NCBI GenBank assembly: GCA_965201155.1
Contig: OZ241752.1
Location: forward strand, 328,755-392,754
Direction: 5' to 3'
Length of the DNA stretch: 64,000 nucleotides
Origin: Alphaproteobacteria bacterium
Lineage (GTDB): Bacteria; Pseudomonadota; Alphaproteobacteria; UBA7887
Part shown: in pieces, positions 1 through 64,000 of the stretch
Layout: each line of letters starts with the position of its first letter
Numbering within the stretch: the first letter of the stretch is position 1
The notes under the pieces: generated by a model
Database searches by the model: none
Told to the model about the DNA's origin: nothing
What the model saw: the letters and a program-made list of their open reading frames with translations, nothing else
Program-made: the position numbers and the translations under genes

Positions 1-2
1 CC

Positions 3-479
3 GTGCTCCGAATGCTCGCGGAAATCGGCTCCGTAGACCGCATCAATGCCTTTATCGCCCGTGCCAAGGACAAGGACGACCCCTTCCGCCTCATGGGATT
101 CGGCCACAGGGTCTACAAGAATTACGACCCGCGAGCCGCGGTCATGCGCCAATCCGCTCATGAAGTCCTCGCCGAATTGGGAGTCGAAAACGAACCCCTG
201 CTCAAACTGGCGATGGAACTGGAAAAAATCGCCCTCGAAGACCCCTATTTCGTTGACAGGAAACTATTCCCCAACGTCGATTTTTATTCGGGTATCATTT
301 TGCGCGCCATGGGAATCCCGATCGAACTGTTTACCGTTATTTTCGCGGTTGCGCGCACCGTCGGTTGGGTCGCCCAATGGAACGAAATGATTGAGGACCC
401 CAGCCAGAAAATTGGCCGCCCCCGCCAGCTTTACGTGGGCAACACCCAGCGAGACTTCACCACCATTGACGAACGCTGA
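3..479 (+). CDS. gltA: Citrate synthase, C-terminal fragment (5' end lies outside the window)
   Basis: Translation contains [14 protein letters not shown] and the C-terminal region typical of type II citrate synthases; the ORF runs in from the window edge. Confidence 0.85.
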
Positions 480-536
480 GCACCCCCGCCCCGACGCGGC
501 GCGGCAACGCCCCCGGTAGCGGATCGGATTTCGCAT

Positions 537-2585
537 ATGGCCCTTCGAATGGGCGTCAATGTCGGCGAGACATTCACCGACTTCCTGCTGCTCGACGATA
601 AGGCAGGCACCGCCCACACCCTCAAGACACCGGCAACCCCGCACGACCACCTCGCAGGCATTCTCGCGGGTATACGGAAATTGGTGGATGATAACGGCAT
701 CGAATCATCGTCAATTCAACATTTTATCCATGCTATCTCACCTATTGTTTCAGATTTAATTGCCCGCCCGAACGTCCGCGTCGGATTGATCGTCAGCCGC
801 GGGTTCGAACATGTGCTGCACATGGCTCGCGCCCGCGCAATCCCGCCCGGACTGAGCCGCAAGCCCGCTCGGCAACCGGAGCCGCTCGCCGACTCTACCG
901 TCATCCGCGGCGTGCCTGAGCGCATGGACACACGCGGCAATATCGTGACACCGCTCGACGAGACGGCTGCCAACGAAGCAATCGCCGAACTCGTCGCCGC
1001 CGGCGTCGACTCCCTCGCCGTCGCTCTGCTGCACGCCTGCGCCAATCCGCTTCACGAACGGCGCATCGGCGCCCTCGCCGCCGAACGCGCACCGGAACTC
1101 CACATTTCCTTGTCGTCTGACGCCTTGCCCCATTGCGGCGAATATGAACGCACCGCCGCCACTGTCATGAACGCGCGTGCCCATGCCGGCCTGCGCGATT
1201 ATTTCAACCGTCTCGAGTCGGGCCTCGGCGCCGCGTCCCTGCGCCCGCGCATTACCGTCGGCCGCGCCGATGGCGGCAGCGCCGCCGCAGACCATACCGT
1301 CGACCAGCCGATTTATGCACTTCACGCCGACACCGCCGCCGGCGCCCTTGGCGCCGCTGCCGCCGCCGCTCGCGCCGATATCGCCGACGCATTGGCGCTC
1401 GATATCGGCAGCAAACACACCACCGTGACCCTGATCCACGACGGGAACCCCCTCATCGCTCCCGGACTGCGGCTGGGAAACCACGACACCGACGCGCCGG
1501 CGGTCGCGGTCCGCCGCGCTCGTCTGGCCGGCAGCGCAATCGCCCGCGTCACCCGGACCGGCGCACTTCGCGTCGGCCCCGAGAACGCCGGCGCCATACC
1601 GGGGCCCGCCTGCCTCGGCGGGAGCGGAGGCGCACCCACCGTCACCGACGCCCACGCAGTGCTCGGCCGTCTGCCCGCAACCCTGTGCGGCTCATCTGTT
1701 GATGTCGCTGCCGCCGAAGCAGCCGTCAACTCCGTCGCCCGCCCGCTCGGGATTGATGCGTTTCGCGCAGCCCAGGCCATTCTCGACTTCACCGACGAAA
1801 CCCTGTTGGGCGCGCTGCGCCGGTTTGCCGCCGAAAACGGGCGCGACCCCGAAACTCTGGCACTGGTGGCCCATGGCGGCGCCGGCCCCCTCCACGCCAA
1901 TGCACTTGCCGCACTGGCCGGCTGCTTCCCGGTCGTCGTGCCGCCCGCGCCCGGCGTGCTGTCAGCGTTCGGACTGCTTTGCACGGGCGCGAAGAATACC
2001 TTTGCAAAACCCCTGTTTCGCCGTCTCGACGACCTATCCGCGGCACAATTGACTGATATCATCGATCAACTCGCCTACCGTGCGCGCAATTGGCTGAATA
2101 CCGAAGGCGTGGGCGAATCCGCGCACACCCTCGCCTGTGAAGTGGACCTCGCCTGGCGCGGTTTCACCGACACATTATCCTTCCCGGTCGCACCCGCCGA
2201 TTTCGCCGATGGCGGCGGCTTCGCGGAGCTTGAAAAACGCTTCCGCGCCGCCCATGAACGCCGTTATGGCTGCACCCTCGACCGACCGATAGAGGTCGCC
2301 TCCGTACGGATGACCGCCACCGGCCCCGCCTCTTCCCCGTCCATTACTGCGCCAACGGCCGTCGGCGGTTCACCCGCGGCAGCCATCGTCGAACGGCGGC
2401 AAGTCTATTTCAACGACGGCTGGACCGCCGCCAATATCTACGACCGCGCACGACTCGCCGCCGGCCAGCGCGTGGACGGACCGGCAATAATCATGCAACA
2501 TGACGCCACAACGGTGATCCTGCCGGGTCATGTCGGCGATATCGACAAGTTCCTGAATATTCTCATTTCGCCGCAGGCGTCATGA
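537..2585 (+). CDS. Hydantoinase/oxoprolinase A-subunit family protein (HyuA-like)
   Basis: N-terminus MALRMGVNVGETFTD matches the GxDxGGTFTD start of hydantoinase_A/oxoprolinase. ATG at 537. 682 aa. Its stop overlaps the next gene (ATGA), indicating translational coupling. Confidence 0.8.
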   Translation: MALRMGVNVGETFTDFLLLDDKAGTAHTLKTPATPHDHLAGILAGIRKLVDDNGIESSSIQHFIHAISPIVSDLIARPNVRVGLIVSRGFEHVLHMARARAIPPGLSRKPARQPEPLADSTVIRGVPERMDTRGNIVTPLDETAANEAIAELVAAGVDSLAVALLHACANPLHERRIGALAAERAPELHISLSSDALPHCGEYERTAATVMNARAHAGLRDYFNRLESGLGAASLRPRITVGRADGGSAAADHTVDQPIYALHADTAAGALGAAAAAARADIADALALDIGSKHTTVTLIHDGNPLIAPGLRLGNHDTDAPAVAVRRARLAGSAIARVTRTGALRVGPENAGAIPGPACLGGSGGAPTVTDAHAVLGRLPATLCGSSVDVAAAEAAVNSVARPLGIDAFRAAQAILDFTDETLLGALRRFAAENGRDPETLALVAHGGAGPLHANALAALAGCFPVVVPPAPGVLSAFGLLCTGAKNTFAKPLFRRLDDLSAAQLTDIIDQLAYRARNWLNTEGVGESAHTLACEVDLAWRGFTDTLSFPVAPADFADGGGFAELEKRFRAAHERRYGCTLDRPIEVASVRMTATGPASSPSITAPTAVGGSPAAAIVERRQVYFNDGWTAANIYDRARLAAGQRVDGPAIIMQHDATTVILPGHVGDIDKFLNILISPQAS

Positions 2586-4612
2586 CTGAATCGCCCCCAT
2601 CGAATCCGCCATCGCTCGACGACCTGCTGAGACGCAGCCGAACGCAGTTCGATGCAATAGTTTCCAGCCAGTTCAATGCGGACGCTCTGTCGGTGCCCCT
2701 CGCGCTCGAGCCGCCGGCGGAACCCGACGAAACGCCCCCTGTGGCCGATGCTCCCCGCATTGCCGAGAGCACGCCGCCCTCTGGCCAGGTCCCTAAGGCC
2801 GAAACGCCAATCTCTCCGGCGCCCGAACGCGCCCTCGATACGGTAACAGTTGATCTCATTGCCGGCGCGCTGAACAACACCGTAGAGGAAATGCAGGCAG
2901 TGCGCCGGCGCGCAGCCCTTGCGTCGGGCCGCCCTGCCGCCCGCGGCGCCTTGCCTGCCATCACCGATGCTGAAGGCCGGATGATCGCCGGCGGACGCGC
3001 CGGCTTTTCCGTCGCCCCCTTGCTTCACGGCGGCGCCCGTGAACTCCGCCCCGGCGAGGCCATCCTGTGCAGCGACCCTTGGGGCGCTGAACCCGCCGGC
3101 CCCGTAAGCGAATGGTTCGTCATTGTCCCCGCCTTCCATGACGGCGCGCTTGCCGGCTTTTGCATCCTTGCCGCCGAAATGGAAGACGCCGGTGGCTGGA
3201 CCGCGGGTGGCATGACCGCCGCTGCTCCGTCGAGTTTTGCCGAAGGCATACGCATACCGGCCATGAAAATCCCGACCGACGGAACACAGGAAGTCGCTAG
3301 CCTCGATATTCTGCTGGCCAACACACGCGAGCCTGACGCGAATTACGCCGGACTCCGGGCGCTTCTCCTCGGCGGCGCAGCCGGCGCCCGGCGCGTGGCC
3401 GGCCTCTGCGGACGCTTCGGCCGCAACCGCTACACCGCCGCGTGCCACGCATTGTTCGCGCGTGCGGATACCGCGCTGCGCGCCGCCATTGCGCGCTACC
3501 TCCCCCGCGAACCCCAATCGTTCGAAGACTTCATCGACGATGACGGCTGCGGCAACGGCCCCCTCAAGCTCAAACTGTCCGTCTGGCGCGAGGGCGAAGA
3601 CGCATGGTTCGACTGGACCGGCACCGCGCCGCAATCACCGGGTTCCGTCAATCTTCGGCTGCATGACGACGCATTCCGATTGTATGCCGCCGCGCACCTG
3701 GCAGCCCTGTGGCAATGGGAACTCCCGCTCAATGACGGCCTGCGTCGGCGAATTCACGTGACCCTGCCGCACGGTTCCCTTTTGCAGCCCGCCTTTCCCG
3801 CAGCGCTGGGGTGCGGAGCGCCCGTGCTGGCGCGAATGTTCGACACGCTCGCCGGCGCCCTCGCTAAATGCGCGCCCGAACAAGCGGCGGCGGTCGGCCA
3901 CGGCGCACTTCCATATTTCCGCTTCGCCAGCACAGACGCTGGCGGACTCCCGTTCCGGCTGACGGACTTTGTGCCCGGGGGCCTGCCCGCCGGACCGCAC
4001 GCGGACGGTGCCGACGGCCATTCCCTCTGGCCAGGGGGTGAAAACACCCCTGTCGAAAAAGCGGAGACTCGCGCGCCCATACGCATCGAAGCCTGCCGCC
4101 TGCTGCCTGACAGCGGCGGTGCCGGCTTGCATCGCGGCGGCAATGGGGTGGAAAAAATCTGGCGCGTGCTTGCGGCCGGCTCCGTATCCCTTCACGATGA
4201 CAGAAGCCTCAATCCCCCTTGGGGCGTGCGCGGCGGCGCGCCGGGTGCCCGCTCGGAAAAATGGCTCGTACGCGAGAATGGCGACCGTGAACCTTTGCCC
4301 GCCAATTCGGACAATATCCGCACGCGCGCCGGCGACAGCATCGTCTTTCGCACTGCCGGCGGCGGCGGTTGGGGAAATCCCCTTGACCGTGACGCGGCGC
4401 GTGTCGCACGTGACGTTGCACACGGGCTGGTCAGCGCCGACGCCGCCCGGGAACACTATGGCGTCGTGCTCGCCGCCGGCGGTGAAGCACATGATGCATA
4501 CGCCACCGAAGACTTGCGGATTCGCATGAAGCATGAACAGCGGCCGCCGCCCCTGTTCCGCTTCGGCAGCAACGGCAATGCCGCGGTCGATGAGCCGCCC
4601 GGCAACCGGTAA
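2582..4612 (+). CDS. Hydantoinase B/oxoprolinase family protein (HyuB-like) with a Pro-rich N-terminal extension
   Basis: 676 aa with a hydantoinase_B-like body (ITDAEGRMIAG..., C-terminal GGGGWGNPLDRD). ATG overlaps the hyuA stop. The first ~85 aa are proline-rich and low-complexity. Confidence 0.75.
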   Translation: MTESPPSNPPSLDDLLRRSRTQFDAIVSSQFNADALSVPLALEPPAEPDETPPVADAPRIAESTPPSGQVPKAETPISPAPERALDTVTVDLIAGALNNTVEEMQAVRRRAALASGRPAARGALPAITDAEGRMIAGGRAGFSVAPLLHGGARELRPGEAILCSDPWGAEPAGPVSEWFVIVPAFHDGALAGFCILAAEMEDAGGWTAGGMTAAAPSSFAEGIRIPAMKIPTDGTQEVASLDILLANTREPDANYAGLRALLLGGAAGARRVAGLCGRFGRNRYTAACHALFARADTALRAAIARYLPREPQSFEDFIDDDGCGNGPLKLKLSVWREGEDAWFDWTGTAPQSPGSVNLRLHDDAFRLYAAAHLAALWQWELPLNDGLRRRIHVTLPHGSLLQPAFPAALGCGAPVLARMFDTLAGALAKCAPEQAAAVGHGALPYFRFASTDAGGLPFRLTDFVPGGLPAGPHADGADGHSLWPGGENTPVEKAETRAPIRIEACRLLPDSGGAGLHRGGNGVEKIWRVLAAGSVSLHDDRSLNPPWGVRGGAPGARSEKWLVRENGDREPLPANSDNIRTRAGDSIVFRTAGGGGWGNPLDRDAARVARDVAHGLVSADAAREHYGVVLAAGGEAHDAYATEDLRIRMKHEQRPPPLFRFGSNGNAAVDEPPGNR

Positions 4613-4675
4613 ACCAAACCGACCCTGCCGCCGGCGCGGCGCAGGGCGCAACGACAGGCAGCGAGAGACAGAGCC

Positions 4676-7411
4676 ATGCTGGAAATTGTGACAAGTTTGA
4701 TCGTTACGGCGATCGTCATCATCGCGGTTGTCTATGTGCTGTCCATATGGGTGTACAAACGCGCCGCCGCGAACATGGCGTTCATTCGCACCGGGTTTCT
4801 CGGCACCCGGGTCTGCATTGGCCGCGGCGCCATCGTCCTGCCCGTCTTCCACGAAATCACCTGGGTGTCGCTCGAAACCATCAAGCTCATCGTCAGCCGC
4901 GCGCGCGACCAGGCCGTCCTGACCTCGGACAAGATTCGCATAGACGTCATCGCCGAACTCTATGCCCATGTCGGGCGCAGCGAAGACGACGTCCTCACCG
5001 CCAGCCGCAGCCTCGGCGACAAGACATTCGACTCCGACCGCGTACGCAACCTGCTCGAAGCCAAGGTCGTCAGCGTCCTGCGCAGCTATGCCGCCACCAA
5101 GACACTCAGCGAGCTGCACGAAAACCGCGTCGAATTCGCGCGCGCCATCAAGGAAAGTGTGATCGAGAGCTTCCAGGCCAACGGCCTGACCCTTGAGGAA
5201 GTCACCATCGTGACCCTGGAACAGGCCGGCAAGGAATATTTCAAGACCGACAACGTGTTCGACGCCGAAGGCCTGAAGATCATCACTGAAATCACCTCCG
5301 ATGCGCGCCGCAAGGTCCACGAGACCGAAAAACGCACCACCGTCGCCATTCGCCAAAAGGATCTCGACACCCAGCTCGAACTCCTCGATATCGAAAAGGA
5401 CGAAGCCTTTGCTCGCGCCGGCCAGGACAAGGCGGTGGCCAATGAGCAGGCGCTGCGGCTGGGCGAAAAACAGATCTACGTGCTCGACCAGCGCATGGCC
5501 GTCGAGGAAAAGGAAATCGAAAACGAAAAGCAGCTCGAACGCCTGCGCACCGACCGTCAGGTCGCGGTGATCCAGGAAGCGCAAAAGCGCGAGGCTGAGG
5601 AAATTCGCAAGGAGCGCGCCCTCGAACAGGAACGCCGCGACCGCGAAATCGCCATCATCGCCAAGGCGCGGCAGGAGGAACTCGCCGATATCGAGCGCAA
5701 GCTGGCGCTGGAGAAAGCCGAACGGGACCGCGAAATCGAACTCATCGCCAAGGCGCGCGAACACGAGCTCGCGGACATCGATCGCGAACTCGCGCGCCAG
5801 TCCGCCGAAAAGGAACGCGACATCGAACTGTCGGAGAAGGAGCGCGCCCGCCAGCAAGCCGACATCCAGCGCGCCACCGCCGTCACTGCCGAGGAAGAGG
5901 AAGCGCGCAACAAGCGCCATGCCTCATCGGAAACCGCCTCGCTCGCCATGCGCCGGCGCACGCTCGAAACGCGCCTTGCCATGCTCGAAATCGACCGCGA
6001 CGAAGCCTTCGCCGCCGCCCGCCAGGAGCAGGAAGTTGCCAACGAAAAGGCCCGCGTCCTCTCCGAACAGCAAAAATACATCCTTGCCCAGCGCTGGGAG
6101 GTGCAGCAGGAAGAAATCAACCGCGAGGAAGAGCTGGAAAAGGCGCGCATAACCAGGGACGCCGCCGTCATCGAACAGGCCAAATTGCGCGAGGCCGCCG
6201 AAGTGCGCCGCACCCTCGCCCGCGAACAGGAGGAACGCGACCGCGAAATCGCCCTCGTCGCCAAGGACGAGGAACTGCGCCGCGCCGAAGTTCGCCAGGC
6301 CCGCACCGTTGAACTCGAGGAGCGCGACCGCGAAATCGCGATCATCGGCAAGGAACGCGAGCGCGAAATCGCCGATATCCAGCGCTTCCTTGCCCGCGAA
6401 CAGGAAGAACGCGACCGCGAGATCACTCTCGCTGCCAAGACACGCGAACTCGAGGAAGCCGAAGCCGACCGCCTCGCCGCAACCGAGGATCGCCGCCGCG
6501 CCGAACACGCTGCCGACTCCGTGGCGTTCATCGCGGATGCCGAGCGCGCACGTAAAATCGAGCGTATTGCCGCCGAGAAACACGCCGAAACCCAACGCAT
6601 CGAAGAGAAAATGAAAGCCGAAATCTCCCGCATGCACGTAGTGCAGCAGGCGGGAGCAAGGCAGGAAGCCTCCGAACATGAGGCAGAGGCCACACTCGCC
6701 CGCGCCCGTGCCACCAGCGAAGCGCAAAAGATCAACGCCGAAGGTGTCGAACGCGAAGTCGCCGCCCCCGGCCGCGCCGAAATGGCAATCGAGCAGTTGC
6801 GCGTCATCAATGTCCGCCAGCGCCTCGAAGCCGAAGCCGCCGGGCTCGAATCCAAGGCCGAGGCGCTCAAGAAATACAACGAGGCCGCGACTTTCCTCGA
6901 ACTCGCCAAGATGCACATCGAAGCCGAACGCGATATTCACATCGACCAGGCCAAAGCCATGGGCAGCGCCTTGTCCGGTGCGCAAATCCGCATGTATGGC
7001 GGCGGCAATGGCGACGGTACCGTCGATACCATACGCGGCCTCTTCACCCAGGGCTTCGGCCTCGGCGAAGTGCTGGAGGGCGTCGCCCAGTCGCTGCCGG
7101 AAGGACTGCGCCAGCGCTTTGCCGCCAATGGCGTGCGGGGCCTCTTCGGCAGACCTTATGACAGCGGGTCGCTGATGCAGGTCTATGAACAGCTCAACGC
7201 GCTCGTCTCCGCGAGCATGAGCACCGACGAGGACCGCAGCATCCCCTTCTCCGACGCCCTCCAGCGCCTCGCCGACGCCGCCGGTGCCGACCAGGAGGCC
7301 GGGCGCGCCGTCGCGCTGCTCGACAAGATGAACGAGCAGGACGTTTTCTCCGAAGTTTCGTTCGACAAGGTGTGGGCGCTGTTGCAGGCCGCCGCCCGCT
7401 CTGCCGGCTGA
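4676..7411 (+). CDS. Flotillin/SPFH (band-7) family protein with an internally duplicated coiled-coil module
   Basis: N-terminal TM helix plus an SPFH domain, followed by a long Glu/Arg/Ala-rich coiled coil containing ~28-aa repeats (ERDREIAIIAKARQEELADIERKLAL x6). C-terminal Gly-rich YqiK-like tail. ATG at 4676. Confidence 0.7.
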   Translation: MLEIVTSLIVTAIVIIAVVYVLSIWVYKRAAANMAFIRTGFLGTRVCIGRGAIVLPVFHEITWVSLETIKLIVSRARDQAVLTSDKIRIDVIAELYAHVGRSEDDVLTASRSLGDKTFDSDRVRNLLEAKVVSVLRSYAATKTLSELHENRVEFARAIKESVIESFQANGLTLEEVTIVTLEQAGKEYFKTDNVFDAEGLKIITEITSDARRKVHETEKRTTVAIRQKDLDTQLELLDIEKDEAFARAGQDKAVANEQALRLGEKQIYVLDQRMAVEEKEIENEKQLERLRTDRQVAVIQEAQKREAEEIRKERALEQERRDREIAIIAKARQEELADIERKLALEKAERDREIELIAKAREHELADIDRELARQSAEKERDIELSEKERARQQADIQRATAVTAEEEEARNKRHASSETASLAMRRRTLETRLAMLEIDRDEAFAAARQEQEVANEKARVLSEQQKYILAQRWEVQQEEINREEELEKARITRDAAVIEQAKLREAAEVRRTLAREQEERDREIALVAKDEELRRAEVRQARTVELEERDREIAIIGKEREREIADIQRFLAREQEERDREITLAAKTRELEEAEADRLAATEDRRRAEHAADSVAFIADAERARKIERIAAEKHAETQRIEEKMKAEISRMHVVQQAGARQEASEHEAEATLARARATSEAQKINAEGVEREVAAPGRAEMAIEQLRVINVRQRLEAEAAGLESKAEALKKYNEAATFLELAKMHIEAERDIHIDQAKAMGSALSGAQIRMYGGGNGDGTVDTIRGLFTQGFGLGEVLEGVAQSLPEGLRQRFAANGVRGLFGRPYDSGSLMQVYEQLNALVSASMSTDEDRSIPFSDALQRLADAAGADQEAGRAVALLDKMNEQDVFSEVSFDKVWALLQAAARSAG

Positions 7412-7435
7412 GCGCCGCCGCCCGCCACTGCCCCC

Positions 7436-8551
7436 ATGCCCGACTTCGACGTTGTTCTGCGCGGGGTCAACAAGACCTTCCCCGGCGATGTACGTGCCGT
7501 CATCGACTTCGATGCCGAAATCGAACGCGGCGCCTTCGTCGCCATGCTCGGACCGTCAGGATGCGGCAAGACAACCACCCTGCGCATGATCGGCGGCCTT
7601 GAGGAAGTCACCTCCGGCCGCATCTTCATCGCCGGGCAGGATGTCACCGACCTGCCTCCCTCCCACCGCGACACATCCATGATGTTCCAGAGCTTTGCGC
7701 TCTTCCCCCACCGCACCGTATTCCAGAACGTCGAATTCAGCCTGAAAATGCAGGGCCGGAACTCCCGGGAACGCGCCAAACCCGTCTGGGACATGATCGA
7801 CATGGTGGGCCTCACCCCGCTTGCCGACCGCCGCCCGCACGACCTCTCCGGCGGCCAGCAGCAGCGTGTGGCCCTGGCCCGGGCGCTCATCAGCCGCCCC
7901 ACCGTCCTTTTGCTCGACGAGCCGCTCGGCGCGCTCGACTACAATCTGCGCCAGACCATGATCGTCGAGCTCAAGAAAATCCAGCGCGAGCTCGGCATCA
8001 CCTTCATCATGGTTACTCACTCGCAGGAAGAAGCCATGTCGATGGCCGACATGGTGATCGTGATGAGCGACGCCGTCATTCAGCAGATCGGCACCTCGCG
8101 CGAAATCTATGAAACCCCTCGGACCCGCTTCGTCGCCGAATTCATCGGCAACAACAACCTCTTCCGCGGCAAGGTCGTCTCGCGCTCCGGGTCCATAATG
8201 TTTATCGAATACGGAGACCGGATCTACTACCTCAACGCCGCGTCCAACGGGTCTGCACCACCCATCGGCGCCGAAGTGGATTTCTCCGTTCGCGCCGATG
8301 TCATGCACACCGGCGAACATCCCGAATTCGCCAACCGCGTCGTCGGACGCTACGTCACCACCGAATTCAAGGGATCGCTGGAAACCGACGTGTTCGAAAT
8401 CGCGCCGCATCATTTCGTTCATGTCGAACAGCACCGCAGCGCATCCGACCGGACCTATGACATGGGAGAGCGCGAGGTCATCTGCTGGCGCGCCGACGCC
8501 GGCACCCTCCTCGAAGACCAGGTCACCCCCGGCGAACCCGCGACGGCGTGA
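7436..8551 (+). CDS. ABC transporter ATP-binding protein (PotA/MalK-like, with C-terminal TOBE-type domain)
   Basis: Walker A GPSGCGKTT, ABC signature LSGGQQQRVALARAL, Walker B LLLDEPLGALD. 371 aa. No permease or substrate-binding-protein gene is adjacent. Confidence 0.8.
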   Translation: MPDFDVVLRGVNKTFPGDVRAVIDFDAEIERGAFVAMLGPSGCGKTTTLRMIGGLEEVTSGRIFIAGQDVTDLPPSHRDTSMMFQSFALFPHRTVFQNVEFSLKMQGRNSRERAKPVWDMIDMVGLTPLADRRPHDLSGGQQQRVALARALISRPTVLLLDEPLGALDYNLRQTMIVELKKIQRELGITFIMVTHSQEEAMSMADMVIVMSDAVIQQIGTSREIYETPRTRFVAEFIGNNNLFRGKVVSRSGSIMFIEYGDRIYYLNAASNGSAPPIGAEVDFSVRADVMHTGEHPEFANRVVGRYVTTEFKGSLETDVFEIAPHHFVHVEQHRSASDRTYDMGEREVICWRADAGTLLEDQVTPGEPATA

Positions 8552-8564
8552 GGAAACGAAAAAT

Positions 8565-9371
8565 ATGAGCGGCAGACTTGAAGGCAAGACCGCGATCGTA
8601 ACCGGCGCCGGCTCTGTCGCGCCGGGCTGGGGCAATGGCAAGGCGACCGCCGTTCTCTTCGCGCGCGAAGGCGCGCGCGTTGTCGCCCTTGATATCAACG
8701 CCGACGCAGCCGAGGAAACCCGTACCATCATCGCCGGCGAGGGCGGCGAATGCACCGCCGTGGTCGCCGACGTCACCAGCGAGGCGGACATTTCTGCCGC
8801 CGTCGAAACCACACTGTCCCGCTATGGCAGCGTGGACATCCTGCACAACAATGTCGGCACCGTCATCAGCGGCGGCCCGCCGGAACTCAACCCCGCCGAA
8901 TGGGAGCGGGGCGCCGCCATAAACCTCAAAAGCGTCTATCTCACCGCCCGGCATGTCGTGCCGCACATGCAGCGCCAGGGAGGCGGCGCCATTGTCAACG
9001 TGTCCTCCATCGCCGCCTGCCGCTGGATGGGCGTGCCCTATACATCCTATGCCGCAACCAAGGCGGGGATGATCGGCCTCAGCCGCAATATTGCCCTGCA
9101 ATACGCCGCCGATGGAATCCGCTGCAACTGCATCTTGCCGGGCATCGTCGACACACCGCATTTGCGCGAGTTACTGTCGCGCGTCCTCGACGCCGATGAA
9201 CTTGAGCAGCGCGTCACCCACCGCAACGCACAAATTCCCATGCGGCGCATGGGCGATGCGTGGGATGTCGCCCGCGCCGCCCTCTATCTCGCCTCCGACG
9301 AGGCGCGCTATGTCACCGGCGCCGAACTCGTCGTGGATGGCGGCCTCAGCGTCAGCGCCATTTCCGGCTGA
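8565..9371 (+). CDS. Short-chain dehydrogenase/reductase (SDR) family oxidoreductase
   Basis: TGAGSVAPGWGNG Rossmann motif, catalytic YxxxK (YAATKAG) and NNVG motif. Start moved to the ATG at 8565, which is preceded by AGGAAACG; the ORF track's upstream extension is not homologous to SDRs. Confidence 0.8.
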   Translation: MSGRLEGKTAIVTGAGSVAPGWGNGKATAVLFAREGARVVALDINADAAEETRTIIAGEGGECTAVVADVTSEADISAAVETTLSRYGSVDILHNNVGTVISGGPPELNPAEWERGAAINLKSVYLTARHVVPHMQRQGGGAIVNVSSIAACRWMGVPYTSYAATKAGMIGLSRNIALQYAADGIRCNCILPGIVDTPHLRELLSRVLDADELEQRVTHRNAQIPMRRMGDAWDVARAALYLASDEARYVTGAELVVDGGLSVSAISG

Positions 9372-9451
9372 CTGCTCACCGATGGTTGAATCGGTGCGCG
9401 TACCCGCGCACTCACCTTGATCCACATTACCCCGCCCGGGGGGAGACGCGG

Positions 9452-10528
9452 ATGACCCACTGTTTTCCGCCGCACACGCTGCTGGCGCTGACCCGCGCCT
9501 TCTGTGCCGCCGGCGGCTCCGAATCGCACGAACAGGACCTTGTCGCCCGCAACCTTGTCGACGCCAACCTGTACGGTCATGACAGCCATGGCGTCGGCAT
9601 CCTGCCCGCCTACGCCACCTCGATGACCGATGGCTGGCTGAAAGCCAACGCCCATATGTCCGTCACCGGCGGCGAGGGCGCCGTGCTGCAACTCGACGGC
9701 AATCTCGGCTATGGCCAGGTCATCGGCCATGAAGCCATGGCGCTCGGCATAGCCCGCGCCCGTGAGCACGGCGCTGCCGTGCTGGCGCTGCGTATGAGCC
9801 ATCATCTTGGCCGTATCGGCGCCTGGGCCGAACTCTGCGCCGAAGCCGGCATGGTCTCGATCCACTACGTCAACTCCGCAGGCTACCGCCCCAGCGTCGC
9901 ACCTTTTGGCGGCGCGGAGTCGCGCTATACCACCAACCCCTATTGCACCGGCATTCCCGCTCGCGACGGCGACCCGCCCGTCATCCTGGATTTCGCCACC
10001 AGCGCTATTGCCATGGGCAAGGTTCGCGTCGCCCGCAACAGCGGCGAGCAAGTCGCTGCCGACGCCCTTGTCGATGGCGAAGGCCGGCCCACCCGCGATC
10101 CCAATGTCATGTATGCCAGTCCCCGGGGCGCGCTCAGGTCGATGGGCCTGCACAAGGGTTATGGCATGGCGCTGGTCTGCGAGGCGCTGGCCGGCGCCCT
10201 CACCAATGGCGGCGGCCATCTCCCCCATCGCAACCACGGACGCGCGATCATCAACAACATGCTCAGCGTCGTCATCGACCCGGAGGCCGTCGGCAGCCGT
10301 AGCTTCTTTCACAACGAACTGGCCGACATCATCGCCCATGTAAAGTCTTCGCCGCCTGCCCCCGGGGTCGACGCGGTAATGGTGCCGGGCGAACCCGAAC
10401 GCAAGGAGCGCGCACGGCGCGCGAAAGAGGGTATCCTGATCGACGATGAAACCCTGACCCAGATTCTTGAAAGCGGCGCCCGGCTGGGCCTCGAACCGGC
10501 CACGGCGCGCCGCATCCTCGGCATGTAG
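9452..10528 (+). CDS. Ldh_2 family (malate/L-lactate/ureidoglycolate-type) NAD(P)H-dependent dehydrogenase
   Basis: The body matches the Ldh_2 fold signature (HDSHGVG..., MGxHKGYGxA). Start set to the ATG at 9452 with a GGGGGAGA RBS. Confidence 0.7.
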
Positions 10529-10617
10529 CGCCTTTCGTTGACTTCGGCAGGGGCCGTGCCTATGTGAATTGTTCCGGCGCCGCAGGTGCCGGCGCGCCGC
10601 CCCTTGGAGAACAATCT

Positions 10618-13335
10618 ATGTGGAATGCCGTTGTCCGAAAGATCATGGGCAACCCCAATGACCGCATCATCAAGGCGCACATGCGCAGGGTGGAGCGAAT
10701 CAATGCCCTTGAGCCCGAAACCGAAGCCCTTTCGGACTCCGATCTGAAAGCACGCACAGACACCTTCAGGAAGCGCATAGCCGACGGCGAAAGCCTCGAC
10801 AGCCTCCTCGATGAGGCCTTTGCCACCGCCCGTGAAGCCGCCAGACGTACCCTCGGCCAGAGACATTACGACGTGCAGTTGGTCGGCGGCATGGTCCTGC
10901 ACGAAGGCAAGATCTCCGAAATGAAGACCGGCGAAGGCAAGACGCTGGTCGCCACGTTGCCCGTCTATCTGAACGCTATCGGCGGAGACGGCGTCCATGT
11001 CGTCACCGTCAACGACTATCTCGCACGGCGCGACGCCGAATGGATGGGCCGCATCTACGGCTTCCTCGGCCTCTCGGTCGGCTGCATCGTGCCGGGCTTG
11101 GAAACCCCCGCGCGCCGAGACGCCTACGCCGCGGACGTGACCTACGGAACCAATAACGAATTCGGTTTCGACTATCTGCGCGATAACATGAAGTTCACGC
11201 TGGAGGACATGGTCCAGCGCAAACCCAATTTCGCCATCGTTGACGAGGTGGACAGCATCCTCATCGACGAAGCGCGCACCCCCCTCATCATCTCCGGTCG
11301 CACCGAAGACAATTCCAGCCTCTATATCAAGGTCAACCGCCTGATACCCGAACTCGCCGACGACGATTGCGAAGTCGACGAAAAAGCCCGCAAGGCAACG
11401 CTCACCGAAAAAGGTGCTGAAACCGTTGAGCGCCTCCTCAAACGCGCCGACCTGCTCCAGGGCAGCAATCTCTATGACGTCCAGAACGTCAGCGTCGTGC
11501 ACCATGTCAATCAGGCGCTGAACGCCCACAAGCTCTACCGCCGCGACGTGGACTACATCGTCAAGGACGGCCGGGTTGTGATCATCGACGAATTCACCGG
11601 CCGCATGATGGAAGGACGCCGCTATTCGAACGGCCAGCACCAGGCGCTGGAAGCCAAGGAAAATGTGGAGATCCAGAACGAGAACCAGACCCTGGCCTCC
11701 ATCACCTTCCAGAACTATTTCCGCCTCTACCCGAAACTCGCGGGAATGACCGGCACCGCCGCGACCGAAGCCTCCGAGTTCGCGGAAATTTACGGTCTCA
11801 ATGTCGTCGAAGTCCCAACTCACAAGGAGATGATACGCGCCGACAATGACGACGAAATCTACCGCACCGCCCGCGAGAAGAACGACGCCATCATCCAGCA
11901 GATCGACGAATGCCGGGAACGCGGCCAGCCCGTTCTCGTCGGCACCACCAGCATCGCCAAGTCCGAGGAACTCTCGGCCCTGCTCAAGCGCCGCAAGATA
12001 CCGCACAACGTCCTCAATGCGCGTTACCACGAACAGGAAGCCTTCATCATCGCCCAGGCGGGGCGCCCCAGCGCCGTAACCATCGCCACCAATATGGCCG
12101 GGCGCGGCACCGACATTCAGCTCGGCGGCAACCTTGAGATGCGTCTCACTCAGGAACTCGCCGGCGTCGAGGACGAGGCACGCCGCGAGCGCGTCGCCTC
12201 TCGCGTCAACAAGGACATTGAAGCCGGCCACAAACAGGCCATTGAAGCCGGCGGCCTTTATGTAATCGGCTCCGAACGCCACGAAAGCCGGCGCATCGAC
12301 AACCAGCTTCGCGGACGCTCCGGCCGCCAGGGAGACCCCGGTGCATCAAAATTCTTCCTGTCGCTCGAAGATGACCTCATGCGCGTCTTCGGCTCCGAAC
12401 GCATGGACGGCATGCTGCGCCGCCTCGGAATGGAGGAAGGCGAAGCCATATTCCACCCATGGATCAACAAGGCGCTCGCCAAGGCACAGGAAAAAGTGGA
12501 AGCGCGCAACTTCGACATTCGCAAGAACCTGCTGCGCTTCGACGATGTCATGAACGACCAGCGCAAGGTCATCTACGCCGAACGCATCGACCTCATGGCG
12601 GACCACGATGTCTCTGACGCCGCTCAGGAAATGCGTCGCCACGTCATAGAGAACCTCGTCTCGCGCTACATCCCGGAAAACGCCTTCGCCGAACAATGGA
12701 AGGTCGACAGCCTCCACGAAGAAGCCCTGCGCATCTTCGGCCTCGATTTGCCGTTCGCCGAATGGGCCGCCGAGGAAGGCATAGCCGATGAGGAAATCCG
12801 CGAACGCCTGATCGACAGCGTTGATCGCAAGATGGCCGAAAAGGCCGCTCGCATCGGTCCCGATTCCATGCGGCAGGTCGAAAAGTCGCTGATGCTGCAG
12901 CTACTCGACCAGCTCTGGAAAGACCATCTCTTGTCTCTCGACCATTTGCGCACCGGCATCGGCCTGCGCGCCTTCGCCCAGCGCGACCCCCTCAACGAAT
13001 ACAAGCGCGAAGCGTTCGAAATGTTCGAGGACATGCTTGAACGCCTCCGCGAGGCGGTGACACACACCCTCGCGCACGTCGAACTCCGGGCGCCGCCGCC
13101 GGAACTGTTCGCTGCTGTCCGCGCGCGCGCCGCGCCGCAAATGTCCGAACAGCGCGAACCCGTTCTCGCTGGCGCCGACGCCCCCGCGCCTGCCCCGGCA
13201 ACCGCGCGCTCCCGCATCCCCCAGGTACAGCGCAACCCCAACTTGCCCGAAAGCTGGGGAAAGGTAGGGCGGAACCAGCCCTGTCCCTGCGGCTCCGGCA
13301 AGAAATACAAGCACTGCCACGGCAGGCTTGCCTGA
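10618..13335 (+). CDS. secA: Preprotein translocase ATPase SecA
   Basis: Full-length SecA (906 aa) with the DEAD motor, and the conserved C-terminal zinc finger [17 protein letters not shown] at 10618 with a GGAGA RBS. Confidence 0.95.
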
Positions 13336-13341
13336 GTCCTG

Positions 13342-14742
13342 TCACTCAGGAACCGGCGGCATGACAAACGGATGCGCCCATTCATAGGCCCGGCACGCGC
13401 GCAGCACCAGCGCATCCGCAAAGCGCGCCCCGACAAGCTGCGCCGCCGCCGGCATTCCCTCGGCCGTGAAGCCGCACGGAAAACTTGCCGCCGGCTGCTG
13501 GGTCATGTTGAACGGATAGGTGAACGGCGACCATTCCCACCACCGCGCCATACCGGAACCCGGCGGCACATTGACTCCCGCCGCAAACGCCGTAATCGGC
13601 AATTGCGGTGTCATGAACAGATCGTACTCCTTGTGCAGACGCTGCATGTGCCGACCGAGCGCCTCGCACGCCTGCCCGGCGCGTCGATACGCTACCGCGC
13701 TCGTGGAAAACCCCCGCTCCGCCAATTCCTGCAAGGGCGCATCCAGCAATGCGCGCCGCGCCTCATCCAGCGGCGCCAGCGCCACTGCGAGCGCGGTGGA
13801 CCATAGCGTGATCATGTCCTCGGTCGGATCCGAAAACGGCGGCGCCACTGCTTCCACAACAGCGCCCATTTCGGCAAATTGCGCCGCTGCCGCATCAACC
13901 AGCGCCGCCACTTCTTCGGCAACCGTCACATAGCCAAGGTCGCGGCTATACGCGATGCGCAGCCCCGCAACCCCCTCTTCCGCACCCGCGAGAAAATCCA
14001 CCGACCCCGGCGCCGCCGCAAGGGGATCGCGCCCATCCGGCGCCGAAATCACCGACAGCATCAGCGCCGCGTCCTCCACTGTGCGCGTGATCGGCCCCTG
14101 ATTCCACAAATTCCCTGCCGGAGAATGCGGATAGACCGGCACCAGTCCGAAAGTCGGCTTATGGCCGAACAGCCCGCAAAATGCGGCGGGAATACGTATG
14201 GATCCGCCGCCATCACTGGCCAGATGAAGCGCTCCGAGCCCCAATGCCGCCGCCGCCGCCGCCCCGCCGCTGGAACCGCCGGGCGTCCGTTCCGCATCCC
14301 AGGGGTTGACCGTGACTCCGGTAAGCGGACTGTCTGTGACTCCTTTCCAGCCAAATTCCGGCGTCGTGGTCTTGCCCAGCAGCACGGCGCCCGCTTCCCG
14401 TAAATGCGCTACCGGCGGCCCGTCTTCATCGCACGCCTGGTCGGCGTCAGTCGCCAGGGACCCGCGCCGCGTCGGCCAGTATTTGGTGAGGATCAGGTCC
14501 TTCACCGTAACCGGCACGCCGTCCACTGCCCCGGCCGGCTCGCCTCGCATCCAGCGCGCTTCGGATTGCCGCGCCTGCGCCAGTGCGCGTTCCGCATCGA
14601 CCACGCAAAACGCATTATACGTGCCCTGCAGCCGCTCGATCCGCTCAAGAATCGCCCGCGTGACTTCCACCGGCGACAGGCGCCGGTCGCGGTAGGCGGA
14701 AACGAGCGCGACAGCCGACAGGGCGCAGACATCGCCGCTCAT
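13342..14742 (-). CDS. Amidase signature (AS) family amidase
   Basis: GGSSGGAAAAAALG...GSIRIPAAFCG amidase signature. 466 aa. Confidence 0.8.
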   Translation of the reverse strand: MSGDVCALSAVALVSAYRDRRLSPVEVTRAILERIERLQGTYNAFCVVDAERALAQARQSEARWMRGEPAGAVDGVPVTVKDLILTKYWPTRRGSLATDADQACDEDGPPVAHLREAGAVLLGKTTTPEFGWKGVTDSPLTGVTVNPWDAERTPGGSSGGAAAAAALGLGALHLASDGGGSIRIPAAFCGLFGHKPTFGLVPVYPHSPAGNLWNQGPITRTVEDAALMLSVISAPDGRDPLAAAPGSVDFLAGAEEGVAGLRIAYSRDLGYVTVAEEVAALVDAAAAQFAEMGAVVEAVAPPFSDPTEDMITLWSTALAVALAPLDEARRALLDAPLQELAERGFSTSAVAYRRAGQACEALGRHMQRLHKEYDLFMTPQLPITAFAAGVNVPPGSGMARWWEWSPFTYPFNMTQQPAASFPCGFTAEGMPAAAQLVGARFADALVLRACRAYEWAHPFVMPPVPE

Positions 14743-14770
14743 CGCGAACTCTCCTCGGAATGCCGGGGCA

Positions 14771-14802
14771 CAGAAGGCCGAGTGTGGTTACTCGGCCTTC
14801 TG
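14771..14802. terminator. Perfect 13-bp-stem hairpin (cagaaggccgagt-gtggtt-actcggccttctg) between convergent/tandem minus-strand genes
   Basis: The inverted repeat is read directly from the sequence. It lies immediately 3' of the molybdo-enzyme large-subunit stop on the minus strand, with no clear U-tract. Confidence 0.35.
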
Positions 14803-14841
14803 CCAGGAGGCAGGCAGTTGGTAGAAGCTGCCCGCACGCCC

Positions 14842-17295
14842 TCAGGTCTGAGTCATCGCCCGCAGCACCGCCTCCGGCGTGATCGGCATATGGCGCACGC
14901 GCGCACCGACCGCGTCGAACACGGCATTCGCCACCGCAGGGCCGACAACCGTCGAGGAAGGCTCACCGACCCCGCTCGGGTGGTTGCCGGATTCCACGAG
15001 CTCCACGTCGATCTCCGGCGTCTGGCTCAACCGGAGCGGGCGGTATGTATCGAAATTGGCCTGCTCGAACGCGCCGTCCCGCACCGTCAGACGCTCGGAG
15101 AGAATCTGGCTCGCGCCCCACAGCGCCGCACCCTTGATCTGGTGCTCGGCATTGCGCGGATTGACCGCAATGCCCATGTCCATGGCGATCGTCAATTTCT
15201 TGATCGACACTTCGCCGCTGTCGGGGTTGACAGCAACTTCCGCCACTCCTGCCACCCAGGTCGGGCTTTGGCGTTCTTCCGCTGCCGATACGCCGATTCC
15301 CATGCCGTGATTTTCGGGCAGGCGTTTTCCCCAGCCGGCCTTGCCGGCCGCCACGCGCAGCACATTGGCCAGCCGCGCAGCGCCGCCGACCGTCGCCGAC
15401 TCATAGGGAATCCAGCTCCCGTCCTGCGGCCAGGGCAGGGAAATCCACAGCCGGTCCATGTAATAGTCCGACCCGGTGCCCGGCGGATAACCCGCATTGG
15501 GAATGCCGCGTTTTTCGCCCTCACCAGTAAGCAGCGACAGCCGCAGCTCCAGCGGATCCCGCTTCAGGCGATGCGCCACTTCGTCAAGGAACGACTCCAC
15601 GACAAAATAATTATAGGCGTTCGACACGGTACGCAGCGCCGACGCCTGCACCGCCCAGGTGGTCGGATCGTGGTTGATCCCCCGCACCTTGTAATTCGGG
15701 ACCGAATACCAGTGATCACTGCCGCCGATCGACCATTGGTCCATATCCCGGCCCGATTCGTCATCGGCGTCAAGCTGCAACCAGTCCGAGCCATAAGCTT
15801 TCCCGACCGAGAAGCGCGGCCCCATATAGCCGCATACAATGTCGTGCTCCATTGCCGTCAGGTCGCCGCCGTTCAGCCCCGCACGCAAATGATGCAGCGT
15901 CGGCGTGCGCGGGAAGGACGTAGCGAAATTGGACTCGCGAGTCTGGATCAGCTTGACCGGCCGCCCTACCACATGGCTCGCATATGCCGCGGCCAGAATT
16001 TCGTCATAATCCTGCTTGCCGCCGAACCCGCCGCCCAATATCGACTGATGCACGACGACGTTGATCTCGTCGGCCGGCTTGCCCAGCACATGCGACAGAT
16101 AGCCGGTCAGCGTCATCCGCGCGAACGAGGTGCTTTGCGTGCCCGTATGAACATGCCATGTGCCGCCCGCCTCATGCACCGTCGCGTTGAGCGGTTCCAT
16201 GGTGGCGTGGACCACCATGTCGGTCGTGTATTCGGCGTCGATCACCTCTTCCGCAGCATCAAATGCCGCCGCCGTATCGCCCTCCAGAACCCAGGGCGCC
16301 CCCGCATCCGGGTCCGCCTGCAGCGCGCGATATTCGTCCATCAGCCCGCCCAGCGAGACATCGCCGTAAGGCCCGGCATCCCATTCGATTTCCAGCGCCT
16401 GCGCCGCCTTGACCGCAGTGGGAAACTTGTCGGCAATCGCCAGCACCCAGCCGGTGCATTTCCCCCAGCTGTCATCGACGATCACTGCCTGCATGAATCC
16501 CGGAATACGCCGCGCCGCTGTATCGTCCACCGACAGTGCTTTTGACTTGTATCGCGAGCGTGGTATCGCCATCGCCGCATACATCATTCCCGGCAAGAAT
16601 GTATCGATGCCGTATTTCGCTTGGCCGTTCGTCTTTTCCGGTATATCCAGCGCTGGTTCGGACCGGCCGATGATCCGGTATTCCTCCCGCGGCTTGCGTG
16701 GAATATTGCGGAAATCATCGGGATAGTGGAACACGCGATCGATGGTCGTCTGGTGGAGAATATCCCCATAGTCGATTGAGCGCCCGGACGCTGTGTCGAT
16801 CACGCGGCTGTTGCGCGCCTGGCAATTGCCGACCTCCGCGCCGAGCAGCGCCGCCCCGGCCTCGATCAGAACGATGCGGCCCGCGGCGCCGGCGCGCGAC
16901 AGGCGGTCGAATTCCGTCGTCACACTGCCGCTGTTCACCGTATAGGCCAGCCCGTAGACAGCGAAGTTCTCCGCCGAGCCTTCGGGATAGTCGAGCGTCA
17001 CCGTACTCCAGTCCACTTCCAGTTCGTCGGCGATGATCTGCGCCAGCGCCGTACCGATATGCTGCCCCATCTCCGCCTTGACGATATGCATGATCGTCTT
17101 GCCGGAAGGCAGCATCGTGAACCAGATGGACGGCGTGAAGGATGTTGTGCCGGCAGCGCTCGCATCACGCGCCGGCGCTACCCCAAGTCCGAACGCCAGC
17201 ACTGCACCGGCCGCTGTTACGGACGACCGTATCAGAAAGTCGCGGCGCGACACGCCGGCGTCGCGCGCCAGTCTCTTCTCCGTTCGGGCGCTCAT
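14842..17295 (-). CDS. Molybdopterin-dependent oxidoreductase large subunit (xanthine dehydrogenase/aldehyde oxidase family, IorB-like), TAT-exported
   Basis: Start reset to the ATG at 17295 (RBS GAGGAGACG, overlapping the upstream gene's stop). N-terminus MSARTEKRLARDAGVSRRDFLIRSSVTAAGAVLAFG is a twin-arginine signal. The body has the XDH-family hammerhead and MoCo-binding regions. Confidence 0.8.
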   Translation of the reverse strand: MSARTEKRLARDAGVSRRDFLIRSSVTAAGAVLAFGLGVAPARDASAAGTTSFTPSIWFTMLPSGKTIMHIVKAEMGQHIGTALAQIIADELEVDWSTVTLDYPEGSAENFAVYGLAYTVNSGSVTTEFDRLSRAGAAGRIVLIEAGAALLGAEVGNCQARNSRVIDTASGRSIDYGDILHQTTIDRVFHYPDDFRNIPRKPREEYRIIGRSEPALDIPEKTNGQAKYGIDTFLPGMMYAAMAIPRSRYKSKALSVDDTAARRIPGFMQAVIVDDSWGKCTGWVLAIADKFPTAVKAAQALEIEWDAGPYGDVSLGGLMDEYRALQADPDAGAPWVLEGDTAAAFDAAEEVIDAEYTTDMVVHATMEPLNATVHEAGGTWHVHTGTQSTSFARMTLTGYLSHVLGKPADEINVVVHQSILGGGFGGKQDYDEILAAAYASHVVGRPVKLIQTRESNFATSFPRTPTLHHLRAGLNGGDLTAMEHDIVCGYMGPRFSVGKAYGSDWLQLDADDESGRDMDQWSIGGSDHWYSVPNYKVRGINHDPTTWAVQASALRTVSNAYNYFVVESFLDEVAHRLKRDPLELRLSLLTGEGEKRGIPNAGYPPGTGSDYYMDRLWISLPWPQDGSWIPYESATVGGAARLANVLRVAAGKAGWGKRLPENHGMGIGVSAAEERQSPTWVAGVAEVAVNPDSGEVSIKKLTIAMDMGIAVNPRNAEHQIKGAALWGASQILSERLTVRDGAFEQANFDTYRPLRLSQTPEIDVELVESGNHPSGVGEPSSTVVGPAVANAVFDAVGARVRHMPITPEAVLRAMTQT

Positions 17296-17296
17296 G

Positions 17297-17761
17297 TCAC
17301 GTCTCCTCTTCCGCGATTTCGGCGGCGCGGCGCACCGCGCCCACAATGTGGCTGTAGGTGGCGCAGCGGCACAGATTCCCGTCCATCGCCTCTACGATTT
17401 CCGCATCGCTCGGCGCCGAATTGCCAGCAAGAAACGCGGCCGCCTGCATGATCTGGCCTGACTGGCAATAGCCGCATTGCGGCACCTGCGCTTCCATCCA
17501 CGCTTGCTGAACCGGGTGCCGGTCCGCATGGTGCAAGCCCTCGATGGTCGTGATCGCGGTCCCCGCCGCATCACTGACCGCAACTTGGCACGACCGTATC
17601 GCGACGCCATCGACATGAACGGTGCACGAGCCGCACAAGCCGACCCCGCACCCATATTTCGTGCCCGTGAGCTGCAATTCCTCGCGAATCACCCACAGCA
17701 AGGGCGTATCGTCGGGCGTATCGACAAAATGACTGCGCCCATTGATGGTCAGATAGGGCAT
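17297..17761 (-). CDS. (2Fe-2S)-binding small subunit of the molybdo-oxidoreductase (IorA/CoxS-like)
   Basis: CGVGLCGSC and QCGYC cluster-binding motifs. 154 aa. Translationally coupled to the large subunit. Confidence 0.85.
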   Translation of the reverse strand: MPYLTINGRSHFVDTPDDTPLLWVIREELQLTGTKYGCGVGLCGSCTVHVDGVAIRSCQVAVSDAAGTAITTIEGLHHADRHPVQQAWMEAQVPQCGYCQSGQIMQAAAFLAGNSAPSDAEIVEAMDGNLCRCATYSHIVGAVRRAAEIAEEET

Positions 17762-18018
17762 TGTTCCCGTGGCTCCTTCCCGAAACTCTGATGAAGGCTG
17801 GTAAGGGTTGATTCAATGCTCCCTCAAGCCAGGCCCGCAAGCCGATAAATGCCGTGGATCATCCGAATCCTGCCATTGCCGCAGCACGACCGCGCCGTTA
17901 TTCCCGCAAAACCTCCGTCCGGGCTTGACACGGGAACGAAAGCCGCGCGAAAGTTCCCCTCCAACATGGCAGCCGCGCGCGGAAAGGCGCCCGCGCCGGC
18001 CGCAGGGAACTCAAGGCG

Positions 18019-19038
18019 GTGCAGAACCCCGCAAATATCTGGGACGACGCCCCTCTGAACGCCTACCGCGTCGCTTCAACCGTGAACCCGGATGAAGCGA
18101 TCGACATAATCTCTCATACCTATTGCGGCCGCGAAGCCCGCCTGATCACAGCCGTCGATGCGCTCCGCTTCCGGTTTTGCGAGGCCCGCCTGGGCCGAAC
18201 CACCCTCGGCGCCATGTCGTTCGACTCGGACGTCCATTACGACCTCGGCGAAACCGAATCCTGCTTCCTGATCCAGCTCGCCGACCGCGGCACCATTGAA
18301 TATGTCAATGGCGGTGAAACCTGCGAAGTCACCCCGACACAGGGAATGGTGACATCACCCACCCGCCCGCTGCGGATTCACTACGGTAAGCGCTCCCGGG
18401 GCTTCATCTTCAAGATCGACCGGCGCACCCTTGAGAACCATTTCCGCACCTTGACTGGCGCGACCCTCTCTCGTCCCTTGATCTTCGGCGCATCAATCCC
18501 CGACCGCAGCAGCTTTGCCCTCCGATATGGCCGCCTCTTGCGCTACTTGGTCGGCGAACTCGACGCCGATGGCGGCATCCTCTCCATGCCCCGCTATATC
18601 GCGAACATCGAGGACTTGGTGATGACCGCCCTGCTGACCGGGCAGCGGCATAATTTTTCCCATTGCCTCAAAACACCCCCGCCATCCACGACACCCGCCC
18701 TGATCCGGCGTGTGGAAGAGTACGTCCTTGCAGACCCCGCACGGCCCTGCTCCATCGCCGATTTCGTCTCGCTTACCGGCGTCAGCGGACGCTCGCTCTA
18801 CCGCGCATTCCGCCGCTATCGCGGCTGCACCCCCATGTCCTTCGTCCGCACTGCCCGCCTGAACATGGCGCGAATACAGCTCACCGCCGGCACCCCCGGC
18901 GCCACCGTAACCTCCATCGCCCTGAACTGCGGCTTCGAACACCTGGGCCGCTTCGCCCACGACTACGCCGCCCACTACGGCGAACCCCCCTCCCAAACCC
19001 TAAAAACCGCCCGCCACCCCGCCCCACCCCCGAACTGA
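18019..19038 (+). CDS. AraC family transcriptional regulator
   Basis: C-terminal AraC-type HTH (…SIADFVSLTGVSGRSLYRAFRRYRGCTPMSFVRTARL…). Divergent to the molybdo-enzyme operon. Confidence 0.75.
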   Translation: MQNPANIWDDAPLNAYRVASTVNPDEAIDIISHTYCGREARLITAVDALRFRFCEARLGRTTLGAMSFDSDVHYDLGETESCFLIQLADRGTIEYVNGGETCEVTPTQGMVTSPTRPLRIHYGKRSRGFIFKIDRRTLENHFRTLTGATLSRPLIFGASIPDRSSFALRYGRLLRYLVGELDADGGILSMPRYIANIEDLVMTALLTGQRHNFSHCLKTPPPSTTPALIRRVEEYVLADPARPCSIADFVSLTGVSGRSLYRAFRRYRGCTPMSFVRTARLNMARIQLTAGTPGATVTSIALNCGFEHLGRFAHDYAAHYGEPPSQTLKTARHPAPPPN

Positions 19039-19413
19039 ACCCGAATACTCCGACACCCCCGCGCGGCACGGCCCCACTCCAGACAGCCGGTCCACCCCGT
19101 ATCCTTCAGACTCGCTTGGTCAGCCACCCTCTGCGGACAACCAGAAGCGCGGCCCGCGCCGACGCAACAAAACGCCCTGCCGGCCACATTACGCGAACCA
19201 AACCCGCAAAGAACGTGCCGACCGCGGCGCAAAGGCCATGATCCCACCCACCATTGGCCCCGGAACTCTCATCCCGATTGCCCCGCTATACTGCACCGCC
19301 GTGATGGGGTTATCTTCGGGTTACCCGTTTTCCTGCGGGATCCGGAAGGCCACCCTACCGGGACAGCATGCAACGGGAGGGCCGGAGCAGCTTGGCACGG
19401 GAGCGGACACGGG

Positions 19414-19930
19414 ATGAATACAATGAACCGAGCGGCCGGGCTTGGCGTATCGCTAGCTTGTCTGGTGCTGGTGACAGCTTGGGCGGTTTCCGCATCGGCG
19501 CAGACGGTTGAAGACGCCGTGGCAGCGTACGACCGCGGCGACTATGCCGTCGCCTATCGCAGCTTTCTCACTAATGCCGAACAAGGCTCCGCTTTCGCCC
19601 AGTTCTTTCTCGGGGTCATGTAGGACTGGGGCCGGGGCGTTCCGCAGGACTATGCCGAGGCCGCAAGGTGGTACCAACGCGCCGCAGACCAAGGCAATGC
19701 GAGCGCTCAGTACAATCTTGCACTCATGTACCACCACGGCCGCGGCGTACCGCAGGATTATGCCGAAGCAATGATGTGGTACCGCCTCGCCGCCGACCAG
19801 GGCAACGCGAGCGCTCAGTACAATCTTGCACTCATGTACCACCACGGCCAAGGTGTTCCGCAGGATTATGCCGAGGCTGCGAGGTGGTACCGACGCGCCG
19901 CAGACGAAGGCCACGCGGGCGCTCAGTACA
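19414..19930 (+). pseudogene. Secreted Sel1-repeat (TPR-like) protein gene, with an in-frame TAG at 19621-19623 and a 3' end truncated by IS insertion
   Basis: Signal peptide (MNTMNRAAGLGVSLACLVLVTAWAVSASAQ) followed by Sel1 repeats (AQYNLALMYHHGRGVPQDYAEA...). A TAG replaces the conserved Tyr codon of the first repeat, in the same reading frame as the downstream ORF. The coding frame runs into the IS terminal repeat at ~19931. Confidence 0.6.
19690..19905. repeat. Two near-identical 108-bp tandem repeats, each encoding one Sel1 repeat
   Basis: 19690-19797 and 19798-19905 are nearly identical at the DNA level (…gcaatgcgagcgctcagtacaatcttgcactcatgtaccaccacggc…). Confidence 0.6.
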
Positions 19931-21222
19931 GGGAGGCTCTCGTAATTTGATTTCTTGTTTTCCTTGGTTGATTTGTCGGTTTTGTGGGGATGAAAGAGTC
20001 GGTGGAACTACGGATCAGGTGGGGAAAACGGTTCCCGACAGCGGTTGGAGAGCCTGAAACGGTTCACAGGGCACATAGGCCCCCCGTGTTCGGCATTCTA
20101 TTGAACCCTGTCGCAGCAGAGGGGCCGGTGGTTCGCCCGCAGCCAGACAAGCCGGCGCAGGTTGTACACCAGGTTCATCATGCCGATCTTGAAGCGTGCC
20201 CGGACCATGCCGATAGTCCTGACCCGCTTGCCGCCCATCGCTTCGTGTTGAGCAAAGACATGTTCGACGACCGCGCGCACCTTCGAACGCTTGCGGTTGG
20301 CTTCCTGGGAGCGCACAGGCAAGGGGCGGTTGCGATGCCCCTTGCGGTGAATGTGGCTGCGCCAGCCTCGTTCGGCCAGCAACCGCCTCATGGTGGCGAC
20401 TGCTGTAGGCACTGTCGGCCCAGACGGCGCCACTGGTATTCGTCTCATCAAGCACCTGTTCGAACATCTTGCTGTCGTGACACGCCGCATCGCTCGCCTC
20501 CCAGCGACGGACAAGACGATACGCACGGTCCACGCTGATGTGGTTCTTGTATCCGTAATGGGTTTCATTTCTCTTGCGCGTCCAGCGTGCGTCAGTGTCC
20601 TTGTGACGGCGCTTCTTCTGCGACCATTCGGACGGAACCTTCCCCGCCTTCACCTGTGCGTTCTCGTCGCGGCTGTTGCGTTGACGCGGCGCCTTCACAA
20701 AGCTCGCATCCACGATCTGTCCCCTGCGCGCCACATAGCCCTGGTCCTCGATCTGCGAGGACAGTTCCGAAAACAGGCTGTCAAACGCCTCCGCGAGTTT
20801 CAGGTTCTCCCGAAACCGCCAGATGGTCTTTGCATCGGGCACCGTATCCTCGGGATGCAGCCCCAGGAACCGGGCGAACGAATAGCGGTCGCGGATCTGG
20901 AACTCCGTCTGGTCGTCGCTCAGGTTGTACATTTGCTGCAAGACCAGAACCCGGAACATGAGAACCCGGTCGTATTCCCTGCGACCGGCATTGCTCTTGC
21001 GCGGCTTCGACAGTGCCGCGTCCAGCGCCGGGCGAAACCCCTCCCAGTCCACAGCACCGGACAGCTTCATCAACGGATCACCCAATCCGTCAAGCTTGGC
21101 AAACCGCTCTTCAAGGTCGAAAAAACCCGGCATTCCCATCAAACCTGCCTCCCAGAACAACAAGGCAGATTATACCACATAAATGGAAAAATCAGAGGAT
21201 TTTGAGAGGCTCCCTTATCTCA
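19931..21222 (-). mobile_element. IS5-family insertion sequence, copy 1 (~1.29 kb), transposase frameshifted
   Basis: Terminal inverted repeat GGGAGGCTCTC at both ends. Nearly identical to the copy at 24449-25735 but in inverted orientation. The outer 170 bp are 100% identical between copies. Confidence 0.8.
20015..21163 (-). pseudogene. IS5-family DDE transposase with a +1 frameshift (extra G in a GGCGG run, ~20375), relative to the intact copy
   Basis: Copy-2 protein reads ...SRHHEALLAERGWRSHIHRKG...; copy 1 reads ...SRHHEAVAGRTR..., and the correct C-terminus sits in a separate frame (ORF 20098-20568). Direct nucleotide comparison gives caccatgaggcgGttgctggcc in copy 1 versus caccatgaggcgttgctggcc in copy 2. 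Confidence 0.7.
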
Positions 21223-29619: not shown

Positions 29620-31436
29620 CGGCCGACACCTTCTCCACACGCGCCGTACAGCCCGGCGCGCCCCGTATACGGCAGACACCGCGCAAACCCACGCTTGCGC
29701 TGGTGCGCCGTCTCGCCATGGACTACATGGCCCCGTACCGGCTCCATCTCGCCGGCGCCGTCGCCTGCATGATCGTCGCCGCCTGCGCGCAGCCATCCCT
29801 GGCGTGGCTCATGGAGTCCGTCGTCAGCGACATTTTCATCGCGCGCGATCGCGCGGCACTGATGATCGTTCCCCTGGCCGTGTTCACGGTGATGGTCACC
29901 GGCGGCCTCGCAAATTTCGGTCAGGCGATGCTGATGCACCGGACCAGCCTGCGCGTCGTGGCCGACCTGCAGACCCAGCTCTACAACCATCTCATCCGCC
30001 TCGACCTCGCATATTTCCAGCGTACCCCCACAGGCCGCCTCATCGGCAATCTGACAAACGACTCCACTCTCGTGCGTCAGGCCGCGGCGGCAACCATGAC
30101 CGGCCTCGTCAAGGACCTGCTCACCGTCGTGCTGCTGATTGCCCTGATGTTCTACCAGAATCTCGAACTCGCCGGCATCGTGTTCTTCGTTTTCCCCCTC
30201 GCCTGGTGGCCCATCACCCGCATCGGACGGCGCATGAGGACAGTGGTCAGCACCACCCAGGCAGAGATTGGCGAGTTCTCCTCCCTGCTCAACGAAACCT
30301 TCCAGGGCGCCCGGCACGTCAAGGCATACGGAAGGGAAGCCTATGAAGCCGACCGTGCACGCCACGTCATCGAGCGCCTTTTCCGACTGTTCCTGACTTC
30401 CGCACGCACCCGCGCCGTCAACGCACCGATCATGGAAGCCCTGGGCGGCCTCGCTGCTGCCATCGTCCTGTTCTATGGCGGCAGCCAGGTGATCGAAGGC
30501 ACCCGTGAAGCCGGAAGTTTCTTCGCCTTTATCACCGCGATGATGCTCGTCTATCGCCCCCTCAAGAGCGTCGCCAATCTCTATACGACCCTTCAGGAGG
30601 GCATCGCCGCGGCGCAGCGCCTGTTCGACCTGCTCGACCAGCAGGCCCGTGTCACCGAGGCGCCCGACGCCGTGCCATTGCAGGTGCGCGGCGGCGCCGT
30701 GCGTCTGGAAGACGTGCATTTCTCCTATGGCGGCACACCGCCCGCCCTCAACGGCGTCACACTCGAAATTCCTCCCGGCGCCGTCGCCGCACTGGTAGGA
30801 CCGTCCGGCGCCGGCAAGTCCACCCTGATCAATCTCATCGCCCGCTTTTTCGATGTCGATGCAGGCCGCGTGTTGATCGACGGCTCCGATGTGCGCCGCG
30901 TCACGCTCGCATCCCTGCGCTCCGCCATTGCCTTGGTGAGCCAGGAATCCACATTGTTCAACGATACCGTGCGCGCGAATATCGCTTATGGCGCGCCGGA
31001 AGCCGCCGCTGACCAGACTGCCATCGAGACCGTTGCCCGGGCGGCAGCAGCGCATGAGTTCATCATGGCGCTGCCCGCAGGCTACGATACGCTGGTCGGG
31101 GAACGCGGCGTGAAATTGTCCGGCGGCGAGCGCCAGCGCATTGCCATCGCCCGGGCCATGCTGAAAAACGCACCGATCCTGCTGCTGGACGAGGCAACCG
31201 CCTCGCTCGATACCGCAGCGGAACGCCAGGTGCAGGCAGCGCTCGAGCGCCTCAAGCGCGGGCGGACAACACTGATCATTGCCCACCGTCTTTCCACCGT
31301 CCGCAATGCCGATCTGATCTGCGTGATCGACGATGGCCGCATCGTCGAACAGGGCGCGCATGAGACTCTCTACGCCGCCGGTCATCTCTACACGCGCCTC
31401 TACGACATGCAGTTTGTCACCGCCGCCGCCGGATGA
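29616..31436 (+). CDS. msbA: ABC transporter permease/ATPase fusion, MsbA-like lipid A exporter
   Basis: Six-TM N-terminal domain plus Walker A GPSGAGKST, signature LSGGERQRIAIARAM, Walker B LLLDEATASLD. Conserved synteny with waaA-lpxK. Confidence 0.8.
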   Translation: MTADTFSTRAVQPGAPRIRQTPRKPTLALVRRLAMDYMAPYRLHLAGAVACMIVAACAQPSLAWLMESVVSDIFIARDRAALMIVPLAVFTVMVTGGLANFGQAMLMHRTSLRVVADLQTQLYNHLIRLDLAYFQRTPTGRLIGNLTNDSTLVRQAAAATMTGLVKDLLTVVLLIALMFYQNLELAGIVFFVFPLAWWPITRIGRRMRTVVSTTQAEIGEFSSLLNETFQGARHVKAYGREAYEADRARHVIERLFRLFLTSARTRAVNAPIMEALGGLAAAIVLFYGGSQVIEGTREAGSFFAFITAMMLVYRPLKSVANLYTTLQEGIAAAQRLFDLLDQQARVTEAPDAVPLQVRGGAVRLEDVHFSYGGTPPALNGVTLEIPPGAVAALVGPSGAGKSTLINLIARFFDVDAGRVLIDGSDVRRVTLASLRSAIALVSQESTLFNDTVRANIAYGAPEAAADQTAIETVARAAAAHEFIMALPAGYDTLVGERGVKLSGGERQRIAIARAMLKNAPILLLDEATASLDTAAERQVQAALERLKRGRTTLIIAHRLSTVRNADLICVIDDGRIVEQGAHETLYAAGHLYTRLYDMQFVTAAAG

Positions 31437-31464
31437 TCAGCCGGAATATCGCCGGCCATCTGCA

Positions 31465-32727
31465 ATGCTGGGCCTCTACAGCGCCCTGACCCGGGTCGCC
31501 GCGCGGCCCGCCCGGGCCTGGCTCTACCGGCGCGCCGCGCGCGGCAAGGAAGACCCGCAGCGGCTGCACGAACGGTTCGGCGAGCCGTCCGCCCCGCGCC
31601 CCGACGGCCCGGTGGTCTGGATTCACGCCGCCAGCGTCGGTGAATCGGCATCGGTATTGTCGTTGATCACGCGCCTGCTCGAAACACCGGCGCTCTCCGT
31701 ACTGCTCACCTCCGGCACCGTCTCCTCCGCACGCGTCATGGCGCCGCGCCTGCCGCCCCGCGCCCTGCACCAGTTTGCGCCTGTCGACCTTCCCGCCGAG
31801 GCAGCGCGCTTTCTCGATCATTGGCGCCCAAACCTCGCCTTGTTCGTCGAGTCGGAATTGTGGCCCAACCTTCTCACCGCCACCGCTGCCAGGGCTATTC
31901 CCCTGGCAATTGTCCAGGGCCGCCTCTCGGATCGTTCGTGGCGAATCTGGCGCCGCATTCCCGGCGCCCGCCGCCGCGTGTTCTCGCGCTTTCGACTGGT
32001 GATTGCACAGAGCCCGCAGGACGCCCGGCGGTTTCGCGAATTGGGCGCACCGGCCGTCGTCGCGCCCGGAAGCCTCAAATACGCCGCCGCACCATTGCCC
32101 GCGGATCCGGCAGCGTTGAATTCGCTTCGCAGCCAACTCGCCGCCCGGCCGTTATGGCTCGCGGCAAGCACCCACCCCGGCGGCGACGAAGCCGCTGTCC
32201 TCGCCGCTCACAAGGCCGCCCGCACGCGCATACCCGACCTGCTGACAATAATCGCCCCCCGGCATCCTGAACGCGGCGACGCCCTGGCGCATGACGCAAC
32301 AGCCCGCGGCTTGAGCGTGGCGCGCAGGAGTCGGCATGACAGGGTGGAGCAGGCAACTGCCCTCTACATCGCCGACACGCTCGGCGAACTCGGCTTGTTC
32401 TACCGCTTGGCCCCCGTGGCTTTTGTCGGTGGTTCGCTGTCACCCCGCGGCGGACACAATTTGATCGAACCCCTGCAACTCGGGTGCGTCGTCCTCACCG
32501 GTCCGGATTTGCGAAACTTCTCCGTCATCGCGGAGGATTTGCGCGCGTCCGGCGCCTTGTGCATCGTGTCGCAGGCGCCGGAACTGGCGCAAGCCGTCAG
32601 CGATTTGCTGCTTGACCATGACGCGCGGCACGCACTCGCCGCTCGGCAAAAACGAGTAATCGACGGAAAAGCCAATGTGCTCGATTCCGTGATGGCGGCC
32701 CTCGCCCCCTGCATTCCGGCGCCATGA
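31465..32727 (+). CDS. waaA: 3-deoxy-D-manno-octulosonic acid (Kdo) transferase
   Basis: ...GPVVWIHAASVGE... KDO-transferase N-terminal motif. Start reset to the ATG at 31465; the ORF-track extension overlaps msbA by 100 bp. Confidence 0.85.
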   Translation: MLGLYSALTRVAARPARAWLYRRAARGKEDPQRLHERFGEPSAPRPDGPVVWIHAASVGESASVLSLITRLLETPALSVLLTSGTVSSARVMAPRLPPRALHQFAPVDLPAEAARFLDHWRPNLALFVESELWPNLLTATAARAIPLAIVQGRLSDRSWRIWRRIPGARRRVFSRFRLVIAQSPQDARRFRELGAPAVVAPGSLKYAAAPLPADPAALNSLRSQLAARPLWLAASTHPGGDEAAVLAAHKAARTRIPDLLTIIAPRHPERGDALAHDATARGLSVARRSRHDRVEQATALYIADTLGELGLFYRLAPVAFVGGSLSPRGGHNLIEPLQLGCVVLTGPDLRNFSVIAEDLRASGALCIVSQAPELAQAVSDLLLDHDARHALAARQKRVIDGKANVLDSVMAALAPCIPAP

Positions 32728-33719
32728 TCCGCACCCCGGCATTCTGGCGCAGCGACTCATGGCAGGCGCGGCTCCTCGCACCGCTATCCGCGATATATGG
32801 CGCCGCAGCTGCCGCGCATCGCCGGCGCGCCCATAGCGCCGCAGCGCCTTCGCCGCCCTTGCCCGTGCTCTGCGTCGGCAATCTCACCGCCGGCGGTGCC
32901 GGCAAGACGCCCGTTGCCATCGCTCTCGCACGGCGCCTGCAGGCACAAGGGCGCGCCCCCCATTTGATCACCCGCGGTTACGGTGGCCGGACAAGGGGGC
33001 CGCACTCCGTCGATCCGGCGCGGGACAACGCACATGCCGTCGGCGACGAGGCGCTGCTGCTGGCTGATGCCGCGCCAACATGGGTGGCGCGCGATCGCTC
33101 GGCCGGCGCCGCGGCGGCCCGTGCCCGCGGCGCTGACATCGTGATTCTCGACGACGGACATCAGAACTGCCGGATTGCCAAAACCGCGTCACTGGTCGTC
33201 GTCGACGGCGGTTACGGGTTCGGCAATGGCCGCGTGCTGCCGGCCGGGCCGTTGCGCGAATCCGTGGACGGCGGCTTGGCACGCGCCGATGCCGTCGTGC
33301 TGGTCGGCGAGGATCGCGTCGAAATAACATCCCGCCTGCACCGGCATTGCCCGGTCATCCAAGCCAGTCTGACGCCCGGCAAGGGGAGCGCATCGGTCGC
33401 CGGCAGGCCAGTGGTCGCATTTGCCGGAATTGGCCGGCCCGAAAAGTTTTTCGAAACATTGAAGGGATTGTCCTGCACACTGTTGGGCGCGCACGGCTTC
33501 AGCGACCATCATCGCTTTCGCGAGTGGGAAGTTCGGGCGCTGGCGGACAAGGCGTCAAAACTCGGTGCGGTTCTGGTGACCACCGCCAAGGATGCGGTGC
33601 GTCTCCCGGCAAGCGTGCGCAATCTGCCGTGTGTTCTCGAAGTGAATCTGGAATGGCGCAGCGGAAGCGAGACACTCAATGCGCTCCTTGGACGGTGTGT
33701 GCCCGGCGCCTGCCGGTGA
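32724..33719 (+). CDS. lpxK: Tetraacyldisaccharide 4'-kinase
   Basis: P-loop VGNLTAGGAGKTP and LpxK-family length (331 aa). ATGA overlap with waaA. Confidence 0.85.
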   Translation: MIRTPAFWRSDSWQARLLAPLSAIYGAAAAAHRRRAHSAAAPSPPLPVLCVGNLTAGGAGKTPVAIALARRLQAQGRAPHLITRGYGGRTRGPHSVDPARDNAHAVGDEALLLADAAPTWVARDRSAGAAAARARGADIVILDDGHQNCRIAKTASLVVVDGGYGFGNGRVLPAGPLRESVDGGLARADAVVLVGEDRVEITSRLHRHCPVIQASLTPGKGSASVAGRPVVAFAGIGRPEKFFETLKGLSCTLLGAHGFSDHHRFREWEVRALADKASKLGAVLVTTAKDAVRLPASVRNLPCVLEVNLEWRSGSETLNALLGRCVPGACR

Positions 33720-33766
33720 ATGGCATATCCCCTCTCGGCAGTGTGTAACGCGGAGGAAAGCAACCA

Positions 33767-34552
33767 ATGGATTTGGGTCTGACAGGAAGGAAGGCGCTGG
33801 TAACCGGCGGCTCACGGGGCATCGGGCGAGCTATCGTCGAACGTCTGGCAAAGGAAGGCTGCGCAGTCGCGCTTTGCGCGCGCGGCGCCGAAGGAGCAGC
33901 CGACGCAGCCGCTGCCGCCGCCGCGCACGGTGTGTTGGCATTCGGCGCTGCCGTGGACATCTCCGATCATGAAGCCCTCCGCGCCTGGGTTGGACAGGCA
34001 GCGGAACAGCTTGGCGGTATAGACATCGTGATCGGCAATGCCAGCGCCCTCGCTACGTCGGTACAGGAACACGGCTGGCGCGCAGGCTTCGAGACAGACG
34101 TTATGGGACACGTCACGCTGGTTGAGGCAGCGCTGCCGGTCCTGCGCGCATCGACGGCCGGAGCCATTGTCCTCATCGCCAGCACCGCCGCGCTTGAAAT
34201 CTACTCGGGCCTGCGTTCCTACAGTTCCATCAAGGCGGCGTTGGTCGCATATGCCAAAGGCATGGCAGTGGCCTATGCGGCCGATGGTATCCGCGTCAAT
34301 TCGCTCTGCCCCGGCTGCATCGAGTTTCCCGACGGCGTGTGGGGCCGCGCCAGGCAGGAAAATTCGGAACAATACGCCCACATGCTCGCGCGCAACCCGT
34401 TCGGCCGCATGGGCCGCCCGGAGGAAATCGCCAATGCCGCAGCCTTCCTCGCCAGCCCCTCAGCGAGCTTCGTATCCGGCGCCAATCTGGTGGTCGATGG
34501 CGCCTTTACCCAGCGCAGGGCAATCGCTTTTGAAATCAGGGGTGTTTTGTAG
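33767..34552 (+). CDS. SDR family oxidoreductase; the last ~10 codons are encoded by the inserted ISAs1 element
   Basis: TGGSRGIGRA, NAS, YSSIKAA motifs. The RBS GGAGGAAAG precedes the ATG at 33767. The IS terminal repeat begins at ~34521, inside the 3' end. Confidence 0.75.
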   Translation: MDLGLTGRKALVTGGSRGIGRAIVERLAKEGCAVALCARGAEGAADAAAAAAAHGVLAFGAAVDISDHEALRAWVGQAAEQLGGIDIVIGNASALATSVQEHGWRAGFETDVMGHVTLVEAALPVLRASTAGAIVLIASTAALEIYSGLRSYSSIKAALVAYAKGMAVAYAADGIRVNSLCPGCIEFPDGVWGRARQENSEQYAHMLARNPFGRMGRPEEIANAAAFLASPSASFVSGANLVVDGAFTQRRAIAFEIRGVL

Positions 34553-35731
34553 CAGCGCGGATCAGGTCGATGAGGAAATTGTCGTCCCAGGCTGCGCGTT
34601 TGAGCTTTCCGCGCATGGCATCCTTGGTGGGTTCATGACGGGCGATGTTGAGCGCCAGGCGCCGCATGAGCGCCAGGTTCTGCGGACCATGTCCCTTGCG
34701 GTTGCGTTGCTGGTCCTCATTCATCGACACGTCCAGAACCCAATGCAAACTGTTCTCTATCGACCAGTGCGCCCGCACTGCGCGCAAAAATGCCTCCGGT
34801 GAGAGCTTTGCGCTCATCACATAATAGCGCGCCTCGGTATTTTGTTTGCCCTTGCTTTCGCGCGTTGCCGTTACCTTGCCGATGGCCTGGAGACCCGGCC
34901 AGTCATGTGCCTCCTGCAGCCAGTCAATCTCGTGCGAGACCTCCGCAAGGCGTGTCTCAAGGCGTCCGTGATCCTTGCTGACATGCTCATAAGATTGAAT
35001 CTTTTCCGCACCTTCCGGGCTGTCGAGAAACAATGTGACATCACCGTGCAGGGTGTCCTGATTGCGTTTCAGCGCCAGTACATAGTCGCCGCCGCCGGCT
35101 GTTACACGCTCTGCGGTGCGGCGTTGTGTATGCATCGCATCGGCGGTCACGGTCCGGCCCTTGAGGCGTAACATGTCGAGCAGCCTGGGCAATGCCGTGA
35201 TCTCATTGGATTTGCCATCGACCGCCACTTGCCCCAGCACGAGACGGCTTTGAGCGCCAAAGGCGTGCACGAGATGCAGTCCCGAACGCTTGGCGGCATT
35301 GTCGAATGAGCGCCGCAGTTGCTTGCCGTCTATGGCAATGACGGTGTCGTCGAGGCATTCGGCCCAGTCCTTGACAAGGCCCTGCAATACCTCTGTCAGG
35401 CCTTGAGGATCGAGTGCGTTGAAGAGGTCGGAGAAGGCGTCGTGGCTTGGTATGCCATGGGAAAGCGTCATGAACTGGCGCAAAAACGGCTTCTTGGCGC
35501 GTCCGAAGCGTGCCATGTCGGCGCATCCCTCACCGCCCGAGAGCACGCATAGCAGGCCGATCATGAGCATTTCGTGAAAGTTGTGGCGTGTGGCGTTGGA
35601 CCGCCGCGGGTCAGTAACAGATTCAAATATATGAGCAAATTCTTCCATAGTCTGTCTCCGTGCCGGGCATCGAAAACAGAATATGAATCAAAAATACAAA
35701 CAAAAAAACGCAAAATTTCAAAAGCGATTCC
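34521..35731 (-). mobile_element. ISAs1-family insertion sequence (~1.2 kb) with a 15-bp terminal inverted repeat AATCGCTTTTGAAAT
   Basis: The inverted repeat is found at 34523-34537 and, in reverse complement, at 35715-35729. Its right end is unusually AT-rich. It sits between an SDR gene and tRNA-Leu. Confidence 0.7.
34536..35648 (-). CDS. ISAs1-family transposase (H-repeat-associated protein type)
   Basis: MEEFAHIFESVTDPRRSNATRHNFHEMLMIGLLCVLSGGEGCADMARFG... is a characteristic ISAs1/DDE_Tnp_1-associated N-terminus. 370 aa. Confidence 0.8.
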   Translation of the reverse strand: MEEFAHIFESVTDPRRSNATRHNFHEMLMIGLLCVLSGGEGCADMARFGRAKKPFLRQFMTLSHGIPSHDAFSDLFNALDPQGLTEVLQGLVKDWAECLDDTVIAIDGKQLRRSFDNAAKRSGLHLVHAFGAQSRLVLGQVAVDGKSNEITALPRLLDMLRLKGRTVTADAMHTQRRTAERVTAGGGDYVLALKRNQDTLHGDVTLFLDSPEGAEKIQSYEHVSKDHGRLETRLAEVSHEIDWLQEAHDWPGLQAIGKVTATRESKGKQNTEARYYVMSAKLSPEAFLRAVRAHWSIENSLHWVLDVSMNEDQQRNRKGHGPQNLALMRRLALNIARHEPTKDAMRGKLKRAAWDDNFLIDLIRAATKHP

Positions 35732-35800
35732 CCTGTACCCAGCGCATCCAGTATTGACGGTCCCTTGCCGCCCGCTATCATGCGCCGCGGCATTCCTGCA

Positions 35801-35887
35801 GCCCCTGTGGCGGAATTGGTAGACGCGGCAGACTCAAAATCTGTTGTCCGCAAGGACGTGTCGGTTCGAGTCCGACTGGGGGCACCA
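35801..35887 (+). tRNA. tRNA-Leu (anticodon CAA), type II with a long variable arm
   Basis: gcccctgtGGCGGAATTGGTAGACGCG...ctCAAaa...GGTTCGAGTCC...ggcacca. It has a D-loop, T-loop GGTTCGAGTCC, an acceptor stem with CCA, and anticodon-loop CT-CAA-AA. Confidence 0.85.
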
Positions 35888-35889
35888 AC

Positions 35890-36864
35890 TCACTGTTCCG
35901 CCAGCGTAAACATCATCAGCAAGGTACGCTGCAGCGGGTTGAAGTTGTCGTCGGACGCAATCAGCAGCGCCATGCCGCCGTCCGGAGCCTGAAAAACCGC
36001 CAGCGCCTCAAAATTGTCTACTGTGACAGGAGGTTCAAATCGCGCAATCTCCCTGGGGTTTGCGGGAACCCCGGCACGAGGCGGCGCAATCTCCATTATT
36101 CTCGCCTTGACCCCCGCCAATAGCGAATAACCGCGTTCCAGTACCAGCACCTGACCGCTTGGCAAAAGCGCCGCCGCCGTAGGTTTGAAGAATTCATGAA
36201 CGGGATAGTCCATCCCCTCCTCACCGAGGGCGCTGATCAGCCAGCCGGCGGGCTTGTTATCATCCGAGGCAGTCTCCGAAAGCGCCAGAAAACCCCCGTC
36301 GCCCAGCGGTGTCATCGCTTCGATGCCCTTGTTGGACGGGAGGTGCGAGAGGTCCAGTTCCGGCCATACCGGAATTCCGGCACTGTCGGGGCCGGCATAG
36401 CGCACAATGCGATGCCTGCCCTCGAACGCTACAAGAAGACCGCCGTCCGGCGCCCGCACAACCTCCTCCGCATCGCCCTCGCGTTTGCCTTGAAGTGCAG
36501 CGCCTGTGGCGTCGCGCAGCGGAAAGATATGGGTATCGTCAACCGCAACGAGCCTGTTATCTTCGTAAATCAGCCGCCCGGTGATCCAGTGCCCGGCATC
36601 GGTGATGGCCGTAATGCCGTGGTCGGAAACAATCAGTCCTGACAACCCGCCAAAACGTGGATCGTGGGCGTCAAGGCGCACACCGCCCCGGAATATGAGA
36701 AAGCCTACACGCGCCTCACCGGGTTCGCCTCGCACCAAAGGCACTGGTTCGGAATCCACAGCAAGGGGTTCGCCCGCTGCGCCGCCCGCCAAAAGCAGTA
36801 TGGCAAAGCCGGCAGCAGCGGCGCTAACCCGCAAGCCTCTGGTCCGTTCTTCCGGGTTCCTCAT
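35890..36864 (-). CDS. Secreted esterase-like-activity-of-phytase family protein
   Basis: Signal peptide followed by a beta-propeller-like body, resembling the phytase-like esterase family. The start probably lies downstream of 36864 (TTG at ~36834), given the 41-bp overlap with the cobT stop. Confidence 0.55.
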
Positions 36865-38680
36865 CGAACATCTCAGCGAGTTTTTCGGTCATGGTGCCGC
36901 CGAGTTGTTCGGCATCCACAAGCGTCACCGCCCGACGGTAATAGCGCGTGACGTCATGGCCAATGCCGATGGCCAGGAGTTCGATCGGGGAATACGCTTC
37001 CACCCACGCAATCACATCGCGCAGATGCCGGTCGAGATAATTTCCCGAATTGACAGACAATGTTGAGTCATCCACCGGCGCACCGTCGGAGATCACCATC
37101 AATATGCGTCTTTGTTCCGGCCGGCCGAGCAGGCGTTGATGCGCCCACAGCAGGGCTTCGCCGTCGATATTCTCCTTCAGCAAACCCTCTCGCAGCATGA
37201 GACCCAGATTCTTCCGCGCCCGCCGCCACGGTGTGTCAGCAGACTTGTAGACGATATGGCGCATTTCGTTGAGCCTGCCGGGCGCAGGAGGCTTGCCTGA
37301 GGCAAGCCATTTTTCGCGTGCCCTCCCGCCTTTCCACGCACGGGTGGTGAAACCCAGAATCTCCACCTTGACAGCACAGCGTTCGAGCGTGCGCGCCAGA
37401 ATGTCAGCGCTCATCGCCGCTACGGAGATGGGCCTCCCTCGCATCGAACCCGAATTGTCAAGCAGCAGCGTCACCACTGTGTCACGGAAATTCATTTCAT
37501 GTTCCCGTTTATAGGACAGCGGATAGCTGGGGTTGGTTACCACGCGGGCCAGCCGCGCAGTGTCGAGAATGCCCTCCTCAAGGTCGAATTCCCACGACCG
37601 CGTCTGTTTGGCAAGCAGACGCCGCTGCAGCCGGTTCGCCAGCCGGGTGATAACCCCCTGCAAGGCAGAGAGTTGTTGATCCAGATGGCGGCGCAAGCGG
37701 GCCAGCTCTTCAGGATCGGACAATTCGCTCGCATCGACCGTTTCGTCGAACTCGGTGGTGAACACGCAATACGAAGGGGTCGGCTGGTTGCTGCGGTCAT
37801 AGGGTGGCCGCCACGGCTCGCTTTCCGCGGAAGTATCGTCATCGCCGCTCAGCGCCGCGTCCTCCGAACCTTCGATTTCCGCCTCGGTGGTTTCGTCCGT
37901 ATCCGAGTCATCGCGTTCACCCCCCGGCCCGGACTCGGCGTCCGCAGTCTCCTCTGTCGACTCGCCCTCGGATTCAGCATCAGTTCGGTCGTCCGCACTG
38001 GAGTCCGAATCTTCGTCGGTCTCGAGACTTGCCGGGTCATTCTCATGTTCGTCGGCAAATTCCAGATGCGCGATCAACCGCCGCGCAATTTCAGCAAAGG
38101 CCGCCTGGTCATCGACATTTCGAGCCAGGGCTTCGAAGTCATCAGCAATGCGCTCCGCGATCCATGGCCGCCACAGGTCGCACATGAAGCGCGCGGAATC
38201 CGGCGGCGGCATACCCGTCAGCCGTTCCCGCGTCAGCAGGTTGAGGACTTCGACAATCGGCGCGTCGGATTGATGCTGGATGTCCTGAAAATGCTGTTCC
38301 CGGCAATGCGCTTCGACCGCCGCATCCAGGTTTTGCCGCACGCCGCGCATGCGCCGCGCGCCCAGCGCTTCGCAGCGAGCCTGCTCAAGGCCGTTATAGA
38401 TCGACTGGGCGACTTGCCCCGGCGGGCGCCGCGAACGATGAAGACCATCATCGTGAAATCGATGGCGCAAGGCGAGCGCATCCGCTTCGCCGCGGATTTG
38501 ACCGACCTCGTCGGCGCCGATGTCCCGCGACGGCGGTGTAAGCAGGATGCGTTCATCCTCCATCCGCGGGCCGTTGGGAGCAAACACCACTTCCAGTTCA
38601 CGTGCTCGGGCGAGCGCCCGCGTGGCACTGGCAACCGCACGTTTGAAGCCTTCCTGCGGCGCTTCCCCTCCCGAACTCAT
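36824..38680 (-). CDS. cobT: Aerobic cobaltochelatase subunit CobT
   Basis: Acidic Asp/Glu/Ser-rich central stretch and a C-terminal VWA domain typical of CobT. 618 aa. Confidence 0.85.
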
Positions 38681-38689
38681 GCCGCGGCC

Positions 38690-39688
38690 CTAGTTGAACG
38701 CGGCCTTGGCCGCAGTTTCGCGGAGTTCCTCACCCATGCACCGCTGATAATATTCGGCCACGACTGCACGCTCGGACTCGTCGCACTTGTTCAGGAATGT
38801 CACGCGGAAGCCGAAGGACTGGTCACGGAAAATCTCGGCGTTTTCGGCCCAGGTAATGACAGTCCGCGGTGACATCACCGTCGAAATATCGCCATTGATA
38901 AAGCCCGCGCGGGTCATGTTGGCGAGTTCCACCATCGCCGCCACCCGTTCCCGCCCTTCGGAGTCATCAAGCGCCGGCACTTTGGCCAGAATAATGTCGA
39001 TTTCCTTGTCGGTCGGGAGATAATTAAGCGTCGCCACAATGTTCCAACGGTCCATCTGCCCCTGATTGATCTGCTGGGTTCCGTGGTAGAGGCCGGTAGT
39101 GTCACCCAGGCCGACAGTGTTGGTCGTGGAGAACAGCCGGAACGCCGGGTGTGGACGGATCACGCGGTTCTGATCGAGCAGCGTGAGCTTGCCCTCTACC
39201 TCCAGCACCCGCTGGATCACGAACATGACATCGGGCCGCCCTGCGTCATATTCATCGAATACCAGAGCCGTCGGTGTCTGCAGCGCCCAGGGCAGCAATC
39301 CTTCGCGAAATTCCGTGACTTGCTGGCCATCGCGCAACACGATGGCATCCTTCCCCACCAGATCGATACGGCTGATATGGCTGTCGAGATTGACGCGCAC
39401 CGTGGGCCAGTTGAGACGCGCTGCCACCTGTTCGATATGAGTCGATTTTCCCGTGCCGTGATAGCCTTGAATCATCATTCGCCGGTTGTGAGCGAATCCG
39501 GCCAGAATCGCCAGGGTCGTATCGCGGTCGAAGCGGTATGCGTCGTCGATATCCGGCACATGCTCGTCGGCGTCCGAAAAGCCCGGAACAATCATGTCAC
39601 TATCGAGTCCGAACACCTGACGCACTGAGATTTCGATATCGGGCAGGCGTTTTGCGGCAGCGGCCGCATCGCTGGTTTGTGGGGCCAT
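38690..39688 (-). CDS. cobS: Aerobic cobaltochelatase subunit CobS (MoxR-like AAA+ ATPase)
   Basis: ...[17 protein letters not shown]... start region and Walker [10 protein letters not shown]. Start reset to the ATG at 39688. Confidence 0.85.
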
Positions 39689-39725
39689 CAAGTCTGTTTC
39701 CGCGTGTAAGAAAAGCTCGGTTCGG

Positions 39726-40298
39726 CTACGTCTCTTCGCCGTTGCGCAGGAACGTATAGGCTTCATTGATTTCCTTCAGCCGTTCTTCCGCGCTTGTGCA
39801 GCCGCCATTGGCATCAGGGTGGTGGCGTTTGGCCAGTGTCTTGTACCGGGCCTTGACCTGTTCGTCGGACGCATCGCATTCGAGCCCTAGGGATTCCAGC
39901 GCCTTGGCGCGTTCCGGGGAAACAGGCGGCCCGGCCGGCGGAGCGTCGCTGCCAACTTCGAACGGGTCGGCAAAGCCGTTCATCGCAGCCTTGACCGCCT
40001 CATGTGCGCAAGCGCGCGTTCCCAGCGGCCATGTAGGGCGGTGCCATGTCGCATCGCGATGGCGGATCGTCTCGATCTGTCCCGCATCGAGTCCCGCAAA
40101 ATAGTTCCAATTGGCGTTATATGCGCGCACATGTTCCAGGCAGAACCAGAGAAAATCACGCAGCGCATCGCGGGATTTGGGCGCCCGGTAGTCGCCCGGC
40201 CTGCAGCAGCCCGGCCACGCGCAAACCCGGGCGAGGATAACCTCGTCCGCTTCCTCGCGGCAATGTTCGCCGCGTTGTGCCGAATGCGCGTCTGTCAT
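39726..40298 (-). CDS. J-domain-containing protein (DnaJ-like co-chaperone)
   Basis: C-terminal J domain with HPD (…[15 protein letters not shown]…EINEAYTFL). The start is uncertain; an ATG at 40298 is proposed. Confidence 0.55.
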
Positions 40299-40466
40299 GA
40301 AATCACTATGCCTTTCGTCCGGCCGTGACACAAGGGAGTGCGGCACCTGTCCACAGAACGGAACACATGATGCGTCAATAGCGCAACATGCTGTCACTAT
40401 TCATCATGAAATCGCGGCGGCGCAGCACCGGCTTGACAGCGGCAGCGCGAATGGCGAAGAAGCCGT

Positions 40467-40742
40467 ATGGGAATGGCGGAACGCATCAGCCACAAGATTC
40501 AGCAGACATTCGCCCCCGCGCATTTGGACGTTGTCGATGAGTCACATTTTCACGCCGGTCATGCGGGCGCTCCCGCGGGCGGCGAAAGCCATTTCCGCGT
40601 GACCGTTGTAGCAAGCGCATTCGCCGGCCTCTCGCGGGTGGAGCGCCAGCGCCGCGTCAACAATTTGCTGGCGGACGAATTTGCCGGCGGCCTGCACGCA
40701 TTGTCACTCGTCCTCCGCACACCGGAAGAAGCGGGCGCATAG
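40467..40742 (+). CDS. bolA: BolA family protein
   Basis: …LDVVDESHFHAGHAG… BolA motif. 91 aa. Confidence 0.75.
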   Translation: MGMAERISHKIQQTFAPAHLDVVDESHFHAGHAGAPAGGESHFRVTVVASAFAGLSRVERQRRVNNLLADEFAGGLHALSLVLRTPEEAGA

Positions 40743-40759
40743 GGCCGTCTGCCGGCGCC

Positions 40760-42040
40760 TCACTCACCTTCGGCACGGGACGGATGCGGCGTCAGGCGAA
40801 GGCGGGTGATGCGGTTCGTCTCGCGCCCGACAACCTCGAAAACATAATCGGAGAGTGTGAACGTCGCGCCCACATCCGGAATTGTCTCGGCGAGGTTCAG
40901 GATCAGACCGGCTGCGGTAGAGGCTTCTTCGTCAGGCAGCCTGCTGTCCAGCGCACGGTTGAGGTCGCGAATGGTTACCGCGCCGTCGATAAGGAATGAA
41001 CCGTCAGTCTGGCGCTGGATCCCGCTGGTCGAAAGGTCGTAGGCGTCGTCATATTCATCGGCGATATCGCCCACGATTTCCTCGAGAATGTCTTCCAGGG
41101 TCACCAGGCCCTGCAAGGTTCCGTATTCGTCGACCACGAGCGCGAAATGCTCCCTGCGGGCACGGAACGCGGCCAGTTGTTCGGCCAGGCTGGTGGTGTC
41201 AGGCACAAATTTCGGCTTGTAGGCAAGTTCGAGTATGTCGTTGGTGTCGGGCGCCGCGTCGCGGCCATGAAGCGCGCGCAGCAAGGTTCTGGCGTGCAGT
41301 ATGCCGACAATGTTGTCCGGGTTGCCGCTCCACAGCGGAATGCGCGTGAAGGGGCTGTCGAGAGCAGCCGCAATCAGTTCATTCACCGGCAGATTGGCGT
41401 CGACGGTGGCCATGTTTTTTCGGTGTGTCATGATCTCCCCGACCTCGACTTCGGCCAGGTCGAGAATGCTTCGCAACATGTCACGATAATGTTTGCGAAC
41501 GCGTCCTTCCCGTGCGTGGAGATCGAATATCCCGCGTAATTCCTCGGTGGCGGAGGGGGCGTTTTCGGCCGTCGCAGGGCCGAAAGCGCGCAGGATGAGA
41601 TCTACCAGCCGATGAACGAGACGAATGACGGGAGCCAGCACCGCCACCAGCACGCGAAGACCCGGCGCAACCTGGAGGGCCGCCCGGTCTGATGCCCGGA
41701 TAGCGAAGGTCTTCGGCAGCACCTCGCAAAACACGAACACCAACAGCGTCATGGAAACGGTGGCGTACACGACACCCGACTCGCCGAACAGGCCGATCAT
41801 CAGACTGGTGGCAAGCGCAGACGCGAGGATGTTGACCGCGTTGTTGCCGAGCAGGATCGCGCCGATAAGGGACTCTCGCCGATCGATGAGGCGCCCGGCC
41901 AGGCGGGCGCGCCTGTCTCCGTTTTCCGCAAGCTGGTGGAGATGCGGGCGCGAAGCAGCTGTGAGCGCAGTTTCGGACCCCGAAAAGAATGCCGACAGCA
42001 GAAGCAGGATCAGGATTGCGGCGAGCGTGAGCAGAATCAC
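40760..42040 (-). CDS. HlyC/CorC family transporter (DUF21-CBS pair-CorC_HlyC)
   Basis: N-terminal four-TM DUF21, tandem CBS domains and a C-terminal CorC_HlyC domain. 426 aa. Confidence 0.8.
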   Translation of the reverse strand: MILLTLAAILILLLLSAFFSGSETALTAASRPHLHQLAENGDRRARLAGRLIDRRESLIGAILLGNNAVNILASALATSLMIGLFGESGVVYATVSMTLLVFVFCEVLPKTFAIRASDRAALQVAPGLRVLVAVLAPVIRLVHRLVDLILRAFGPATAENAPSATEELRGIFDLHAREGRVRKHYRDMLRSILDLAEVEVGEIMTHRKNMATVDANLPVNELIAAALDSPFTRIPLWSGNPDNIVGILHARTLLRALHGRDAAPDTNDILELAYKPKFVPDTTSLAEQLAAFRARREHFALVVDEYGTLQGLVTLEDILEEIVGDIADEYDDAYDLSTSGIQRQTDGSFLIDGAVTIRDLNRALDSRLPDEEASTAAGLILNLAETIPDVGATFTLSDYVFEVVGRETNRITRLRLTPHPSRAEGE

Positions 42041-42065
42041 GGAGTTTGCCAGATTTCTGTGGGGC

Positions 42066-43187
42066 TCAGGGTTGCAGCGCTGCTTCCAGTACGGACAATA
42101 TATCGGTATCGGCCGCGTCGCGATAAAGGAAGGCTTTCCCGATCCCGTGCACGAGTATCAGGGTGGGGCGGCCATCGCGCACTTTCTTGTCGAAGGCCAT
42201 ATGGGCAAGCAGGTCGCGGGCGCACCAGCGGCCTGCCAGTTGCTGCGGCGGCGCCGCAGGCAGGCCGACCGCCGCAAAGTGTCTGAGCACACGGCGTTGT
42301 TCCACCGGCGGACAAAATCCGAGTTTGACCGACAGGTCAAACGCCATGGCAGTTCCCATGGCAACCGCTTCGCCGTGCACGAGAGCGTCACCGTAACCTG
42401 CTTCACGCTCCAGCGCATGGCCGAACGTGTGGCCGAGATTGAGCAGGGCGCGGCGCCCGGTTTCCCGTTCGTCTTCCGCAACAACCCTTGCCTTGGCTCC
42501 GCAGCAGGCGGCGATAACGTGGACGCGTTCCGCGGCGCCTCCCGCAAGAAAGGCGGCCGCATGGTCTTCCAGCCAATCGAAGAAGTCCGGATCATCGATC
42601 AACGCATATTTGACGCATTCGGCGTAGCCGGCCAGCCGCTCGCGGGCCGGCAACGTATCCAGCGTGTCGATATCGGCGAGGACACAGCGCGGTTGGAGGA
42701 ACGCCCCGATGAGGTTCTTCCCGTGAACGGAGTTGACGCCGGTCTTGCCGCCGACGGAGCTGTCAATCTGTGCAAGCAGTGTTGTCGGAGCCTGGATGAA
42801 GTCGATTCCGCGGAGCGTAACCGCAGCCGCCACGCCCGCAAGGTCGCCAACGACCCCTCCTCCGAGTGCAATGACGGCGTCCCGGCGTTCGATGCGCTCT
42901 GCCAGCAGTGATTCGACCAGCTTGCCAAGTGCGTCCCAGGACTTGGTAGCCTCGCCGACCGGAACAACATGGGTACTGACGGCAAAGCCCGCACTTTCGA
43001 GGCTGGCACGCAGCGGTTCGAGGTACAGCAGAGCAACATTTTCGTCGGTCACGATCGCTGCGCGCCGCCCCGAAAGGACCGGCGCAAGCAATGGCCCGGC
43101 ACGCCCGAGGATGCCGCTGCCGATCACGATATCGTAGCCGCGCGCGCCGAGATCGACGCGAACGATACGCGGCGAAGGACCGCTCAT
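42066..43187 (-). CDS. aroB: 3-dehydroquinate synthase
   Basis: DHQS family motifs (GGGVVGDLAG, …HGEAVAMG…). Overlaps aroK. Confidence 0.9.
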   Translation of the reverse strand: MSGPSPRIVRVDLGARGYDIVIGSGILGRAGPLLAPVLSGRRAAIVTDENVALLYLEPLRASLESAGFAVSTHVVPVGEATKSWDALGKLVESLLAERIERRDAVIALGGGVVGDLAGVAAAVTLRGIDFIQAPTTLLAQIDSSVGGKTGVNSVHGKNLIGAFLQPRCVLADIDTLDTLPARERLAGYAECVKYALIDDPDFFDWLEDHAAAFLAGGAAERVHVIAACCGAKARVVAEDERETGRRALLNLGHTFGHALEREAGYGDALVHGEAVAMGTAMAFDLSVKLGFCPPVEQRRVLRHFAAVGLPAAPPQQLAGRWCARDLLAHMAFDKKVRDGRPTLILVHGIGKAFLYRDAADTDILSVLEAALQP

Positions 43188-43744
43188 CGCGTGTTGGCGT
43201 GGTCGGTTGCGTATGCGTTGCGCAGCGCTGCGAGGATCTTGTTCACCATGGAGTCATGCGGCCCGTCGGCGCATTCGACGGTGATGTCGGCCTCAGCATA
43301 GACGGGATAACGCGTTTCAATGAGCGATTCGAGTATGGCGCGCGGATCTCCCGTGGCCAGCAGGGGGCGCGTGTTGCGCCGCGTGACACGCCCGAGCAGC
43401 AGGTTGATATCGGCCTTCAGCCAGATAGACAATGCGTTTTGCGCAATCAGTCGGCGGGTGTCGCCATTCATGAACGCTCCGCCGCCGGTGGCCAGAACCA
43501 ATCCTTGCCGTGACAGAAGCTCGGCGATGACGCGGCGTTCCTCGGCGCGAAAGCGGTCTTCACCCATTCTCTCGAAAATATCTGAAACCGACATACCTGC
43601 CAGGGTTTCGATTTCGCGGTCGGCATCGACAAAAGGGCGTCCGAGACGTTCGGCCAGACGCTTCCCTACGCTGGTCTTGCCCGCACCCATAAGGCCCACC
43701 AGAACCAGTGTGGTATCATCCAGTGCGCAGGGTAAGTCGTCCAT
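43184..43744 (-). CDS. aroK: Shikimate kinase
   Basis: Walker A GLMGAGKTSVG. Start reset to the ATG at 43744; the ORF-track start at 43849 adds 35 non-homologous residues. Confidence 0.85.
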   Translation of the reverse strand: MDDLPCALDDTTLVLVGLMGAGKTSVGKRLAERLGRPFVDADREIETLAGMSVSDIFERMGEDRFRAEERRVIAELLSRQGLVLATGGGAFMNGDTRRLIAQNALSIWLKADINLLLGRVTRRNTRPLLATGDPRAILESLIETRYPVYAEADITVECADGPHDSMVNKILAALRNAYATDHANTR

Positions 43745-44016
43745 GACGGTTCCGCTCCCGGCGCGGGGGCGCCGCTGCTGCGTTGAATCGCCGAACCCCT
43801 GCCGATAGACTGCGCGTGCTTCGACCCGACTATAGCACAGTCTGCGCAAACGGGTTCAACGGATTCCCCTTGAGGACCGACACGCCGCTAAGCTCATGTC
43901 TACCCTAAGGCGCCTTATCGCATTGCTGATTCTTGTTCTACTCGCCGGGGGCGGCTATTTTCTCACGACGTGGGACATTCCGGCTCCTACGCAGCGTGTG
44001 GAAAAGCCCATTCCCG

Positions 44017-45777
44017 ATGACCGTTTGCCGCGCTAGAGCTTTCTCCGCTACGCGCCGCTTGGCGGGGGTTGGCGCATTGTTATGGGTGGGTGCTGCTGCG
44101 GCTGCCGCGCAGGACGCCGGAACACCGGTCCAACTGGTGCCGCCGGGAACTGATACCGGCGAGGAGTCACGCCCCGCGGAGCGCGCTTCGCCGGGCGGGG
44201 TCACGATCGGCAGGATCGCGCCACTATCCAGTGACGCCGCGGGAGCAGTAGGCAGCGGCGTTTTTGGCGCCGATTTGTGGCAGGGAAGCAGTGACATTCG
44301 CCTGTCGGACCTGATGGACCGGCTGCCGCTGCCAGCGCGCTCACCGGTGATGCAGAGCCTGATGCGGCGGCTCTTGGCCAGCGCCGCGGCGCCGGCACCC
44401 GGTGAATTGGCGGAGGGCGACTTTGTCGCCCGGCGGTTGGCGCTGCTGTTGCAGCTTGGAGCATTTGAAGAGGCCGGACAGATCGCCGAACTGGCCGGCG
44501 AGCCGGCAGGGTCGTGGTCGCAAGCCGAAGCGCTGCTCTGGCGCGGCGAATTGGAACGGGCATGCCATATTGTCGGCACAGCGCTCACATCGCAGCCCTC
44601 GCGGCAATGGCGCCGCGTACTGGTTCTGTGTCAAGCCCATCAGGGCAATGTTGCCGCGGCGGAATTGACCTTGACCCTGCTTTATGATGATCCGGCGGGG
44701 GTGGACGACAGCTATTTGCCGATTGCCTCCCATTTGCTTGGACATATTGAGGTCGAGGCGGCAGTTCTCGACGATGCAGTGAGCTTCGCTGCGAGCCTTG
44801 CCGGCAGCGCGCCGTTGGACAGCGGCGCAATCTCGGGTCTCGGTCCCGCCGCAGCGCGCGCATTGGCGCTCTACACCAACGCGCCTGAGGATGTGCGCGT
44901 GGCTGCAGCAGAGCGTGCTGCAGCACTCGGTTCACTGTCACCGGAGGAACTCGGCGAAGTCTGGCGCTTGCCGGCTTTTACGGAAGACACTTTGCGCAGC
45001 GTTGATCCAGCAAACCCTGCACGCGGCGAAGCGGAACTCGCCGGCCCCATGGCCCGCGCGTTGCTTTATCAAGGCGCCGGCTTTGCCGAGGATAACGCCC
45101 TGCGCACCGAATTGCTGCAGGCGTTGTGGTCGTCCGCACCCGACGCGCCAGGACTGTCTGCATTTGCCGGCGCGTCCCTCGTGTCGGCGCTGACCTTGAC
45201 CCCGGATGGCAGCAGCCCATCCTTCGCAGCCTTGGCCATACGCGCGCTGGCCGCAACCGGGCGGGGTGATGCTGCAGCGACATGGTATCGCGCGCTGGCC
45301 GGGTCGCAGGAAACCGACGGCACGGGGGCACTGTGGCACGGCCTGCCGGTGATCGCGGTTTTCGGAGCAGATAACGGTGTGATGTGGAACACGGACACCG
45401 CCATTCAATGGTGGAACGGCGCACCGTCTGATGTCTCACCGGAGGCGCACGCCATCAGGGCTGATCGGGTGTTCATGGTTCTTGATGCGTTGGGGCATAA
45501 CCCTGGCGAAGCGGCGTGGGCGCTGTTTTTCGATGGGCCGCGCGATATCGAGGCAACCATGCCGCATATCGGCCTGCGTTACGCCCTGCGCGATGCGGTG
45601 CGGGGGCGGCGAACCGGCGAAGCCTTGTTGCTGGCGTTGATCGTGCTCGGCGAGGAAGGGCCCGCGGGCGCCAGCGCCATAGCCGTCGGATCTGTCATTC
45701 GCGCCCTTCGCGCTATCGGCCTCCCGGAAGATGCTCGGGCCATTGCTGTTGAGGCATTGGCTGGAGATCATTGGTGA
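44017..45777 (+). CDS. Conserved hypothetical secreted Ala-rich protein upstream of xerD
   Basis: Signal peptide MTVCRARAFSATRRLAGVGALLWVGAAAAAAQD from the ATG at 44017. 586 aa, helical and Ala/Leu-rich. No recognisable catalytic motif. Confidence 0.5.
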   Translation: MTVCRARAFSATRRLAGVGALLWVGAAAAAAQDAGTPVQLVPPGTDTGEESRPAERASPGGVTIGRIAPLSSDAAGAVGSGVFGADLWQGSSDIRLSDLMDRLPLPARSPVMQSLMRRLLASAAAPAPGELAEGDFVARRLALLLQLGAFEEAGQIAELAGEPAGSWSQAEALLWRGELERACHIVGTALTSQPSRQWRRVLVLCQAHQGNVAAAELTLTLLYDDPAGVDDSYLPIASHLLGHIEVEAAVLDDAVSFAASLAGSAPLDSGAISGLGPAAARALALYTNAPEDVRVAAAERAAALGSLSPEELGEVWRLPAFTEDTLRSVDPANPARGEAELAGPMARALLYQGAGFAEDNALRTELLQALWSSAPDAPGLSAFAGASLVSALTLTPDGSSPSFAALAIRALAATGRGDAAATWYRALAGSQETDGTGALWHGLPVIAVFGADNGVMWNTDTAIQWWNGAPSDVSPEAHAIRADRVFMVLDALGHNPGEAAWALFFDGPRDIEATMPHIGLRYALRDAVRGRRTGEALLLALIVLGEEGPAGASAIAVGSVIRALRAIGLPEDARAIAVEALAGDHW

Positions 45778-46706
45778 GCTTTCCGGCCGGCGCGTCGGTC
45801 GAAGATTTTCTCGCCATGATGGTCGCCGAACGCGGCGCCGCCGAAAACACGGTGGAGTCCTACCGCCGTGACCTTGACGACGCCGCGGCTTTTATGGGCG
45901 AACTGGCAGGTGTGAACCAGGAGGCGCTGACACGCTACCTGCGCGGCCTGACAAAACGGGGCATGACGCCGCGTACCGTGGCGCGGCGTCTCTCGTGTCT
46001 GCGGCAGTATTTCGGTTTCCTGGTGGACGAAGGATTGCGTGCGGACGATCCCACGGCGACCATCGACGCGCCCAAGCTTGGCCGGACCTTGCCCAGGGCG
46101 CTCAACGAGGAAGAAGTGAACCGCCTACTCGGGGCGGCGCGCCATCGCACCGGACCCCAAGGCCTGCGCCTGCGGGCGCTGGTGGAGTTGCTGTACGCTA
46201 CCGGGCTGCGCGTCTCGGAACTGGTGGGTTTGTCGATGTCAGCATGTTCCGGGGACGCGCGGCTGCTATTGGTCCGGGGCAAAGGCGGCAAGGAACGGTT
46301 TGTCCCCATTGGCGAAGCGGCAGGGGAGGCGTTGAGCGCCTACCTCGATATTCGCGAGCGGATTTTTCTTCGCAGCAAGACGAGTCCCTGGATGTTTCCG
46401 TCGCGCGGCAATGGCGGTCATCTGACCCGGCACCGATTTGCCCAGATGCTGAAGGAACTGGCTGTTGAAGCCGGCCTCGACCCTGGCACCGTGTCCCCCC
46501 ATGTGTTGCGCCACGCCTTTGCCACGCATCTTCTGGCTAACGGCGCCAATTTGCGCAGCGTGCAGTTGATGTTGGGCCATGCCGACATTTCGACCACACA
46601 GATCTACACGCACATACTGGATGAACGCCTGAAGGCGCTTGTGCACGAACATCATCCCCTGGCGCGCCGCGAAGACGCCGCGCAGCACGGCGTCGCCGAC
46701 GCATGA
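45771..46706 (+). CDS. xerD: Site-specific tyrosine recombinase XerD
   Basis: …HVLRHAFATHLL…LGHADISTTQIYTH… with the catalytic Tyr. 311 aa. Chromosomal context (xerD-accA). Confidence 0.85.
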   Translation: MVSFPAGASVEDFLAMMVAERGAAENTVESYRRDLDDAAAFMGELAGVNQEALTRYLRGLTKRGMTPRTVARRLSCLRQYFGFLVDEGLRADDPTATIDAPKLGRTLPRALNEEEVNRLLGAARHRTGPQGLRLRALVELLYATGLRVSELVGLSMSACSGDARLLLVRGKGGKERFVPIGEAAGEALSAYLDIRERIFLRSKTSPWMFPSRGNGGHLTRHRFAQMLKELAVEAGLDPGTVSPHVLRHAFATHLLANGANLRSVQLMLGHADISTTQIYTHILDERLKALVHEHHPLARREDAAQHGVADA

Positions 46707-46715
46707 CTTCATCCT

Positions 46716-46747
46716 CCGGCGCCCGGCCCCGCGCCGGTTATTTGTGG
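46716..46747 (+). terminator. Rho-independent terminator candidate after xerD (ccggcgc-ccggcccc-gcgccgg + ttatttgtgg)
   Basis: 7-bp GC stem, 8-nt loop and a T-rich tail, read directly from the sequence. Confidence 0.5.
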
Positions 46748-46905
46748 TCTCGACAAGAGTTCCGGCATATGGCGGGATGTTGAATGCCGTTGCAGCGGGA
46801 AGAAAGGGTTATTGTCTCCGCTTGCGCCGCCGCCTTGATATCTTGTGTGAGCCTTGTGGCGTATCAGCCCTTTACTCCAGGGCAAAATCGTACTATATGG
46901 CAGTC

Positions 46906-47862
46906 ATGAACAGTTTTCTCGATTTTGAGCGGCCGATTGCGCTGCTGGAAGGCAAGATCAAGGAACTCAGGCATCTGAGCGACGACGGTGGTTTCAACAT
47001 CGTCGAGGAAATCTCGCGCCTTCAATCACAGGCGGAGCACTTGCTGCGGCAAACCTACAGCAAGCTCACGCCGTGGCAAAAAACTCAGGTTGCCCGGCAT
47101 ACCGACCGACCGCGTTTCAGTGATTATGTGGAGGCGCTGACGGCCGACTTCATGCCGCTCGCGGGCGACCGGGCGTTCGGGGACGACAGCGCTATCGTTG
47201 CCGGGCTGGGGCGTTTTCGCGGTTTCACCACCGTGCTGATCGGGCATGAGAAGGGAGCCGATACCGAAAGCCGCGTCAGACATAATTTCGGCATGGCGCG
47301 GCCCGAAGGGTATCGCAAGGCCGTGCGTGCCATGAATTTTGCAGAACATTATGGTCTGCCGGTGATTTCCCTGGTTGACACACCCGGTGCCTATCCGGGC
47401 GTCGGGGCGGAGGAACGCGGCCAGTCGGAAGCGATCGCGCGATCGATCGAAAAGTGCCTTGATCTTCGTGTGCCGCTGATCAGCGTGATTATCGGCGAAG
47501 GAGGGTCCGGAGGAGCAATCGCACTGGCGGCGGCAAACCATGTGGCAATGCTGGAAAACGCGGTTTATTCGGTGATTTCGCCGGAAGGCTGCGCATCCAT
47601 CCTATGGCGTAGCGCGGACAAGGCGCGGGAAGCGGCCGAAGCCCTACGCATGACGGCAGAAGACTTGCAGACACTGGGAATTATCGACACCATTGTACCG
47701 GAACTGGTGGGCGGGGCGCATCGCGACCCCGGCAAGGTGATCACGGCCGTGGGCGACGAGGTCGAGCGTGTCATGCTTGAACTGATCGATGTTTCCGGTG
47801 GCGAACTGCGAGCACAGCGACGCGAGAAATTCATGTCCATGGGGCAGCACCGACTGGCGTGA
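46906..47862 (+). CDS. accA: Acetyl-CoA carboxylase carboxyltransferase alpha subunit
   Basis: The MNSFLDFERPIALLEGKIKELRHL start is typical of AccA. ~318 aa. An alternative ATG lies at 46897. Confidence 0.9.
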   Translation: MNSFLDFERPIALLEGKIKELRHLSDDGGFNIVEEISRLQSQAEHLLRQTYSKLTPWQKTQVARHTDRPRFSDYVEALTADFMPLAGDRAFGDDSAIVAGLGRFRGFTTVLIGHEKGADTESRVRHNFGMARPEGYRKAVRAMNFAEHYGLPVISLVDTPGAYPGVGAEERGQSEAIARSIEKCLDLRVPLISVIIGEGGSGGAIALAAANHVAMLENAVYSVISPEGCASILWRSADKAREAAEALRMTAEDLQTLGIIDTIVPELVGGAHRDPGKVITAVGDEVERVMLELIDVSGGELRAQRREKFMSMGQHRLA

Positions 47863-47936
47863 CGCTCCGCCGGTGCCGAGGCGCCTCTCCCACCCCTCTG
47901 GCAGTCAATACCTGAACGGGATTTTTCCCGGGCAAG

Positions 47937-48104
47937 TTATTTTATTTTGCCTTCCTTGTAGAGCACGTGCTTGCGCGCAACCGGATCATATTTCTTTATT
48001 TCAAACTTCCCCGTCATATTCTTCGGATTCTTGCGGGTGACATAAAAATGCCCGGTTCCCGCGGTCGAATTCAAACGAATCTTGAGCGTTGTCGGTTTGG
48101 CCAT
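47937..48104 (-). CDS. rpmG: 50S ribosomal protein L33
   Basis: [55 protein letters not shown], 55 aa, typical L33. Confidence 0.9.
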
Positions 48105-48218
48105 CGAAATTGCCGGGGCTGATCCCCGCCTCCCTTGGATACGCAGCGCACGGATAACGGCGCGAAAAATGGGGTTCGTCTCGGGGCTTGTCAAGCCATA
48201 TCCGACTGACCGGTCAAC

Positions 48219-49364
48219 TCAACTCGGCGCAGGCCGGCGCAGCATGACCCCGCCATAAAGCGCAAACGCCGCCGCGCATGCTGCGAGTGCCGGCATCATC
48301 CCGTGAGGCGGCCATGCCTCCATCGCCGCGCCGGCGATGGCGGGCCCGGCGATGCTGCCCACGCCGTAGGCGAACGTAAGACCCACATTGGCGGCGGCCA
48401 GATCGGTCCCGCGAAAGCGCGCGCCGAGCAGCGCCATCGCAACCAGCCACAGGGCGCCCAGCACCCCGCCCAGCCAGAATAACGCGGCATACAGCGCCGT
48501 GACCGACCCGGAAAAGGCCGGAAGCAGGGCGATGACGAGTGCGCTCACACCGGCACACGCAACAACAATACGGTGCCGATCCAGTCGATCCACTAGCCAC
48601 CCGAACGGCAGCATGAGCACCAGCCCGCCAAGCGCCAGCGCGGTTATGAGGCTTGCTGCCCTGACGTCATCAAAGCCGAGACCCAGGCCGTAAACCGTAA
48701 GCATGGCTATCAAACCGCCATCGGCGAGTCCGAACAGTGCGGCCGCGCCGACCGCGACCGGCAGCGCCGCCATATAGCCGGTGAAACTGAAGGAAAGCGC
48801 GCCGCCTATGCGCGGCGCCGTGCCGACCGCCAGGGTCAGTATCGCGATGCCCGACAGCGCCACCCCCGCGCCTGCAAGGAACGGTAATGCGCCTTCCGTG
48901 CCGGTAACGCGGATAAGAAGCGGTCCGAACGCGAACCCGCCCGCGAGAGCGGTGGTGTAGGCAGCCATGACGCGCCCCCGTATGGAATCACCCACCGCCT
49001 GATTGACCCACGTTTCCGTGGCGACGAACAACAGCCCTTCGGCTGCGCCGAACAGGAAGCGCAGGACCAGCCATGTTCCGAACGCCGTCGCCGCCGTCAT
49101 GACCGCCAAGGCAAGCGCGATTGCGCCCAACGCCGCCATCATCACCGGCAATAGTCCGAAACGCGGAATAAGTCGCGGTGCCAGGGGCGCGCCGGCCATG
49201 ATGCCGAGAAACTGGGCTGTGGCGTTCAGCCCGATCAGCGTCTCGCCAAACTCGCGCCGTTCCAGGGTCACGGCAATCAGCGGCATTGCCAGGCCAATGC
49301 TCATGCCCAGCATCGCGGCAGCAACAATTGCCGCCGCAAGGCCGCGCAGTGTACTCAGCGCCAC
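48219..49364 (-). CDS. MFS transporter
   Basis: ~12 predicted hydrophobic helices and an Ala/Gly/Leu-rich composition typical of MFS. 381 aa. Confidence 0.65.
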   Translation of the reverse strand: MALSTLRGLAAAIVAAAMLGMSIGLAMPLIAVTLERREFGETLIGLNATAQFLGIMAGAPLAPRLIPRFGLLPVMMAALGAIALALAVMTAATAFGTWLVLRFLFGAAEGLLFVATETWVNQAVGDSIRGRVMAAYTTALAGGFAFGPLLIRVTGTEGALPFLAGAGVALSGIAILTLAVGTAPRIGGALSFSFTGYMAALPVAVGAAALFGLADGGLIAMLTVYGLGLGFDDVRAASLITALALGGLVLMLPFGWLVDRLDRHRIVVACAGVSALVIALLPAFSGSVTALYAALFWLGGVLGALWLVAMALLGARFRGTDLAAANVGLTFAYGVGSIAGPAIAGAAMEAWPPHGMMPALAACAAAFALYGGVMLRRPAPS

Positions 49365-51439
49365 GGCGCCGCGCGCGACTCGAGCGAAAAACGCAATGTG
49401 CCGCGAATTGCGTCCGCTTCTTCCAGAACCACCCGCAGCGGCGCGCCGAGGCCGAACGCGGCGCCGCTTCGTTCACCCACAAGACGATGCCCGGTGTTGT
49501 CATGGTGCATGCGCTCGGAAAAGCTCCGCATCGGCACAAGACCCTCGGCGCCCGTTTCGTTCAGCGCGATGAAAAGACCGAACCGGGTGACGCCTACCAC
49601 ACGCGCGTCGAAAGCGGCTCCTACCCGTTCGGCGAGAAACCGGGTCGCCAGTCGGTCGACAGCCTCGCGCTCGGCCGCCGCCGCGCGGCGCTCCGCTCGC
49701 GAGAGCGCATCGCCAATGTCGGCAAGTATCTCCACGGATTGCGCCTCGCCGCCATCTGTCCCCAGGCCCAGTGTCTGAATCAGGACCCGATGAACAAGCA
49801 GGTCCGCATAGCGGCGAATCGGCGAGGTAAAATGCGCATAGCGCCGCAAATTCAGCCCGAAGTGACCAATATTACGCGGGTTGTATTCCGCCTGCGACTG
49901 GGCGCGCAGTACGGCCAGCGCCAGCGCTTGCTCTTCAGGCCGCCCGCGCGACCGCGTCAGAATTCCATTGATCTGCCCGGACGTAACCCGCCGCCCCCGC
50001 GCCAGCCTGTAACCCAGCCCGGCAAGGTGGCCGCGGAGTTCTTCCAGCTTTTCGAGCGGTGGCTGGTCATGAATACGGAACAGGCACGGCGAAGCGTGCT
50101 GCACGAGCGTTTCCGCAGCAGCGACATTGGCCGCGATCATGAATTCCTCGATCAGCCGGTGGCTGTCATAGCGCGGACGCGGCGTGATGGCACGGACGGC
50201 GCCAGAGTGGTCAAACAGGACTCTCCGCTCCGGCAGGTCGAAATCCAGCGTACCGCGTGTCTCGCGCGCCCGTTTCAGCGCTCCGAACGCGCCGAACAGC
50301 CCCGCCAGCGCCGGATCTTGCGGCCCGCGCATCTCCACTTCGCGATAGGTGAGACGCGCCGCCGAGCGCATCAGCACCCGCTCGAAACGGTGGCGCCGCA
50401 CCGCGCCGCCAGTGTCCACCCACAAATGAGCAGCCACCCCGGCACGCTCTTCACCCGGCCTCAGCGAGCATAACCCATTGGACAGTGCCTCGGGCAGCAT
50501 CGGCACCACCCGGTCCGGCAGATAGATGGAATTTCCCCGTTTGGCCGCTTCTCGGTCGAGGGCGCTGCCGGGCCGGACATAATGTGCGACATCGGCAATG
50601 GCGACCACGATGTACCACCCCTCCTTCGCGGGCGCGGCCCACACCGCGTCGTCGAAATCACGCGCATCCTCGTCGTCTATGGTTACCAGCGGCAAATCAC
50701 GCAAGTCGGTGCGCCCGTCCGGCTGCGGGGGGCTGGCAGCGGCCGCTTCCGCCAGTGCGCCACGTGAAAACTCCTGCGGAATATCGTGCCGCCGCAGCAC
50801 CAGCAGCGACGCCGCGCCCGGACTGTCGAAAGAGCCGATGACTTCGGTGACGCGACCACTCCCCGCGCGCGCACTTTCGACAACCACCAGATCGCCGGCG
50901 CTGGCGCTCCCGTCTGCCCCGTCAGCAATACGCAGGCCGCTTCGCCCGCGGCGTTCGACCGAACGGACGTAACCGCCGCCCTCCCGCGCGCGGCCATACA
51001 CCCCCACCAGGCGCCGCGGTCGGTGGTCGATAACGCGAATGACCTCGACGCCGCCGCCGCGCTGCCGCACCAATACCCGGTCACCAATTCCTGGCGCCCC
51101 TTGCCGCCGCCGCGACGGCGCCACGGAAAGCAGCGGCACCGGTTCTGCGCTGCGCCAGTCCGCCGGCGCTGCCAGCGGCTCGCCATCCTTGCCAAGCGCA
51201 GTGATTTCAGCCACGAACACAGGCGGCAGCACACCGGGACGGGCCAGCCTGCGTCCATGCTTCACCAATTGGCCGTCATCAGCCATCTCTCGCAACAGGC
51301 GTTTCAGGTCGGCGCGCCCCGCGCCCGTGATGTTGAAGGCACGGGCGATTTCACGCTTGCCGGCGCGGCCCGGCGCCGTTTCCAGAAACGCCGCAATCTC
51401 CGCGCGCGTTGGCAAGCGGGCGGCAGGGCGCCCCGGCAT
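49355..51439 (-). CDS. rnr: Ribonuclease R (VacB/RNB family 3'-5' exoribonuclease)
   Basis: N-terminal HTH/cold-shock region, an RNB catalytic domain and a C-terminal S1 domain. 694 aa. Confidence 0.85.
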   Translation of the reverse strand: MPGRPAARLPTRAEIAAFLETAPGRAGKREIARAFNITGAGRADLKRLLREMADDGQLVKHGRRLARPGVLPPVFVAEITALGKDGEPLAAPADWRSAEPVPLLSVAPSRRRQGAPGIGDRVLVRQRGGGVEVIRVIDHRPRRLVGVYGRAREGGGYVRSVERRGRSGLRIADGADGSASAGDLVVVESARAGSGRVTEVIGSFDSPGAASLLVLRRHDIPQEFSRGALAEAAAASPPQPDGRTDLRDLPLVTIDDEDARDFDDAVWAAPAKEGWYIVVAIADVAHYVRPGSALDREAAKRGNSIYLPDRVVPMLPEALSNGLCSLRPGEERAGVAAHLWVDTGGAVRRHRFERVLMRSAARLTYREVEMRGPQDPALAGLFGAFGALKRARETRGTLDFDLPERRVLFDHSGAVRAITPRPRYDSHRLIEEFMIAANVAAAETLVQHASPCLFRIHDQPPLEKLEELRGHLAGLGYRLARGRRVTSGQINGILTRSRGRPEEQALALAVLRAQSQAEYNPRNIGHFGLNLRRYAHFTSPIRRYADLLVHRVLIQTLGLGTDGGEAQSVEILADIGDALSRAERRAAAAEREAVDRLATRFLAERVGAAFDARVVGVTRFGLFIALNETGAEGLVPMRSFSERMHHDNTGHRLVGERSGAAFGLGAPLRVVLEEADAIRGTLRFSLESRAAPWR

Positions 51440-51441
51440 CG

Positions 51442-54189
51442 TTACGCGCTCTCGCCTGCACCGCCCTTGCTACTCGCTGAACGTCGTTTCGCCGTCGCTG
51501 CTTTGCCCCCGGAGGTGCTGCGTTTCGCCGCCGCCGTGCGCGTTGTTTTGGTTTTCCGCTTGGTTTTCGTTGCAGGCGATTTCGTGGACCTCGTTGATTT
51601 CTCCGACGTCGTCGATTTTTCGGAATTGGCCGCATCGCGTTTGCGGGTTGTTGATGCAGCCGTGGCGGCGCTGGCCTTGCGCCGTGATTTTCCTTTTGCC
51701 GCCGCCTTATCCGCGAGCAGTGGAAGCATATCCGCCAGCATCACCTGGTCAGGGTCCATGCCCCTCGGCACGCCGACGGAAACGCCTGCATGTTTGGCGT
51801 AGGGGCCATAGCGGCCTTCAAACAACCCCACATCCGCGCCGTCTTCAGGATGCACTCCAAGCACGCGAATCGGTTTGGCCGCGTTGCGCCGTCCGCGCAC
51901 CGGCTCCGCCAGCAAGGCCACGGCGCGATTCAGGCCGATGGTCAGCACGTCATCATTGTCGTCAAGGCGCCGTGACACACTGCCATGGCGCAGGAACGGC
52001 CCGAAACGGCCGATCGCCGCGCTGATCTTCTTTCCCGTTTCCGGATGCTTTCCGACTTCGCGCGGCAGCGAAAGCAGCTTCAAGGCGGTTTCCAGGTCCA
52101 GAGTCGCCGGGTCCATCCCCTTGGACAACCCGGCGCGCTTGGGCTTGCCGCCCTTTTCCGCCTCGCCGAGCTGGACATAGAATCCGTAAGGCCCCTTGCG
52201 AACCGTCACATCGACGCCCTCTGCATCCTGCCCCAGCAGCCGCGGCCCGTCCGGTGCCGCTTCGCCGTCCTCTGGCGCGGATGCCAACTGCCGCGTGTAA
52301 CGGCAATCGGGATAGTTTGAGCAGCCCACAAAAGCGCCGAACCCGCTGAATTTCAGGCTTAACTGCCCGTCGCTGCATCGCGGGCAGGCGCGCGGGTCGG
52401 CGCCGTCCTCGGACGGCGGAAACACATGCGGCGCCATCACCACGTTGATGCGGTCGAGAATCTCGCGCCGCCGCAATTCGCTGACATCGTTCACGGTAGC
52501 GGAGAAATCGGACCAGAATTCGCCCAGCACCCGCTTCCACTCGATATCGCCATTGGCGATTTCGTCAAGCTGGTCCTCCAGGCGCGCCGTAAAGTCATAG
52601 CGCACATAGGTTTCGAAGAAATTCGAGAGAAACACCGTCACCAGCCGCCCGCGGTCCTCGGGAACGAACCGCTTCTGGTTCAACGCCACATAGCCGCGAT
52701 CCTGGAGCACCGAGATGATATTGGCGTAGGTCGACGGACGCCCGATGCCCAGTTCCTCCATCTTGCGCACCAGCGACGCTTCGGTATAGCGTGGCGGCGG
52801 CTCCGTGAAGTGCTGGCGCGGCGTTACCTTGCCCGTCGACATGGCGTCGCCTTTCTCCATACGCGGCAAGCGCCTGTTTGCACCCTCATCTTCGGTCGCG
52901 TCGTCACGCCCCTCGGCATAGACCGCCAGAAACCCGGGAAAGGCAATCGTCGAGCCGTTGGCGCGGAGACCGGCGGCGCCGTCACCCGGGGCAAAATCAA
53001 CGCGCACCTGATCCACCTTGGCGTCCACCATCTGGCAAGCCATGGTACGCCGCCATATGAGGTCGTAGAGACGCCGTTCATCGGCCCCGATACGCGGATC
53101 TGAAAGCACGCGGTACGGGTCCGTCGGGCGGATCGCCTCATGCGCCTCCTGGGCATTCTTCGCTCTCGCTTGGTAGCGCCGCGGCTTGTCCGGCACATGG
53201 TCGGCGCCGTAGCGGTCCGTTATGGAACGCCGCACCGCAGCGATGGCTTCATGGGAAATGGTGACGGCGTCGGTCCGCATATAGGTGATAAGGCCGACCG
53301 TCTCGCCGCCAACATCGATGCCGTCATAGAGCCGCTGCGCCACCCGCATGGTGTGCCGGGCGCTGAAACCCAGCTTGCGCGAGGCCTCTTGCTGCAGTGT
53401 CGAGGTTGTGAAGGGCGGCGGCGGCCTGCGTCGTATCTGCTTGCGCTCGATATTGGCGGTGCTGAACTGCCGCGCTGCCACGATATCGACAGCCCGCTTC
53501 GCGCCAGCTTCATCGGCAAGGGTGAACTTGCTGAGCTTCCGCCCGTCGAGGCTGACAAGCCGCGCCGTGACCGGGTCGCCGCCCGGCGTCTTCAACTCCG
53601 CCGACACTGACCAGTATTCGCGCGGCTGAAATGCCTCGATCTCCATTTCCCGATCGACGATCAGGCGCAGGGCGACCGATTGCACGCGTCCGGCGGAACG
53701 GCTCCCGGGCATTTTTCGCCACAATACCGGCGACAACGTAAACCCCACCAGATAATCGAGCGCCCGTCGCGCCTGCTGGGCGTTCACCAGGTCCATATTG
53801 ATCCCGCGCGGCGTGCGCACCGCCTCGTTCACCGCGTCGCGAGTCACTTCATGAAACACCACGCGCTCCATGGCGAGCCTGCGCAGGCCGGGGCGGCGAT
53901 GAAGATAGTTTTGCACATGCCATGAAATCGCTTCGCCTTCGCGGTCGGGGTCGGTGGCCAGCAGCAGGCGTTTCGCGTCTCGCGCCGCATCGGCTATTGC
54001 CTTCAGGTGTTTGGCCGATTTCCCGTCGGTCACATATTCCATGGCGAAATCTTCGTCCGGGCGCACCGAGCCATCCTTCGGCGGCAGGTCGCAGATATGC
54101 CCGTATGTGGGCAGCACGGTGAAATTCGGCCCCAGATATTTCTCGATAGTTCGCGCTTTGGCCGGTGATTCGACCACCATCACTTCCAC
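51442..54189 (-). CDS. topA: DNA topoisomerase I
   Basis: The VVESPAKARTIEKYLG TOPRIM start, a Zn-ribbon region (CPRCSDGQL), and a Lys/Ala/Ser-rich basic C-terminal tail. 915 aa. Confidence 0.95.
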   Translation of the reverse strand: MEVMVVESPAKARTIEKYLGPNFTVLPTYGHICDLPPKDGSVRPDEDFAMEYVTDGKSAKHLKAIADAARDAKRLLLATDPDREGEAISWHVQNYLHRRPGLRRLAMERVVFHEVTRDAVNEAVRTPRGINMDLVNAQQARRALDYLVGFTLSPVLWRKMPGSRSAGRVQSVALRLIVDREMEIEAFQPREYWSVSAELKTPGGDPVTARLVSLDGRKLSKFTLADEAGAKRAVDIVAARQFSTANIERKQIRRRPPPPFTTSTLQQEASRKLGFSARHTMRVAQRLYDGIDVGGETVGLITYMRTDAVTISHEAIAAVRRSITDRYGADHVPDKPRRYQARAKNAQEAHEAIRPTDPYRVLSDPRIGADERRLYDLIWRRTMACQMVDAKVDQVRVDFAPGDGAAGLRANGSTIAFPGFLAVYAEGRDDATEDEGANRRLPRMEKGDAMSTGKVTPRQHFTEPPPRYTEASLVRKMEELGIGRPSTYANIISVLQDRGYVALNQKRFVPEDRGRLVTVFLSNFFETYVRYDFTARLEDQLDEIANGDIEWKRVLGEFWSDFSATVNDVSELRRREILDRINVVMAPHVFPPSEDGADPRACPRCSDGQLSLKFSGFGAFVGCSNYPDCRYTRQLASAPEDGEAAPDGPRLLGQDAEGVDVTVRKGPYGFYVQLGEAEKGGKPKRAGLSKGMDPATLDLETALKLLSLPREVGKHPETGKKISAAIGRFGPFLRHGSVSRRLDDNDDVLTIGLNRAVALLAEPVRGRRNAAKPIRVLGVHPEDGADVGLFEGRYGPYAKHAGVSVGVPRGMDPDQVMLADMLPLLADKAAAKGKSRRKASAATAASTTRKRDAANSEKSTTSEKSTRSTKSPATKTKRKTKTTRTAAAKRSTSGGKAATAKRRSASSKGGAGESA

Positions 54190-54252
54190 CGCGCAGTCCT
54201 CCGTTTTCGATTGTTGTGGGGCGCATCACACGACGCGCGGCGGCGCGCGAAC

Positions 54253-55410
54253 TTACGCTGCCGCCGATACCGCCCCGGAGCCGTTGCGCACCAGCCGGCC
54301 CGCAAGTTCCAGTTCAAGAATGATTACCATGACCTCTGACGCCGGCAAGTGGCACTGCCGAACCAGTTCGTCAATACCCACCGGCGTCGGGCTTAACGCC
54401 CCCAGCACTGTGGCGCGGCGCGCGTCTTCGCCGCCGGCGGGCAGTCCGTCCCCGGGGGCGGCGGGCAGCGGCGGTGCTGGAGCAGCCAGCGGCAGCACCA
54501 GCCGCGGTCCCAGCGCGTCGACAATGTCGGCGACAGACTCGGTCAGCACCGCGCCGTCGCGCAATAGCCCATTGGTGCCGCGATGGCGCGGGTCAAGCGG
54601 CGAACCGGGAACCGCAAACACTTCCCGTCCCTGCTCTGCCGCAACGCGAGCCGTGATCAGGCTGCCGGAACGCGGCATCGCCTCCACCACTACGACACCC
54701 AGCGACAAGCCGGAAATGATGCGGTTGCGGCGTGGAAAATGGCGCGCCGTGGGACGGGCGCCGAATGGTTGTTCGCTGAGTACCGCGCCGGTATCCGCAA
54801 TCTGCCGGTAAAGTGGATCGTTTTCCGGCGGATAAACCACGTCGACGCCGCCGGCCACCACCGCCGCGGTGCCGGTTTTCAGGGCTCCGAGATGCGCTTG
54901 CGAGTCGATGCCGCGCGCCAACCCTGACACCACCGCGTAGCCCGCCTTGCCCAGTTCCGCCGCCAGCCCGCGGGCGAAGCGCCCGCCGGCGCCCGAAGCA
55001 TTGCGCGCACCGACGACGGCAATCATGTCTTGCCGCAACAGCGCCGCCCGACCCACGACACTGATGATCGGCGGCGGGTCCGCAATCGCTGCCAGCGGGC
55101 GCGGATAGTCCGGCTCGCAAGATGCCAGCAGGCGCCCGCCGGCTGCGGCAAGCCGGTCGCGTTCTCGTTCGGCCTGCCCGCGCGAACAAACCACTACCTT
55201 CCGGCGCAAACCGCCGCGGCGGGCAAATTCCGGCAGGCGCTCAAGCGCCGTCCCGGCACTGCCCGTAAGTTGCAGCAGGTCGGAAAATGCACGCGGGCCG
55301 ATATTCTCGCTGCGCCACAGGCGCAGCCAGTCCAAGCGTTCTTCATCGGAAAGTTCGCGCGGTGCGTCATCCATCGGCCCAAGGTGGCGTTGGCGTGCAC
55401 GTCGTGTCAA
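54253..55410 (-). CDS. dprA: DNA-processing protein DprA (Smf)
   Basis: Rossmann-like DprA core (…AVVGARNASGAG…VVSGLARGID…). 385 aa. Confidence 0.8.
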   Translation of the reverse strand: MTRRARQRHLGPMDDAPRELSDEERLDWLRLWRSENIGPRAFSDLLQLTGSAGTALERLPEFARRGGLRRKVVVCSRGQAERERDRLAAAGGRLLASCEPDYPRPLAAIADPPPIISVVGRAALLRQDMIAVVGARNASGAGGRFARGLAAELGKAGYAVVSGLARGIDSQAHLGALKTGTAAVVAGGVDVVYPPENDPLYRQIADTGAVLSEQPFGARPTARHFPRRNRIISGLSLGVVVVEAMPRSGSLITARVAAEQGREVFAVPGSPLDPRHRGTNGLLRDGAVLTESVADIVDALGPRLVLPLAAPAPPLPAAPGDGLPAGGEDARRATVLGALSPTPVGIDELVRQCHLPASEVMVIILELELAGRLVRNGSGAVSAAA

Positions 55411-55610
55411 CTATCGCGCGCCGACGGGCGTGACGAGGCTTTACGCCAGAGGGATTTACGGATAGTCTCAATAAAGTTGCGCACGATGTTGCGGTGTGCG
55501 CAGGGCAATCGGCCTTGAGCATGCCTCGCAAGGGCGCGGCTGCCGGCCGAATGGCGGCCGGCGTCCTTGACTGGAATGGATCGTTAAACGCACCGAAGGG
55601 AGGAGCCGCA

Positions 55611-57122
55611 ATGTCGTCATGGCTCAGTGAACGTGAGCAACGGCTTGTGGAAGGCGCCGAGAGTCTCGAATTCGACTCTCCTGTACCAACGCAAATCGTT
55701 TCCAACGGCGAGTATGTCCCGCCAAAGCAGTCCACGAAACAAAAGCAGGTCGAAGCGCGCATCAAGGAATTGGCGGAAGAAAACGCCAAATACCTGGGCA
55801 TGTCCCGGCGCCAGTTCCTGCAAACCAGTTGCGGCATGGCCACCGCCTTCCTGGCGATGAAGGAAGTCTATGGCACTGATGCCTTCCGCGTCAGCGACGC
55901 CGAGGCCCGCGACCCGGAAATGATGCTGGAACGCGCCAACGCGCTGTCCGGCCAGTTCATTTTCGACGACCAGACACACTTCCTGCGCGACGATTTCGCC
56001 CACGAAGCCATTCTCGGCCTGGGTGAGTTCGCTGCTGAGCACTGGAATCCCAAGCTCAAGGAAGAAGGCGTTACGCTGGAGCGCTACAAATTCGAGAACT
56101 ATATCCGGGAACTCTGGTACAATAGTGACACCAAGATGGCCCTGTTGAGCGGCGCGCCGTTTGACGACCCGACCTGGTGGCTGTTGCACAATGACCAGAT
56201 CGTGCGTGCGCGCGACATGGTCAACGACTTCGCTGGCTCGACCCGTATGCTCGGCCACGCCGTCATCACACCTGGCCAGCCCGGCTGGATGGAAGAAGCC
56301 GAACGGGCGATGGACGAATTGAAGCCGAATTCGTGGAAGTCCTACACGATCGGCGACCCGCTTGCTCCGTCGAAATATCCTTGGCGGCTCGATGATGAAG
56401 ACCTGATGTACCCCTTCTACGAAAAATCGCTGAAGGCGGGCATCAACACGATCTGCATCCACAAGGGCTTGCTGCCGGTCGATTACGAACGCTCGTTCCG
56501 TGGCGTTTGGGAATATGCGACTTGCTGGGACATCGGCAAGGCCGCGCAGGACTGGCCGGAAATGAACTTCGTGATCTATCATTCCGCGCTGCGCGCCTTC
56601 CTCGAACTTCCCGACCAGATGTGGGATGCGTTCCAGGCTACCGGCGAGATGAAGTGGGCCGACGAACTCGTCCGCATTCCGGAAGAATTCGGCGTCAACA
56701 ATGTCTATGGCGAGCTGGGCACCACCTTCGCCAACTCCGCCGTCGCGCATCCACGCTTCTCCGCAGCGTTCGTCGGCTCGCTCGTCAAGGGCCTCGGCGC
56801 CGACCACGTGGTCTGGGGCAGCGACACGGTGTGGTATGGTTCGCCGCAATGGCAGATCGAAGCAATGCGCCGCCTGGAAGTGCCGGAGGACATGCAGGAA
56901 AAATATGACCTGCCGTCCCTCGGCGGACCGAACAGCCTGACCAAACAGGCGATCTTCGGCCTCAACTCCGCGCGTATCTACAATCTCGACATGGATAGCG
57001 CGACCAACCAGCCGAAGCTGCCGGACTTCTCGAACGACCGCATCGGTGAGTTGGCACAGGCCTTCCGTGAATCCGGCGAGGGACCGAGCAACAAGCGCTA
57101 CGGCTACGTGCGCCGCGCCTAG
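55611..57122 (+). CDS. Amidohydrolase-2 (PF04909-like) family metal-dependent hydrolase with a twin-arginine motif
   Basis: A strong RBS (GGGAGGAG) precedes the ATG at 55611. The SRRQFLQTSCGMATAFLAM TAT-like motif lies at residues ~64-82; an alternative ATG at 55800 would place it N-terminal. TIM-barrel hydrolase hallmarks (…ICIHKG…VIYHSA…VVWGSDTVW…). Confidence 0.65.
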   Translation: MSSWLSEREQRLVEGAESLEFDSPVPTQIVSNGEYVPPKQSTKQKQVEARIKELAEENAKYLGMSRRQFLQTSCGMATAFLAMKEVYGTDAFRVSDAEARDPEMMLERANALSGQFIFDDQTHFLRDDFAHEAILGLGEFAAEHWNPKLKEEGVTLERYKFENYIRELWYNSDTKMALLSGAPFDDPTWWLLHNDQIVRARDMVNDFAGSTRMLGHAVITPGQPGWMEEAERAMDELKPNSWKSYTIGDPLAPSKYPWRLDDEDLMYPFYEKSLKAGINTICIHKGLLPVDYERSFRGVWEYATCWDIGKAAQDWPEMNFVIYHSALRAFLELPDQMWDAFQATGEMKWADELVRIPEEFGVNNVYGELGTTFANSAVAHPRFSAAFVGSLVKGLGADHVVWGSDTVWYGSPQWQIEAMRRLEVPEDMQEKYDLPSLGGPNSLTKQAIFGLNSARIYNLDMDSATNQPKLPDFSNDRIGELAQAFRESGEGPSNKRYGYVRRA

Positions 57123-57174
57123 CCCGCGCTGCGCCGCTCGCGCCCATTGGGCGCGCGGCAAACTCGACAGCCGT

Positions 57175-57220
57175 GGAAAGGGGGCCGCAACTTGCCACCC
57201 CCTTTCCCGGCTTTCATTTG
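57175..57220 (+). terminator. Hairpin (ggaaaggggg…ccccctttcc) plus a T-rich tract downstream of the amidohydrolase gene
   Basis: 10-bp stem, 13-nt loop, followed by cggctttcatttg. Confidence 0.4.
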
Positions 57221-57253
57221 CTGTATCAGCCAAAATCTCGAAGGAGAAGACAT

Positions 57254-57784
57254 ATGCGATTGGCACGTCACCTTGGTGCTGCAATGGTCGCCGCCGCAAT
57301 CGGTTTCGGCGCTGCAGCCGCGGGCGCCGCCGACGTGATGACCATCAACGCCGAGAAGGCTCGGCTCTACTTTGGCGGTCTCTACCCCTATTACTCCCTC
57401 TATCTGAAGGGAATCCCGGAAGACCTCGAAGACAACTGGGTGCAGGCGTCGCACTATGCAGTGCTCGACGTGCATGGCGGCCCGGAAGCCGGGCAAAGCG
57501 TGGTGGCCCTTCTCACCCCCACCAGCGGTGCCAGCCCGCAACCCGAATGGTGCGTAACCGAGGGCGCCGGCGAATTTGGCGGTCACGGTCCCGTGTGCAT
57601 CAACACCGATGCACCCAAATCGATGAATCAGCTTCGGTTCAAGATCAGGGCGCAATATGCCGACGCTTCGGTCGACCTGCCGGCAGAGTTTCAGGATCGC
57701 GTTTGGGCAGAATATCCCGAACTCCCCGGCCGCCGCGAGAGCGAAGTGTTCGGCCCCGTCGACCTTCACATCATCCTGGACTGA
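57254..57784 (+). CDS. Hypothetical secreted protein (176 aa), function unknown
   Basis: RBS AAGGAGAAG precedes the ATG at 57254. Signal peptide MRLARHLGAAMVAAAIGFGAAAAGAAD. Two Cys residues (CVTEGAGEFGGHGPVC). Followed by a strong intrinsic terminator. Confidence 0.5.
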   Translation: MRLARHLGAAMVAAAIGFGAAAAGAADVMTINAEKARLYFGGLYPYYSLYLKGIPEDLEDNWVQASHYAVLDVHGGPEAGQSVVALLTPTSGASPQPEWCVTEGAGEFGGHGPVCINTDAPKSMNQLRFKIRAQYADASVDLPAEFQDRVWAEYPELPGRRESEVFGPVDLHIILD

Positions 57785-57818
57785 CAGCGCCTCGGCACCC
57801 CCCACCCCACCCCTGACC

Positions 57819-57856
57819 CAGCGCGGCGGCCCCCCAGGACCGCCGCGCTTTTTTTG
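57819..57856. terminator. Rho-independent terminator (agcgcggcggcc-ccccca-ggaccgccgcgct + TTTTTTT)
   Basis: 12-bp GC-rich stem followed by a 7-T run, read directly from the sequence. It lies between convergent genes (57254-57784 on + and 58066-60264 on -). Confidence 0.7.
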
Positions 57857-58065
57857 TCAGCGATACGCCGGCGCAGGGGCTTGTCCCATGCCGCTGCCGG
57901 GCGACTCGCTTTACTCCCACAGGGCGTCCGACCTGGCGCTTCTGTCAGAGGCCGCGCCAGCCAGATGTCCGAAAGGACATGAACAAGAAGTGTCGATGCA
58001 TTTGCCCGCTGGATAGACCAACACCCGCATACCGAAATACCGCCGCCATTCTGCTCAGCCCCTCA

Positions 58066-60264
58066 TCATTCGGCAGGCGCAGCAGGAGTCAGTGCTTCCA
58101 ACCGCTTGCGCGTGGCAACCAAAGGCGGGCATTGGTGGTCATCGTAATAGGTCACCTGGCAGTCCAGACAATAGAAGCATTCATTCATGTCGATACGGCC
58201 GCTGCGGCGGATCGCCCCCGTGGGGCACACCACCTCGCAGCGATGACAGGGATTGCCGCATTCCGCCCGGCGCTTGAGCCAGTCAAACATGCGAACGCGC
58301 CCAAGAATGGCCAGACCCGCCCCCAGCGGACACACAAACCGGCAATAAAACCGCTCTACAAACAAGCCGATTGTCAGCAACCCCACCGCATACGCCACCG
58401 CTGCGGCAGGCGCATCGAACCGGAATATGATCGCCGTCTTGAACGGCTCCACATTCGACCCCGCCATCGCCAGATCGTACGCAAAGAAGGTCAGCACCAG
58501 CAGCCCCAGAAAGATCACATATTTCACCGCAAACAGCCGTTCCTGAAGCTGGTCAGGAATGCGAATCTGCGGCACTTTCAGCGCCACCGCCGCCTTGTTG
58601 AGAAGCTCCTGCAGGGCGCCGAACGGGCACAGCCAGCCGCAGAAAATCGCCCGCCCCCACAGGAACAACAGCACGAACACGAACGCCGTCAGAATGAAAA
58701 TCAGCGGCTCGACCATGAAGAACGCCCAGACAAAACCGCTCTCCAGCGACTGCGCGATATTCAACAGGCCGATCACCGTAAGCTGCGCACCCGCATACCA
58801 ACCCAGCCAGCCAAGCACCCACGCCAGAAACGCTATGCGAACCCAGCGATGCAGCGCTCGATGCCGGGAAATCACATCCTGCAGCGACAGGATCAACAGC
58901 AGCACGCCGAGCGTGACTGCGAGAATGAGGATCCGGTCCTGGTTCGATTCCCAGATCGGACGCCAGTCCGGGCCGTCCATGAGCATCCCCGCGCCGCCTG
59001 CTGTTTCCGGGTCGGGTTCCGGTTCAGGCGCCGGCTCCGGCAACAGCACGCGCTCCGGCACACGATATTCCAGCGGCACGGCAACGGTCGCCGGTATATC
59101 CTTGCGCGTGTCGCCCTCAATGATCAGTTCAAAGCGCCAGGGCTTGCCGGGGTCCAGGCCGTGTTGCGGCGAATAGAAGAACAGGCCGCGCTCCACCATG
59201 TCCGGCGCGTCCTTGGCGTGATGGAAGGGCAGTGTTTTCAGAAACTCGGGGCCGAAGGGCATCTCCTGTCCATCCTGCAGAAAACGCAGGCGGGCAAATT
59301 GCTCCGGCTGGTCCGCAACCGGATCCTGAAACCCGAAGGCGCCGTCGGTCGCCACGAACAGGATGAGATCGTCTATCCCCCGCCCGGACACATACTGGTC
59401 CCACCACGTGCGGCCCAGAATGTTGATCCCGATCGCCGGCGGCGACACCACCGCTACATACAAATCCACATAAGGGTCTTCATCCGGCGACAGGCGCACC
59501 TTTCTGGGAGGACGAACATCCGGTACGGCTTCGAAGGCGGCAGCAACGTCGCCCACCGTCAGCCGCAGCGCGCCGACTGAGCCTTCCTCGATCAATTCCG
59601 GCCAGGTGCGTGGTTCGAACGTGTCGAAATCGACGTTGCGCCGCGGCAAGGGCTGACTCAGCGAGATACCGCGGCTGCGCGCTACCGCGCGCGCAGCGCG
59701 AATGATCGAATCGCTGAACAATATCGAGCTGGTTGTCGTCCGCGACACGGCGTCAACCGGGATCAGGCCCGACACATCACCGGCGGTGCCGCGCATGGCA
59801 AACTTCGCGCCCTCCTCAGCCGCACCTGACAGGGCAAGCACAATGCTTATGCCCCGGCGCACATCGATGCCCGGAAATTGGGTGAGATAGTGATGAAAAT
59901 CATCGTCGGTAATACCGAGAATCGCGATCGGCTCCACATGCATGGTGAGCCGCGCGCCGGCAATCCGCCCGTCCAGCCCAAGCCCTACCACCAGGTGAAA
60001 CGGTCGCTTCGAGTATCCGACCCCCTCCACCACATCATATTGCTCATAGATATAGCCAATGATTTCGCCGTCTTTCAGCGCTGCGGCAGCCGGCGGCTCA
60101 CCTTCGACGGGGCCGAAGGAGTCCGCTTCGGGGAATACAAGTTCCAGCAGCCCGGCGTCGAGATAACCCTCGAGGTTCGTTGCAGCAGGCTCTTCCTGTC
60201 CAGCAGCCGCGCCTGCTGCCGCCAATGCCGCCGCCATCAAGAACCGAAACCAGACTGCCCCCAT
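58066..60264 (-). CDS. NosR/NirI-family membrane-bound FMN-binding iron-sulfur protein
   Basis: Start reset to the ATG at 60264 (RBS AGGAGG). Signal peptide, large periplasmic N-domain, ~6 TM helices with CX3CP motifs (CPFGALQELL, CPLGAGLAI), and a C-terminal 2x[4Fe-4S] ferredoxin (CGNPCHRCEVVCP…CFYCLDCQ). Confidence 0.75.
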   Translation of the reverse strand: MGAVWFRFLMAAALAAAGAAAGQEEPAATNLEGYLDAGLLELVFPEADSFGPVEGEPPAAAALKDGEIIGYIYEQYDVVEGVGYSKRPFHLVVGLGLDGRIAGARLTMHVEPIAILGITDDDFHHYLTQFPGIDVRRGISIVLALSGAAEEGAKFAMRGTAGDVSGLIPVDAVSRTTTSSILFSDSIIRAARAVARSRGISLSQPLPRRNVDFDTFEPRTWPELIEEGSVGALRLTVGDVAAAFEAVPDVRPPRKVRLSPDEDPYVDLYVAVVSPPAIGINILGRTWWDQYVSGRGIDDLILFVATDGAFGFQDPVADQPEQFARLRFLQDGQEMPFGPEFLKTLPFHHAKDAPDMVERGLFFYSPQHGLDPGKPWRFELIIEGDTRKDIPATVAVPLEYRVPERVLLPEPAPEPEPDPETAGGAGMLMDGPDWRPIWESNQDRILILAVTLGVLLLILSLQDVISRHRALHRWVRIAFLAWVLGWLGWYAGAQLTVIGLLNIAQSLESGFVWAFFMVEPLIFILTAFVFVLLFLWGRAIFCGWLCPFGALQELLNKAAVALKVPQIRIPDQLQERLFAVKYVIFLGLLVLTFFAYDLAMAGSNVEPFKTAIIFRFDAPAAAVAYAVGLLTIGLFVERFYCRFVCPLGAGLAILGRVRMFDWLKRRAECGNPCHRCEVVCPTGAIRRSGRIDMNECFYCLDCQVTYYDDHQCPPLVATRKRLEALTPAAPAE

Positions 60265-60392
60265 CAGAACCCTCCTGTGATGCCGCACTGCTCGCCTTTC
60301 CGGCTCGCCCGCACTAATGTTTCGCGCCCTTGCGTTCAATGCAACCGCGCGGCTAGCTTTGGCATTCGGACGAGATTACGACAACGGGGGAA

Positions 60393-61157
60393 ATGTTGGC
60401 CATGCGCCCGACCATTCGCTGCCTCGTCGTGTTTTCTGTCGCCTTGGTAGCCGCGGCAGGCGCCTTGGCGCAATCGCCGGAATTGCGCGCCAAGCATATG
60501 CGCGTGATGCAACTCTACGCCACCGGACATAACGAGGAAGCCGCCATCGTCGCGCGCGAGGCGCTGGACCTTGGAATCGGAGAATTCGGCGAGGTTCATC
60601 CCAGCACCGCCGCGCTGATGGTCAATCTGGCCGACCTGCACGCTGTGCTGGAAGAATGGCCGGAAGCGGAAACACTTTTCCGCCGCGCTGCCGCCGTCCG
60701 CACCGAAACGCTCGGCGCGACGCACCCCGATACCGGCGCCGCTCATGCCGGCCTGGGAGACGCGCTGGCCCGCCAGGAACGTTTCGGCGAGGCCGAAACC
60801 AGCTATTGGAATGCACTGCACGCATTGGGGGTGGAAGTCGCACGCAATGTCCATGTGGTGGATGAAATTAGCCTGCGCGCCGGCCTTTATCGCGCGCGGG
60901 CACTCTACTACCGTGCCCACCAATACGCCGCCGCCGACCGGCTCGACGAAGCGGAACTGATTTACCAGAGCGTCATTGCCGTGTTCGAGGCGAACGCCAC
61001 CGTCGACCGCTCGGAAGTCGTCGCCGCCTTGGGTGCGCGCGCCGCGCTGCTGCGAAAGCTGGGCCGGGATAGTGAAGCCCTCGAACTCGAACAATACGCC
61101 CAGGCTGTGAATGAGGGCCGGGCAAGCTGCCCGGCCGGGCTTTTCACCGTGTGCTGA
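60393..61157 (+). CDS. Secreted tetratricopeptide-repeat (TPR) protein
   Basis: Signal peptide MLAMRPTIRCLVVFSVALVAAAGALAQS followed by ~4 TPR-like helix pairs. Confidence 0.55.
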   Translation: MLAMRPTIRCLVVFSVALVAAAGALAQSPELRAKHMRVMQLYATGHNEEAAIVAREALDLGIGEFGEVHPSTAALMVNLADLHAVLEEWPEAETLFRRAAAVRTETLGATHPDTGAAHAGLGDALARQERFGEAETSYWNALHALGVEVARNVHVVDEISLRAGLYRARALYYRAHQYAAADRLDEAELIYQSVIAVFEANATVDRSEVVAALGARAALLRKLGRDSEALELEQYAQAVNEGRASCPAGLFTVC

Positions 61158-61227
61158 CTGCACGATCATCGAACCGGGGCGCCACCGGGCGGAAAGCGGG
61201 AATCCACGATGCTACTTCGATGTTGCC

Positions 61228-62043
61228 ATGCCTGAAAACGCCATGAGCCAGCCGGATATCGAGCGCGTTGCGGCGCGAATTTTCGCCGATAACCGAAATC
61301 GCGCGCCATTTCGACCCCTGCGCGGCGCCGATGCCCCGCCGACATTGACAGACGCATACCGCATTCAGGACTGCGTGCATAATCTGTTTGAGGCCGAAGG
61401 AGATGCGGGGCCGCTCGGTGGACACAAGATCGCGCTGACATCAAGGGCGGTGCAGGCGCTGTGCGGCGTCGATCAGCCCGCCTATGGCGGCATCTTCGCG
61501 AAAACCATTCACCGCTCGCCGGCCGTTATGGAACTTTCCGAATTTGTGCACGCCGGTCTGGAATTTGAACTGGCGGTGGAAATCTCCCGTGACGCGCCGC
61601 CGGAAAACGCCCCCTATGACCGCGAATCCATCGCTCGCCATATCAGGTCATGTGCGCCGGCATTTGAACTGATCGAGGACAGGAACGCTGATTATGGCGC
61701 CCTGGATGCAGCATCCATCCTGACCGACCGCTGTTGGTGCGCGGGAATCGTGTTGGGCCCGCCCGTCACGCGATGGGACGATATCGACCTCGCCACCGTG
61801 CCGGTTACCTTGGCCTGGAATGGCGTCGTGTGCGAGCGCGGCGTCGCCGGTGCATCAATGGGGCACCCGTTCGAAGGGCTCGCATGGGTCGCCAACCATC
61901 TCGCGCAACGCGGGCGGGGCCTCACCGCCGGCGAAATCGTCATGACCGGAAGCGCCCTGGCAACGCGGTTTCCAGAGGCAGGTGATGAAATCATCTATGC
62001 AATCGAGGGCTTGGGCGAAACGCGCCTGAACGTAGCGCCGTGA
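61228..62043 (+). CDS. 2-keto-4-pentenoate hydratase/MhpD-like (fumarylacetoacetate hydrolase superfamily) protein
   Basis: DAYRIQD…GHKIALTS… motifs of the hydratase-decarboxylase family. The start is uncertain (ATG at 61228 or 61243). Confidence 0.6.
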   Translation: MPENAMSQPDIERVAARIFADNRNRAPFRPLRGADAPPTLTDAYRIQDCVHNLFEAEGDAGPLGGHKIALTSRAVQALCGVDQPAYGGIFAKTIHRSPAVMELSEFVHAGLEFELAVEISRDAPPENAPYDRESIARHIRSCAPAFELIEDRNADYGALDAASILTDRCWCAGIVLGPPVTRWDDIDLATVPVTLAWNGVVCERGVAGASMGHPFEGLAWVANHLAQRGRGLTAGEIVMTGSALATRFPEAGDEIIYAIEGLGETRLNVAP

Positions 62044-62350
62044 AGGCCTCCCATCTTTTTTCGGACCTGCAGTTGACACTCATTCGCATCACAGGTCATT
62101 ATGCGGGCGATGATGATGTGGCGCACAATCAAACCCTCCGCCCTTGCCGCAGTGCTGCGCGCTCTGGCTGGCCACGCGCCCCGTTCAGTCTCCCGGTCGA
62201 AACCGGTCGTGCCGAGGCCCGTCCGACCCAAACCCGCGCGGAGCCGAATTCCGAACTAAACGGCGCACCCTGCCCCCGTCGGCCGAACAAGCTCCCCGAC
62301 CCGCACAACTCCCTGCTCGGAGCGGCGCGTGCGCCGGAAAGAAGCATCAC

Positions 62351-63763
62351 ATGCTGGACAGCCTGACCACCGACCGCAGCGGGACAATTCCCGTTGTCGC
62401 TGTCGCGGAACCGGCATTCGCACACTGGCGCGAAAATGCTGGGGCACAAACCCGCCATTGGCTGGACGCTGTCGGCTTCAACGCCCGGCCCGGTGCCGCG
62501 GCACTGTTGCCGGGCGAAGACGGCGCCCCCGCATCCGTGGTGTTGATTGTCGGTGCAAGCCCCGATTTATGGTCGTTTGCAGGCTTGCCGACACAGTTGG
62601 GTCCGGGCCGCTACAGTTTCACCCGGCCGCAAGGTTTCGCGTGGAACACACATCTTGCCACCCATGTCGCATTGGGATGGATGCTCGGAAACTACCGGTT
62701 CGACGCCTACAAGTCTTCGCCGGCCAAACCGATGCCGTCCGCAGCGCCCCCGGAGGGCGCAGATATCCCGCTCGCTCGTCGCCTCGCCCGCGCGGTCGGG
62801 CTGGCGCGCGATCTGATCAACACCCCGGCCAACGACATGGGCCCGCAAGATCTGGAACACGCCGCCCGCGGTGTCGCTCAGGCCTATGGCGCGGAGGTTC
62901 ACGTCATTGTCGGAGATGATCTGCTCGTCCGCGATTACCCGATGATTCATACCGTTGGCCGGGCGAGCCCCCGCGCACCTCGCCTCATCGACATGTCATG
63001 GGGCGATGAAACCCACCCTCGCATTACGCTCGTGGGAAAAGGCGTATGTTTCGATTCTGGCGGCCTCGATCTCAAGACCGCCGCCGGCATGCGCCTGATG
63101 AAAAAGGATATGGGCGGCGCCGCATTGATCCTAGGGCTCGCCGCGGCCGTCATGGACGCCAGCTTGAACGTACGGTTGCGGGTTCTCCTTCCTGCCGTGG
63201 ACAACGCCGTTTCCGGCAATGCCTATCGCCCTGGTGACATCGTGCGAACCCGCGCCGGCAAGACTGTCGAGATCGGCAATACGGACGCCGAGGGCCGCTT
63301 GATCCTGTGCGACGCGCTGGCCGAAGCGGATCGCGAAGCACCGGAACTGCTCATCGACGCAGCGACCCTGACCGGCGCCGCCCGCGTTGCGCTGGGAACA
63401 GAGGTCCCGGCCCTGTTCACCGACGACGACACGCTCGCTGATGACCTGACGCGCCATTCGCGCACCGAGGCCGACGCACTGTGGCGTTTGCCGCTCTGGA
63501 AACCCTACCGCTCGCTGCTGCGCACCCCCGCAGCCGACCTCAACAATATCTCCGACGGGCCTTATGGCGGCGCAGTCACCGCAGCGCTGTTTCTCGGCGC
63601 ATTTGTGGAGAAAGCTGCAAGCTGGGCCCATCTGGATTGCATGGGCTGGAATCTGCGCAATCAACCCGGCCGCCCGAAAGGCGGCGAGGCTATCGCCCTG
63701 CGCGCCCTCTATGCACTGATTGCCGCGCGCTATCCCCCGTTCAGCAACGGGGCAACCGCGTAA
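62351..63763 (+). CDS. M17 family leucyl aminopeptidase
   Basis: NTDAEGRLILCDAL signature and metal ligands (…VGKGVCFDSGG…). Start reset to the ATG at 62351. Confidence 0.85.
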   Translation: MLDSLTTDRSGTIPVVAVAEPAFAHWRENAGAQTRHWLDAVGFNARPGAAALLPGEDGAPASVVLIVGASPDLWSFAGLPTQLGPGRYSFTRPQGFAWNTHLATHVALGWMLGNYRFDAYKSSPAKPMPSAAPPEGADIPLARRLARAVGLARDLINTPANDMGPQDLEHAARGVAQAYGAEVHVIVGDDLLVRDYPMIHTVGRASPRAPRLIDMSWGDETHPRITLVGKGVCFDSGGLDLKTAAGMRLMKKDMGGAALILGLAAAVMDASLNVRLRVLLPAVDNAVSGNAYRPGDIVRTRAGKTVEIGNTDAEGRLILCDALAEADREAPELLIDAATLTGAARVALGTEVPALFTDDDTLADDLTRHSRTEADALWRLPLWKPYRSLLRTPAADLNNISDGPYGGAVTAALFLGAFVEKAASWAHLDCMGWNLRNQPGRPKGGEAIALRALYALIAARYPPFSNGATA

Positions 63764-63771
63764 CCGGGCCC

Positions 63772-64000
63772 ATGGACACCGCGGAAATCCTCACCGGCTC
63801 GCGCCGTGACCTGCTGCTGATATGCGATCATGCCAGCAATCACGTCCCTGCCGAACTCGCCGGCCTCGGTCTGTCCGAAACTGACCTCCAACGTCATATC
63901 GGCTGGGATATCGGTGCCGGGCCGCTCACCCGTTGTCTTTCCGCGCGGCTGAACGCCCCGGCCATACTCTGTCGCTTTTCACGTCTGATCATTGACCCGA
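63772..64000 (+). CDS. N-formylglutamate amidohydrolase family protein, N-terminal fragment (runs off the window)
   Basis: …LLLICDHASNHVPAELAGLGL…IGWDIGAGPL…SRLIIDP resembles the FGase (PF05013) N-terminal region. No stop within the window. Confidence 0.55.
   Translation, partial: MDTAEILTGSRRDLLLICDHASNHVPAELAGLGLSETDLQRHIGWDIGAGPLTRCLSARLNAPAILCRFSRLIIDP

Follow-up and report, generated by a model that had tools for sequence, protein, structure and literature searches.

The window, the whole 64-kb stretch of DNA analysed here, contains a group of four genes that encode an amidohydrolase-fold protein (Amidohydro_2), a secreted protein of 176 residues (small176), a NosR-like membrane protein, and a TPR protein (Table 1). 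The amidohydrolase start and end given there are the real ones. small176 converges on the NosR-like gene, which in turn diverges from the TPR gene; the initial annotation had reported this order, and the genes, signal sequences and terminator were all found at the positions it gave. The terminator it had called strong is real, with a stem (GCGCGGCGG/CCGCCGCGC, 57821-57848, 9-bp G+C) followed by T7 and a folding energy of -28.7 kcal/mol (z = -6.2 versus shuffles, equalled by 0/200 of them); a consensus terminator scan missed the hairpin because its loop is 10 nt. The hairpin closes an amidohydrolase-small176 operon, and as this unit and the NosR-like gene are convergent with a strong terminator between them, they are not co-transcribed. 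No ApbE was found within the window, and Pfam scans of its 20 largest other ORFs revealed housekeeping or general metabolic genes only.

Table 1. Genes and sequence features of the locus, in window positions.
Feature	Position	Strand	Remarks
Amidohydrolase-fold gene, 503 aa, twin-arginine motif	55611..57122	+	Candidate periplasmic enzyme partner of the NosR-like protein
N-terminal extension of the enzyme, 63 residues	55611..55799	+	Nearly invariant, ahead of the twin-arginine motif
Twin-arginine (TAT-type) motif S-R-R-Q-F-L-Q	55803..55823	+	Residues 65-71
Perfect 10-bp inverted repeat GGAAAGGGGG ... CCCCCTTTCC	57175..57207	+	Amidohydrolase/small176 spacer, read from sequence
small176 gene, 176 aa	57254..57784	+	Secreted beta-sandwich protein; downstream operon mate of the amidohydrolase
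Intrinsic terminator	57821..57855	+	Closes the amidohydrolase-small176 operon
NosR-like gene, 732 aa, clade A1	58066..60264	-	NosR/NirI-family flavo-FeS membrane protein
C-terminal di-cluster ferredoxin region, predicted cytoplasmic	58126..58260	-	Cys 669, 673, 676, 680 and 696, 699, 702, 712
Second CX3CP motif C641-R-F-V-C645-P646	58327..58344	-	Invariant in alignment A2 and genuine NosR
First CX3CP motif C542-G-W-L-C546-P547, transmembrane core	58624..58641	-	Invariant in alignment A2 and genuine NosR
Variant flavinylation motif D171-A-V-S-R-T-T177	59734..59754	-	T177, predicted FMN acceptor
TPR gene, signal peptide	60393..61157	+	Pfam TPR_12/TPR_10 matches

The NosR-like protein has the full architecture of the NosR/NirI family that had been ascribed to it. 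The NCBIfam NosR model matched it end to end (E = 4e-168, 561 bits, profile positions 19-680 of 680), Pfam Fer4_5 and a precomputed PF27538 NosR assignment were also found, and hydropathy placed a transmembrane core at residues 447-636, behind an N-terminal signal peptide. Both CX3CP motifs are present, as are the eight cysteines of the ferredoxin region, which are invariant in the NosR-like family (8/8); Pfam Fer4-type matches there are weak. The flavinylation motif is a variant in which D171 and T177 are invariant among 26 family members, and which reads S-R-[AT]-T in clade A versus S-G-A-T in genuine NosR. The canonical motif is D-x-x-[ST]-G-A-[ST], and a Gly-to-Ala change in a model substrate reduced flavinylation (PMC12052999). 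The Gly-to-Arg change seen here would count against the protein being part of a flavin-dependent redox module, and flavinylation of T177 is a prediction from the motif.

Genuine NosR comparators were taken from nosRZDFYL(X) clusters of Agrobacterium tumefaciens pAtCFBP6623a and Rhodobacter capsulatus pRCB133. The NosR-like protein was 35-41% identical to genuine NosR and scored below the 790-807 bits that genuine nosZ-adjacent NosR reaches against the same model. tblastn with genuine sequences gave no match to NosZ, NosD, NosY or NosL in the window, which together with the Pfam scans upheld the initial observation that no nos or nir genes lie near the NosR-like gene, and no nos genes were encountered across the window and about 176 related loci. 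It is conceivable that the protein is a trans-encoded NosR or NirI whose nos or nir cluster lies in another part of the 2.9-Mb genome, in which case its position beside the amidohydrolase would be irrelevant: every redox motif is present, annotation routinely places the family among NosR/NirI regulators of nitrous-oxide reductase, and the search was confined to the window and related loci. The modest identity, lower score, clade-specific motif and missing nos genes nevertheless make this highly improbable, as do the dedicated ApbE of the clade and the amidohydrolase co-localisation described below.

The amidohydrolase-fold enzyme begins with an extension in which W4, L5, S6, R8, E9, L12, G15, A16, E17, P24, P26, T27, Q28 and V30-E34 are invariant (alignments A1 and A4), a degree of conservation that is unusual for the n-region of a signal peptide. 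The TAT-motif label given earlier holds insofar as R66 and R67 are invariant in 99/99 family copies, but the Pfam TAT_signal match (14.4 bits) falls under the 22.7 cut-off, and the h-region that follows has so little hydrophobicity that it was not scored as a transmembrane helix; TAT-dependent export may be proposed from the motif. Other invariant features are C282-x-H284, a candidate oxidation-prone metal or Cys site, and Lys243 at beta-4, with Q-x-H at beta-1. By structure the enzyme is closest to lactonases, decarboxylases and hydratases, none of which is a redox enzyme, and no PDB chain had detectable sequence similarity to the enzyme, profile search included. An ARO-type oxygenase was considered and rejected, as both ARO signature motifs are missing; D-x-P-H-x-[D/E] was found in 0/40 family members.

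Comparison of related loci showed that the NosR-like gene does not stand alone, as had been thought. The enzyme was present in 22/24 evaluable metagenome loci of clade A1, usually in the order NosR→ApbE→amidohydrolase, and in 5/5 of clade B, but in 0/36 metagenome loci of other NosR-like clades, though 21 of the 36 have ApbE. Seven of nine NosR-like homologues sampled singly (45-100% identity) are enzyme-linked (the window, L009, L012, L093, L094, L095 and L096). Unbiased clustering of the enzyme's neighbours in the fetched loci ranked NosR-like proteins first (23 loci, 29 copies) and small176 second (20 loci); the other recurrent neighbours, in 13 loci or fewer each, were housekeeping or unrelated, and neighbour clustering of these loci yielded no other conserved partner for the NosR-like protein.

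The linkage takes at least four forms: NosR→ApbE→amidohydrolase, in tight same-strand arrays whose genes are about 100 nt apart; two amidohydrolases→NosR→ApbE; NosR-B upstream of an amidohydrolase→small176 pair and divergent from it; and an amidohydrolase→small176 pair that converges on NosR-A, ApbE being present or absent. NosR clades A and B are about 38-40% identical to each other and both are enzyme-linked, and retention of the linkage across these arrangements and two divergent clades argues for selection and not inherited synteny. Within clade A, L010/L011 and L099 have ApbE and no amidohydrolase within reach, and the marine A2 subclade has the amidohydrolase in 0/7 metagenome loci. Hosts of the module are mainly marine and soil Alphaproteobacteria.

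The initial annotation had sought the partner of the NosR-like protein among the neighbouring secreted proteins, an idea that comparative genomics strongly supports, but the constant partner is the amidohydrolase, of which it had said only that it lies just upstream, and not small176 or the TPR protein. small176 has a Sec-type signal peptide and two cysteines, C100 and C115, that are invariant in 48 homologues and sit in a conserved SPQPEWC...C motif. Its suspected co-occurrence with NosR-like genes was observed, with one within 10 kb in 15/23 small176-bearing genome loci. In several loci (the window, L009, L014, L017, L024, L034, L035, L096) it separates the enzyme from NosR-A, and L034 and L035 have 2-3 tandem small176 paralogues right beside ApbE-NosR. 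These features would suit small176 as the true redox partner, perhaps one that carries disulfides or metal, and the TPR gene, which has a divergent promoter region in common with the NosR-like gene, could be proposed for the same role, leaving the amidohydrolase incidental. We regard this as very unlikely, since small176 is missing from most NosR→ApbE→amidohydrolase loci (20/22 enzyme-carrying clade-A1 metagenome loci, and L012, L036, L048 and L093-L095) and, in the closer enzyme subclade, always has the amidohydrolase immediately upstream (23/23 loci), while a TPR gene adjoins the NosR-like gene in close relatives only (the window, L007/L008, L014, L015, L096) and in 0/80 metagenome loci. small176 is likely an accessory subunit in the lineage of the window.

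The enzyme is abundant and usually occurs without NosR nearby, including in most Bradyrhizobium genomes; NosR or ApbE lies within 10 kb of it at 4/57 loci in the Bradyrhizobium/Reyranella/Hyphomicrobiales group and at 15/23 in the closer group. Candidate active-site residues are the same in NosR-linked and unlinked copies, so the chemistry of the enzyme may not require NosR. These observations, the non-redox nature of the closest folds, the missing ARO motifs and the separate, convergent transcription units of the window would all agree with an absence of functional coupling, the NosR-like protein serving another periplasmic redox process, the amidohydrolase being an ordinary lactonase- or decarboxylase-type hydrolytic enzyme, and their adjacency reflecting common regulation, a common niche or genomic hitch-hiking. 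This seems unlikely given the clade specificity of the linkage (27/29 evaluable loci in A1 and B versus 0/36 in other NosR-like clades), the recurrence of the same enzyme with two distinct NosR clades in at least four architectures, tight same-strand arrays among them, and the failure of the neighbour search to produce an alternative conserved partner. From gene neighbourhood, it seems probable that the NosR-like protein is the membrane electron-transfer part of a conserved periplasm-facing module in which the adjacent amidohydrolase-fold protein is the enzyme, and the clade linkage suggests that this periplasmic redox module is a new one.

The predicted periplasm-facing parts are the NosR-like protein, small176 and the TPR protein, with signal peptides, and the enzyme, with its invariant twin-arginine motif. 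If the protein works as NosR and PceC do, electrons might pass between the membrane/cytoplasmic side, where the CX3CP core and the pair of C-terminal [4Fe-4S] clusters lie, and a covalent FMN on Thr177 of the periplasmic domain, attached by an ApbE that would be encoded elsewhere in the genome, and onward from the FMN to an amidohydrolase/small176 complex. There they could supply reducing equivalents for catalysis or keep the C282-x-H284 metal or Cys site reduced in the periplasm. The direction and purpose of this electron flow are putative, as is physical contact between the module proteins.

Pseudomonas stutzeri NosR is the studied prototype of the family. The window protein and its relatives resemble NosR in length and layout, with a signal peptide and a periplasmic FMN domain that holds the acceptor Thr, a transmembrane core with both CX3CP motifs, and a C-terminal region whose eight Cys would serve two [4Fe-4S] clusters, and the relatives have a dedicated ApbE/NosX-type flavin transferase adjoining. 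The window clade differs in that it never adjoins nosZ, nosD, nosF, nosY or nosL, and its neighbour is a twin-arginine amidohydrolase-fold protein, not the copper N2O reductase. Reductive dehalogenase operons encode a NosR/NirI-like membrane flavoprotein, PceC/RdhC, which provides a precedent for an ApbE-flavinylated NosR-family protein that serves a TAT-exported non-nos enzyme (PMC5928378), but PceC-type proteins occur in anaerobes together with corrinoid/FeS reductive dehalogenases, whereas here the partner is of amidohydrolase fold and most hosts are marine and soil Alphaproteobacteria.

Redox-active enzymes of the PF04909 fold that need a protein electron donor are known in the AROs (PMC10811679), amidohydrolase-related dinuclear oxygenases such as AibH2, PtmU3, SfbO and DitZ (PMC10811679, PMC13154177). 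AROs have D-x-H where the window enzyme has Q-T-H, and they are described with a Rieske ferredoxin and no export signal (PMC10811679, PMC13154177), in contrast to the twin-arginine motif and NosR-like partner found here. COG3618/LigI-type Amidohydro_2 proteins (2-pyrone-4,6-dicarboxylate lactonase, L-fucono-1,5-lactonase; PDB 4d8l, 4dlf, 2ffi, 3irs) have no detectable sequence similarity to the window enzyme, which is about 200 residues longer and adds large insertions to the conserved N-terminal extension and the twin-arginine motif. At beta-1 it reads Q-x-H where they read H-x-H, and at beta-4 it carries the invariant Lys243.

The functional class of the NosR-like protein is that of the "NapH-like" systems, in which apbE-containing clusters encode a multi-helix FeS protein (PF12801) whose N-terminal domain is extracytosolic and binds FMN (PMC8238504); the window differs in having no apbE. 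NapH-like and NosR-like flavinylated proteins are used in a modular way with various extracytosolic oxidoreductases, and most of these proteins have no assigned partner (Meheust et al. 2021, eLife; PMC8238504). Partners named are nos, pce, nirS (133 genomes) and exaA (172 genomes); the main text of that study does not mention an Amidohydro_2-type partner, and the one PF04909 entry in the available part of its supplement is cytosolic and unrelated (PMC8238504). The flavinylated electron-transfer class is already known, and what is new here is its probable amidohydrolase-type partner.

The NosR-like protein, which the initial annotation had called an orphan, is nothing of the kind: the same amidohydrolase-fold enzyme, encoded in the window as a 503-aa Amidohydro_2 protein with a twin-arginine motif, recurs beside its homologues. 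Seven of nine NosR-like homologues sampled at graded distances were linked to this enzyme. Among the loci fetched from relatives (L-numbers), L009 and L096 keep the gene order of the window, with a second NosR paralogue transcribed divergently from the amidohydrolase gene; in L012, L094 and L095 the order is NosR, ApbE (the flavin transferase that attaches FMN to an acceptor threonine) and amidohydrolase on a single strand; and in L093 two tandem amidohydrolases are followed by NosR and ApbE. In L093 (4534-9583), genes for a PCuAC-like copper chaperone (PF04314) and SCO1/SenC precede the tandem amidohydrolases, directly upstream of the NosR-like/ApbE genes, a hint of copper handling from one locus only. 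Loci L007 and L008 (4821-8642) encode a further NosR paralogue, with the canonical S-G-A-T motif, beside a TetR regulator and a linalool dehydratase/isomerase-like gene (PF18566). The characterised enzyme of that type, Ldi, is periplasmic and requires reducing conditions; here, too, a NosR-like protein may have a periplasmic partner that does not look like a redox enzyme.

All the open reading frames of the initial annotation were recovered at exactly the positions it had given them. The claimed convergence of the NosR-like gene with the gene for a secreted 176-aa protein (small176) was borne out, and the strong terminator claimed between them is a genuine intrinsic terminator downstream of the small176 stop codon, a 9-bp G+C stem followed by T7 (folding -28.7 kcal/mol, z = -6.2), which a consensus terminator scan missed because its loop is 10 nt. 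Hydropathy also agreed with the secretion claim, placing signal peptides on the NosR-like, small176 and TPR proteins. The enzyme and small176 genes form a transcription unit separate from that of the NosR-like gene in the window. A Sigma-70 promoter scan of the region gave zero matches. FNR/Dnr-type boxes (TTGAT-N4-ATCAA), sought as a sign of anoxic control, numbered 12 against 13 expected by chance, none of them in the relevant promoter regions, and this line was dropped.

Coordinates of features in the window
Feature	Position	Strand	Remark
Amidohydro_2 ORF, 503 aa	55611-57122	+	start from gene callers and family conservation
Segment ahead of the twin-arginine motif, 63 residues	55611-55799		within the Amidohydro_2 ORF
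Inverted repeat	57175-57207		amidohydrolase-small176 spacer
small176 ORF, 176 aa	57254-57784	+	ORF coordinates
Intrinsic terminator stem	57821-57848		followed by T7
NosR-like ORF, 732 aa	58066-60264	-	ORF coordinates
TPR ORF	60393-61157	+	ORF coordinates
TPR/hydratase-like overlap	61111-61157		47 nt
IS transposase gene	24502-25566		DDE_Tnp_1 + DUF772
Large high-GC3 ORF	25714-27990	-	no Pfam match at E <= 1e-5
Large high-GC3 ORF	41625-42911	+	no Pfam match at E <= 1e-5
Large high-GC3 ORF	43933-45777	+	no Pfam match at E <= 1e-5

Between the amidohydrolase gene and small176, the spacer contains an inverted repeat with perfectly matched 10-bp arms (GGAAAGGGGG and CCCCCTTTCC, separated by a 13-nt loop), which could form an intra-operon RNA hairpin for processing, stability or attenuation. 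The window is ordinary chromosomal DNA (~64% G+C) with genes including topA, dprA, RNase R, secA, cobST, kdtA, hydantoinase genes and an IS element, whose transposase gene coincides with a local G+C dip (0.593 vs ~0.64). The three large ORFs that Pfam leaves without a match may encode genuine unknown proteins or be mis-called frames. The 3' end of the TPR gene overlaps the beginning of a gene resembling 2-oxo-hept-4-ene-1,7-dioate hydratase (FAA_hydrolase family), and a gene for an M17 leucyl aminopeptidase comes next; the hydratase gene adjoins the TPR gene only in the window-identical contigs L001-L006 and lies ~3 kb from it in L014.

The linkage between enzyme and NosR-like protein was counted from both sides. 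A scan with an amidohydrolase alignment against species-representative genomes gave at least 529 positive stretches, from which 80 loci were kept. In the closer enzyme subclade, 15 of 23 loci had a NosR-like gene within 10 kb; of the 57 remaining loci (the group of Bradyrhizobium, Reyranella and Hyphomicrobiales), 4 had NosR or ApbE within that distance. In L041 and L087, ApbE adjoins the amidohydrolase. When all neighbouring ORFs were clustered against one another without bias, the NosR-like family ranked first (29 copies in 23 loci), ahead of small176 (20 loci). No other family that recurred was present in more than 13 loci, and these were housekeeping or unrelated genes (IF-2, PNPase, TruB, RbfA, S15, ABC transporters). 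From the other side, a clade-A NosR alignment scanned against metagenomes returned 80 loci, which were split into clades by identity; to be evaluable, a locus had to contain the enzyme gene or have 3 kb or more of flanking sequence on each side of the NosR-like gene. The amidohydrolase accompanied 22 of 30 loci of clade A1, the clade of the window protein (22/24 evaluable), and 5 of 7 loci of clade B, the paralogue divergent upstream of the enzyme gene (5/5 evaluable), and was found at none of the 7 loci of the marine subclade A2 (1 evaluable) and none of the 36 loci of other NosR-like clades (0/12 evaluable). NosZ and NosD were absent from all 80. The association is clade-specific, with an internal negative control. 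Inherited synteny alone is hard to reconcile with it, because two clades that are mutually only ~38-40% identical keep the linkage through at least four gene arrangements.

ApbE was present at 25 of the 30 A1 loci, at none of the B or A2 loci, and immediately downstream of the NosR-like gene at 21 loci of the other clades. The loci of these other clades (L142-L178, ~36 in number) encode proteins with 32-38% identity to the window protein. They lack nosZ as well as the amidohydrolase, and beyond ApbE no common third partner emerged from them; they are further 'orphan' NosR-like systems. The A2 proteins (L111, L114-L116, L118, L120 and L137) are 41-45% identical to the window protein and ~30% to genuine, nosZ-adjacent NosR, and recur beside rubrerythrin-like and Fur-like genes, a likeness judged by eye on the sequences. 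In the genome loci L017 and L024, by contrast, a NosR gene directly follows small176, its product being ~40% identical to the window protein and ~28% to genuine NosR.

The window protein has the full-length profile match, the CX3CP motifs and the ferredoxin-type cysteines of the broad NosR/NirI family. It matches NCBIfam NF046105 end to end (E = 4.3e-168, profile positions 19-680 of 680), and Pfam PF27538 (NosR) and PF12801 are precomputed for an identical protein; a single-sequence PDB search with it found nothing. Hydropathy places transmembrane segments at residues 447-636. When it was aligned with 25 relatives, both CX3CP motifs (C542/C546-P547 and C641/C645-P646) were invariant in the 26 sequences and in genuine NosR, and all eight C-terminal cysteines, in two ferredoxin-type motifs (C669, C673, C676, C680 and C696, C699, C702, C712), were invariant too. 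The same alignment has an invariant D171 and predicted flavin acceptor T177. The flavinylation motif of the window protein reads D-A-V-S-R-T-T, with Arg where Gly stands in the canonical ApbE acceptor motif D-x-x-[ST]-G-A-[ST] (PMC12052999); the window clade has D-A-V-S-R-[AT]-T, in contrast to the canonical S-G-A-T of genuine NosR, and even at E <= 10 Pfam FMN_bind did not match the window protein. ApbE adjoins relatives with the S-R-A-T motif, and because a dedicated ApbE lies next door, the S-R-[AT]-T proteins are very probably ApbE substrates.

Genuine NosR was represented by one protein each from A. tumefaciens and R. capsulatus, taken from annotated nosRZDFYL-apbE clusters, and the two comparator loci (L097, L098) have that expected gene order. 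The window protein is 35-41% identical to these two. It scores 561 bits on NF046105, its clade and the paralogues score 561-640, and the genuine NosR of Agrobacterium (L097, 8944-11154) and Rhodobacter (L098, 8911-11079) score 807 and 790, respectively. The equivalog cut-off is 1000 bits and does not discriminate, because genuine alphaproteobacterial NosR also fall under it and would be left unnamed; a score below it was accordingly not accepted as showing that a protein is not NosR. The distance that separates 561-640 bits from the 790-807 bits of genuine NosR nonetheless fits a separate clade for the window protein. NosZ, NosD, NosY and NosL (genuine queries, tblastn) had 0 matches in the window and all related loci, and the claim that no nos or nir gene lies near the NosR-like gene holds within the window, 64 kb of a ~2.93-Mb contig, by tblastn for Nos proteins and by Pfam scans. 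Pfam detected no cytochrome cd1 or copper nitrite reductase among the neighbouring and largest window ORFs, and clustering revealed no nitrite reductase among the neighbours in related loci. The window clade is very probably something other than an N2O-reductase regulator, and since NosR-type proteins are annotated almost everywhere as such regulators, surveys of N2O-cycle genes can be misled by it.

The partner enzyme reaches the Pfam gathering score of PF04909 and has the TIM-barrel fold of the amidohydrolase superfamily. Its family is very abundant, with 5493 matches among 8000 scored candidates (the best 120 being 67-91% identical), and the names among the matches listed were only 'uncharacterized protein' or 'TIM-barrel metal-dependent hydrolase'. 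The enzyme occurs in at least 529 species and is 63-93% identical to the window protein across the 80 loci kept; single-sequence and profile searches found no PDB relatives, and a plasmid collection contained no close homologue (best 29.5% identity) and so gave no annotated copy from a cultured organism. Residues kept in at least 97 of 99 copies are D119, Q121, H123 (beta-1), H216, K243 (beta-4), C282, H284, K285 (beta-5), H324 (beta-6), E368, D398, H399 and D405 (beta-8), with strands assigned from the model, and this predicted constellation resembles an amidohydrolase metal site. Amidohydrolase-related dinuclear oxygenases (AROs) are defined by an N-terminal D-x-H and a C-terminal D-x-P-H-x-[D/E] motif (PMC13154177), but the enzyme has neither: the beta-1 position reads Q121-T122-H123, with Q in 39 of 40 sequences, and beta-8 reads W-G-S-D405-T-V-W, with D.PH.[DE] in 0 of 40 family sequences. 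A sequence signature separating NosR-linked from unlinked enzymes was rejected, as a single trivial position differs and the candidate catalytic residues are identical.

Both Arg residues of the twin-arginine motif S-R-R-Q-F-L-Q are invariant in 99 of 99 copies, and the h-region that follows is below the transmembrane threshold. The motif starts only at residue 65, however, behind a conserved extension, and Pfam TAT_signal scores 14.4 bits vs a cut-off of 22.7. The 63 residues ahead of the motif are nearly invariant family-wide (WLSEREQRL..GAE...P.PTQIVSNGEYLPP.Q), a conservation far above that of a normal signal-peptide n-region, and may be a docking segment for a chaperone or cofactor insertion, or a cytoplasmic interaction domain.

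In all 23 loci of the closer subclade, small176 follows the enzyme gene on its strand at a distance of ~150 nt; among the genome loci kept, the enzyme group of Bradyrhizobium, Reyranella and Hyphomicrobiales lacks it. The protein has an invariant SPQPEWC...C motif, no Pfam domain and no informative structural relative, and is predicted by a confident model (pLDDT 85.6) to be a beta-sandwich. Two marine alphaproteobacterial MAG loci, L034 (2711-3232 and neighbours) and L035 (5861-6370 and neighbours), have two to three tandem small176 paralogues between the amidohydrolase and ApbE-NosR.

The best-supported reading, whose functional side is drawn wholly from gene neighbourhood, is that the NosR-like protein and the enzyme form a periplasm-facing electron-transfer module. 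The initial annotation had likewise proposed that a secreted protein encoded nearby is the partner in a periplasmic redox module, and that part stands; the orphan status does not, and its stress on small176 and the TPR protein as partners was misplaced. The analysis gives two NosR clades a specific partner, an uncharacterised family of twin-arginine-motif enzymes, so that the 'orphan' gene becomes part of a system of three or four components open to testing: NosR-like protein, ApbE, amidohydrolase and, optionally, small176. The architecture and the gene linkage are observed; export, flavinylation, physical contact, the direction of electron flow and any substrate are inferred. Electrons would pass through the CX3CP core and two [4Fe-4S] clusters of the NosR-like protein to FMN on T177, which would exchange them with an exported amidohydrolase/small176 complex. 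They might be used in catalysis or in keeping an oxidation-sensitive site reduced; the latter would be like the part of NosR and NosX, which have been proposed to keep NosZ active in vivo (PMC7660919, PMC12052999). Several observations argue against obligate redox coupling: the enzyme mostly occurs without NosR nearby, and its catalytic candidates are the same whether or not a copy is linked; the folds nearest to it belong to non-redox enzymes; and in the window the units are transcribed separately, with no apbE within 64 kb.

A bolder joint reading, which we consider possible but rather doubtful, is that the enzyme, common in marine and soil Alphaproteobacteria and highly conserved, is a new kind of periplasmic redox metalloenzyme, distinct from AROs and driven by its own NosR-like/ApbE flavo-FeS chain for electron transfer, with small176 as a novel-fold subunit and the 63-residue segment as a cofactor-insertion or chaperone-docking signal. 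If true, the enzyme would be a reductase or oxidase of a new kind, respiratory or detoxifying, on a 'hydrolase' scaffold, and redox activity would extend amidohydrolase-fold redox chemistry to the periplasm, with an electron donor other than that of AROs. If the enzyme is not redox-active, the NosR-like protein may serve to hold a periplasmic hydrolase reduced and active, which would recall the unsettled question of how NosR serves NosZ.

We found no report of an Amidohydro_2-type partner of NosR, the literature on NosR and amidohydrolases giving unrelated co-mentions only, and the part of the PMC8238504 supplement considered here has no relevant PF04909 entry. NapH-like flavinylated extracytosolic systems have been described with nos, pce, nirS and exaA as partners, most having unknown reactions or partners (Meheust et al., 2021; PMC8238504), and are operationally defined by a PF12801 protein clustered with apbE or with a gene for an FMN-binding domain. 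That clustering with apbE is found at 25 of the 30 A1 metagenome loci, and the window itself has no apbE in its 64 kb and no Pfam FMN_bind domain detected in its NosR-like protein. The system probably falls within this NapH-like class: its electron-transfer chassis is known already, and its partner family, novel-fold accessory protein and clade-specific variant of the flavinylation motif are new.
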